From: Heterodontus francisci
Taxonomy: Eukaryota
NCBI RefSeq assembly: GCF_036365525.1
Contig: NC_090371.1
Span: 95,698,211-95,762,210, forward strand
DNA length: 64,000 bases
Direction: 5' to 3'
The notes below the pieces were generated by a model. That model was given only the letters and a program-made list of their open reading frames with translations. It did no database searches and was not told where the DNA came from. The translations under genes were made by a program, and so were the position numbers. Below are positions 1-64,000 of the stretch, piece by piece (within the stretch, counting starts at the first letter, position 1; every line of letters begins with the position of its first letter).

Positions 1-3000
1 CAGCTACTCGAAATCCGCATTTCGGATCTGGAGCGGCAGCTGGGGACACTGTGGAGCATTCGCAAGGCTGAAATCATCGTGGATAGCACGTACAGGGAGG
101 TGGTCACACCGCAGGTAAGGACTGCTCAGGCAGAAAGGGAATGGGTGACCGCCAGGCAGAGCAGAACAACTAGGCAGGTAGTGCAGGAGTCCCCGGGGTC
201 CATCTCCCTCTTCAACAGATTTTCCGCTTTGGTTACTGCTGGGGGAGATAGCTTCTCAGGGGAATGCAGCAACAGCCAAGTCTGTGGCACCACGGGTGGC
301 TTAGCTGCACAGGAGGGGAGGAAAAGGAGTGGGAGAGCTATAGTGATAGGGGGTTCTATCATAAGGGGTACAGATAGGCGTTTCTATGGCCACAAACATG
401 ACTCCAGGATGGCACGTTGCCTCCCTGGTGCTCGGGTCAAGGATGTCACGGAGCGGCTGTAGGGCATTCTGAATGGGAAGGATGAACTGTCAGAGGTCGT
501 GGTTCACATTGGTACTAACGACATAGGTAGAAAGAGGGATGAGGTCCTGCAGCAAGAATTTAGGGAGCTAGGTAGCAGATTAAAAAGCAGGACCTCAAAG
601 GTTGTAATCGCTGGATTACTTCGGGTACCATGTGTTAGTGAGTATAGGAATAGGAGGATAGCGCAGATGAATGCGTGGCTGAAGACATGGTGCAGGAGGG
701 AGGGCTTTAGTTTCCTGGAGCACTGGGTCTGTTACTGGCCAAGGTGGGACCTGTACAAGTTGGACAGGTTGCACCTCAACCAGAATGGGACCAACATCCG
801 TGCTGTTGGGGGTGGGGGGTGGTTTAAACTAACTTGGCATAGAGATGGGATACAGAGTGGAAGTACAGTAGGGGGTGATGCACAGCCAAATATAGAAGAG
901 AAACTAAGTCAGTCTGGAAGGCAGAGCAAATATAGACCTGTTAAGGCACAAGCGGATAATGCAAGGCTGGATTGCATCTATTTTAATGCAAGGAGTCTTA
1001 CTAGTAAGGCAGATGAATTGATTAACACATGGGAATATGATAATATTGCTATCACAGAGACATGGTTGAGGGAAGGACAAGACTGGTAGCTCAATATTCC
1101 AGGGTATAGAATCTTCAGGCGTAACAGTGGGAGCTGGGGGGGGGGAAAGAGCGGGAGTGTAAAAGAGGAGGGTAATAATAGGGTAATAGGGTAATAATAG
1201 TAGGGGATTTTAACTTCCCCAATATCAACTGGGATAGTCTTAGTGCAAAAGGCTTAAAAGGGGACGGAATTTTTAATGTGCGTACAGGAGAGCCTTTTGA
1301 GCCAGCATGTAGAAAGTCCAACAGGAGAAGGGGTGTTACTGAACCTAATCCTAGGGAGTGAAGCCCGACAAGTGGTATAAGTGTCAGTGAGGAAGAATTT
1401 CAGGGATAGTGACCATAACTCTAAGATTTAAGGGAGTTATGGAAAAGGACAAAGATGGACCAGAAATAAAAGGTACTGAACTGGGGTGGGGGGAGAAGGC
1501 CGACTTCAATATGATAAAACAAGATCTGGCCAAAGTGGACTGGGAGCAGCTACTTGTAGGAAAGTCTACATCAGACCAGTGGGAGTCATTCAAAAAGGAA
1601 AGAGAGAGTGTTCAGGGCCAACATGTTCCCGTAAAGGTGAAGGGTAGGACCAACAAGTCAAGGGAACCCTGGATATCAAGGGATATAGAGGATTGGATGA
1701 GGAAAGAAAAGGAGGCTTATGGCAGACACAGACCGCTGAAAACAGCGGAGGCCCTAAAGGAGTATAGAAAGTGTAGGGGGGTACTTAAAAAAAAATTAGG
1801 AGAGCAAAGAGGGGACATGAAAAAAAAAACTAGCGGGCAAGATAAAGGAAAATCCCAAGGCATTTTATAAGTATATTAAGGGCAAGAGGATAACCAAAGA
1901 AAGAGTAGGGTTCATTAGGGACCAAAGTGGCAATGTGTGTGTGGAGCCGGAGGATGTAGGTGAGGTTTTAAATGATTACTTTTCATCTGTGTTCACTATG
2001 GAGAAGGACGATGTAGGTGTAGCGATCAGGGAGGGACTGTGATATGCTTGAACAAATTAGCATCGAAAGGGAGGAAGTATAAGCGATTTTAGCAGGCGTA
2101 AAAGTGGATAAATCCTCAGGCCCAGATGAGATGTATCCCAGGCTGTTATGTGAGGCAAGAGAGGAGATAGCAGGGGCTCTGACACAAATTTTCAAATCCT
2201 CTCTGGCCACAGGAGAGGTGCCAGAGGACTGGAGGACAGCGAATGTGGTACCATTATTCAAGAAGGTAGCAGGGATAAACCAGGCAATTACAGGCCAATG
2301 GGTCTAACATCAGTGGTAGGGAAACTATTGGAAAACATCCTGAGGGACAGGATTAATGTCCACTTGGAGAGGCAGGGATTAATCAAGGATGGTCAGTATG
2401 ACTTTATCAGGGGGAAATCATGTCCAACAAACTTGATTGAATGTTTCGAGGAGGTGACTAGATGTGTAGATGTGGTAAAGCAGTTGATGTAGTCTACATG
2501 GACTTCAGTAAGGCTTTTGATAAGGTCCTGCATGAGAGATTGGTTAAGAAGGCAAGAGCCCAAGGGATCCAGGCAATTTGCAAATTGGATCGAAAATTAG
2601 CTTCGTGGCAGGAGGCAGAGGGTGATGGTCAAGGGTTGTTTTTGCGATTGGAAGCCTGTGACCAGTTGTGTACCGCAGGGATTGGTGCTGGACCCTTGCT
2701 GTTTGTACTGTACATTAATGATTTAGACGTGAATATAGGAGGTATTATCAGTAAGTTCGCAGATGACACGGAAATTGGTGGTGTTGTAAATAGTGAGGAC
2801 GAAAGCCTTAGATTACAGAACGATAGAGATGGGCTGGTAAGATAGGCACAGCAGTGGCAAATAGAATTTAATCCTGAGAAATGTGAGGTGATGCATTTTG
2901 GGAGGACTAACAAGGCAAGGGAATATACAATGGATGGTAGGACCCAAGGAAGTACAGAGGGTCAGCGGGATCTTGGTGTACTTGTCCATAGCTCAGTGAA

Positions 3001-3076
3001 GGCAGCAGCACAGGTAGATAAGGTGGTTAGGAAGGCATATGGGATACTTGCTGTTATTAGCCGAGGCATAGAATAT

Positions 3077-3274
3077 GCCAAAGACTTGCAGGTTGATAGG
3101 TTAATTGGCCATCATAAATTGCCCCTAGTATAGGTAGGTGGTAGGGAAATATATAGGGACAGGTGGGGATGTGATAGAAATACGGGATTAGTGTAGGATT
3201 AGTATAAATGGGTGGTTGATGGTCGGCACAGACCCGGTGGGCCGAAGGGCCTGTTTAAGTGCTGTATCTCTAAA
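3077..3274 (+). mobile_element. 5'-truncated V-SINE (HE1-like) inserted in CR1 ORF2
   Basis: Matches the 3' half of the SINE at 3796-4153. It interrupts the CR1 sequence gaatat|aagagcagggagg. Confidence 0.9.
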
Positions 3275-3795
3275 CATAAGAGCAGGGAGGTTATGATGGA
3301 GCTGTATAAAACGCTAGTTAGACCACAGCTGGAGTGCTGTGTACAGTTCTGTTGGCCACACTACAGGAAGGATGTGATTGCACTGGAGAGAGTGCAGAGG
3401 AGATTCACAAGGATGTTGCCTGGGCTGGAGCATTTCAGCTGTGAAGAGAGACTGAAAAGGCTAGGATTGTTTTCCTTAGAGCAGAGAAAGCTGAGGGGGG
3501 ACCTGATTGAGGTATACAAAATTATGAGGGGCATAGACAGGGTAGATAGGAAAAAACTTTTTCCCTGAACGGTGGGGTCAATAACCAGGGGCCCATAGAT
3601 TTAGAGTAAGAGGCAGTAGGTTTAGAGGGGATTTGAGGGGGAAAAAAATTCACCCAGAGGGTGGTTGGAATCTGGAACACATTGCCTGAAAGGGTGGTAG
3701 AGGTAGGAACCTTCACAACATTTCAGAAGTATTTAGATGAGCACTTGAAACGCCATAGCATACAAGACCACGGGCCAAGTGCTGGAAAATGGGAT

Positions 3796-4153
3796 TTTTT
3801 TTTTTAGATTAGAGATACAGCACTGAAACAGGCCCTTCGGCCCACCGAATCTGTGCCGAACATCAACCACCCATTTTATACTAATCCTACACTAATCCCA
3901 TATTCCCAACAAACATCCCCACCTATCCCTATATTTCCCTACCACCTACCTATACTAGTGACAATTTATAATGGCCAATTTACCTATCAACCTGAAAGTC
4001 TTTTGGCTTGTGGGAGGAAACCGGAGCACCCGGAGAAAACCCACGCAGACACAGGGAGAACTTGCAAACTCCACACAGGCAGTACCCGGAATCGAACCCG
4101 GGTCCCTGGAGCTGTGAGGCTGCGGTGCTAACCACTGCGCCACTGTGCCGCCC
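3796..4153 (-). mobile_element. Full-length tRNA-derived V-SINE (HE1-like)
   Basis: Minus strand has A box tggcgcagtgg, B box ggttcgattcc, V-domain gtgtggagtttgcaagttctccc...ccggtttcctcccaca, a CR1-like tail and an A-rich end. It is inserted in the CR1 3' end. Confidence 0.93.
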
Positions 4154-4484
4154 TGTAGAATAGATACGTGCTTGATGGCCAGCATGGATACAATGGGCCG
4201 AAAGGCCTATTTCTGTGGTGTATAACTCTATGACTCTATTTCACTGCTAGGTTTGCAATTAAGGTCCCTCTCTGACAGCAGCAAAATTGCTGAGACCCCA
4301 AATGTCTATTCAAAAGTGGTCAGAATTGCAGGAGGCTGAGTTGTATTTTTGCAAATCTTAAAGCCTAAAAGCAGTAAAGAGTACTTAAATCCTGCAAGGC
4401 TACAACAGGACTTTCTTACATGGAGTAAATGTTTTTTGGCAGTACTGAATCTGAAAGGTAGCAACAGCTTCATAGGTACAGTAC

Positions 4485-4543
4485 CTTTCAGTGCTAAAGA
4501 GGTCACAGCTTGCACTTTTTCTTCTCTTTTGTTCAATGCCTGC
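4485..4543 (-). CDS. Candidate internal coding exon (59 nt, phase 2->1): (R)QALNKREEKVQAVTSLALK
   Basis: Acceptor ttcacatttttaag, donor aag|gtactg, open frame in non-repeat DNA. Phase fits the candidate exon at 25717-25840. Protein not recognised. Confidence 0.4.
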
Positions 4544-5547
4544 CTTAAAAATGTGAAGCACAGACATGGTTGATTGGAAGCTTCTTTCACAAGGAGCGTA
4601 GAAACAAAAGATGTAAAAAGCCGAAGTTGTGATCTTTCAGCAATGATAGATACCAAAAAAAGAACTGCAGCTTTAACACATTAAAGCAAAATGTTAGAGC
4701 AGAACGGAACAAACAAAGCCCTCATTTCTGCTCCAATGCATATAAAGCTGCCAGATTACCACAACCACATTAACAAAATGCTGTTTTCTTAAAGGGTCTA
4801 AATAATTGCCGACTTAATTGTCTTCTGATCTTTTAAAAATTATCAGCAAAATTAAGTGAAGCATCAAGGTAGCAATCTCAACATTGAGGTAGACAAAGGA
4901 TACTAACTATTGGTACGCTGCCAACAGCTATGATGCCGTAGTTGAGATCGCTTGACAACACATCCACGGAGAAGCATTGATCTGAAATCAAAGCTGTGAA
5001 TGCTGTAGCTAATGACCTGTGCTCCAATTCCAGGATATCTTTTGACAGATTTTAAAGCATGGGCTGGAGGTGATGGTGGAAGTTCCAGAGGATCTCAATG
5101 CCTTCCATCTGGCCTTGGGTCAATATGGAAAATGCTGTAACCAATACTTCAGATCTAAACCTTTCCCATTAACAGGCTCAGAAGACAAACAAATTCCCTG
5201 CTACAATGCTAATTTATTTATTTAAAAAGCGAGAGCTGAACCACAAAGGTCATTTAAGCAGAATTTAAAATAGAGCAACTATTTATGTTGAACATAAAAA
5301 GAAATCAAACTACACATAAATTTATTTTATGAAATTAAAGAGGGTCTGCATAAAGGATTTTCCATTTATATCCTGAAGTAAACTATTAGATTTTTCACGA
5401 ACAAAGCAGATCATTTTGAACCAAAAATGGACCCATGTACATATGTTAAGTAAGTGTTCATTACTATGCTTAGATTTATACTAAAATAGATCCTGAAGAA
5501 CTTTCAAATATAATGCACATTGAAAGGCAGTTGGGAGTAACGTACAC

Positions 5548-6070
5548 AGTGAAGGCTATGGGTCCTGACAATATCCTGGCTGAATACCTAAACACCAGAT
5601 TTAACTGCTCTCCTACCCAAACTGTTCCAGTACAGTTATGACACTGGGAGCTACATGGCAACATGGAATATTTCCCCAGTTTGTCAGATTCATAAATCGC
5701 AGGATATATCTCAACCAGCAGTTACCAAACTATCACCCTCCGGCCCAACATCAGTAAGATGATGGGAGGGGTCAATAATTCCAATCAACAACTACGAATA
5801 GCTTGAGTTCCACCAGAGCCACTCAATTGCTGACCTCATCATAGCCTCAATCCAGACTTGGACACAGAGAAGCGAGAGAAATTGCCCTTAGCATCAAGTC
5901 AGCCATTGGCCAAGTTTAGCACCATGGAGTCCTAAACTGGCCAATGGGAGTGGCAGGGTGGGTGGAGCTCAAAAGTAAAATCCACCAGTGATAGGAATTA
6001 TATGGAACACAACGACGATGCTGATTGTGACTAACAGAAGCCAATTATCACAGCTTCAGGACATCTTTGT
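5548..6070 (+). mobile_element. Old LINE-B (CR1/L2-group) RT fragment; 3' part continues at 9420-9890
   Basis: Degenerate RT N-terminal sequence (gtgaaggctatgggtcctgacaatatcc...). Its 3' part resembles the start of LINE-B at 55520. Confidence 0.7.
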
Positions 6071-6096
6071 AGGACAGAGTAGTCTTGTGGTTATGC

Positions 6097-9056
6097 CATA
6101 AAAACCATAGGGCAATAATAGTTGGGGATTTCAACTACCCCAATATCAACTGGAATACAAGCAGTGTGAAGGGCACAGAGGGGACAAAATTCTTGAACTG
6201 TGTTCAAGGGAACTTTTTTGGCCAGCATGTAACAAGCCCAATGAGAGGGGGCATAATTCTAGATTTGGTCTTCAGTAATGAAGCTGGGCAAGTGGAGGAA
6301 GTAACAGTGGGTGATCATTTTGGAGATAGTGACCATAATACAGTTAGTTTTAGCATAATCATGGAAAATGACAAAGATAAAACAGGAGCAAAAGTTCTAA
6401 ATTGGGGAAGGCCAATTTTAAGAAATTAAGAGGTGACCTGGCGAAAGTGGACTGGATACAGTGATTTGAAGGAAAATCAGTGGCAAACCAGTGGGAGGCA
6501 TTCAAGCATGAGATACTACAGGCAGTGTAGACATGTTCCCACAAAGATAAAGGGTGGTCCTGCCAAATCTAGTTATCTAGAAGCTTACTGGGTAAGTTAA
6601 AGCAGAAAAAGAAAGCTGATGACAATCACAAAAATCTTAATACTTTAGAAAGCCTGGAGGAGTATAGAAAGTGCAGGGGTAAAGTAAAAAAGGAAATTAG
6701 ATAAGCAAAGAGAGGACATGAAAAATTGGCAGGTAAAATCAAGGAAAACCCAAAGATGTTTTATCAGTACATCAACAGCAAGAAGATAACTAAGGCAAGG
6801 GTAGGACCTATCAGAAATGTACAAGGGAATTTATGCATGGATGTAGATGATGTGGGCAGGGTTCTTAATGAGTTTTTTGTCTCTGGAGAGGGCTGATGTA
6901 GACAATGTAGTTAAAGAGGAGGAGTGTGAAATATTAGATACAATAAGCAAAATGAGAAAGTACCAGAGGGTCTGACATCCTTGAAAGTGGATAAATCGTC
7001 AGGGCTGGATGGATTGCACCCAGGTTGTTAAAGGAAGCCAGGGAGGAAATAGCGGATGCGCTGAGGATCATCTTCAAATCCTCACTAGATACAGGAGAGA
7101 TACCAGACGATTGAAGGTCTGCGAACGTTGTACCATTGTTTAAAAAGGGTGTGAGGGCTAAGCCAAATAATTATAGGCCGGTCTGTCTGACCTTGGTGAT
7201 GGGTAAGTTGTTAGAATCTATTCTGAGGGACAGGATAAACTAAAGGCACGGATTAATCAGGGATAGTCAGCATGGATTTGTTAAGGGAAGGTCATGTCTT
7301 ACTAACTTAATTGAGTTTTTTAAGGAAGTAACAAGAAGGATTGATGAGGGTAATGCAGTGGATGTGGTCTACATGGATTGTAGTAAGGCATTTGACAAGG
7401 TCCCACATGACAGACTCGTCAGTAAAATGAAAGCCCATGGAATACAAAGCCTGTCCACCATCTACAAGGCACTAGTCAGGAGTGTGATGGAATACTCTCC
7501 ACTTGCCTGGATGGGTGCAGCTCCAACAACACTCAAGAAGCTTGACACCATCCAGGACAAAGCAGCCCGCTTGATTGGCCCCCCATCTACAAACATTCAC
7601 TCCCTCCACCACTGACGCACAGTGGCAGCAGTGTGTACCATCTCCAAGATGCACTGCAGCAACGCACCAAGGCTCCTTAGACAGCACCTTCCAAACCCGC
7701 GACCTCTACCAACTAGAAGGACAAGGGCAGCAAATGCATGGGAACACTACCACCTGCAAGTTCCCCTGCAAGTCACACACCATCCTGACTTGGAACTATA
7801 TCGCCGTTCCTTCACTGTCGCTGGGTCAAAATCCTGGAACTCCCTTCCTAACAGCACTGTGGGTATACCTACCCCAAATGGACTGCAGCGGTTCAAGAAG
7901 GCAGCTCACCACCACCTTCTCAAGGGCAATTAGGGATGGGCAATAAATGCTGGCCTAGCCAGTGACACCCACATCCCTAAATGAATATTAAAAAAAAAAT
8001 ACAGGGGAATGTGGCAGGTTGGATCCAGAATTGGCTCAGGGACAGGAAACAAAGGGTAGTGGTCGATGGATGTTTTTGCGAATGGAAAGCTGTTTCCAGT
8101 GGCGTTCCACAGGGCTCAGTGTTGGGTCCCTTGGCGTTTGTGGTATCTGTTAATGATTTGGATTTAAATGTGGGAGGCATGAATGGGACATTTGCTGATG
8201 ACACAAACATTGGCCGTGTAGTTGATGGTGAAGGGGACAGGAAGATATCAATGGTTTGGTTGAGTGGACGGAAAAGTGGAAAATGGAATTCAAACCAGAG
8301 AAGTGTGAGGTAATGCATTTGGGGAAGGCAAATAAAGCAAGGAAGGATATTGAGAGGGGCTGAAGAAGTGCACCTTGGAGTACATGTCCACAGGTCCCTG
8401 AAGGTGGCAGGACAGGTAGATACAGTGAAGACATATGGAATGCTTTCCTTTATTGGCTGAGGTATAGAACTCAAAAGCAGGGATGTCGTGCTGGAACTAT
8501 ATAAAACGCTAGTTAGGTCACAGTTGAAGTATTACAGTTCTGGTCACCACATTACAGAAAGGTCATAATTGCTCTGGAAAGAGAACAGAGGACATTTACA
8601 AGAATGTTGCCAGGGCTCAAAAGTTGCAGCTATGAGGAAAGATTGGATAGACTCGGGTTGTTTTCCTTAGACCAGAGGAGCTGAGGGGTGACTTAATAGT
8701 GGTGTACAAAATAGAGTAGACAGGAAGGACCTGTTTCCCCTAGCAGAGATGTCAATTACCAGGGGGTACAGATTTAAGGTGATTGGTAGAAGGATTACAA
8801 GGGACATGAGGAAAAACTTTTTCATCCAGAGGGTTATGGGTATCCGGAATTCACTGCCAGGAATGGCGGTGCAGGCAGAAACCCTCAGTTCTTTTAAAAG
8901 GTACCTGGACTTGCATCTGAAGTGCTGTAACCGGCAAGGCTATGGACCAGGTGCTGGAAGGTGGGATTAGATTGGGTGGCTAGTTTTCTCGGCTGGAACG
9001 GACACAATGGACTGAATGGCCTCCTTCTGTGCTGTAATTTTTCTATGGTTCTATGA
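6097..9056 (+). mobile_element. CR1 LINE, 5'-truncated, decayed
   Basis: Motifs [43 protein letters not shown]; tail ttctatggttctatga. Confidence 0.95.
7447..7997 (+). mobile_element. LINE-B 3' fragment inserted in CR1 RT
   Basis: ORF2 C-terminus ...SWNSLP...FKKAAHHHLLKGN*, A-rich tail, TSD AATACA at 7441-7446 and 7998-8003. Confidence 0.92.
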
Positions 9057-9345
9057 TGCTGGACTCGCTAACCAGATTTCATGAGTTCATAATCTCACCA
9101 CGCCATGTTGTTGCACTTGATTCACAAAGTTAGTAATTTGCAGACTAGCATCAGAAAACAACAATGAACGTTGCCAGATCATTGCAAAAAAAAAAATTCA
9201 CTATGTCCTTCAGGGAAGACAATTTACCACCTCTAGCTGGTCTGGCCTACACATGACTCAAGTTCTACAATATGTGGTTGGCTCTTGGTGTCCTGAGAGA
9301 TGGGGAATAAATACCTCCTTGCAAGGGTTGCCCACATTTTAAGAA
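9057..9345 (+). mobile_element. Old SINE-B body (head left behind at ~6072-6096)
   Basis: Degenerate match to 20243-20655 (ttcactatgtccttcagggaag...ggtctggcctacacatgactc). Confidence 0.75.
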
Positions 9346-9419
9346 TTGTTCTTCTTTTGTTTCAGAGTGTACAGTAGCCTAGTGGATATGGTACTGGACT
9401 TCCAACCCAGAATTGTAAA

Positions 9420-9890
9420 AGCAGCTGCTTCAATGGTTTTTCCCTCTGCCATAAAGACAATGTTGGATCGGAGCAACTGCAACACTCAAGAAGGTAACAC
9501 CACCCAAGACAGACTAGTTGGTTTGATTCACAATCCTACCACCATACTCAATATCTACCCCTTGTATCTGCACTATGTTTAGGAAAGCAGAAACTCACCA
9601 ATTTTACTTTGATGGCACCTCCCTCCACTGTGCCCACTACAGAGAAGAACAAAAGCAGCAATGTTGCAGCAACATCATAACCACCAAACTCCTCCAAGTT
9701 CCCCTCCAAGTCACTTCCACTGTTCCTTCATACTCAATGTGTCAAAATCCCAGAATTCTCTACCTAACATCGCACATGACCAAAAAGAACTACAGCGATT
9801 CAAGAAGGCCCAACACCTTTTCAGCCAGCGTGGGATGGACAATAAATGCAGCTTTGCCAGCGTCACCCTTGTTCAGAGAATAGAATAAAA
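9420..9890 (+). mobile_element. Old LINE-B 3' end
   Basis: Degenerate match to 7520-7990 (caacactcaagaag...cagcgattcaagaagg...caataaatgc). Confidence 0.8.
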
Positions 9891-10634
9891 CTAAATAAAT
9901 AAATTCTCTCCAAATCACAACTGCATTAATACTGAAAAATAATATATGCTGACACTTTAGGCAAGTACCAATAAATAAATAAATAAATATATCCCATTGC
10001 AACCCTTATGATGTCAGATGATGTGTTTTTTTTAATGAATCTATTTTCATTGACTTATTGCACCCGATTTTAAGTCTATGCGAGTGGGTGGGTTTTGAAT
10101 AAGTTAAAATCTCTCCCGCTCTCTCCAGTCTCTTTCTATCTGTTTCCCACTCTTGAATGTGAGGGCCTCTCTGACCCCCCTCTCAAATTCACTGTTGGTC
10201 TCATACTCAGTCACATACTCCATGCCTTTGCTTCAACCCAGTTTTTCCTGTGTGCACGCACCATTTTTTCTCTACTGGTCTCTTCACCCTTCTCCCTGTG
10301 AAAAACACTTTGAAAACTCTAGTTCCAAAGGCTGTGCTTTATTGTGTTTTGAAGACCTCACTAAAACCATGCTCTCAAATACAATGAAAGCCTGACATGT
10401 TTACGTGCGAGATCCAAAGGGCTTAGATTGTCCACATGTAATCATACTGTTGTAAACTGGTAGTTTTCTTGATCGTGTTTTCATAGATATAAGACTCTTG
10501 CATGCTGAGAATTGGAGGCATACGTGCTTACTGGAAGCTATGGTTGATCCCTCTTCAGCTAACAACTAAACTAACAGAGGGTTAGCTTTGGGAAGACCTT
10601 ACATTCAAGCCCTAGATCTCAGGAGCCACTGTTC

Positions 10635-10896
10635 TTTTATTTATTTATATTTATTTATTTCTAGATACAGCACTGAAACAGGCCCTTCAGCCCACCGAGT
10701 CTGTGCTGACCATCAACCACCCATTTACCTATCAACCTGCAAGTCTTAGGCTGTGGGAGGAAACCGGAGCACCCGGCGAAAACCCACACGGTCACAGGGA
10801 GAACTTGCAAACTCCGCACAGTCAGTACCCAGGATGGAACCCGGGTCGCTGCAGCTGTGAGGCTGCGGTGCTAACCACTGCGCCACTGTGCCGCCC
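10635..10896 (-). mobile_element. V-SINE (HE1-like) with ~100-bp internal deletion
   Basis: Same head and V-domain as 3796-4153; (TAAA)n-type tail. Confidence 0.92.
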
Positions 10897-12559
10897 CTGG
10901 TACAAAATATCCTTTGACACATTTTTAAAACACAGAGTTAGTATACATGTTTTATGTTTAGCACATCCCCTACCTGTTCAGTGTGATTTCTTGTTGTTTT
11001 GAGTACATGAATATGAAACTTGAGACAATTAGCTGCAAGAAATGTGCTAATACAGAATGTGTGGCATGTGAAATGTGAGAGCCAGACTACTGCTGGATGG
11101 GAACTGCGAGCAGCTGCATGCCACTGAACACACTTCTGCCTATAATGAGATCTGCTTATTTAAAATTTGACACTTCAGTTCATAGTGCATAGCAGCAGAG
11201 GAACGGCAGGTAACCAGTGGGCCAGAGGCTCAGCTCAAGGGTTCCGGGAGAGGTCAAGGGATTCAGGGTTTACAGGACCCATCTGAAAATCAAGTTTTCT
11301 AGCTCAGCATTCTCACATCATTTAGTCACTCGACAGTCCGGGAACAGTTTGGGGTAGGGGGACCATCTATGGAGGAAAGTTATCACCTGACCAAGCTACA
11401 ACCATCAAGTGTGGGGCCTTCTCCAATGTCCTCTGCAGCAGAGCCCTTCAATAGTGTCCGAAACTCAGGGACAGCTTTTATTAGCAATGCTTTCATAGGA
11501 GCTCTCAAAGAGCTATATGCCTTGTCTGGATTCACTATGTTGGGAAATCAGATTGCAAAGGCAATAAAGCAAGACACAAATGATCTGGTGTTGCACAGCA
11601 GTGTGCTCTCAAGCATATCTCCCAGACATGTTGAGGGGTGCCAGGAGTGCAATGACTGGAATCGATGTGGATAATAGCAATGTCTCTCAGGACAATGCCA
11701 CACCCTCAACGAGTCACATCGCATATCGACCCGGACAGCCACTGCAATAATCCTTGTGTTAAATGTCTTTGCAGTGGCATCTACAGACCCAACAGAAAGA
11801 AATGGTATTGGCCACCCTCGTCCCTGGAGGCAGCCATTAATTAGCACACAGCAAGCAACCACATCTCTTCCTGCTCCCACTGGGGAAACGCTTAGACAGA
11901 AGTGGAAGACACACACTATACACAGTCACAAAGGGGAGGCATCAGGGTGTACATTGCATCACACAGTTAAGGTGATTAAAACCTCGGATAATGCATACTC
12001 TACTGGCATTGAAAATTGTATTATTGGCCCCAGAAAATTCCTTTTATAAAGTGATCAAAAGTTGCAACATAAACGTTCTGCTTCCCTGGAGAAAAGTTCA
12101 ATCTGTCAATAATGTAACAACTGTCACTGGAAAAAAAGCTTTCAGACAGCACTGCTGTGAAACGCACCATATCCTTTATAATTATACAGTGTATCTGGGC
12201 CCCAAGAGATTATGACCTAGAATCAGAACACATCAATATCACTGAACAATGCAATGAAATCTTAACATAAGGAATGAAAAGGTCAGGGCAGAGGGAAGAG
12301 AAACTACTATCCACATAAACAACACAAACAATAGTTTTGACAAAACAGAAGTAGTTTCATCAATGCTGAATCAGTAGTCGACTGTAGCCTTCTATTACAT
12401 CAGCTAATAAATCAGTTAGCTATTTCAAGTTTAATATAGTTTCTTTTAGTTTTTTGTGCTGCAGAACAAAAAATAAAATCAACTGAATCCAACCATTTTA
12501 AATAAATCTATTCACAAAGTAGTATGAGTTAAGGGGGCACACTAAGGTTCTAGTTATTC

Positions 12560-12752
12560 CAAAATGTGGAATTGGAGCATAGCTGATTTTCCACAGGGAG
12601 TTATTGAAGTAGAAACTACTGTATCTTCCACAAGAGTAGATGAACTATCCGAAGCAGAGAAAGATACACAAGTATGGGAAAAGTGCAGATTAATGGGATT
12701 TGCTTGAGATAGTCCCGGTCCCAATCAACCAAATGCCCTTATTCTGTGCTGC
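12560..12752 (+). mobile_element. Very old CR1 3' fragment
   Basis: Weak match to the CR1 terminal region and 3'UTR (...tattctgtgctg). Confidence 0.5.
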
Positions 12753-13437
12753 TCGTGATAAACAGTGAAAGTCACTTCACATCTACGAGAATTAAAACAG
12801 TCTAGACATGTATAATTATTCTTACTCAATTTTTTTTAAATCTTTGATATAAATACAAAATGCAATAATAAACAACTGCTTCCACTCTCAACACTTCAAT
12901 TCCTCAAGAGTTAATAAGTAGAGTGGCATAAAACATGTGTTACATTGTAGTCATTATTATTCAACACAGTATTCCACCCCCAACCCTTACCATAGAATAA
13001 AAGTATCACTGTTCATATGCAGGAGGAAGGGAAAAGAGGTGCCTGGTCCAGCTGACTTTATAAAAAATAGTAAATTATGTTTAAAGACTGAGTACAATAA
13101 CATTTTAAAAATGCAAATCTTCTACAGCAAGCAGGGTTCCACTAAGAATACAAGTTCAAAACTCAAAGTAGTTCCCGTTACCACCTCCTTGTTACTGCCA
13201 AGTAAACGTAATATTGTCCCCAAGTAAATAAAGTCAACTCAGAAACACTAGCCTATAGCCTTTCATTGATTTTTAAAAATATATCAGAAATCAATGTGAA
13301 GGGCCAAGGTGCAAATTGCAGAAGACCACAAGTTGAAGAGAGTAAGAGAAAACAAGGTAAACTCAAGACACTGATCAGATAACATCAAGCTGATATTTTA
13401 AAAGTTCGAGAACTGCAACGAATGAAGGAATGAGTGA

Positions 13438-14630
13438 CAGAATCATAGAATGGTTACAGCACAGGAGGCCATTCGGCCCACCATGTCTGTGCAGGCTCTC
13501 AAGAGCAACTCACCTAGTCCCATTCTCCCGCCTTTTCTCTGTAGCCCTGCAAATTCTCGCTCTTCAGTTAATTGTCCAGTTCTCTTTTGAAGGTCTCAAT
13601 TGAATCGGTCTCTACCACACTCTCAGGCAGTGCATTCCAGATCCTAACCACCATTATAAAAAGGTTTTTCCTCATATCACCATTGCTTTTTTTGCCAATC
13701 ACCTTAAATCACTATCCACTGGTTCTGGATCCTTCCGCCAATGGAGTAGTTCCTCCCTATCTATTCTGTCCAGACCCCTCATGGTTTTGAACATCTCTAT
13801 CAAATCTTCGCAATCTTCTTTTCACCAAGGAGAACAGACCCAACTTCTCCAACCTATCCATGTAACTGAAGTTCCTCATCCCTGGAACCATTCTCATGAA
13901 TCTTTGCTGCACCCTTTCCAATGCCTACACATCCTTCCTAAAGTGTGGTGCCCAGAAATGGACACAATACTCCAGTTGAGGCTGAACCAATGTTTTATAC
14001 AGGATTATCATAACTTCCTTGTTCTTGTACTCTATGCCTCAACTTATAAAGCCTAGGATCCCATATGCTTTATTAACTGCTTTCTCAACCTGTCCTGCAC
14101 CCACTTTAGAACTGTACCTTTCAATTTACAATGCCTCTCTTCATTCTTCCTACCAAAATGAATGACTTCACACTTCTCTGCATTAAATATCATTTGCCAC
14201 TTGTCCGCCATTCCACCAGCCTGTCTATGCCCTCTTGAAGTTTATCACTATCCTCCTCACAGTTCACAATACTTCCAAGTTTGTGTCATCTGCAAATTTT
14301 GAAATTGTGCCCTGTATACCCAAGTCTAGGTCATTAATATACATCAAGCAAAGCAGGGGGTCCTAACACCGATTCCTGGGGAACTCCACTATACACCTTC
14401 CTCCAATCCAAAAAAACAACCATTTCACCAGTACTCTCTGTTTTCTGCCACTCAGCCAACTTTGCATTCATACTGCTACTGTCCCTTTTATTGAATGGGC
14501 TATACCTTTACTGACAAGCCTGTTAAGTGGCACTTTACCAAGTGCCTTTTGGAAGTCCATGTACACCACACCAATCACATTGCCCTCATCAACCCTCTCT
14601 GCTACCTCACCAAAAAACTCAAGTTAGTTA
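13438..14630 (-). mobile_element. CR1 LINE 3' part, internally deleted
   Basis: Reverse tail agaatcatagaa; reverse-complemented RT motifs (tgtcatctgcaaat = FADD; ggaagtccatgtacacc = VYMDF). Confidence 0.92.
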
Positions 14631-16261
14631 AAAAGTCAATTGTTCTACAGAATTGGGGTTCTGGGAAAAATTAGTTAGATTGTGCAATAAGTCTTGACTT
14701 CCACAGAGAATGTAGAGAGAAAGAAGTATGCACACAATCCTATACACACAAGGAAAGAAAGCTGAGTCTAGCAATTTCAAAGAGAAAAAACAAGTAAGCA
14801 AGTACAAGAGTAAGAATGAGAATGTAAAATATAGGAATACATAAGATTGGAAACTGCTGGTAGAAGAAGGATGCCCCTCAGCCAACACATTTTCTTGCAT
14901 CCTGACCAGGTCTATGATAGAAGAGTCTCTCTAGATCATATTCAAAGTCCTGGATGGAGTTGCACTTTCCAGAAAGCCAAGACCAGCTGAAAAGAAATAA
15001 TTTGGTCCAAAAAAAAGGAAACTGAGATTCATGGATGCAATCAAGATTACCTGGGTGTGAAGTAGGAATGAGAAAATGTTACATTCATTCCTTATCTCTC
15101 GTCATTTAGATCCATGCAGAGACCATTTTCATTTGAACTTTTTCCATCAACACTAACCAGATATTCCTAGACTCCTACTAACCAGCGACTTACCCATTTG
15201 TTTTTGTGATGAATCTGCACTTACTACGCAAGATAACAATCCAGTTCTTAATATAATTAATACTTAAAATAATAGCATACGGTATAAATTTTATGTTCAC
15301 ACAACATATGGATAAGAAAAGAAATTGGGCCCATCCTCATCCATTCTGAACAAACCTACAGCTCCAATAAAAACTTACCGTTGAGTAGAAAACCAGGAAT
15401 TTTTTTTTATCTGACCAATTAATAACCCAATTTACACAATGATCTTACATTCCAGTTGTTTCTACTTCAGCCAGATCTAAAAACATTCTAAAATAGTGTC
15501 TGAAAACTATAGATAGTAAAATTAGTTTACCATACTTGACCAACTCTAAGCAATCTAAACACTTATTTTCATAAAACCATGTTGACTTGGATTGACTGCT
15601 TTAACTGGCGAAATGTTGATGAATATAGCTCTTTTTTTAATTTCCAGGATTTGGTCAACTGCAAGTTTGGTCTTATGTGCCCTGTTAGTTGCGTCAGTAA
15701 TTGGCAACAGGCCTGAAGCTCTTGATTAATATATTCTTGTCCTGGCACCTACAGTTACAAGAAGCTGCCAAATATGTTTTGCACCTTTTTCGGCATTTGG
15801 GAGAAGGGCTAAGTTCAAAATAAATGCTATATCTGTAAAATCCATTTAACACCTTGCCATTTCACTGTGCATTTTGAACATAATGGCCCGAAGTTTCCTT
15901 TCCTAATAGCGGAGAATGCTGAGACGTTCACCGCCATCAAGGACTGCAATCGCACTGCCACTTCCAGCAATCAGACTTGTGGTCGAAACCCGCAAATTGC
16001 GGTGCGCCTCAATGGGCTCCAGAGGAGCGCACATTGATGGTCCTGCTGTTCCGACCCTTAAAGCAGCAGGGATCAGCACTGGGAGAATTTTAGCTATTTG
16101 CCCGCAACTTGCACAGATTTTAATGTGCAAGGAGTCAGGCCTGAGAATCACCGGTGCAGCAGGGCCTCAGAGCGTGGTTTTAAATGGGAGAGGGGGGTGT
16201 GGAGGAAGTCTTGAACCTCATATTTGGAGATCTGTTAACCTAAGCAAACTCCAACTAACTA

Positions 16262-16394
16262 CAATAAAAGCAAAATACTGCGGATGCTAGAAGTCTGAAA
16301 TAAAAACAGAAAGTGCTGGAAATACTCAGCAGGTCTGGCAGCATCTGTGGAGAGAGAAACAGAGTTAATGTTTCAGGTCTGTGACCTTTCATCA
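16262..16394 (-). mobile_element. Penelope-like terminal repeat fragment with truncated hammerhead core
   Basis: Reverse complement tgatgaaaggtcacagacctgaaacattaactctgtttctctc... matches 62768-62850. Confidence 0.85.
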
Positions 16395-17399
16395 TTGTGC
16401 GACATCTTAAAGGGGACAGCTAGCGAGTGGTTTAGCAGTACCTTCACACAATTGCTGCGTGTGCATGCAGCTTAGGGGGAACATTGATCTGCATGGAGCA
16501 TCAATGAACTGCTGTCCAAATTCAGAGACAGGTTGGAAGGACAAATGAAGTCCAGAAGCTATCTGAAGGATAGAGTACTGGAGGATGCACTGATGCAAGT
16601 ATTTCCGGCGGAATGAAGATCTGGGAGGTATGCAGAATTGATTGTAGGGCAGAAAGAAAAAACATTATAGTGAAGTTGGAGCTCATCACAAGCTCCAGAG
16701 GCAGTGGAGAAAGGTACTTTAGCCAGTAGCGTGAAGTTCCAGCCAGGAATTAGACTGCAGCTGAAACTGAAATACCAGCAGAATCAGTTGGCTAATCACA
16801 GGCTCAGTGGTTAACAGCAGTGGTGGGGGAAGGGCTATAAGCTGATCAAAGTAATTTCAAAATTTAAACAACTGGGCAAATCAGAGACACAGCAGTTGAG
16901 TCTTACAGTGTAGTAGCCCAGGAATTTGGAAGCCAAATTTGAGATAAGATCCACTGTTCCCAAACATGGCCAGGGGATGGGAGTTTAAACTAGCAGTCAA
17001 CTTGCAGTTAGGGCTAAAATGTACCAACTGTTAGAGCTAGGGACAGAGGAATGGGAGAGCATGGGCTAAGGACGGCAGCAGATGTTCAAGGATAGTTAGA
17101 GGTGCACAGTGAGGAGCTCCCTCAGGAACCATCTTGGGACCTGCCCATTTCCAGCAATTTGTGTTTTTGCTTTAAAACTGCAATAATTACCCATATGGTC
17201 TCTGTGTTTTAAATGACACTGATGGCATTCTCTAAACTGCTCCAGCAATTTTCCTACTATAAACTTTAAAATGATCATGCCCCAGTGCATATCTCATGCT
17301 ATTTTTAAATAAACTGGGATTACATGCAACACTTTCCAATTCTAGGCACAGGGCCTATGGAGCTCTTCAAAGTATTAACTAGAACAGCAGCTCATTCCT

Positions 17400-18285
17400 G
17401 ATCAATTTCTTTTTGATTTATATTAATGTCCTGCACTTGGGTGTACAGGGCATAACTTTAAAGTTTACAAATGACACAAAACTGAGATATGTATTGATCA
17501 GTAAGGAGGATAACAGACTACTGGAGGACATAGAAATAGGCACACACGTCAAATGAAATTTTATGCAAAGTGTAAAGTGATTAATTTTGATAGAAAATGA
17601 GGAAGCAATATAAACTCAATGATGCAATTTTAAAGAGGTTGCAGGAACAGACACCCGAGGGTACACATACACAAATCTGGTGTGCAGGACAAGTTGTGAA
17701 GGCTGTTAAAAAGGAATAAGGGATCCTTGGCTTTCTAAATAGTGGCAGAGAGTGCAAAAGCAAGGAAGTTATGCTAAACTTTTATATAAACAATGGTTAC
17801 AATACTCCTAGCTGGAGCATTCTATCCAATTTGAAACAATACATTAAGGCCTTAAGAGAAGGTGCAGAGCAGATTTACTACAATGATACCAGGAATTGAT
17901 GAACTGATACATGCAAAGAAACTGGAGTGGTGTTCTCTTTGAAGCAGAGAGCTTATGGGGAGATTTGAAAGAGGCGTTTAATATCATGAAGAGTTTTGGT
18001 AAAGAAAATAAGGAGGAACTGTTGAAGGGCTGGTAATCAGAGCACATGGATTTAAGGTTATTGGCAAAAGAACCAGAGGTGACATGAAGAATTTATTTTT
18101 CTTTAAAACGCAGCAAGTTTTGAAGCAGATTGAAAATTAATTTTTAAAGGGAAATTTGATTAAAACTTGAAAGGAAGAAAACTGAAGGGCTATGGGGATG
18201 AAGCAGGGGTGTTGGATATAGAGAGCTGGCACAGGCATGCTACGCTGAATGACATCCTTCGATACTGTATCATTCTATGACTCTA
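17400..18285 (+). mobile_element. Old CR1 3' half
   Basis: Degenerate RT C-terminus; tail attctatgactcta. Confidence 0.85.
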
Positions 18286-18509
18286 AGTTACATATATTCG
18301 ATTCAGGTGTGATGGATATTCAGTGCTCAATTTCTTTATTAACATATTTAAATGATTTCTACACAGGCGATAGATTGCAGATCCATTTTCACTAGACTAA
18401 TCATCTTTAGTAGACTCATGTAATACTAATTCAAATGCAACAACTGTCTCAGTACTCTGAGTCACGTTAAGTAGATATGAAATTATACTTTCACCCATCC
18501 CTCACAATT

Positions 18510-19246
18510 GGCCCAGATTTTGCAGTAAAAATAACAATGAGGAGAGCAGCTCCTACTGTAAGAAAGGCTAAATCGGACACCAATTTCCAGCATCTACATA
18601 TGTACAGTTAAATATGAAAATCAGTAAGTTTCTCTCCAATTTGCCCTGCTCCTCCACAAGCTTGGTTATACCAGCATCTCGCCAAAAGATGCAGCGTTGA
18701 AATAAAGGGGAAGGGGCTTTGTTGCAATATTTACCCACAAAATATGTGCCAGAAAAAGATTGGGTTCATCCATTCAAGTGTAAGTGAATTTTTAAAGAAC
18801 GATACACCTCAATTTCAACCAAACAACCTCTCTGGCACAGAAAATTTACTTTTGCAAGTGTCATTCCTTCAGATTTTAATTATTGATGGAGATTTTTAGA
18901 AACTTAAAATACTTTTACTTTGTTATGTCTCTCTCTCAACCCCATCTTTCTTTTTCTCTTTATTTTGCTTTCTGTATACTATTTTACTCTGAATTAATGA
19001 TTCTAATTTACACTTCCTGGTTCAGACTCAGTGCATCAATAAGGGTTCAATCTTATTGGTTGAAGAGACATGCTGTTGTTTGCCCTGTTCTCATATGCCT
19101 CAGAACCCTTATAGAGGGCATCTCTTTATATTGAAATCCTGAGGACTAAGTTGCTGTGCAAAAACCGACGAATATTCTGTGGGCATCTATAAGTGTAATG
19201 AACGACAAGCGGCGTTTGCTTGCCACTGATCATAATAACGGGGCCA
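18510..19246. mobile_element. Probable old non-autonomous DNA transposon (MITE-like); related start at ~15885
   Basis: Begins tggcccagatttt and ends ...cggggcca (short TIR); 15885 begins tggcccgaagttt. No clean TSD. Confidence 0.4.
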
Positions 19247-19885
19247 ATATGTAACAGAAGTAGATTTCTTTAATATTTGTTTATTATATTCAAGTTATCC
19301 TTCATATCAGGGGAGGAAATACTTTTACTTGAAAAAAAATGCAATCTTCTGCAAATCAATTCCTTTTTCGTTCCCAAAACCAACTATCAAAAAACTGCTG
19401 ATTTAGTATCTTATACAAACCTCAAATTTTTACTTTGTGATTGAAATATTTACAAATACATGGAACGCACAAGAAAACATTACATTTTGATCATCTACTT
19501 TAAAAGTAACAACACTGATATGAACATTGAGCTTCTGATTAGCTCACAACATACTAATTGTTGCTCACAGCAGCTTTGAACATGTCACAACTTGTAGCCT
19601 AAATTAAAGAAAAGTTAAAACACAGTGGCGTCTACTTTTCATTATGTGTATTTTAAGAGATTCAGATGTTGCAATGCAATTTCGCCAAAGCATTAAATGC
19701 ACAGCATACGGATTACAATGCTTTTTGTTATCTGGTCTACCTTTTATTGCAGACAACTACCAGCTTTATCCATCATCTTGAATATGGATCTTGGTCATTC
19801 TTTTTTACTCAGTAAATGGGTCACTATACCCTGCTCCTGCAAACTGCCAATTAAACCTCTCCGCAGCCCTAATCAATAACACACA

Positions 19886-21414
19886 TTTGTAATAATAAAA
19901 ATACTCAGTTTTTGCCTGTCCGGACTGTTTGGTTTGGTCAGTTTAAAGGGCACATCTGTTGGTGAGCAGTGCCTGGCGCAAGTGGAGGCATATGGGGCAC
20001 ACGGAGGACTGGAGCACATGATACACATGCAGCTGCCAACAGTCAGTGGCAGCAGAGTTGGTGGAGAACAAAAACAGCAGAAGATAAGGGGAGCCCAACA
20101 AAAAAATTACCCTGACTGGAGAGATTGTTCCCGTGAGGGATGGGATGTCATTGATGGGAGGAATGGGGATGCCAAGAGCAGGACGTGGATGGCACGGGAG
20201 GGATGGAAAAAATGGGATGGGAATGAAATGGGATGGACTTGATGTCGTAGTGGTAATGTTATTGGACTAATAACCCAGAGGCCCAGGCTAATGCCCTGTG
20301 GACAGGGGTTCAAATCCCACCATGGCAGCTGGTGGAATTTAAATCCAATTAATTAAAAAATTAAAAAATTTAATTAATTAATAAAAAATCTGGAATTGAA
20401 AGCTAGTCACAGTAATGGTGCCAGGAAACTATCAACTGTCATAAAAAACCATCTGGTTCATGAATGTCCTTTAGGGAAGAAAATCTGCTGTCCTTACCTA
20501 GTCTGGCCTACATGTGACTCCAGGGCCACAGCAATGTGGTTGACTCTTAGTTGCCTTCTGAAATGGCCCAGCAAGCCAGTTGTCAAGGGCAGTTAGGGAT
20601 GGGCAACAAATGCTGGCCTTGCCAGCAATGCCCACATCCCATGAAATAATTTTAAAAATTGGGGATGGCATGGGACGGTGGGTGAGATGATGGAATTGGT
20701 TAAATGTGGCAAAATGGCAGGGACAATTATTTGATATAATTTATTACTTGAACACTATTTTTTGTGCTAAAAATGAAGATTCACTAGATTTGAATGAAAA
20801 TTTTTAGAAATGCTATCAAGTGAATTAAAAGAATACATCAGCATTGATTCCACAACATGGTGATAACAGTCGACACCCTCTACAGCTTCTACACAGTATA
20901 ACACCAATGGGCACGCCACCACACAAACTTAAGACTCAAGGATGGAGCAATTATAATGTTGCTACGAAACTTCAATCCTAAACAAGGATTTTGTCATGGA
21001 ACAAGATTGGGAGTTAGGATGCAGTTTTCTTCAATGATAGATGCTAAAATTATAACAGGCAAATTTCAAGGAAATAGAGTGCTTAATCATCAAATAATAT
21101 TGAGCCCATCAGATGTAATTTCAACTCAGGAGAAAACAGTTCCCAATTAAACTTTCATATAATACGACCATATTATATGGTCATATTCTATGACCATAAA
21201 CAATCACAAGGCCAGACTCTTGATTAAACTTGTATTTATATTCCTAGGCCTGTTTTCACACATGGAAAGCTTTTATGTAGCTTTTTGCAGAGTGAGAAGT
21301 TTTGATTTTGTTAAAGTCTTTGGTGAAAAAATAACTAGAAATCCTGTATTTAAAGAAGTAGTGTTGCAATAAAGGTTTTAATTTGATCACAAATGTAATT
21401 CAGGTCTCGTCTAG
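19886..21414 (+). mobile_element. Helitron deletion derivative retaining the PIF1-type helicase C-terminus
   Basis: Frameshifted motifs PPHKL, GAIIMLLRNFNPKQGFCHGTRL, QFPIKL, MTIN, YVAFCRV, TRNPVFKEV at 20760-21372. 3' end CTAG|T at 21411-21415. 5' end A|TTTGTAATAATAAAAATACT resembles a Helitron TC start (mutated); the 5' boundary is less certain. Confidence 0.85.
20243..20655 (+). mobile_element. SINE-B (tRNA head, LINE-B tail) nested in the Helitron
   Basis: A box gtcgtagtgg, B box ggttcaaatcc; tail aagggcagttagggatgggcaacaaatgctggcc...cccacatccc matches the LINE-B end. Confidence 0.92.
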
Positions 21415-21465
21415 TTATGGAATATTACGTAAATTAGCATGCATTTCTTAATGCCAGCTAACACT

Positions 21466-23690
21466 GACCTTTACTATAGTCATGGAGAGGGACAGGAGCA
21501 GATGGGATAGGAAAATATTTAATTGGGGGAGGGGGGAATTAAAATGCTATTAGGCAGGAACTGGGGAGCATAAATTGGGAACAGATGTTCTCAGGGAAAT
21601 GCACGACAGAAATGTGGAGGTTGTTTAGGGAGCACTTGCTGCGACTGCTGGATAGGTTTGTCCCGATGAGGCAGGGAAGGGATGGTAGGGTGAAGGAACC
21701 TTGGATGACAAGAGATGTGGAACAGCTAGTCAAGAGAAAGAAGGAAGCTTACTTAAGGGTGAGGAAGCAAGGATCAGACAGGGCTCTAGAGGGTTACAAG
21801 GTAGCCAGGAAGGAACTGAAGAATGCACTTAGGAGAGCTAGAAGGGGACATGAAAAAGTCTTGGCGGGTAGGATTAAGGAAAATCCCAAGGCGTTCTACA
21901 CTTATGTGAGGAACAAGAAGATGGCCAGAGTGAGGGTAGGGCCGATCAGGGATAGTGGAGGGAACTTGTGCCTGGACTCGGAGGAGGTAGGGGAGGTCCT
22001 AAATGAATACTATGCTTCAGTATTCACTAGTGAGAGGGACCTAGTCGTTTGTGAGGACAGCGTGGAACAGGCTGATATGCTCGAGCAGGTCGAGGTTAAG
22101 AAGAAGGATGTACTGGAAATTTTGAATGATATGAGGACAGATAAGTCCCCGGGGCCAGACGGGATATACCCAAGGATATTACGGGAAGCGAGGGAAGAGA
22201 TTGCTGCGCCTTTGGCGATGATCTTTGCGTCTTCACTGTCCACTGGAGTAGTACCAGATGATTGGAGGGTGGCAAATGTTGTTCCCTTGTTCAAGAAAGG
22301 GAATAGGGATAACCCTGGGAATTATAGACCAGTCAGTCTTACGTCGGTAGTGGGCAAATTATTGGAGAGGATTCTGAGAGACAGGATTTATGATTATTTG
22401 GAAAAGCATGGTTTGATTAGAGACAGTCAGCATGGCTTTGTGAGGGGCAGGTCATGCCTCACAAGCCTTATTGAATTCTTTGAAGATGTGACAAAACACA
22501 TTGATGAAGGAAGAGCAGTGGATGTGGTGTATATGGATTTTAGCAAGGCGTTTGATAAGGTTCCCCATGGTAGACTCATTCAGAAAGTAAGGAGGCATGG
22601 GATTCAGGGAAAGTTGGCTCTCTGGATACAAAATTGGCTGGCCCATAGAAGTCAGAGGGTGGTAGTAGATGGAAAGTATTCAGCATGGAGCTCTGTGACC
22701 AGCGGTGTTCCACAAGGATCTGTTCTGGGACCTCTGCTCTTTGTGATTTTTATAAATGACTTGGATGAGGAAGTGGAAGGCTGGGTTAGCAAGTTTGCCG
22801 ATGACACGAAGGTTGCTGGAGTTGTGGATAGTGTGTAAGGCTGTTGTAGGTTGCAATGGGACATTGACAGGATGCAGAGCTGGGCTGAGAAGTGGCAGAT
22901 GGAGTTCAACCTGGAAAAGTGTGAAGTGATTCATTTTGGAAGGTCAAATTTGAATGCAGAATACAGGCTTAAAGACAGGATTCTTGGTAGTGTGGAGGAA
23001 CAGAGGGATCTTGGGGTCCATGTCCATAGATCGCTCAAAGTTACCACCCAAGTTGATAGGGTTGTTAAGAAGGCGTATGGTGTGTTGGCTTTCATTAACA
23101 GGAGGATTGAGTTTAAGAGCTGCAAGGTTATGCTGCAGCTCTATAAGGCCCTGGTTCGACCACACTTGGAATATTGTGTTCAGTTCTGGTCGCCTCATTA
23201 TAGGAAGGATGTGGAAGCTTTACAGAGGGTGCAGAGGAGATTTACCAGGATGCTGCCTGGACTGGAGGGCATATCCTACGAAGAAAGATTGAGGGAGGTA
23301 GGGCTTTTCTCATTGGAGTGAAGAAGGATGAGAGGTGACTTGATAGAGGGGTACAAGATGATGAGAGGCATAGATAGAGTGGATAGCCAGAGACTTTTTC
23401 CCAGGGTGGAAAAGGCTATCACCAGGGGGCATAATTTTAAGGTGATTGGAGGAAGGTTTCGGGGAGATGTCAGAAGTAGGTTCTTTACACAGAGAGTGGT
23501 GGGTGCGTGGAATGCGCTGCCAGCGGTTGTAGTAGAAGCAGATACATTAGGGGCATTTAAGCGACTCTTGGATAGGTACATGGATGATAGTAGAATGAAG
23601 GGTAGGTAGTTAGTTTGATTTTAGGAGTAGGTTAAAGGTTCGGCACAACATCGTGGGCCGAAGGGCCTGTACTGTGCTGTTCTATGTTCT
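21466..23690 (+). mobile_element. Young 5'-truncated CR1 (HER1-like); RT region in one frame with two nonsense codons
   Basis: ORFs 21585-22838, 22851-23321 and 23328-23609 share a frame. Full RT motifs ([32 protein letters not shown]), CpGs retained, tail ttctatgttcta. Confidence 0.97.
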
Positions 23691-24385
23691 ATAGTTTCTG
23701 CTCCTCAGGTATTGTCCCCACTCCTTTCAAAACCAGTCATCACCCACCCCCTCAAAATACCCACCCTTGACCCATCTATTTGTGATATCTTGCACCATCT
23801 CCAAACTAATTTTTCTCTCCAAAGTCCTTGAAAACATTGTCATCTTCCAGATCCATGCCCTTCTACTCCACATTTCCATATGTGAGTATCTCCATATTTC
23901 TGTCACTGCTACAGCACTGAAACAGCCCTAAACAAAGTCACAAGTGACATCTTGTGTGATTGCGACCACAGTGCATTCTCTCTCCTCATCCTTCCTGCAG
24001 CCTCTGAAATGATCAACCACATAATCCACCAATGCCTAGTTCTGCGGTATTGCCCTCGTTTGATTCTACTCTTATGTATCCAAGTAATCTATCTTAGCTT
24101 ACATAGCCAGAGCATCTCCAGCAATGACTTCTCTTTGCACTACTGAACCATTACCTCCAGAGTACCCAAGTCAATTATCCTTACCTACCTCCACTTCCTC
24201 GATGCCGCTTGGCGATATCAACAGACATGGGGGTCAAACTCCACATGCATATTGATGACAGCAAGCATCTGCAACACCTCTTTCAACACTCCACTGCCTC
24301 TGTTTCATCAGATTGTTTGTCCAAAATCCAGTATTGGATGAGCTGAAATTCCATCCAGTTAGTTAAATATTGGAAAAACAAATAC
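23691..24385 (+). mobile_element. Old L2 LINE RT fragment (split by the CR1; a few bases remain at ~21445-21465)
   Basis: Translates to STETALNKVTSDILCDCDHSAFSLLIL, resembling the L2 HSTETAL..V.ND motif. Confidence 0.85.
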
Positions 24386-24859
24386 ATACATTTTTGCACG
24401 TAATGATCTGTGCCATAAAATGACAATTAAAGCACAGTAATGATTGGTTTTTCTTTTTCATTATTTTGGCAAAGAAACTTAAAAGAAAATTAATATCCAT
24501 CCAGAAACAATTATGCTGGCGCCCAGAGGTACTTGAAATTGTATAGCTTATTGCCGTGGTTTCATTAACACGTTAACATGCTTAGATTCCAGGTGAAGTT
24601 ATTTAAAATGTGCTAATATAAAGTTTCATTTGTGCCAGTAAGACTGGATAATGGCTCAAATGGTATCAGATTGGAAGCATTTACATGCTTAGCCTTTTTT
24701 ATTGAGGTTTTCAGGAGTTTATTTCTCCAATCTGCTGCCAATCCTTACCTTAGAGAAGGATCATTTATTTCACTCCATATTTAGTGATCAATATCTTCTG
24801 CTCCACAATAACTGCAAAACTATTATATATTGTAAGAATTCCAAAACCATTTTCTCATC

Positions 24860-25393
24860 TTTACCTGAATCAGATCATCATACTGGACAAATTGACAGGA
24901 ATTCAACTCTAGTGATGTCTAAATCATGCAAGGGGATGCAGCACAAATTCAACAGAATGATAAGGGTTAAAGAGTTGATATGAGAACAGTTTGTAAATGT
25001 GGCATATATTCTCAAGTTTAGCAGGTTGAGGGGTGATCCAATTGAGATTAAAATAATAAAGGGACTTGATACAGTACAGAAACTATTTCCTCTTGTGGGG
25101 AATTGAGAACACAAGGACGCAATCTTAAAATTAAAGGTAGGCCACTTAAGAGTGAAATCAGGAAGCACTTTTTTGTAGATAGGGTAGTGGAAATCTGGAA
25201 TCTCTTTCCCAAAAAGCTACAGATGCTGGGTCAATTGAAATTTTCAAGATTGAGATTGATTGCTTTTTTTTTTAGGTAAGCGTATCAAGGGATATAGAGC
25301 AAAGGTTGGTAATGGAATCAAGGTACAGACAAGCCACAATCTAATTGAATGGCAGAACAGGCACAAGAGAACAGGCTGACTCCTGTTCCTATG
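24860..25393 (+). mobile_element. Old CR1 3' fragment
   Basis: Degenerate RLRGD..E, VVEIWNSL; tail tcctgttcctatg. Confidence 0.85.
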
Positions 25394-25716
25394 CCAGGTT
25401 TATCACAGTTTCAGAATAGTTGATAATCAACTGCTGTGCTACTTTTAAGTGAGCCTGGGCTGATTAAGTGTCCTTGTCTGCGAACTGACAATTCATGCAA
25501 AATTTACATTTCTTGTGCAGTAGCCTGATTCAGCCGCTTAGAATCCAATCGTTATCTTTATTCAACCTTGCAATAATTTTAAAGCTCACAGTTTTATATC
25601 TGCCTTTCTAAAATGACATTGCAGTCAAAAGATATCACTTCAAATTCCCATGCAAACAAAAAGTGAGATTCATCTAATTATCAGTCATCTTCCCGTGAAT
25701 TGTATATGGTGGTTAC

Positions 25717-25840
25717 CTTATTTTGTAACTCATATGGACTGAGGTCCCAGAAGTGCTGCATTTGGGACTGTCTGCTTTGTTATTTAATAATCGTTCACTC
25801 TGCCCAGGAACAACCATCAGCTCCTTGCCTAACTTAGTAG
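25717..25840 (-). CDS. Candidate internal coding exon (124 nt, phase 1->2): (A)TKLGKELMVVPGQSERLLNNKADSPKCSTSGTSVHMSYKI
   Basis: Acceptor tttattgttgcag, donor aag|gtaacc, open frame in unique DNA. Confidence 0.4.
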
Positions 25841-28759
25841 CTGCAACAATAAATTTAAGACCAAAGGATCAAAGAAGATCTGGGCAGACTTGGAAAAACA
25901 TTTCGACTGAGAATGGACAAACTGCCTGTCAAAAGGTGATTCCCACTGAGTAGGGGGAAAGGCTCAAATTACTTCAGTGTACAACATGAAAGCGCAAAAT
26001 TCAGCCATGGTAATCCACATACATGTTTTTCTTTCCTGAAGGGAACAAAATGGGAGACAGGGACACTGTTGTATCTAACCTGACCCAGTCACTATCACTT
26101 TAGGGATTTGAATTCCACAACAAGAAAAATAATCAATATGATTTAGTGAAATAATATTCCATTGTTCCTGTTCAAACGACACTTTTAAAAATAATTAAAA
26201 GTCAACTAAATAAAATGATCCTTTAACAGAGACATCATGTTCTCTAGAAAAACTCTGGAACATAAATCTTTGTGTCAGTGACAGGAAGGCTTTTGCCAAC
26301 CATTACCATAAATCTGACAAACGCTAATTTGATGGGAGCCTATATCTGTCTCCTGTGAGGCCAGTCTAGACAGTCTATTGAGAAATCCTACAACACAACT
26401 GTTTGTTTCCAGTAACACCATCTGGATATGGCAATCAGAGGCTACCAGTGTTGTTCACACATGGATCAAAGAATGCACTAATTTCACAGAGCAATACTTG
26501 TGAAATATAGTTGAAGAATACAATTTTTATCTTCTGCAAGCAAGCCAAACAGAAGAAAGGCATCCAAAATGAGGCTGCCTTTTGAGAAGCATTTTGACCA
26601 CCCATTGTATTGAAAATGCTTATGTCACACTAGTCCAAGAGCTCCATCAAAGTGTTTCTTTATAAACTGATCATGAGGTTTGTACGATTAAAATTAGAAA
26701 GCCATACTAGAACAATCTTGGAACATGATACAGCGAAGACAGACTATGCAACCTGTATCCATAGCATAAAAATAGACCAAACATTGCAAGCTTAAATTCT
26801 CAGATTTACACATGACATAATAAGGATAAAGTCCTTTCTGCATATGATGTATAAGATCAAAGCATAGAGGGCCCCCTATTGTGCTTTAATGAAGACTGCA
26901 ATTGAGTGTCAGCATTAAGAACAAAATTGGTGTGTTGCAAAGAATGCCAACTTTTTTATTTTCACTTTTCTTTCCCTAAATCAATTTCCTTCATCAAACT
27001 CATTTCAGCTCAATTTTAATTACATAGATCGCTGAAGCTAAATGCATCAAATGGATACTACCACCTTCAAGATAATTATTTGAAGATTTTCAAATGTACC
27101 AAATTCACGCTCATTTTTACATTGCAGCAAGTTTTGTAACACTCCACTGATAATTACAGAAGAGGATTGAAGGGCTGCAAAAAGTAGAAACCAGTATGCA
27201 AGAATATGAAGAACTGAAGAACACCATTTCATTTAAACTGCAGGCCATAAATATTAATATAGCTGGGAAAGTTTCCCAAAGACCAACAGGGCAAATTTTA
27301 TTTAAGCCCAATTTTTTAAGAACACAAAGTAGAATTACCTTGCTTGCTAAAAATAACAGAGATACTGGAAATGTTAAATTTCAGAAGAACCCAAGAGAGT
27401 TTGCATTTTATTTACCTTTAGAAACCTGAATCAAGCCAACATCCAGTTCCGACTGCATATGAGTGCAAACATTTTAATACAATTTCCACTTGAGCAGGAA
27501 TACCAGTACACCACATAAATACAAAAAAATTAGTTTTAGGCAGTGCAGTGGCAAAACACATTAGAAGTGATTATCTTAAAAAGTAAAAAGATCAAGAAGT
27601 ATTCAATTTTTACATTTCTTAGTACACTGTTAAACAGAACACATGATAATACTATAGAATATGAAAAATATTCCACAATATATGAGCCAATTCATGTAGT
27701 CATGTAGCTGTTATTATAGATTAGTTCCCATATTCCACAATGCCTCTGTCATTTACCCTCCACTTACACTTCAATACTACATAGATTATTGTCCCTTAGA
27801 TGCTTATAAAAATAAGCAATATTATACTAGAATCTTGAACTGTACTGCTCGTTTGAATTGGGTCTCATAGTAAGCAGTCTTTACCATTGTTCATGTATTA
27901 AATGAAGCAGGTAATAGGTCTGAGGCGATGGTGTCAGGGGCCAAAAGAACAATAGTTCTATGCCATGCACAAAGGTCTGTGATCCACTTAAACATTAACT
28001 GGCTTAACAATAACTTACATACAGAACAATGTGTTCCTTAAATATGCACAAAGTATTAGGATACTTTTTACAACTGATATTTTAAAAACAATTAAGCCTA
28101 GAGATGATCTGTAAGTGGCTCACACTTGTCAGAAATTACCAAAAGATGTGAGGACCCTAAATATCTTCACAGACTTTGAGTAACAAGATTCATTAAAAGC
28201 AACAATTTTCCCCATATTTCTAGTCTTTCTATTGACTTAATTAACTGGATCTTGGCCCACAGAAATTGCAAAGACCAGGATGATCAGAAAGTGGCAGTCA
28301 ACTGTTTCCAAAATAACTGCTGCAAGGTGTGTCAGTGGAGTCAGTGAAAAAAATTAAAACCCAAGATAGAAGACAGAATAAAAGCCTTAGAAAAATTAAT
28401 TTTCGAACTTAAGTTGGGAAACATATAGAAGCTTGGTAAATAATTAGAAATGTTAACCAGAATCTAAAAATGCAACCACTGCAAACAAGCCTCAAGAAAA
28501 AAAATCTTATGTAACAGAGGTTTCTGGGAGACAATGCTTAAAAATACATCAATAATGGCGAATGCTGCAGGATAATAGTGAATGCGCTTGCTCTTACTTC
28601 GAGCAGTGAAAGATTTCCTGCCAGCAATTGATGGCCTGAATCTTTTTTTTAATATATAAAACACAATGTGCTTTTCAGAGCAGAGTCTGAAATGTCTGCC
28701 ACAGTTGATCTCGAATATGTAAATAACTGAGAAGACACAAACTGGATCTTGTGACTTAC

Positions 28760-28859
28760 CATATAAAGGACATCTAAGATTGCTAAGAATATGATCACAC
28801 AGGACGCTTGCTGATAAAACTGGAAGGACAGCAGCATCAAGGTGGAGCAAAAGAAGTTT
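28760..28859 (-). CDS. Candidate internal exon (100 nt); phase 0->1 reading KLLLLHLDAAVLPVLSASVLCDHILSNLRCPLY (a second frame is also open)
   Basis: Acceptor cctttctacag, consensus donor atg|gtaagt. Reading frame is ambiguous. Confidence 0.35.
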
Positions 28860-28952
28860 CTGTAGAAAGGTTTTATGCTATTAACAGTTGCTTTATACCA
28901 ACCTGAGAGACATGGTTACTGCTGTTTCAATTTGAATTCCTTGGCTGCAAAT

Positions 28953-29869
28953 TGTTATGAAAGTACTTCCATTTTTTTTATATTTTTGTGAGGACTCGTG
29001 CTTTGAAATTGTGGAAATGGATTCCTTTGGAGCACTGAAGTGATTCCATAGATGCTGGACTTTGTTTTTTTTTAAAAAAAAGGTCACTGGAAGGACTTTG
29101 GGACTTTGTTTAAAAACACTTACTGGAAGTCACATGTCTTCAGCTAAGTAAACAGCAGTGCCTTCTGACTATGCGAGTTGTTTACAGAGAAATAACATGG
29201 CAAGATTTATGGTGGTTAAGAGTTGGTTTTGGTTTGGATATTGTTTTGAGTCAGTTGGGTTTGCAGCCTGCTGAGAGAAGCACCCAGCTCATCCTTTCTC
29301 CACCTCTTTGAGAAACCCTGAGAATCCAGTGTGTGATAGCTGAAACCCCTGATGTCGCATTTCTCCTGGAAAGCCTTCCTGACTAATGCTTGATGTCACC
29401 TGAAGAGAACTGCTCAAAAAGATCCCACTGACAGCCGTCTACACATATTTGGGATGCCAAAAAGGGACAACTGATATCATTCCATACCTTATCCTTTTCC
29501 TTCCAGAGTTAACAAGTATTTGGCCAAAGTTTTCTTTTGTCTTTTTTTGTAAAGCGATCTCTGCAGAGAAAACCTCTTTACTTTGTCTTTAACCGGTGCG
29601 TGTGTGTGTTGGGCCAAGTTAGAAGGGAACTTTTATATTTCAATCTGTGTGCTACTGTTATGCAACGTTACTGAATAAGTTTTGTTTTATAATAAATTGA
29701 TAATTTTGTTGTTTATTAAAGAAACCTGGTTGGCAGATTTTATTCTGAAATAAAAAAAGTATAGAATTGTCCATATCGGTAACTGGGTAAAAAATTAAAT
29801 ATATGTTGTGACCTGTGGAGAAGTGGAACTAGAGAAAGACAGTGCACTCCTCTGGCCTCGATTGTAACA
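28953..29869 (+). mobile_element. Solo LTR (917 bp, probably Gypsy/Ty3)
   Basis: Termini TGTTA...TAACA; 4-bp TSD AAAT at 28949-28952 and 29870-29873; AATAAA at 29691. Its 3' end is homologous to the reverse complement of 36484-36700. Confidence 0.85.
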
Positions 29870-31774
29870 AAATAAATACTTGTGAGCAATGAAATAAACT
29901 GTTTATAAATCAGCAAAGTAACACCAAAACAGCTCCATAATTCTATTGGCAAAACCTTAATTCTTAAATAAAGAAATATGGAGCTTCCCTCCACCCCGAG
30001 TACAAGTGAAGCAGTTGGTTAAGTCCAAACATTGCCCATCACCAGTATTTAATTCTCATCAAATATGAAATAACAATTTCTCTTGCAACTTAATGGATTA
30101 GGAACATTTCATGAAACACAGGAGATCCAGAGCTTCTGGAGCTATAAAAATGTAATTTGTAGAAAGCAACTAGCCATAATACAAAAGGGTGGACTGTACA
30201 TGGAATTTTACTTGATTACTTCAGGAGCAGTTTTACAAAATTCCACCTTTGGGGATTAAATACGATAAAGTGAGGTTAAATCCATGTAAGGGCAACCTGT
30301 AAACTAATATTAGTAGAAGATTAATGAACCAGATAGCCTTTTCTTACTGCATAACTAAATTTCTTACTTTCTTATTCAAGACATCAACCATCAGGGACCC
30401 TGAACACTTAAGTCACTGCAACATAGCAAAGACGAAATGCCACTTCTAAGGCGGCTTAAAAAAAGGGTTAGAGAACTATGAGAAACAGCATCCTGACTCA
30501 TGCAACCTGCAAAAGTGCAAACATGTATACCAAGACAGATGAGTTTTTGATGTGTAGGAGAATAATTAGTCAATACATGATTAATACAACACATTAAATT
30601 GCATACTTTGTGCATTTATGCATTGCATACTCCTTCACAGTGAAGAATCACAGTACAACTTCAGAACAGTGATGAAAGAATTATAGTATAACTTAAAAGA
30701 AATGCCTATAATTTGGCATTTGCAGTAAAACTGGAACCTAGTTTGAGAGAACTTCACATTCTTTTGGCTTCATATCAATTTGGGTTAAAAGGTTTAGGAG
30801 CTCAAGCAGTCTTAAGGTTACAAAAAAAAAGTCAAATGTCTTGTCAACTCTTTCCCAAAGTTAAACATTTCACCTGCAGCTGGAGGCCAATAACCAAATG
30901 TCTGCACATTACTAAGAAGGCGTAGGTGAGAACTCTACTTTACCCTTACGTAAAATGCAGTGTGATTGGGACAGTAATATGTTAACAACCACTTAAGTGT
31001 GGATACCAGAATCAAACAGTGCCTGAGGCACAAATGAAATATTGGAATAGATATTGGTGTCCACAAGATTCACGTTTTTCACTATCTGCAAGCTAAATAC
31101 AGCATATTATTAGTTACTTTGCTTGAAGCTGGGAACCTGTCCTCTTTAAAATTAGTGTAGTAGCTAAATCAAACTATGTTGTTTCAGGAAATAATATAGT
31201 TCAACAAATAATAATTATAAAAGGCTTCCTAGATCATACAAGTGGCACTGATGAATTTGGTTTGATATTGTAATTATAATTCCATCAACAGTAATCATGT
31301 TGACTATTTGTCACTGTGGAGAAACATTGCCACCTGTTGGTGTCACTCATTTACAGCGCAGCCATCATAAAAAATTAGTTACCACAACCGGCACTTTACA
31401 TTGGAAAAATACTACAGTCCATGAGATATACTGGTAGAGGGAGCTGTATGTACATTTCTGTGTTTTGGTTGCCTGCTGCAAGTGTCAGGGTTGGCAATTA
31501 CCCAATCAACTATGCAAACGCAGCATTGCAAAACAAAAAAAAAATTAATTGTATGCTTGAGAGCATAAATGATGCATTTGGGATTGTGCTAGCTGAATGA
31601 AAGCTTTGTATAGATTTGAGGCTTATTAAACAAATTGCTCATAGATTAAATACTACACAGAATCTAGAAAATACTGTACAGTAGGTGGTCATTTAACCTC
31701 TTGCACCTGTGCTGCTGTCAGTTTTTCAACTGCAGTGGTCATTGCAACCTTTATTTTCCTGCCCGTATTCTTTA

Positions 31775-32146
31775 TAGAATCATGGAATGGTTACAACACA
31801 GAAAGAGGCCATTTGACCTGTCATGTCTATGCCGGTTCTCTGCAAGAGCAACTCACCTAGTCCCACTTCCCAGCCTTTTCTCCACAACACTGCAATTTTT
31901 TTTTCCTTCAGATAACTACCCAGTTCTCTTTTTAAAGCCACAATTGAATCTGCCTCCACAACACTCTCAGGCAGTGCATTCCCGATCCCAACCGTTCATT
32001 GCACAAAAAAGTCCCTCCCCATGTCGCCTCCCCCGTCAACCCCCCAAACCGGTGTCCTCTGGTTCTGGATCCCCTGGCCACTGGGAATGCTCTCTTCCCA
32101 TCTATCTACTCGGTTCAGACCCCTCATGATTTTGAGCATCTCTCAG
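31775..32146 (-). mobile_element. CR1 3' end
   Basis: Close match to 13438-13800. Confidence 0.88.
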
Positions 32147-33017
32147 TAGGAAAGTCCTGAGCTCTCAGAGAAACTTCCTTATTAACTAAGAGGTTTCTGT
32201 ATAATGTCATTGTGTATCTCGACATTTGTCCCATTTCCAATTCTCGTGTCTCTTCTGCAGGGACACATTTGCTTGGCAAAGGTTCAGTTTGAGGCCTGGA
32301 TCCGTTTGGAACCACTGGCTGACTCAAGACCGCAGCAACTCTGGGTAGCACTGCCCTAATAATGCCCCTGCTCAAAGGAAGTCTACTTTAGGGGGTTCAG
32401 GGGGCAAACAAACTCCTGTTGCAAACTGATCTCCAAGCCATTGTCTCAAACATAAAAAAGTCTTCATATCACTGAGTGGTTTTATTGCAGATGTATATAT
32501 TTACGTCATACCTATTACTACTGTGGCAACCCCGATGCCTCACTGTGCTATTATGAAACCTATCCTGGTGTTCACAGTCTGCAGTGTATCCATGCATGTA
32601 TGATGCTCATCAAACATCCTTTTTAGAACAGGATCCGAGTAATCTTATGTCTGCAGGTTCAGGAGTTCGTGGAGCTTCTGCTTCTTACTATCAGATCACA
32701 CTTTTACTTTTCTAGCACCATGTGATTAACGAATGTAGGAGTACCACACATATAAACAAACTGCAAGGAAGGGTCAGGGGTAACAGACTATTGATCCTGA
32801 CTGTTCTGGGGAGCTTGTTAAAGTTCTTCCTGGACTGCAAAGGAGTCTTGCAATTCAAGGAAGGCCTGCACGCCACCTGTCCCCACAAACTATCACATTC
32901 TTGGCAGGTCTCTCACCCCCAACCCCAAATGGGCCGTTGCTCCCTTTCATAAACAAATAAAATATATTCCATAAAATGATCAACAGTGTTGTTTCCCACC
33001 TCTCCCATCCAACGTAC

Positions 33018-33098
33018 TGGATGCTGGTAAGAGAATGGCATGGAGGAAAGTAAAATACTGGAAGTGAGCCCCATAGGCGTGATCCAGGATGCAACCAT
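33018..33098 (-). CDS. Candidate first coding exon: MVASWITPMGLTSSILLSSMPFSYQHP (phase 0 end)
   Basis: Kozak-like gccATGG, donor cca|gtacgt, directly downstream of the promoter-like segment. Confidence 0.4.
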
Positions 33099-33099
33099 G

Positions 33100-33360
33100 G
33101 CCTGAAAGACTCCCGACAGAAAATTCTGCGCAACAAATTCAAATCTCTTCTAAAGGAAGTCAAATTCTATTTTGTACAAATGCTGCAGCCGGACCTACCA
33201 GCTTCCTCTGGTTGGCCATGTTCTAGTTTTAATTTCTATTCCTCTGGTTGGCACGAAAGATGCACTGATTGGCGCAGGCAGCAGCATATATAATACTAAT
33301 CGTCTGACCTTAGAAACTCCGCTGGGACATTCTCTCAGTTTGTCAGCAGCGGTTGCCTGA
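33100..33360 (-). promoter_or_regulatory. Putative Pol II promoter with CCAAT/CCAAC boxes and CHR-like TTTGAA
   Basis: On the minus strand: CCAAT at 33272-33268, CCAAC at 33251-33247 and 33215-33211, TTTGAA at 33143-33138. About 10 CpGs in 33010-33360 against a CpG-poor background. Confidence 0.45.
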
Positions 33361-33496
33361 TAGTTACAGTAGCAAAACAGGATTGTGAATGTTTTCCCTC
33401 TATTTTTGGATGTATGTAAATGGGAGTCCAGGTTACATTACACTTAAAAATTACAAAATATTCTTACATTTTATTTAATTTTCTTACTTTGCAAAA

Positions 33497-34870
33497 ATAC
33501 TAATCCAATTTCCTTTTAAATGCTGTTATAACTTCTGCATTGATAGCCAGTTGTTGCAAAGCTTTTAATGTTCTAATATCCATATGGTGCAAAAAGATTC
33601 TTTTAACTTCCCCCTTCAGTCTTCTATACATAGTCTTAAATTGGTAACGTGGCATCGACTGATCAAGTAATGGAAACAATCTTTCACTCTTTACCATAAA
33701 TTTTTTACAATTTTTAGAATTTCTATTCGGTCATTCATTAACCTTCTCTGTTCCAATGAAAATATCCTCTTTTTAAGCTTTTCTTTACAATCATCATCTT
33801 TCTGGCGCAGATATGATGGGCCAAATGGCCTCCTTCTGTGTTGTAAATCCTTCTATGTTTCTTAATTCTGGTATCATCCAGGTGGCTCTCTAGAGTCTAT
33901 GACTCTAATATCTTTTTTATAATGGGATGCCCAGAACTGCAAGCAGTTATCCAAATTGTGGCTTAACCAGTAGCTTACACAAATTCATAGTCATTACCTG
34001 ACCTTTGCATTCAATGCCCTTGCGTACAAAGTCAGAAATCCATTTGTCTTCTCTGGCCTATTCTACCTTCAAAGATCAATAATCTACACCCCAAGATCTC
34101 TTTCTTCCACTGTTAAGATTATTATTTAAGGTATATACCCTTAACATTTAGAGTATACCTCCTTTCACTGTGCTTTCCCCCCCCCCCACCCCGCCAAAAA
34201 AAAATATTCATTCATACTTCTTTGCATTGAGTTGCATCTGCCACCTATCTGTCATTCTGCTAACTTGACCACAAATGCCTGCAATCTTCCACAGTTTGCC
34301 ATTTCACCTACGTTCTTTCATATCAGCAGCAAACTTTGATGATAATTCTATTACGCCCATGCCCAAACCATTTATACAAAATGGAAAAACAGGTCACAAT
34401 ACAAATCCCTGGGCACACCATGAACCACATCAATTTATTCTCTACTTTCTGTCCCCCAACCCTTTGCCCATTCTACTACATCCCATTTCACACTGTATCC
34501 TTCAATAATAGAAAAAAAAAATGTTGTTACATTATCTAAAGCCAACAGAAATGCCACAAGGTATAGTATCCATATTAACTTCAACAACAGTTCAACTATC
34601 TTGAAACATTTATTTGAATTACTCAAACAATTTGCCTTTACAAACCTATGCTGACTGTCCTTCATCAGGCTTTCAAGCGTTCATTCGCTTCATCTTTTAT
34701 TATGAACTTGAGAAGTTTATTCACATCCATAGTAAAACCAGCTGGCCAATAATTTGTTGGATTATCCCTTTTCCCTTCCTTGAACAGTGCAGCAACATTT
34801 TTCATCCTCCTTTAGCACAATTAGTTTCCATAATTTGAGGAAAATTATGATTAGTGGTTCTGTTATCTGC
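33497..34870 (-). mobile_element. Old CR1 (RT to 3' end), with a short + strand CR1 tail at ~33800-33860
   Basis: Degenerate KDSQHRFVKANCL and AFKRKLD in the minus-strand ORFs. Confidence 0.8.
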
Positions 34871-36483
34871 AGCACCAGCCTTTTTTCAGTATTCTCAAGT
34901 ACCTCCTCCCTAACTTCCTTCAGTATTCAGTAATAGCGTGATTTTAATAAAATAACTACATTCTTCTGATGACTGTGCTCTGGAGACTTCAGTTCTTTAC
35001 AAATTGGTGATAAACCAGGGAAAAGTTATAACTTTTGATGATGAGGTTGTCCATATAAAATTCAAGGATAGCATTACTGCACTGATTTATCATTCAAGCA
35101 AAATTAGTCTTTGGTTTCATATCAATCGTCTGCAGTGCAGTGTTTTCCTCCAATTATCAGCCAAATGACAAAGATGCCCACAGACCCCACATCTCTTCCA
35201 GAAATGTGCACTCTAGGGGAGTAGGCATCATGTGAATAGATGCACACAATTTTAAATTTGCTGCCTACAGCTCTGGTTGCACATACACATCAACCTACTT
35301 TAACAGTTATGAGCAAGATGTTTTAAAACCCCAAGTGAAATTGAGCAGGTTACTTGGAAAAAAAATTAAAATTCAGCATCCGGAAGCTGCTAGAGATTTT
35401 TCCACTAAGCAGTCTATTTTCATTTGTCATTCTGCTATTATTACTCCACTATATTTAGTTCTGACTTCCTTATTGATGATACTGCCAAAAATATTCATAA
35501 ATTCTTGCAGTCCCAGCCGTAATGGGCAGTGTCATGCAACTTTTATTCATTCAGACTGCAGTCACATGATTCATAGTCTAGTAGTACTATAGATGTCATT
35601 GGCATCTGCTCCAACAGCTGCTTACTGTATATAATTACAACATCACCACCATCTCCATTTAGACAGAGTGCGCACAAGAAAATCCGCATGCATCAAGACA
35701 ACAAGTCTGCAGTCTGCCAACTGACTGAAGTATTGAATTTAATCATTACAACTTTATGCGATTAGATGTTCTCATTCTAGCATATCCTTAGCATAATTCC
35801 TTTCAAATAAGATTTTACATCTCAAAAGGTATCATGAGTCCAAAGGGCAAAACTGCAGGTTAACAAAGCCATAAAGTACTAAGTACCAGAGTTAATTTCT
35901 CTTCACTGTGTAAAAAAAAGTTCTTCCTCGCATCCCTCCCACATCTCCTGCCCAAAACCTTAAATCTGTGTTCCCCCAGTCCTTGTACCATCAGCTAATT
36001 GGAACAACATTCTTTGTCTACCTTAATCTAAACCTGTCAATCTTGTACATCTATTTTTCTATTAAAGGGATCAAAGGGTATGGGGAGAAAGCAAGAACAG
36101 GTTACTGAGTTGGATGATCAGCCATGATCATAATGCATGCCGGAGCAGGCTCAAAGGGCCGAATGGCCTACTCCTGCTCCTATTTCCTATGTTTCTATCT
36201 CTATCAAATCTCCCCTCAATCTCTTTTGCTCCAAGGAGAACAATCCCAGCTTCTCCAATCTAATCTTGTAGCTAAAATTCCTCATTCCTGGAACATTCTG
36301 GTAAATGTCCTCTACACTCTCTCAAGGACCCTCATATCCTTCCGAAAGCACGGTGACCAGAACTGGATGCAATGCTCTAGTTCTGACCTAGCCAGAACTT
36401 TATAAAGGCACAGCATAACTTCCTTGCTTTTCTACTCACTAACTCGATTTATGAAGCCCAAGATCCCATATGCTTTGCAAACT

Positions 36484-37448
36484 TGTTATGACCAAGGTGG
36501 GAGCAATGCACTGTCAATTCAGTACCATTACTCCACAGTTCACAGCATATTATTAAAGTTTTCCCACCTACCGGAAATTAGCCAAATTAAATACTTTAAC
36601 ACCCCCCCCCTCCCCCCGCACCCCAGAATAAAACAGACCAAACCAGGCATCTTTAAACAAGCTATTTATTAATAAACTAAATCTGAAACACTATTGAGAT
36701 AAACCGATGTCTAAAAGACTTTATAACTTTTTTTTTTAACCCTTATGCATACACACATGCATTCAAAAACCAACGGTTAACTGGTTTAAAAAAATGTTTC
36801 TTAGGAATAAATAAGCAGCTGGGTTGCAAGTCTCTGTGGGTTACGTTCCCAGTTGGTGAGGTGTCCCAGAATAGAATAATCAGATGCCACTCAAAGTCTC
36901 CAGGCGAATTCGACAAACAGTCTTTAAGGGATGGGCATTCAAAGCACTTCGGTTGCAGCAGGCGTCACACAGTTCATTCAACAAGGGGTATAGCAACAAG
37001 TCTATTTGGATTTTGAAGTCGGTAGTCTTTCAGAAGAAACTTCACTGAGGATTCCAGCAAACACAAGCAGACAACAGAGTCACTCCTGAAGCAGAGACTT
37101 CTTAGAGTTTGGAAGTAAAAAAAAAATGAATTTGCTACCTCCCACAATACAAACGTTCTTTTCCAGGGGTTTTTTCTCTCCTTAGGCAATACAGAGCCTG
37201 AAGATAAATATAGATTTTCTGCTAGGAGAGAGGGATCCTTTTTTCAGTAAGCACGCTTCGCTGGTTTCCAGTTCAAACCAGTTATAGCCAGTCTTTACAC
37301 ACAGTCAAAAGTTACAATACAACACGTGACCTCCTCTCTCTCCTGCTGTTGCCGAGAAAACAGGTGCAGCTGGTGGCACACTGTGCTCCTTAGTTTTTAA
37401 AGGGACAATGTTTTTTAAACAGAGGAGAAAAAAAACAGTTCCAAGAAA
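36484..37448 (-). mobile_element. Solo LTR (965 bp), related to 28953-29869
   Basis: Starts TGTTA on + strand; TSD AACT at 36480-36483 and 37449-37452; other terminus eroded; interrupts CR1. Confidence 0.8.
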
Positions 37449-37911
37449 AACTCCTCTCTGTCAATATGTCCTGGCACCTTCAAAAATCTATGTACATGAA
37501 CCCCTAGGTTCCTCTGCCTCATACTTCTCCAACACCATGATCTATCCTGCTCCTGTCTGAGAAGCAATCATTTACGTCTTGTTGCTTTCTGTCCTTAAAC
37601 CAATTTTTTAAATCCAAGTTGACACTGTCCCTCCAATTCCATGAACCTCAATTTCTTCAACCAGCTTTTTAATGTAATACTTTGTCAAGTGCTTTCTTAA
37701 AATCCATATGCACAACATTCACTGCTTTCCCTTCATCAACCTTCTCTGTTACTTTATCAAATTATTAGTCAAGCATGAGCTGCCTTTTACAAATCAGTGT
37801 TGGCTCTCCCTAATTACCTCAAATCTCTCCAAGTGCTTGTTGATTTTATTCCCTGATTATTGTTTCTAAAATCTTAAACTGACCAGTCTGTAGTTACTAG
37901 GAATGTCCTTA

Positions 37912-38366
37912 AAACAAAGGACTTTCATTTGTATAGGGACTTTCATGACCACCGGATGGCTCAAAGCACTTTACAGCCAATGCAATATTTTTGAAGCGTA
38001 GACACTGTTGTAATGCAGGAAACGGAGCAGCTAGTTCCCACACAACAAACTCCCACAAACAGCAACACGATAATGACCAGATACTCTGCTTCAAAGATGT
38101 TGATTGAGGGATAATATTGGCCAGGACACTGGGGATAACTACCCTGTTCTTCTTCAAAATAGTACCATGGGATCTTTTGCATCCACCTGAGCAAGCAGAT
38201 GGGGCCTCGGTTAAACGCCTCATCCGAAAGATGGTACCTCCAACATTGCTGCGCTCCCTCAGTACAGCAATGGAATGTCAGCTTTAATTTTTGGGCTTGT
38301 GGCCTGGAGTGGGACTTGAACCTGGAACCTTGTGACTCAGAGGCAAGAATGCTACCAGCTGAGACA
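37912..38366 (-). mobile_element. DeuSINE (SacSINE1-like), full length
   Basis: tRNA head with B box ggttcaagtcc, Deu domain cggatgaggcgtttaaccgaggcccc...aaagatcccatgg...gtgtcctggccaa, L2-type tail tgtaaagtgctttga; TSD CTTA. Confidence 0.9.
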
Positions 38367-38554
38367 CTTACACCCTTTCTTGAATAATGGTGTCACATTT
38401 GACACCCTCCAATCCTCTGGCATCTCCCCTGTATCTAGGGAAGATTGGAAGATTATGGCAAGCCCTTCCACTATCTCCACTCCCACATCCTTTAGCAACC
38501 TGGGTTATGAGGATCGGACCAGGTGACTTATCCATTCTAAGCACAGCCAGCCTT

Positions 38555-38986
38555 GATTTTTTTAAGAAATTTTTTTTTTATTCTTTCATGGGATGTGGGC
38601 ATCACTAGCAAGGCCAGCATTTGTTGCCCATCCCTAACTGCCCTTGACAATTGGCTGGCTTGCTAGCCATTTCAGAGGGCAGTTAAGAGTCAATCACATT
38701 GCTGCGGATCTGGAGTCACATGTAGACCAGACCCGGTCAGGACAGCAGATTTCCTTCCCTAAAGGACATTCGTGAACCAGATGGGTTTTACAACAATCAT
38801 GATAGTTTCATGGCACCATAACTAACACCAGCTTTCAATTCCAGACTTTTATTAATTGAATTTATTACTTAATTGAATATAAATTCCACCAGCTGTTCTG
38901 GTGGGATTTGAACCTATGCCCCCCCAGGAAATTAGTCTGGACCTCTGGATTACTAGCCATGACATTACCACTACGCAACCGTCTCC
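38555..38986 (-). mobile_element. SINE-B, full length
   Basis: Reverse complement of the 20243-20655 family; TSD CCTT at 38551-38554 and 38987-38990. Confidence 0.93.
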
Positions 38987-39948
38987 CCTTTCCAGTGCAT
39001 CCTGACTATCAATTTTCACCCCATCCATTACCTCTACCATCTCCGCTTCTACCGATATTTTGTCAGCATCCTCTTCCTTAGTAAACATAGATACAAAGCA
39101 CTCATTAAGTATTCTAGCCTTGCCCTGCGCCTCTAAGCATATATCAGTTTATTGATTCCGAATAGGCCCACCCCACCTCTTACTACCCGCTTACTATTTA
39201 CATGCCAGATGATTATTTCCGGGTTCCCTTTTATGTTAACAGCCATTCTATTCTCAAATTCTCTCTTTGACAGTCTTATTTTCTTCTTCACTTTCCTTCT
39301 CAGCTTATTGGACCCCTAAATCTCTCTGGACCTCCATTGTTCCTAGCTTATCATTTAAATACCCAGATCAATCCATTTTTGGTCCAGTATGAGTTCTGAG
39401 TACCTTTTGTTCAGTGCACCAAACTAAACACAGTGGGCCAAAGGAAATCATCTGCAGTTCACATTCTTTGGGCTGGAACCTGGGCATCCAGCTGTAGTCA
39501 ATGACCAAAATAAGACCACAAGTAGAAGTTCAAGCCGATTGCACTAAATTCAGGTCCCATATGTCCAACAAAATTCAGATGACAAACTGCTTTCATAATG
39601 TGATATTGTGATAGGATATTTCCCTATTGAGTTTGATAGCAAAAGATCACAGCAGGCTAAAATGGCTATGAGATGAACATAGAGATAAATTCCAGTCCAA
39701 GGTCAAAGCACTTAAAAGGAGTTCCTGTAATTTTCTGTTAAGTAAACTTAATAATTTAAAGTTGTAAAATGTCTGAGCAGGTTTGAGAAGCAAGTGAGGT
39801 GTTCACCACAGTTTATGTAAGACCTAGTCAAAAAGCTCTCAACGTCCAAGTTTTCAACTGGAAGGAACTGAAGGCAGCCTATGGAGAGCAACTGAAGATC
39901 TTCATTAATAGGCAGATCTGAATTTGCTAGAGCTTGAATGCGTTCGGA

Positions 39949-40097
39949 TTATTGCTTCTTCTCTTCTGCGATATGGTGGCGAGGATAAGGATATAGACTG
40001 GCAATGTTCATTGCAGCACTCCTGTTATGATTCAGCTGCAGATCCTCAAGGTATGCATGTACACGTCCAGTCCATGCTACTGCACAATAATCCGCTA
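39949..40097 (-). CDS. Terminal coding exon of an unidentified host gene: (V)ADYCAVAWTGRVHAYLEDLQLNHNRSAAMNIASLYPYPRHHIAEEKKQ*
   Basis: Strong acceptor cttttatcctccttttctcag; 48 open codons then TAA; phase 1 start fits exon 48102-48145. Confidence 0.72.
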
Positions 40098-40394
40098 CTG
40101 AGAAAAGGAGGATAAAAGTGGCTGCCTACAGAGGAGAAGCATCTGCTCCCCACCTGGCCCAAGTTAATTTATGGATTAAGTTGATTCTAGATTTTATCTT
40201 GGCTGCAGTTTTTAATAAAATATTGATAGTATGCGAGACTACAATCCAGAACCACTCCAGGTTAGTACCCAAGCTCACTACTACAGAAAGAAGCACTCAA
40301 TCGCTTCTTTTTCTGCCAATTATTGAAATGAAATGCAGAAACGAGCAATTTTCTGAGAACTCAGACTAAGCTTATCAGACTTATAATAAGTCTT

Positions 40395-40875
40395 TAAATA
40401 TGTATGAACAAGAGTAAACCATTCAACCTCATGAGAGGGTTCTGCTATTTAATTAGATCATGGTTCATCTGTACCTCAATTCCATTTACCCACCCTTGAT
40501 CCATATTCTTCAACAGATTCAACCAACAAAAATCTACTGATCTCAATCTTGAAATTTCAATTGCTGTTCAACAGGGGCTTAAAAGACTAAAAATTATGAG
40601 GAGGGGTTGCATAAACCTGGCTAGAATTCCTGAGTTTAGAAGGTTGAGGGATGATCTAATTCATATCCACAGACTTTTGGGAAAGAATTGAAGATTTCCA
40701 CTACACTTTGTGAAAGTGCTCCCTGATTTCACTCCTGAATGGCCTAGGTTAATTGTTAAGATTGCACCCCCTTGTTCTGAATTCTCCCCTCTCCCCACCA
40801 CCACCACCAAAGGAAATAGTTTCTCCATGTCTAAAATAATACAGGGATTTGATATGGTAAACACCTCAATTAGAT
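40395..40875 (-). mobile_element. Old CR1 3' end, internally scrambled
   Basis: Alternating minus and plus segments homologous to 24960-25390. Confidence 0.8.
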
Positions 40876-43225
40876 AGTGCTAGTGAGTATAGAAGTAGGA
40901 AAATACACCAGATGAATGCGTGGCTGGAGAGATAGTGCAGGAGGGAGGGCTTCAGATTTCCAGGGTATTCGGACCAGTTCTGGGGAATGTAGAACCTGCA
41001 TAAGCTGGACGGTCTACACCTGAACAGGACTGGAACAAATACCCTTGCAGGAAGCTTTGCTAGTTCTGTTGGGGATAGGTTAAACTAGTTTGGCAGGGGG
41101 GGGGGGGGGGGGGGGGGGGGTGGAAACAGAGAAGCCTGAGGGGAGATCTGATTTAAATGTGCAAAATTTTGAGGGGCCTTGATAGAGTGTAGGTGAAGGG
41201 TCTATTCACCTTAGCAGAGAGGTTCATGATGAGGCAGCATAGATTTGAAGTGATTGGTAGAAAAATTAGAGGGGAGATGAGGAAAAACTTTTTCACCCAA
41301 AGGGTGGTGATGGTCTGGAACTCTCTGCCTGAAAGGCTAGTTGAGGCAGAGACCCTCAACTCATTCAACCGGAGTCTGGATATGCATCTGAAGTGCCGTA
41401 ACCTGCAGGGCTACGGACCAAATGCTGGAAGGTGGGATTAGAATAGGTGGATTGTTTCTCAGTTGGCAAACACGATGGGACAAGTGGCCACTTTCTGTGC
41501 CTTAAACTTTCTATGATTCTATGGGAACACGAAGGCAGTTTCAGATAGGTCAATTTCAAAGCAGGGAACAGGAGGAGAAAATTAGCGAGTGACTCTGAAA
41601 GATAGAAGAAGCAAAGGTGCAGCACAGGAATTGGGTAGTGTTAAAGGGTATTTATTTAAGTGCAAGGAGTATAGTAAATAAAGCCAATGAGCTGAGGGCA
41701 CAGAGACACATGGCAACACGATATCATTGCTATAAAGGAAACTTGGCTTAAAGAGGGGCAAGAATGGTAGCTCAACATCCCAGGATATAGAGTTTTCAGG
41801 TGGGATAGAGAGGGAGATAAACAAGGAGGGGGTGTAGCATTATTGGTTAAGGAGGGACGGACGATATGCTAAATGAATCATCAAATGAGGCCATATGGGT
41901 GCAGCTCAGAAATAAAGGGGCAGCCACACTACTAGGCGTGTACTATAGACACCAAATAGTGAGAGGGAGGTAGAACAACAAATATGTAGGCAGATTTGAG
42001 TGCAAAAACTATAAGACATTAATAGTTGGGGATTTCAACTACCCTAATATCAACTGGAATACAAACAGTGTGAAGGGCCCAGAGGGCACAAAATTCTTGA
42101 ACTACATTCAAGAGAACTTTTTTAGCCAGCATGTAACAAGTCCAACAAGAGGGGCGCAATTCTAGATTTAGTCTTCAGTAATGAAGTTGGGCAAGTGGAT
42201 GAACTAACAGTGGGTGACCATTTTGCAGATAGTGATCATAATAGTTAGTTTTAGCATATTCATGGAAAAAGTCAAAGATAAAACAGGAGTAAAAGTTCTA
42301 AATTGGGGGAAGGCAAATTTTACGAAACTGAGAGGTGAACTGGCAAAAGTGGACGGGATACAGCTACTTGAAGGAAAATCAGTAGCAGACCAGTGGGAGG
42401 TATTCAAAAGCAAGATGCTACAGACACAGTGTAGGCATATCCCTACAAAGATAAAGGGTGGCACTGCCAAATCTAGAGGCCCCTGGTTATCTGGATGCTT
42501 ACAGGGTAAGTTGAAGCAGAAAAAGAAAGCTCATGACGATTACAAAAATGTTAATACTTTAGAAAGTGGTCTACATGGATTTTACTAAGGTATTTGACAA
42601 AGTCCCGCATGGCAAACTGGTCAGTAAAATGAAAGCCCATGGGATACAGGGGAATGTGACAGGTTGGATCCAAAATTTGCTCAATGACAGGAAACAAAGG
42701 CCAGTAGTCGCAGATATTTTTGTGAATGGAAAACTGTTTCCAGTGGCGTTCCACAGGGCTCAGTGTTGGGTCCCTTGCTGTTTGTGGTATATATTAATGA
42801 TTTGGACTTAAATGTGAGAGGCAGGATTGGGAAATTTGCTGATGATGCATAAATTGGCTATGTAGTTGATAGTGAAGAGAATAGTGCAGACTCCAGAATG
42901 ATAATGTTTCTATGAGAACATAAGGTTACGTTTCTATGTTTCTATATCAATGGTCTGGTTGCGTGGGCGGAAAAGTGGCAAATGGAATTCAATCCAGAGA
43001 AGTGTGAGGTAACGCATTTGGGGAGGGCAAACAAAGCAAGGGAATACACAATAAATGGAAGGATACTGAGAGAGGTAGAGGAAGAGAGAAACTTTGGACA
43101 GCATGTCCACAGGTTGCTGAAAGTGGCAGGACAGGTAGATAGAGTGGTGAAGAAGGCATATGGAATGCTTTCCTTTATTGGCCAAGAAATAGATTACAAA
43201 AGCAGGGATGTAATGCTGGAGATGT
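40876..43225 (+). mobile_element. CR1 from ORF1 esterase to RT, with a ~700-bp internal deletion at ~42565 and missing 3' end
   Basis: LDGLHLNRTGTN...GDRLN* (stop 41086-41088), endonuclease motifs, and a jump tactttagaaa|gtggtctacatgg. Confidence 0.92.
41130..41522 (+). mobile_element. CR1 3' end nested at the ORF1/ORF2 junction of another CR1
   Basis: FFTQRVVMVWNSLP; tail ttctatgattctat. Confidence 0.9.
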
Positions 43226-43329
43226 TGAAAGCAGCCTTGTACACTGGTGTAAAGGAGGAGTTTGGCAGGCTGGATTAAAGAAGCCAGTGAGCCAAATTTG
43301 GCCAATGGTCCTGTAGGAAATCACTGCTG

Positions 43330-43470
43330 TAGTGCTATGTAATGACCCAACATAAGGAAGCAATGAGATGCCATGAACCTTGATGACCATTGATGCAGCA
43401 GTCCCTGTCCTGAAAATGGTTTCTAGGTCTGGCTGCAGGAGACTGCAAATTTCTATCACAGCCTTATCAC
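43330..43470 (-). mobile_element. Possible PIF/Harbinger transposase relic
   Basis: AVIEICSLLQPDLETIFRTGTAASMVIKV resembles the N-terminal region of Harbinger/HARBI1-type transposases; recognised by eye only. Confidence 0.45.
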
Positions 43471-43744
43471 AGAATCATAGCCTCTGCATGCCTCACATAC
43501 ACATATAGCAACACAAGGGCGGAAAAAGCAAATAAGCAGTCAGGTTACATCGGCACCATCCAGCTAAATGGCACAATTAACAAGCTGAACTGCCTTTAAG
43601 AAAACGAGAGTCTAACATGGCTGATAAGACTGACTGCAAAACTGCCAGCTTACACGAATGCCGAGTGGCTGCAATGTTGTTCAAATGCTACAACTGTATT
43701 AGGAGGCCAATCAGATCATTACACCATTTTGGGGACTTAATGAC

Positions 43745-43906
43745 TCTCCGTCTTTAAGACCCTCCTTTAAACTTAACTGTTTCACCAAGTTTTTGGTCAC
43801 CTGTCCTAACATCTCACGTGGCTCAGTGACATATTTTGTTTGATAATACTCCAGTCAAGTGCCTTGGGATGTTAAAAAGGCCTAACATCAAGACAAGTTG
43901 TTATTG
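43745..43906 (+). mobile_element. L2 3' tail
   Basis: tttaagaccctccttt...aagtgccttgggatgtt...aaaggc...aagttgttattg. Confidence 0.7.
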
Positions 43907-43911
43907 GAGTA

Positions 43912-44654
43912 CAGGGTTGGCCAACCTTTTTGCATGGGGGGGGGGGGGGGGCACATTATAATTTATGTCTTACATAGAGGGCCGGTGAGACAATTTCAGA
44001 AAGATAAGGGCATTAAAAATTTATCTTGCTATCAAAACAACAAATGTGCATTTTTTGACCTACTTTCTCATCACTATGTTGGACACTGATTTAGTGAAAT
44101 ACCTGGCATTTTTTTGCTTGCACAAGTAGTCAATGTTTGCCCGCACACTTCTTGTAGTGATGTGGAGTATTACAGATAGGTGTCCATCTGTCAGGAGTGA
44201 TCTTGATCACTCTCTGTCTCTCCCTTGCTCTCTGTTTCTCCCCCCCCCCCACTCTCTCTCTCACTGTTCCCCCATCCTCTCTCTCGCTGTTACAACCCCA
44301 CCCCCCAGCCCCCCGACAGTTGCAGGGAACGAAAGCACTGTGGTGGGTCAGTTTTTCTAAAAGAAAAAAAATCGCACTGTCAGTTTCCCAACTTCAGACA
44401 TATTCCGGGTTTTCCAGCTGGCTTTTAAAATATGTCAGAACCTGACGGAAAACCCTGAATCTGTCCGAAGTTGCGAAACTGCTGTTCCCGATGTCAGCAC
44501 CTGTCAGCTGTGAAACTGACAGCACGATTTTTTAAAAAGCTCATCTGAAAGATGACAATGGAAAATTTCTCATCTCTGAAATACATCCGCAGACCAAATG
44601 GAAACCTTTAGCGGGCCAGATCCTGGCCCATGGGCCGTATGCTGGATGACCCTG
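43912..44654. mobile_element. hAT (Charlie-like) non-autonomous element
   Basis: TIRs cagggttggccaac / gctggatgaccctg; left ~100 bp matches 58765-58865; TSD eroded. Confidence 0.8.
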
Positions 44655-44714
44655 TTGCACCTGATGCACAGGCATTGGGTCACACACTTTCCAGTAGATT
44701 ACGCATAGGGGTAT

Positions 44715-45119
44715 GGAAGCACAGTAAAGTTACTGGACTAGTAATCCAGAGGCCTGGACTAATGATCCAGAATCAGGAGTTCAAATATCAACTTAGTAGA
44801 TGGGGAATTGAAATTCAATTAATTAAATAAATCTGATATTAAAAGCTAGTATCAGCAATGGTGACCATGAAACTACTGGATTGTTGTAAAAACTTTTGAT
44901 TCACTATTAGGGAAGGAATCTGCCATCTTTATCTGGTCTGGCCTATATGTGAGTCCAGACACACGCAATGTGGTTGACTCTTAACTGCCCACTGAAATAA
45001 CCTAGCAAGCCACTCAGTTGTATTCAAGTGGCAAACCATCATCACCTTCTCAAATGCAATTCAGAATGGGCAATAATTGTTGGCCTTGCCAGCGATGCCC
45101 ACATGAATGAATAAAAAAA
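44715..45119 (+). mobile_element. SINE-B
   Basis: Same body as 20243-20655, with a longer LINE-B tail (catcaccttctcaa...) and an A-rich end. Confidence 0.9.
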
Positions 45120-47559
45120 CAGGCCTGGGCAGCTGCTAATGATGAGCATCAGTGCTACAGAGGTATAAGATTCTAGGACCAGTAATGTTAAGATTTTAAA
45201 AGTCTTCACTTTGTTGTTCCACCATAACTAAAACAAACGAGTAACCCACTCTTCCAAATTTTATTTTTGCTGATTAAAAAGACGAGAGCCAAGACCATCC
45301 CTAACTCCAGTTCCGAAGAATTCACGTTTAAAAAATGGACAAAAAGAAATCAAATACTTGACAATTTCTTTAAAATCTATTTTATAAACATACATACACA
45401 TATTTTAGAAATATTCACCAAGACATGTCTATACAGTCAAAAGACTTTCAGTGATACAGACTTCTAATAAAGAATAGTTTTTGTTCCCCAGTAACCCATT
45501 TCAGGTTATATTCCAATATCACAAATGTAATCATTCAGTGGAGCTATCAAGTATTAACTGAATCAGCAGCCCGGTCAATATTCACCTTTGCTACTTGCAA
45601 CTCACACGTCATTCCACATAACAAGCACAAGTTAAATTGATTACGCTATTGGTGCATGCATCTGGATAAAAAAAAACAATGGATGGATTTGCTGCAATAA
45701 AGTATGTGCAGCTACCCGCTTAAATCCAGTTGAGTAATAGCAGTTTAAAAAAAGAAACTTGTAACTCAGACGCTTGCACCTGCTCATTTTAATAGTGCTA
45801 TGTTGATTATAGGCTTGAGCAATAGAATATTAAAATATCCTTTACAATTTAAAAGTAATATACATCATTTGATCCCTACAGTATATGCTAAAATGTCAAT
45901 GTCAATGAAGACCACTGGCCTTCATTCAAGTAGAGCTCAACATTATTGCTGAAGCTTTGAAATGGTCAAACTAATCATGCATGGAAGATTGCATGATCTA
46001 ATCATCTTTCCATTTCAGTTCATTTTTAAAATGGATTAAACAACCCACATAACATGTGCTTGGATTGAATGTGAATGTTAATAAAAATTTGCATCTATCC
46101 AGCATTGGAAAACTGCAACAGACTTGCAGTCACAAGGTTTGATGCACGAGCTTAAGACATCTTAGTTTGAGCATTGAGGATATTTTTTAAATGCCATTTC
46201 TGTATCCATATGTACATTCCACTCATACTTTGTGTTACCTAATTATTGAAGTCAAATCCATATTGAATGCATTGAGCTTACACAGTCTTAATAAAAACAG
46301 TAATAAATACCTGAGACTTGAGTATTGAGCACCCTTTTACAAGTACCTGCTAAAACTAGTGGACACAGTCCAAATGTCATTGGCTGAGTAACCACAACAG
46401 GATATATCAAAATGAGATTTAATGCATTGTTTACTGAGCCAATCTTAGCTTTCATAAAGACAGGCTTACTGTTGTGAAGTAGAAAATATTCAGTACAGCC
46501 TTTTTTCATTGTAGCTAACATGAAAAAAAAGTAAACAACTTAATTCAGCCCAGCTACCATCTCTCAATATTGTATTTACTCCATTAAAATGTGCTCCCCC
46601 ACACACGCACCTATACACAGTGATGAACACACTACCATACCAGCCTGTGCATAACTGGTTCAATTAACATTTGATTTCAGTTACAGATTCATATGAAAGA
46701 TCCCTCAAAACATCAGCGGTAAAATTTCGTGGAATTCCTTGATCATCCGCCATAACTTTAGTGAAAGATCGGCAAACCCTGAGAATCGAACATTTACGCC
46801 ATTTCTCCAAAGGTGTCTGCAAAAGTTACAGCAAATGATTGGGAGATGAAAGGAACAACTGACAGAAATCCCTATTGGTATCTTTATAATAAATAGAAAT
46901 TGAATTATCTTATTCTGTAATTCTAATAGGTCACTGCTCCCTCAAGCTGTAATTGTCATATTTGTCAGAGAAAGCAAGAGAAATACATTGATATAGAACC
47001 TTTGGGACTGTTACATAAATAACCATCTTTACAACAAGGTGGGCATTGCTGAGAGTGGCAAGGACAAATTACTACAGCTAATTCCAGCACAGTGTAATAA
47101 ATATTACTAAAATCATCAAGAATTAATTCTACCTTTAAAAAGGCCAAAATATTAGCATAACTACTGTAAAAGGCATCAATTATCACTTAAAGGTAACAAG
47201 TCATTATGAATTTAAGTTACATTTCAGAATGTACATGGACTCCCATGATATTTTTCAGTTACAACTGTAAATATGCAATATGGGATACAATATGTATTAG
47301 TGCCACATTAAATCAATTATAGCAATCTATAACCATGGTCAAACTATTAAAGTTACTTTTGTGATTTTTCACTGTAATTATAAAAAGGTACTCAAAAATA
47401 TGCTGCAAGAGACAATTAAATGTTACAAGGGTCCTCTGATACAATGTACAATTTGGCCTTCTGATTTTTGGGTTTTAGTCATCAGAGTTTGGGTTAAAAA
47501 AAAGACAAAATCAACTATAAGCAAATACAAGCTCTCTTCTGTCAAGAAGTAAAAAAAAG

Positions 47560-48065
47560 CATAATCACAGAATTGTTACAGCACAGAAGGTGGCCATTCG
47601 GCCCATCGCATCCACACTGGCTCTCTGAAAGAGCAATTCCTTCAGTTCCATTCCCCTACCTTCTCCCCATAACCCTGCACATTCTTCCTTTTCATATAAC
47701 TGCCTAATTCCTTTTGAATGCTTCAATTGAACCTACCTCCACCACACTCTCAGGCGGTGCATTACAGACCTTAAACACTCACTGCGTGAAAAAGTTTTTC
47801 CCTCATGTCACCTTTGCTTCTCTTACAAAATACTTTAAATCTGTGCCCTCTCGTTCTTGATTGTTTCACGAGTGGGAACAGTTTCTCTCCATCTACTCTG
47901 TCCAGACCCCTCACGATTTTGAATACCTCTATCAAATCTCCCGTCAGCCTTCTCTTCTCCAAGGAAAGCAGTCCTAACTTCGCCAATCTATCTTCGTAAC
48001 TGAAATTCCTCATCCCTGGAACCATTCTCGTGAATCTCTTCTGTGCTCTCTCCAATGCTCTCATG
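47560..48065 (-). mobile_element. CR1 3' end
   Basis: ALERAQKRFTRMVPG...RLTGDLIEVFK in ORF 47771-48064. Confidence 0.93.
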
Positions 48066-48101
48066 TCTTAATAGTAAAACGGAGCTAACGTACTTCATTA
48101 C

Positions 48102-48145
48102 CTGTATCCTTGCATTCCATCCCCAATGGAACCTTGTTCAACCCT
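48102..48145 (-). CDS. Internal coding exon (44 nt, phase 2->1): (K)GLNKVPLGMECKDT
   Basis: Acceptor ttattgttttgtgtacag, donor cag|gtaatg; phases fit both neighbours. Confidence 0.68.
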
Positions 48146-48952
48146 CTGTACACAAAACAATAACCGGAATACACATTCTACACCTACTGCTGTCATTATG
48201 GTGAGGAGGTGAAATATGTCAATCAAAATGATTGTGTACATCATAACAAAAAACGTAATATGCTGATATGGGGATTTCCGTTTTCCTAAGCTTTAACCCT
48301 AATTTTAGAATAAAGCCATTAAAGAGGATGGGTAAGTAATGGGCTCAACCCTAAAATTGAAAGACCTAGGTTATATATAATGCAAATCAAAAATAACGAA
48401 GACGCAGATGCTGTTTGAGCAAGAGCTCATGAGCATGGTATGATGGAAAAATTGAAAGAACTGCAGAATTGATAAAATACCAGCACTATTCCTGGAACTC
48501 CATTAAGCAAAAATTATTCAAATATATACCTGCAGTCCTGCTCATGCCTCAAGTGGTATATAATTCACATCCCATGTTTATAATACACTATTCATATCAA
48601 TAACAAATCAGAAAACTGAGTACAGACCGTATGTCATGTGTCAGGTCCAAGGGCACAGCTCATCAGTGCAACTGTGACAGATTTCTAAAGACAATTACAT
48701 TCTGAATTTTCGAATTGCTTTCATATTGCATAAATGAAGGAGATCAATAGAGAAAAATGGCTTTTTGAAACAGGCAGCTGTAAGGACAGTTAGGCTTGTT
48801 GAAGGGAACACTGAGAACCTTCGTTGAGGAAGACATCTTCAGTTAAATAAGATGATCCACTGATGTGGGGAAGTGTGGTGTGGTCTTCATTTGGTATAAT
48901 TTCCTGCAGACAAGTTGTGCTATGAAGAGAGAGAGTCCAGTCACAGACTCAC

Positions 48953-48982
48953 TTCATATAACTATTCTGTATATCCACCCCA
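48953..48982 (-). CDS. Internal coding micro-exon (30 nt, phase 2->2): GVDIQNSYM
   Basis: Acceptor tgttttattttacag, donor gaa|gtgagt; in phase with 48102-48145. Confidence 0.62.
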
Positions 48983-49609
48983 CTGTAAAATAAAACAGCT
49001 TGTTTCATATCTGTCCTCTTCTCATCCAGTACCAGTTTACAATCTGCTTTTGGAGAGACTGAAAAAGCATTTTTGCAAAAGATACAAATATCCAATTGAG
49101 TTTAGATCATAAAAGAGGTGACTACTGTTACACCCCTATGTTACATTACTGTTTGATTAGATAGTGTGAATCAACTCCCATAAAAGCGAGGTACAGATGA
49201 CTTGTGGCAGCAATTAGCATCACTAAACCAGAGAAGATTTCTATCGCAGTCCTCAATTTGTAACATCCAGTTTCTCTGTACTATGCACGTAAATCCTGGT
49301 GAATGACGATAGCAAGGGACACTCAAGAATAATTTGAGGGCTGCAGATAATACTACATACCATGAAAAGCAAAGTTTATGCAATTTATAATCTTAATCCT
49401 GAAAAAGAGATCATTCTGATCCAATGAAACATAGTAAGCACTTAAAAGGTTAAAACTTAATGCAAGGAAGCACAAACAATTATATTTAATTGCATAAAGT
49501 GGGGTTTACTTTCTAAATGCACTTTAGAAAGGAAAACATTTCTGCAATACCCATAATCTACCACACGATGATGCCATAGATCACAAATCTTAATAAAAGC
49601 CTCTGTAAG

Positions 49610-51600
49610 GGTACAGAAATGTTGGAGTTCAGAAATAAAAACAAAATTGTGCAATTGCACAGTTGATCTTTTAAGATCTGTGATGAGAAAAGATAGATTA
49701 ACATTTTGGCCATAGACCCTTCTCTTCTGATTACACTGTTACAATGCTTAGACCTTTAATGTTTTGGGCAGCAGGTCACTGGTTCATCTGGCCTATCCTT
49801 CCAAACCACCTGTGATTTCCTTAATGGGACTGTGAAACTATTGTCCACATCTCCTTTCCAACTAGAAATTTATCCAATCCTTATTATTTGAAAATGAAAA
49901 TAATACAGCATCCTTGGATGGAAATCTTTACAGCCTACAACGTTATCTCCGATGTCGGAAACCTTTTTAGAGTGCTTTCCTTTGTGATACTTAAAAGGGA
50001 GAAAGTACACTTGAATCATTAAGTATCAGCTTGCCTCATTTCTCTCACCTTGAAGTCAGAAGATTGAGAGTTCACGTCCTACTCCAGGACTTGAGCACAA
50101 AATCTAGGCTGGCACTTCAAGGAAGTATAGAGCATGGTTAGAGGTGACTGCTCAGGTGGAGAGAGAAAAATAAAGACAGAATTAAATTGGCTCTTCCTTT
50201 TGCAAATGCTGACAGACCAACTGTATTTGCAGCATCTCCCAAAAGAAAATTTTCAAAACTCATTGGAATGGACTCCCAAGCATCACAAGGGAAGGCAGAT
50301 ACAACAAGCAGTTGAAGAGGCAAATGGTGTGTTAGCCTTTATTGCAAGCGGGTTGCATTATAAGAGTAAAGAAGTTTTGTTGCTCTCATATGGAGCTTTG
50401 CCGAAACCGCACCTGAAGCACTGTATGCAGTTTTGGTCTCCTTACCCAAGGAAGGTCTCCTTACCTTAGAAGGGGTGCAACAAAGGTTCACTAGATTGGT
50501 GTGTTCTGATGCAAGGTAATTGACTTGAAACATGAACTCAGTTTCTCTTTCCACAGATGCTGCCAGACAAGAATGTTTGCAGCATTTCCTGTTTTAATTT
50601 CTACATGGGAGTCAAGGGTTATGGGGGGGGGGGGGTGCAGGGGGACGGTAGGAAAGTGGAGTTAAGGCCACAATTCGATGAAGTATGATCTTATTGAATG
50701 GCGGAGAAGGCTCGAGGGGGCCGAATGTCCTACACCTGCTCCTATTTCTTATGTTCAGATTTTCAGCATCTGCAGTATTTTGTTTTTTCTTTCATTCGAA
50801 TGATGCCCGAGATGCGAGGTTGAGTAGAATGGCCCTATATTCTCTGGACTTTAGAAGAATGAGAGGTGATCTTATTGAAACACATAAAATTCTGAAAGGG
50901 CTTGGCAAGGTAGATGTTGAGAAGTTTTATCCCCTGGCTGGAAAGTCCTGAACTAGGGGTCATCGTTTCAGGTTAAGGGTTCAATAATTTACTACTGAGA
51001 TGAGGAAAAACTTCTTCACTCAAGTGGGTTGGAAATCTTCAGAACTTCCCACCCCATGATTTTACTGAATGGCAATGCTGGCACAATGGACAGTATGGCC
51101 TACTGCTGCTCCTACTTAGGTTATTGTAGAAAGATTTAGAAAGTTGAAAATAAACCAATCTGCAGGCTCCAATTACTTGATTCCAAAAATGCTGATCGAA
51201 TTACTAGATTGCAAATCTCCTCTTACATTTCAAACTTCATTGGGGTAGAATAATGTTCCAGTAGATGAAAAAGTGGTAAATATGTCACACGTGCTTTTTT
51301 TTTTAAAAAAGAGGCATGGGATGAACCCTCAATTACAGATTTGCAATCCTTATCTTGATTTACGGGGAGTGTGTTTGATCAGACATAGCAGAAGGGATTA
51401 TCTGGAATAAAAATGAGCCAATATGGGTTTGAAAGAGACAGGGCGTGTCAAGCTACTTTAGATTTTCTCTGCAGAAGTTACAGATATGGTGGATGAGGAT
51501 GATGCAGTGGATGCTATCTACCTGGAATTAAGGAAAACACTTGACACTATCCCACATTAGACCGATTTCAGCAAAATCCTTAGGATTTTGGTAGGCGAGT
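49610..51600. mobile_element. Mosaic of old fragments: Penelope repeats (~49610-49730, 50500-50600, 50750-50790), DeuSINE head (~50020-50160), CR1 pieces (50290-51120, 51200-51600)
   Basis: Each piece matches a better-preserved copy elsewhere in the window. Confidence 0.75.
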
Positions 51601-51939
51601 TTACAAATTAGAAATAAAAATAGTTTCCATGTTCTGACTGTAAAATTAAGTGAAGGTGAACAAAAGCATCTTTGACACTGACCAAGAGGTGCATGAAGAG
51701 TGAAATGAGCAAGACTCTCAGTTCAATGTTCTTTTTCCCCTACTGACAGGTGCATGGCTTCCAAGTGACAGGGGCTTGCACAGAGCAGATTGAGATAGAG
51801 ATCTCAAACCATAGAAATAATTAAACCCACCCACCCATTCCATGCTGTCCACGTTGGTATAGAAACTCAGCTGCGTCTGAAAAAAGGGCAGTATGATGGG
51901 AGGCACTCTATCATTAGAAAAAAAGCTAAATCGCAGGAC

Positions 51940-54320
51940 GATAGAGATTTACAGCACAGAAACAGGTCCTTTGGCCCATAGTGTCCGTGCCAGCCAACAA
52001 GCACCTATTCTTATCGCATTTTCCACCACTTGGCCTGTAGCCTTGTATGCTATGGCGTTTCAAGTGCTCATCTAAATACTTCTTAAATGTTGTGAGGATT
52101 GCTGCCTCTACCACCCCTTTAGGCAGTGTGTTCCAGATTCCAACCACCCTCTGGGTGAAAAAAGTTTTCCCCAAATTCCCTCTAAACCTCATGCCCCTTA
52201 GCTTAAATCTATGCCCCCTGGTTATTGACACCTCCACTAAGGGAAAAAGTTTCTTCCTATCAATGCCCCTCAACTTTGTACACCTTAATCAGGTTCCCCC
52301 CCTCAGCCTTCACTGCTCTAAGGAAAACAACCCTAGCCTATCCAGTCTCTCTTCATAGTTGAAATGCTCCAGCCCAGGCAACATCCTGGTGAATCTCCTC
52401 TGCACCCTCTCCATTGCAATCACATCCTTCCTAAAATGCAGTGACCAGAACTGTACACAGTACTCCAGCTGTGGCCTAACTTGCGTTTTATACAGATCCA
52501 TCATAACCTCCCTGTTCCTATATTCTATGCCTCGGCTGATAAAGGCAAGTATCCCATATGCCTTCCTAACCACCTCATCTACCTGTGCTGCTGCCTTCAG
52601 TGATCTATGGACAAATACACCAAGGTCCCTCTGACTCTCTGTACTTCATAGGGTCCTACCACCCATTGTATATTCCCTTGCCTTGTTAGTCCTCTCAAAA
52701 TGCATCACCTCACACTTCTCAGGATTAAATTCCATTTGCCACTGCTCCGCCGAACTTGCCAGCCCATCTATAGCACCCTGTAACCAAGGCTTTCCTCCTC
52801 ACTATTTACGACACCACCAATTTTCGTGTCATCTGCGAACTTACTGATCATACCTCCTATATTCACGTCTAAATCATTAATGTACACTACAAACAGCAAG
52901 AGTCCCAGCACCGATCCCTGCAGTACATCACTGGTCACATGTTTCCAATCACAAAGACAACCCTTGACCATCACCCTCTGCCTCCTGCCACCAAGCCAAT
53001 TTTGGATCCAATTTGCCAAATTGCCCTGGATTCCATGGGCTCTTAACTTCTTAAATAATCTCTCATGCGGGACCTTATCAAAAGCCTTACTGAAGTCCAT
53101 GTAGACTACATCAACTGCTGTACCCTCATCTACACATCTAGTCACCACTTTGAAAAATTCAATCAAGTTTGTTAGACATGATCGCCCCCGGACAAAGCCA
53201 TACTGACTATCCTTGATTAATCCCTGCCTCTCCAAGTGGAGATTAATCCTGTCCCTCAGAATTTTTTGCAATAGTTTCCCTACCACTGATGTTCAACTCA
53301 CTGGCCTGTAATTACCTGGTTTATCCCTACAACCCTTCTTGAATAATGGTACCACATTTCGCTGTCCTCCAGTCCTCTGGCACCTCTCCGGTGTCCAGAC
53401 AGGATTTGAAAATTTGTGTCAGAGCCCCTGCTACCTCCTCCCTTGCCTCACATATCAGCCTGGGATTAATCTCATCTGGGCCTGGGGATTTATCTACTTT
53501 TAAGCCCGCTAAAAAAGCTAATACTTCCTCCCTTTCAACGCTAATATGTTCAAGTATATCACAATCCCCCTCCCTGATCTCCACACCTACACCATCCTTC
53601 TCCATAGTGAACACAGATGAAAAGTAATCATTTAAAACCTCATCTACGTCTTCCAGCTCCACACACAGATTGCCACTTTGGTCTCTAATGGGCCCTACTC
53701 TTTCCCTGGTTATCCCCTTGCCCTTAATATACTTATAAAATGCCTTAGGATTTTCCATTATCTTGCCTGCCAGTGTTTTTTCATGTCCCCTCTTCACTCT
53801 CCTAATTACATTTTGAAGTACCAACCCCCCCCCACCCCCTACACTTTCTATACTCCTCTAGTGCCTCCACTGTTTTCAGCACTCTGAATCTGCCATAAGC
53901 CTCCTTTTTTTTTCTTGATCCAATCCTCTATATCCCTTGACATCCAGGGTTCCCTGGACTTGTTGGTCCTACCCTTCACCTTAATGGGTACATGTTGGCT
54001 CTGAACTCTCACTATTTCCTCTTTGAATGAGTCCCACTGATCTGATGTCGACTTTCCTACAAGTAGCTACTCCCAGTCCACTTTGGCCACATCCTGTGGT
54101 ATCATCTTAAAATTGGCCTTCCCCCAATTCAGTCCTTTTATATTCAGTCCATCTTTGTCCTTTTCCATAACTCCCTTAAATCTTACAGAGTTATGGTCAC
54201 TATCCCCGAAATGCTCCCCCACTGACACTTCTACAACTTGTCTGGCTTCATTCCTACGATTAGGTCCAGTACCGCCCCTACTCTTGTAGGGCTTTCTATG
54301 TGCTGGCTCAAAAAGCTATA
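51940..54320 (-). mobile_element. CR1, 5'-truncated, same subfamily as 1-4239
   Basis: ORFs 52768-53286 and 53327-53824 carry RT motifs; close reverse-complement match to 1300-4230. Confidence 0.96.
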
Positions 54321-55519
54321 TCAATAGATTGTTTGACAACTTCTATTATGTTCAGTAAACATTGCTGAAAATGTAATTGACTAATCATACCATTAATTGT
54401 ATGGCTGCGGATTAATAAAAATGATTTTACAAAAACATTACAGGAGGTTATTAAATCTAATCGATACAACTAGTTATTCTTTTCAGTATAACTATTGCAA
54501 ATTGATGTACTATACTGGAGCAAATTTGGACTACACATGCAGTAGTTCATATCAGTTTTGCAGACTTAGTTTCTACCTTCAATCAGTGAACAGCAGAGAT
54601 AGGAATGCCCTGAATGAGAAAAAGGATTGCCGTAGAGATATCAAAATTACCTGGGGTTCAGTTTACAGTAACCTTGCCAGCAGTACAATATACTAACTGT
54701 ATGATAAACATGAAACATCCCTGCTCTATATTCATGCAATTTGAAAAATCTATACTTCCATGTGAAGTTAATTACAAGTCCATTGAACATTCAATGTAGA
54801 TTACAACTGTGAATACTTTACTTCATGGACAGAAAAGCAACTGCATGGGGAAAAAGTCATTTAACATGCCATGGAAATCTCATCAAAAGAGCACAAAGTA
54901 GTAGAGCATGAAGCTTCCTTTGTTGCAAACACTGTATGAAGCTACCATACGCAGGCTTCTAAAACAATTAATAATTTAAAGGTCTCCGCACTTTTGAGGG
55001 TTTGTATTTACTTCCACTTTAGTATTGCTGCTAAGTGGTTGTTTGCCTTTTACAGCAATACTGAAGTTGCAGCACAATCTGTCCAGAATTCACAGGGGAG
55101 TGATAGGAGGCTCCCTAGAAAAAATAAGGTGTCACACCATTTGGATTTGGAATTGCAAGTAGCTCCTGACATGTGGGTCTCAAATAGTTGGCTGATAAAC
55201 TTCTTGAAAAAAAAAGTAACTAGGAATACCTGTCTGTTTTTCCCAAACTGGTCCTTCCTGAACTCAAAAACACTACTGTTCCAGCAGCAGTGCAATTCTT
55301 GTAGATATATTGTTGTAGAATGTATTTCATACATGTAAACTGGTCAAACTGTCAGTCTGTGCAAGCACAGTACACCAAAGTAAAATTTTCAGCTGTTTGG
55401 CAGAGACCAGCTGCACTGTTCAAATGTAAATGCAGGAGAACAGAAACTCTGGGTTACTTTCCTGACATCTGGCAGTTCTAAATAAAATCAGCTTTGAAAT
55501 TTTTAGATGTGCACAGATG

Positions 55520-56660
55520 CTGATTTGACCGAGTATGGCATCAAGGAGCCCTAGCAAAACTGCAGTCAATGGGAATCTGGGGGAAAACACTCCACTGGTT
55601 GGAGTCATACCTAGCGCAAAGGAAGATGGTTGTGGGTATTGGAGGTCAATCATCTGAGCTCCAGGACATCACTGCAGGTGTTCCTCAGGGTAGTGTCCTA
55701 GGCCCAACCATCTTCAGCTGCTTCAATAACCTTCCTTCAATCATAAGGTCAGAAGTGGGGAGGTTCGCAGATGATTGCACAATGTTCAGCACAACGTCCA
55801 TTCGCGATTCCTCAGATACTGAAGCAGTCAGTGTAGAAATGCAGCAAGGACGAGACAATATCTAGGCTTGGGCTGATAAGTGGCAAGTAACATTCGCACC
55901 ACACAAGTGCCGGGCAATGACCAACTCCAACAAGAGAGAATCTAACCATCTCCCCTTGACATTCAATGGCATTACCATCGCTGAATCCCCCACTATCAAC
56001 ATCCTAGGGGTTACCATTGACCAAAAACTGAACTGAATTAGCCATATAAATACCACAGCTACAAGAGCAGGAGAGAGGCTAGGAATCCGGTGGCGAGTAA
56101 CTCATCTCCTGACTCCCCAAAGCCCGTCCTCCATCTACAAGACACAAGTCAGGAGCGTGATGGAATATTCTCCACTTGCCTGGATGGGTACAACTCCAAC
56201 ACCACTCAAGAAGCTCGACACCATCCAGGACAAAGCAGCCTGCTTGAGTGGCATCCCATCCACAAACATTCACTCCCTCCACCACTGACACACAGTGGCA
56301 GCAGTGTATACCATCTACAAGACGCACTGCAGCAACGCACCAAGGATCCTTCGACAGCACCTTCCAAACCAAAGACCTCAACCACCTAGAGGGCAGGGGA
56401 AGCATGGGAACATCACCACCTGCAAGTTCCCTCCATGCCACACACCATCCTGACTTGGAACTATATCGCAGTTCCTTCACTGCCACTGGGTCAAAATCAT
56501 GGAACTCCCTTCCCAGCAGCACTGTGGGTGCACCGACCCAACATGGACTGTAGCGGTTCAAGAAGGCGGCTCACCACCACCTTCTCAGGGGCAATTAGGG
56601 ATGGGCAATAAATGCTGTCCTAGCCAGCAATGCCCACATCCCGTGAACGAATAAAACAAA
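55520..56660 (+). mobile_element. LINE-B, RT C-terminal half to 3' end
   Basis: [15 protein letters not shown]; 3' ~530 bp matches 7447-7997. Confidence 0.93.
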
Positions 56661-56721
56661 ATTACTCCATTGTGTGAAGCAAGATTCAAAGTTGCAGTAA
56701 GATTAGACAAAAGGTCTTAGT

Positions 56722-58642
56722 ACAAAAGTCCTAATACTTTAGAAAGCCTAGAGGAGTATAAAAAGTGCAGGGGTGAAGAAAAAAAAATAAAATTAGAAAA
56801 ACAAAGTGAGGATATGAAAAACTATTGGCAGGTAAAATCAAGGAAAACCAAAAGATGTTTTATCAGTACATTAAGAGCAAGAGGATAACTAAGGAAAGGG
56901 TAGGGCCTATCAGAGATGTACAAGGGAACTTATGCGTGGCTGCAGAAGATGTGGTCAGGGTTCTTCATGAGTTTTTTTACTCTGACTTCACAAAGGAGAG
57001 GGATGATGTAGACACTGTAGTTAAAGAGGAGGAGTGTGAAATATTAGATACGATAAGCATAATGAGAGAGGGAGTACTAGAGGGTCTAACATTCTTGAAC
57101 ATGGATAAATTGCCAGGGCCAATGGATTGCATCCCAGGTTGTTAAAGGATGACAGGGAGGAAATAGCAGATGCGCTAAGGATCATCTTCAAATCCTCACT
57201 AGATACATGAGAGGTACCAGAGGATTGGAGATCCGCGAATGTTGTACCATTGTTTAAAAAGGGTGTGAGGGATAGGCCAAATAATTATAGGCCGGTCAGT
57301 CTGACCTCAGTGGTGGGTAAATTGTTAGAATCTATTCTGAGGGACAGGATAAACTAAAGGCACGGATTAATCAGGGATAGTCAGCATGGATTTGTTAAGG
57401 GAAGGTCATGTCTTACTAATTTAATTGAGTTTTTTGAGGAGGTAACAAGGAGGATTGATGAGGGTAGTGCAGTGGATGTGATCTACATGGATTTTAATAA
57501 GGCATTTGACAAAATCCCACATGACAGACTGGTCAGTAAAATGAAAGCCCATGGGATACAGGGGAATGTGGCAGGTTGGATCCAGAATTGGCTCTGGGAC
57601 AGGAAACAAAGGGTACTAGTCGACGGACGTTTTTGTGAATGGAAAACGGTTTCCAGTGGCGTTCCACAGGGCTCAGTGTTGGGTCCCTTGCTGTCTGTGG
57701 TATATATTAATGATTTGGACTTAAATGTGGGAGGAAATTTGCCGATGACACAAAAATTGGCCGTGTAGTTGGCAGTAAAGAGGGTAGCTGTAGAGTCCAG
57801 AAAGATATCAATGGTTTAGTTGAGTGGGTGGAAATGTAGCAAATGGGATACAATCCAAAAAGTGCAAGGTAATGCATTTGGGGAGGGCAAATAAAGCGAG
57901 GGAATACTCAATAAACGGGAGGATATTGAGATGGGTAGAAGTGAGAGACCTTGGAGCGCATGTTCACAGGTCCCTGAAGGCAGCAGCACAGGTAGATACA
58001 GTGCTGAAGGCGGCATATGGAATGCTTTCCTTTATTGGTTGAGGTATGAATTCAAAAGCAGGGATGTAATGCTGGAACTGTGTAAAATGCTGGTTAGGTC
58101 ACAGTTGGAGTACCGAGTACAGTTCTGGTCACCACATTACAGAAAGGACATAATTGCTCTGGAGAGAGTACACAGGAGATTTACAAGAATGTTGCCAGGG
58201 CTCGAAAGTTGCAACTATGAGGAAAGACTGGATAGACTAGGCTGTTTTCCTTAGAACATAGGAGGCTGAGGGGTGACTTAATTGAGGTGTACAAAATTAT
58301 GAGGGGCCTAGATAGAGAGGAAGGACCTGTTTCCCCTAGAGGGGAGGTCAATTACCAGGGTAATTGGTGATTGGTAGAAGGATTAGAGAGGACGTGAGGA
58401 AAAACCTTTTCACCCAGAGGATGGTGGGTATCTGGAATTCACTGCCAGGAACAGTGGTGGAGGCAGAAACCCTCAATTCTTTTAAAAAGTACCTGGACAT
58501 GCACCTGAAGTGCTGTAACCTGCAAGGCCTTGGACCAGATGCTGAAAGGTGGGATTAGATTGGGCGGCTAGTTTTTTTTCTGGCCAGCACAGACATGACG
58601 GGCTGAATGGCCTTCTTCTGTGCTGTAATTTTTCTATGGTTT
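56722..58642 (+). mobile_element. CR1, 5'-truncated, same subfamily as 6097-9056
   Basis: RT motifs, tail ttctatggtt, shared diagnostic deletion at 57355. Confidence 0.95.
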
Positions 58643-58764
58643 GTATTTTCTACTCCTCTTGAACATATTTAACCATGTCTAATTTTCATAAAAACTAGTC
58701 TATTAAGGAAAATATGGTGCAGTGATATCTCAAACATTTGTAGTCTCCTCTTGAATATTTATAC

Positions 58765-59764
58765 CGGAGGTGGCCAACCTTTTCGCGTGAGGGGCCACAT
58801 TACAATTGTTATCCTACATAGGGGGCTGGTGAGCAAATTTCAGAAAGATAAAGGCATTAGAAATAGGGAATTCTGGGTAACAGAAAACTAACTTTTTTTT
58901 GCAATTCCTCTCTTCACCCACCATACACCAGAATGTAAACACACTACCACTCGGTACGACCCAGCACTTTCAATCGCGCATCACCTCCCTTCGCCAGCAC
59001 CGTCCCCGTCTCTGCCAGCTCATGCCCACTGTGTGCTCACCCCCTACTGTCTCTGCGTACTCACCCCATGCATATTTGTGCTCAGAACCCCCTCCCCACC
59101 GCCTCTGCGTTCTCAGCCCAACACTATCTGTGTGCTCATTCCCCCGCACTGTGTGCTCACATACCCCCCCCCACCCACCGCCTGTGCACTCACACCCCTC
59201 CCCCCGTTTGTCTGTGCGCTCACACCCCCACACCCAACTGTCTCTGCCTAGTGGCACGCCACCACCCCTCCCCCCCACCACTGTCCAACACTATGTGCTC
59301 CCTCCCCCCTCCCTCCCCCCCCCCACCCCGGCAAGTCTGTGCGCTCACACCACACCACCCCCCCCCACCCCATTGTCTCTGCATGCTCACTGCACCACCC
59401 CCCACCCCATGGCACCAATCCTCCCAGCAGGTCCCGCTTCACCCACGCTCCTATTCGACGATGGTCCATGCGCAGGCAAACTTCGCACTTTTGATTGATA
59501 AGCTTCCATGTCAATCGCACGAGCGTCATTCTGCTCCCACCCGCTCCCAACCCCTTTACTGCCGCTCGCTGCAGGAAGCGAAGTTTAGTGACTGTTCAGG
59601 CACAGGCTGAACTGCACCAACTCTCCGCTCACTTACTGCTAATAACTGGGGGACACAAATGTAACAAAATCAATCTCACCCCTTTCTGTGCACAAGTAAT
59701 GAAGGATTGGTGGGCCAGATTGAAAACTTTGGCAGGCCGGATTCTGGCCAGCATGTTAACCCTA
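58765..59764. mobile_element. hAT non-autonomous element with an internal C-rich degenerate tandem repeat (~59030-59410)
   Basis: 8-bp TSD atttatac / gtttatac (7 of 8); left end matches 43912; repeated ctgtg(t/c)gctcac+Cn units. Confidence 0.82.
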
Positions 59765-61877
59765 GTTTATACCAACCAAGTGTATAAAAATGTGGGAAGT
59801 GAGTTTATGCATTAACAGCAGCATGTGTCAAAGTGTCTGTACCAGCATTCGCCATGAGGTGTTCAGAGAAGCGATAGCCCTGATAGTTCAGTTATACATG
59901 CAAATGAAAAATTGCAACTCATAACACACGTGTAGGCAGTAGCACCAAGTATGTCAGACCCAGCAACTACTTCATAAAATTCTTGCTTTGTCCTGCTGCA
60001 AGTTGTTCATAAATAGAAACTTCTGTTCATCCATTAAATTGGAGGTTTCTGTTCCAGACGAGACTTAGCTCAACAGCCTTGTATTGTTGAGTTTTGTACA
60101 GATCCAGCAAAAGATCTAAGTAAATCCCTGACCAGTACTTCAGAGGATTATACCTTTTTCCCCTCTACAACCAACAAGACAAAATTATAATTTCTGGGCA
60201 CTAAGAAGTCGTGCAGAAATGGAACAGGTGCTGGGAGATCAGGAAATCTACCATGTGTCCTGCAAAAGGTGCACAAAGTGAATTAATAGTGTAATCCAAA
60301 ATTGCATGGGGATTCTACCAGAGTCCCATCATTGCTTCAGTGGAAGACCTGTGGTACCTGGTTATGCCATGTCTGACAGCTTCCTGATTACTGTGTAAGG
60401 ACAGACTGAGGTTCTGTGCTTTATAAGCTAATTGATGGACTGCCTCAACTATACTATATTTGGCAGCAAATACACAAAATTACGGTAATTTTAAATTGGC
60501 GTTAACCATAAAACTCAAATTTAGCAGTCTTTAAAATATAAACCAATATTAAACATTAAGTTATTCATATAACATACTCAGCACTTTTTCCCCTCTTTCA
60601 AGTTGTACAATTTACTATACAAAGATTTGCAGTTTTCAAAAAAAATAAAGCAACCGGAGTAAGAATAGTCTACATTTGCATTAAGTTTTAAGTGGGTTTT
60701 GATGGTTTTACTGCAGAATCCACAGAGTAGATTTTCCATCTGTGCAGTTTTTGATCTGCTACCCAATAGCTGCAAAGGAAAACCATTCCATTTAAGAGTC
60801 AGGCCTCATTAACTTCAGGTCAGTGGGCCGTGGTCATAAAAATGATCACCTTAGGGTAGCCCACCAACTCGGGGTCCCCACAATATCAGCCTACCTGACC
60901 AAACTCAGGGTCTGGAAAACCTTTGTTTTGCAGGGGTAGCAGTCCAAGTTGTTGTGCAGGCCACAGAAGCTTCCCCTGTCCCTATTAATATAAATACATA
61001 CTTACCTTTGAACTCCTCTTGGGGTGGACCCCCAGCTGCTATTGCATAGAGCACACAGCGAACACACCCCCTAGCTGAATCCTAAAATGGCATCAGGATC
61101 TCACTGACATCACAGGGCTCCTGTTTAAACACCTAAATTAGCTATTCCCTTGCTTTAGAAGGTTGGTAGAGCTGCCTATTCCAAGGGCCCTAAAAGAATG
61201 AATACAGTCACAGTAATGGTGGAACAGAGGGGAAAGCAAGTTCTTACCCGAGGGATAACCCTCTGAATTACATCCATACATGATTGACTCCTTCAGACCC
61301 GAGATAGGGTACAATTTGCCTGCAGAATCCTTCAGCAGCTGTGCATTTCACCTTATAGGAAAAGAAAGAAATGGAGAAAAAGATATATTCTATGTTTTCA
61401 GAAGAGAAAAGAGGAGGAAAGTAGCTTTAATAGTTGATGATCTCCTTCAAGTCACTCACCCACTCAGGCACTGTTAACCAAGAGGAAGACAAATTTCACT
61501 GACCATTGGCCACTGAATAGGATGAACAGTCAGGAGGATACACATAAGAGTAAAGCAGGATAGCTGTCTCACTGAAACAGTAGCATTCAATAAACTCTTT
61601 CCTCCTTCTCCCAGCCCTTTCTTCTCTCTTTTCTCCCCACCCCTGTTAAAAAGTATTGAAAAGTGCAGGTTAAACATCCAGGATCCACCACTTAGATCTC
61701 CAAAGTACTGCGCCATTAACACTCACCACACTGGCCATATTAATTAATTTTACTAACAAACTGAGTATACTTAGTGCATTACAGATAAGTAATTATTACT
61801 CATCACATTTATCTATTCTTTTGAAATTCGAACAATTTATATCAGTTTTTCTTCTCCTCCTATACATGAGCTGATCA

Positions 61878-62860
61878 CTTTTAGTTGTCCTCATTTTCCA
61901 CCAGCCTCCACATCCAAAGGATCATCCTCCACCATTTCTGCCACCTCCAGCATGATGCCTCCAAACACATCTTCCTCTCCCCTGTCAGCATTCTGAAGGG
62001 ATCATTCTCTCCGTGACACCCTGGTGCACTCCTCTATCACCCCCAACACCTCCTCCCCTTCCCAAGCAACCGCAGGAGGTGTAATACCTGCCTTTTTACC
62101 TCCTCTCTCCTCACCATCCAAGGTCCCAAACACCTTCCAGGTGAAGCAACAATTTACTTGTACTTCTTTCAATTAAGTATACTGCGTTCGCTGCTCACAA
62201 TGCGGCCTCCACTACACTGGGGAGACCAAACGCAGATTGGGTGACTGCTTTGCGCAACATCTTCATTCAGTCTGCAAGCATGACCCCGAACCTCTGGTTG
62301 TTTGCCATTTCAATTCACCATCCTGCTCTCATGCCCACATTTTCGTCTTCAGCCTGCTGCAGTGTTCCAGTGAAAATCAACGCAAGCTCAAGGTACAGCC
62401 CTTCATCTTCTGATTAGGCACCTGTACAGCCTCCTGGACTCAACTTTGAGTTCAACAATTTCAGAGCATGACTGGCTTTTTTTTTTTAATGTTTTTTTTC
62501 ACCATGTAACCTTCTTAAACTTGTTTTCATGTTTGTGCTTTTGGACAGAGCTGCTCATTATTCTGCCATTAACACTCTCTCTGGGCTAATGCTTTGTCTT
62601 TCACTGCAACTATTAGCACTCCCTTTGCCTTTGTTCTATGACACCTTTGTCATTTAATCTCTCCTGCCCTATCACACACCTTCCCTTTTGTTCTTCTCCA
62701 CCACCACCCCGCTACCCCCGTCCTTCACTTGCTCAAAACCTACTACATTTCTCACCTTTGACAGTTCTGACGAAAAGGTCACAGACTTGAAACGTTAATT
62801 CTGTTTCTCTCTACACAAATGCTGCCAGACCTGCTGAATATTTGAGTTCACTTTTCGTTC
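61878..62860 (+). mobile_element. Penelope-like retroelement 3' part: GIY-YIG endonuclease plus terminal repeat
   Basis: FQVKQQFTCTSFN*VYCVRCSQCGLHYTGETKRRLGDCFAQHL...HFN at ~62135-62315. Confidence 0.92.
62763..62800 (+). ncRNA. Minimal type I hammerhead ribozyme motif
   Basis: AGUU-CUGACGA-AA-AGGUC(ACA)GACUU-GAAAC-GUU^-AAUU: core boxes present, 5-bp stem II, 4-bp stem I, palindromic ACGU stem III. Confidence 0.75.
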
Positions 62861-63486
62861 TGTTTTTCTTGTGTCCATTGCACTTCAAAATCCGTCAGTT
62901 ACCACACTTAAAAGTAAATCGCAAGTTCAACAAGTATGTCACATTTGTACCCATTTGGCTCAATGATATTCATAATTTATAAAAATCAAGTGAGCCTATC
63001 AAGAAACAGGATCAAGTTGATTCTCATTAAAAACCAGGTGCAGGCGGTGCAGCTTTAGCCTAGACATCACTTCAAATCAGAAGAAGCCAAGGGTGTTTTG
63101 ATCCTTCTTCAACAACAGAGAAGTCCCAAAGCATGTTAATTGAGGTGGATCTGCAGTACATAAAAAAGAGCTTACACCAACCAGTCACTCAATTTTGTGC
63201 AGATGACATCAGCCTCACTTTTAGGCACAACTCTGTCAAAGACAGTGGGCAGGACTGCTACTTCACAAGTTCCTGTTGTTAAAAACAATGTTCCCAGTGC
63301 AATCACAATCAATCTCTAATTTACCTCAGGGTATGACTATTCAAAGCATTACCCCACAGGTAGTAGCTGAGCAGCCAAATAAGATTTCTAAACATTCCCC
63401 TTCTTGCTGTATCATACATTACTTGAAGACTTCATCATAAAACTGTGTATTATTAAACTACCACATGAGGAGATGTATTATTTTTA

Positions 63487-64000
63487 GTGGCTGCAGAGAT
63501 AGTGGAGGCATTGGTCGAAATATTCCAGAACCCACTGGATTCCGGGAGGGTACCAGCGGATTGGAAAACCATTAATGTGACGCCCCTGTTCAAGAAGGGA
63601 GGAAGACAAAAAGCAGGAAACTATAGGCCAGTCTGCCTAACATCAGTCATTGGGAAACTGCTACAGTCCATTATTAAGGGAGATAGCAGGACATTTAGAA
63701 AAGCTTAACGCAATCAAACAGAGTCAACATGATTTCCCTTTCACAAAACCATGTTTGACAAATTTGCTAGACTACTTTAAAGATATAACAAGTAGAGTTG
63801 ATAAAGGGGAACCGGTAGATGTAGTGTATTTGGATTTCCAAAAGGCATTCGATAAGGTGCCACATAAAAGATTACTGCTCACTGTATTGGGGGTAATGCA
63901 TTAACATGGATTGAGGATTGGTTAACTCACAGAAGACAAAGTCTGAATGAATGGGTCTTTTTCAGGTTGGAAAGACGTAACTAGTAGAGTGCCACAAGGA
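63487..64000 (+). mobile_element. CR1 RT fragment running off the window
   Basis: [24 protein letters not shown]. Confidence 0.95.

Follow-up and report, generated by a model that had tools for sequence, protein, structure and literature searches.

The window, which is the whole 64,000-nt stretch of DNA analysed here, contains two copies of a LINE with two open reading frames, one copy decayed and one 5'-truncated. Near-identical junctions in published sequence rows labelled LINE/CR1 suggest that these LINEs belong to the CR1 group. The features at the two loci are as follows.

1..832, + strand: decayed CR1 ORF1, which runs off the start of the window; SGNH/GDSL esterase at about 313-810; ends in ...G-L-N-stop in the phase of the family.
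823..829, + strand: slippery heptamer T_TTA_AAC (X_XXY_YYZ), in the ORF1 phase in the family.
830..832, + strand: ORF1 stop directly 3' of the heptamer; TAA here, TAA or TAG depending on the subfamily.
840..850, + strand: position of the G-rich tract, eroded in copy 1; candidate 3' stimulator, which also codes for G-x-G in the -1 frame.
823..984, + strand: -1 frame linker of 54 codons, with no stop and no Met, which runs into the endonuclease.
973..3800 (end approximate), + strand: decayed CR1 ORF2, with the endonuclease from 973 and the reverse transcriptase (RT) farther 3'.
40877..41121, + strand: second copy, 5'-truncated, of subfamily B; end of ORF1, G_TTA_AAC at 41079-41085, TAG at 41086-41088 and a long G-run to about 41121.

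The first-pass annotation had proposed that a programmed -1 ribosomal frameshift joins ORF1 to ORF2 in copy 1. The sequence on which it relied, GGT TTA AAC TAA, is found at 821-832 with the heptamer at 823-829, and the frame that begins at 823 is indeed open and free of Met as far as the NARS motif of the endonuclease, whose N is at 985, the earliest stop of this frame being at 1087-1089. A profile search of the translation matches PF13472 to positions 463-810 (E 6e-12). ORF1 of this copy has an internal TAG at 460-462, and its ORF2 is disrupted by stops, deletions and an insertion near 3070-3275. The codon of esterase block V (763) and the heptamer (823) lie in one frame, and 67 nt separate block V from the stop, compared to 78 nt in most relatives. 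Copy 1 is an in-frame ORF1-ORF2 fusion through an 11-nt loss, and it can therefore not by itself fix the phase of ORF1. Moreover, TTTAAAC as such is common, with 19 matches on both strands of the window, so that the evidence rests on its constant position and phase in relatives. As a further junction within the window we considered TTTAAACTAG at 16984-16993, which was set aside since no ORF1 context could be seen around it.

Two short insertions, one in and one after ORF2 of copy 1 (about 3070-3275 and 3810-4155), resemble related repeats in opposite orientations. They may be SINE-type repeats. Similar sequence also interrupts three other loci of our collection (L108, L112 and L144).

Copy 2 reads AGG TTA AAC TAG at 41077-41088 and continues into a G-run, as had been described. 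The first G of its G_TTA_AAC is private to this copy, and 28 of its 29 closest relatives have T_TTA_AAC. At about 41098-41530 the G-tract has grown to a long run, after which come about 390 nt similar to the 3' end of a CR1; the linker and the endonuclease pick up again near 41530-41660.

For a comparison across the genome we collected 172 loci, of which 60 were found by a DNA query spanning the junction, 42 by three divergent ORF1 proteins and 70 were taken from 150 PF13472 matches (40 of these 70 were hand-picked, leaning to partial matches). The heptamer followed by TAA or TAG, whose conservation and phase the first-pass annotation had left to such a comparison, is exact in 141 of the 172 loci. 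Of the others, 24 have one mismatch, 2 have two mismatches and 5 lack a recognisable junction. In the esterase-HMM set (n = 70), in which the match ends short of the junction, the heptamer is exact in 62 loci and the heptamer plus stop in 59. Clustering assigned 162 loci to eight subfamilies (A to H) of 56, 30, 28, 20, 12, 11, 3 and 2 copies, the two smallest being thinly sampled, and left five other loci and one junction-less locus as singles. Among 12 loci that were added, seven have exact junctions, one has TTTAAAT and in four the junction was not located; one of the 12 sets the phase of subfamily E.

T_TTA_AAC is found in phase directly before the ORF1 stop in all eight subfamilies. The distance between block V and the stop is 78 nt in 50/56 copies of subfamily C, 26/28 of B, 19/20 of D, 12/12 of F, 11/11 of G and 3/3 of H. 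Subfamily A has a G-run of variable length before the heptamer, and 12 of its 29 measurable copies, copy 1 included, are in-frame ORF1-ORF2 fusions by indel (79, 82 or 67 nt). Fused frames of this kind would also arise if an RNA polymerase or the RT added a G within the G-run before the heptamer, producing +1 templates that encode the fusion directly. However, only A and E have such a G-run, the other six subfamilies mostly keep the 78 nt, and nucleotide slippage gives no reason for the conservation of T_TTA_AAC. We consider that it has hardly any chance of being the explanation.

Read-through forms are also seen at one locus of subfamily C (L067) and in an annotated ray protein (P0026). A variant junction is seen in run X9, where four contigs at L169:2001 (loose-end consensus, agreement 0.83) have T_TTA_AAA with no stop and then the G-tract. 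Contigs of four runs of uncertain type, for which part of the substitutions was covered, show neither an indel nor a joint spanning the junction; they are not counted as evidence.

We then asked how the conservation of the junction compares with that of the rest of ORF1. Codon columns were framed from block V, since the G-run of A and E breaks the frame otherwise. The esterase regions of the eight subfamilies are 59-88% identical at the nucleotide level. TTTAAACTA is invariant in all eight, a run of 9 nt, compared to a longest run of 8 elsewhere in 501 esterase columns. Leaving M and W aside, 53 of the 154 ungapped codon columns encode one and the same residue in all subfamilies, and 8 of these 53 also keep one codon. 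The codon is invariant in none of the 12 invariant Leu columns and none of the 3 invariant Asn columns, whereas at the junction TTA and AAC are found in 8/8 subfamilies. The heptamer, which might have been no more conserved than Leu-Asn coding requires, is thus conserved beyond that. The codon that precedes TTA always ends in T (GGT, AGT, GCT or ACT), although the residue is G, S, A or T, and an invariant third base is found in just 4 of 54 comparably variable codon columns. We do not rely on the substitution rate within subfamily C (5/392 in the heptamer versus 119/2160), which is circular because the junctions had been located by their match to the heptamer.

An invariant junction could also result from protein constraint only. 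Leu-Asn would be needed at the C-terminus of ORF1p and F-K-L at the N-terminus of ORF2p, with ORF2 being reached by internal initiation or from a spliced RNA, and dual coding in the 10-nt overlap would fix the nucleotides. For dual coding, however, ORF2 would have to start upstream of the heptamer, where the -1 frame is interrupted at a distance of 1-5 codons in seven of the eight subfamilies, subfamily A being blurred by its G-run. Thus, dual coding cannot easily explain the invariance.

Proteins of more distant relatives bear on the same question. The closest homologues that carry a species name come from sharks and rays, which suggests a cartilaginous fish as the host. In 158 of 214 proteins the C-terminus lies 20-42 residues past block V, and 145 of these C-termini are distinct, with 81 LN, 14 GN and 3 KN, and with GF and FF also near the end. 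The LN-ending ORF1s are found in sharks, rays, Xenopus, a turtle and unnamed sources, and such retention of L-N-stop from sharks to Xenopus and a turtle is in line with protein constraint. A dipeptide compatible with a slippery heptamer is present in the last residues of 109 of the 145 C-termini, compared to 6-29 of 145 at other offsets, these rows being related and not independent; 36 of the 145 have none in their last residues. Residues whose codons cannot end in T (K, E, Q, M and W) directly precede LN in only 1 of 81 cases, versus 99 of 486 at positions -4 to -9. Q precedes GN in 9 of 14 proteins and LN in 0 of 81. In a quick tree of 140 esterases, from which the tails were left out, GN, KN, GF, FF and LN alternate within one clade of 32 rows (SH-aLRT 95). 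The terminal dipeptide drifts between 24 and 39 residues past block V, yet stays beside the stop. These swaps to GN, KN, GF and FF at a shifting distance from block V count against protein constraint, which we regard as very unlikely to be the sole cause.

GN, KN, GF and FF may be translations of other slippery heptamers, in relatives that are known as proteins and, for L174 alone, as DNA. In L174, G_GGA_AAC is found in phase at 1287-1293, one codon before a TAG, and the contig ends 5 nt after the stop. One K-N clade (P0161, P0171, P0183, P0196, P0199, P0213, P0230 and P0231) has KN about 27 residues past block V, compatible with A_AAA_AAC; seven of its eight proteins stop about 10 codons after KN (judged by eye), as expected for a slip site in a longer overlap. 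Two further CR1-type ORF1 proteins, P0008 and P0059, which are filed under Pseudomonas aeruginosa and the frog parasite Protopolystoma xenopodis, are probably contaminating vertebrate DNA. In searches for DNA of the distant relatives, viral contigs gave no CR1-like locus (one unrelated pattern match), plasmids gave none, bacterial genomes gave four distant esterase matches and metagenomes one locus.

On the ORF2 side of the junction, 113 of the 162 clustered copies have their endonuclease motif in the -1 frame relative to ORF1. The linker, 48-72 codons long, contains no stop in the -1 frame in any of the eight subfamilies and 2-8 stops in each other frame, and its amino acid identity among subfamilies is merely 6-33%. 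The open frame extends far in the best preserved loci. L180 has an ORF1 of 318 aa and 904 open codons in the -1 frame, and L183 has an open frame of 977 aa that takes in the RT motif and is free of Met up to position 148, beyond the endonuclease start at 53; in both, the FADD motif is within the same open frame. Moreover, PF03372 and PF14529 (endonuclease) match the -1 frame of L169, and PF13472 is also found on L061.

ORF2 had been called AUG-less, a description that stands for six of the eight subfamilies, which have no Met before the endonuclease, and fails for D and G. In the subfamily of copy 1 none of 19 open copies has an in-frame AUG before the endonuclease. Subfamily D has Met at codon 10 in 9/13 and at codon 43 in 12/13 open copies, and subfamily G has Met at codon 17 in 9/9. 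The AUG in GGGGGATGGG was discarded as an ORF2 start, being in the ORF1 frame and missing in C, F and G, and an NPGP motif (2A/StopGo) before the endonuclease is found in none of the eight subfamilies.

The stop-free linker is predicted equally by termination-reinitiation, the route described for SART1 and L1 in the available parts of PMC2881922 and PMC2699510. According to these, the L1 process has been proposed to be AUG-independent and SART1 uses UAAUG; like the CR1 elements, SART1 and mammalian L1 have a bicistronic LINE RNA with ORF2 dependent on the translation of ORF1. Ribosomes would stop at the TAA or TAG and restart one base back at the overlapping codon, releasing a free ORF2p, and the conserved sequence would be the reinitiation signal. 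The in-frame AUGs near the junction in D and G would fit such a scheme. However, and unlike in SART1, no AUG overlaps the stop at the junctions in the genome (TAATG in 0/167), and it is the slippery heptamer that is conserved instead. The codon that overlaps the stop is GTC (52), ATT (49), GTT (20), AAT (13), GTG (12) or others, mostly not near-cognate, and subfamilies F, H and E lack a near-cognate codon close to the junction altogether. A TURBS-like UGGGA is absent at any common upstream offset. Finally, reinitiation leaves unexplained both the exchange between LN, GN, KN, GF and FF and the G_GGA_AAC of L174, which precedes its stop by one codon. We therefore judge reinitiation to be unlikely, while taking it more seriously than the two alternatives above.

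The same junction is present in published CR1 consensus sequences. In the supplement of PMC13343379, of which the first 400 characters per sequence were covered, as strings and not as reading frames, TTTAAACTA occurs in 23 rows, in 17 of them at the end of ORF1 as judged by eye. Conservation in other vertebrate CR1s, which the first-pass annotation had proposed to test, is seen in rows labelled as shark, ray, chimaera, bowfin, coelacanth, frog and crocodilian (codes AllMis, CroPor, AquCat, LatCha, AmiCal, CalMil, HypSab, PriPec, ScyCan, SquAca and AldAff, with the species partly our own reading of the codes). A G-tract follows TTTAAACTA in most of the 17 rows. Five synonymous variants ending in TAG gave 11 matches in the covered part of the supplement, none of them in a CR1-labelled row. 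TAATG, the overlap of stop and AUG that reinitiation would use, is found in 3 of the 17 rows, all of them shark. Among ScyCan_CR1-1a, SquAca_CR1-17a, SquAca_CR1-6c and ScyCan_CR1-13, three join the heptamer to TAATG and one has the heptamer without an adjacent stop. The rows that combine heptamer and TAATG indicate that both routes could coexist. In the row AldAff_Crack-2, which carries a Crack label, what looks like the end of an esterase ORF1 reads Y-L-N-stop and contains the heptamer; the accessible text of PMC13343379 states that ORF1 is not reliably detected in vertebrate Crack elements.

Frameshift sites may be accompanied by a downstream stimulator, and the first-pass annotation had suggested folding this region. 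Minimum free energy folding with shuffles and an enumeration of pseudoknots, the latter without shuffle control, found no hairpin or pseudoknot common to the subfamilies. Folds better than those of shuffles were obtained for A (70 nt, z -2.5) and H (z -2.9 and -2.7) alone, and the structures of the two differ. Likewise, no long-range partner of the G-tract is common to the subfamilies, the best partners in the fetched elements (19/20) being at differing offsets. What recurs is the G-rich tract itself. A run of at least 4 G, mostly starting 9-11 nt after the heptamer, is present in 143 of the 162 copies, the tract having the form G5-7, 1-2 nt, G3-4. By G4Hunter score the tract is among the top 0.2-8% of windows in seven of the eight subfamilies, and a quadruplex is predicted in three of eight. 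The tract also encodes G-x-G in the -1 frame, where GGG is used for the first Gly in 8/8 and for the second in 7/8 subfamilies. A stop that adjoins a -1 shift site may itself supply a pause. As of 2016, no natural case of a G-quadruplex that stimulates frameshifting was known, according to the available part of PMC5009743.

A heptamer in constant phase, a -1 overlap that continues into an open linker, conservation at synonymous sites and the exchange of heptamers in distant relatives are together best accounted for by -1 programmed frameshifting, which in our view most likely produces an esterase-endonuclease-RT (ORF1-ORF2) fusion in CR1 LINEs. The fusion that had been suggested from copy 1 is supported by the conservation beyond coding and by the lack of an AUG in the subfamily of this copy; the slip, the fusion protein and the pause we infer from these comparative data. 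Most ribosomes would translate ORF1 and end at the TAA or TAG. A minority would slip one base back on U_UUA_AAC, with UUA in the P site and AAC in the A site, and would go on to read ...L-N/K-L... through the 48-72-residue linker into the endonuclease and the RT. The pause could come from the adjacent stop, from the G-rich tract 9-11 nt downstream, or from both. This predicts free ORF1p in surplus and, rarely, an ORF1-ORF2 fusion of about 1,300 aa, as in gag/gag-pol. More tentatively, -1 frameshifting in esterase CR1s, in jawed vertebrates and distant relatives, may predate the shark-tetrapod split and have the G-rich tract as its stimulator, acting as a G-quadruplex or a protein site, with no pseudoknot; we see this extended version as possible, with the odds rather against it.

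The elements resemble the canonical vertebrate CR1 with esterase ORF1 (type IVB), in which an SGNH esterase ORF1 is followed by an APE endonuclease-RT ORF2, as described in the accessible parts of PMC4120745, PMC13343379 and PMC3905857. The word 'frameshift' is absent from the main texts of these three papers as far as these were available, as well as from the visible part of the PMC13343379 supplement, and the junction signal is not described there. The heptamer had been described as a canonical slippery site, which agrees with its place among the most shift-prone heptamers in the covered part of PMC5009743. The same source lists the viral -1 cassettes, with U_UUA_AAC in the coronavirus IBV, G_UUA_AAC in arteriviruses and the retroviral gag-pol sites. 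The CR1 junction is like these in that the upstream ORF ends with an in-phase X_XXY_YYZ and the polymerase ORF lies in the -1 frame. Unlike them, its host is a non-LTR retrotransposon, and it has only a G-rich tract and no conserved 3' pseudoknot or hairpin. Among APE-type non-LTR elements, ORF2 of the Dictyostelium TRE5-A and TRE3-A is stated to need a -1 frameshift (PMC5911963, part of the text). These elements share with CR1 the non-LTR type and an ORF2 in the -1 frame, and differ in host and ORF1 type; the likeness is based on that statement and not on the shift site. CR1 does not appear in the covered portion of PMC5009743, which discusses HeT-A, TART and L1. The accessible portions of the literature searched outside the CR1 papers of 1997-2005, including PMC4255032, PMC11835228, PMC5633606 and PMC13405545, hold no report of frameshifting in CR1. 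We regard its novelty as provisional, since Haas 1997, Kajikawa 1997, Kapitonov and Jurka 2003 and Kojima 2005 may mention the overlap or a frameshift.

CR1-group elements are the dominant retrotransposons of most vertebrates, according to the accessible part of PMC13343379. How LINEs with two ORFs produce ORF2p is still unsettled, reinitiation being the accepted model. The junction signal of CR1, about 30 nt long, is deeply conserved, and by comparison it has the features expected of a -1 frameshift site; it belongs to one of the major LINEs of vertebrates. If it acts as such a site, the shift would link the RT covalently to the esterase ORF1p, which is membrane-associated, and fix the ratio of the two, which would bring LINE expression closer to that of gag-pol. 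CR1 ORF2 annotations that begin at an internal Met would, in that case, miss the N-terminus of the endonuclease.
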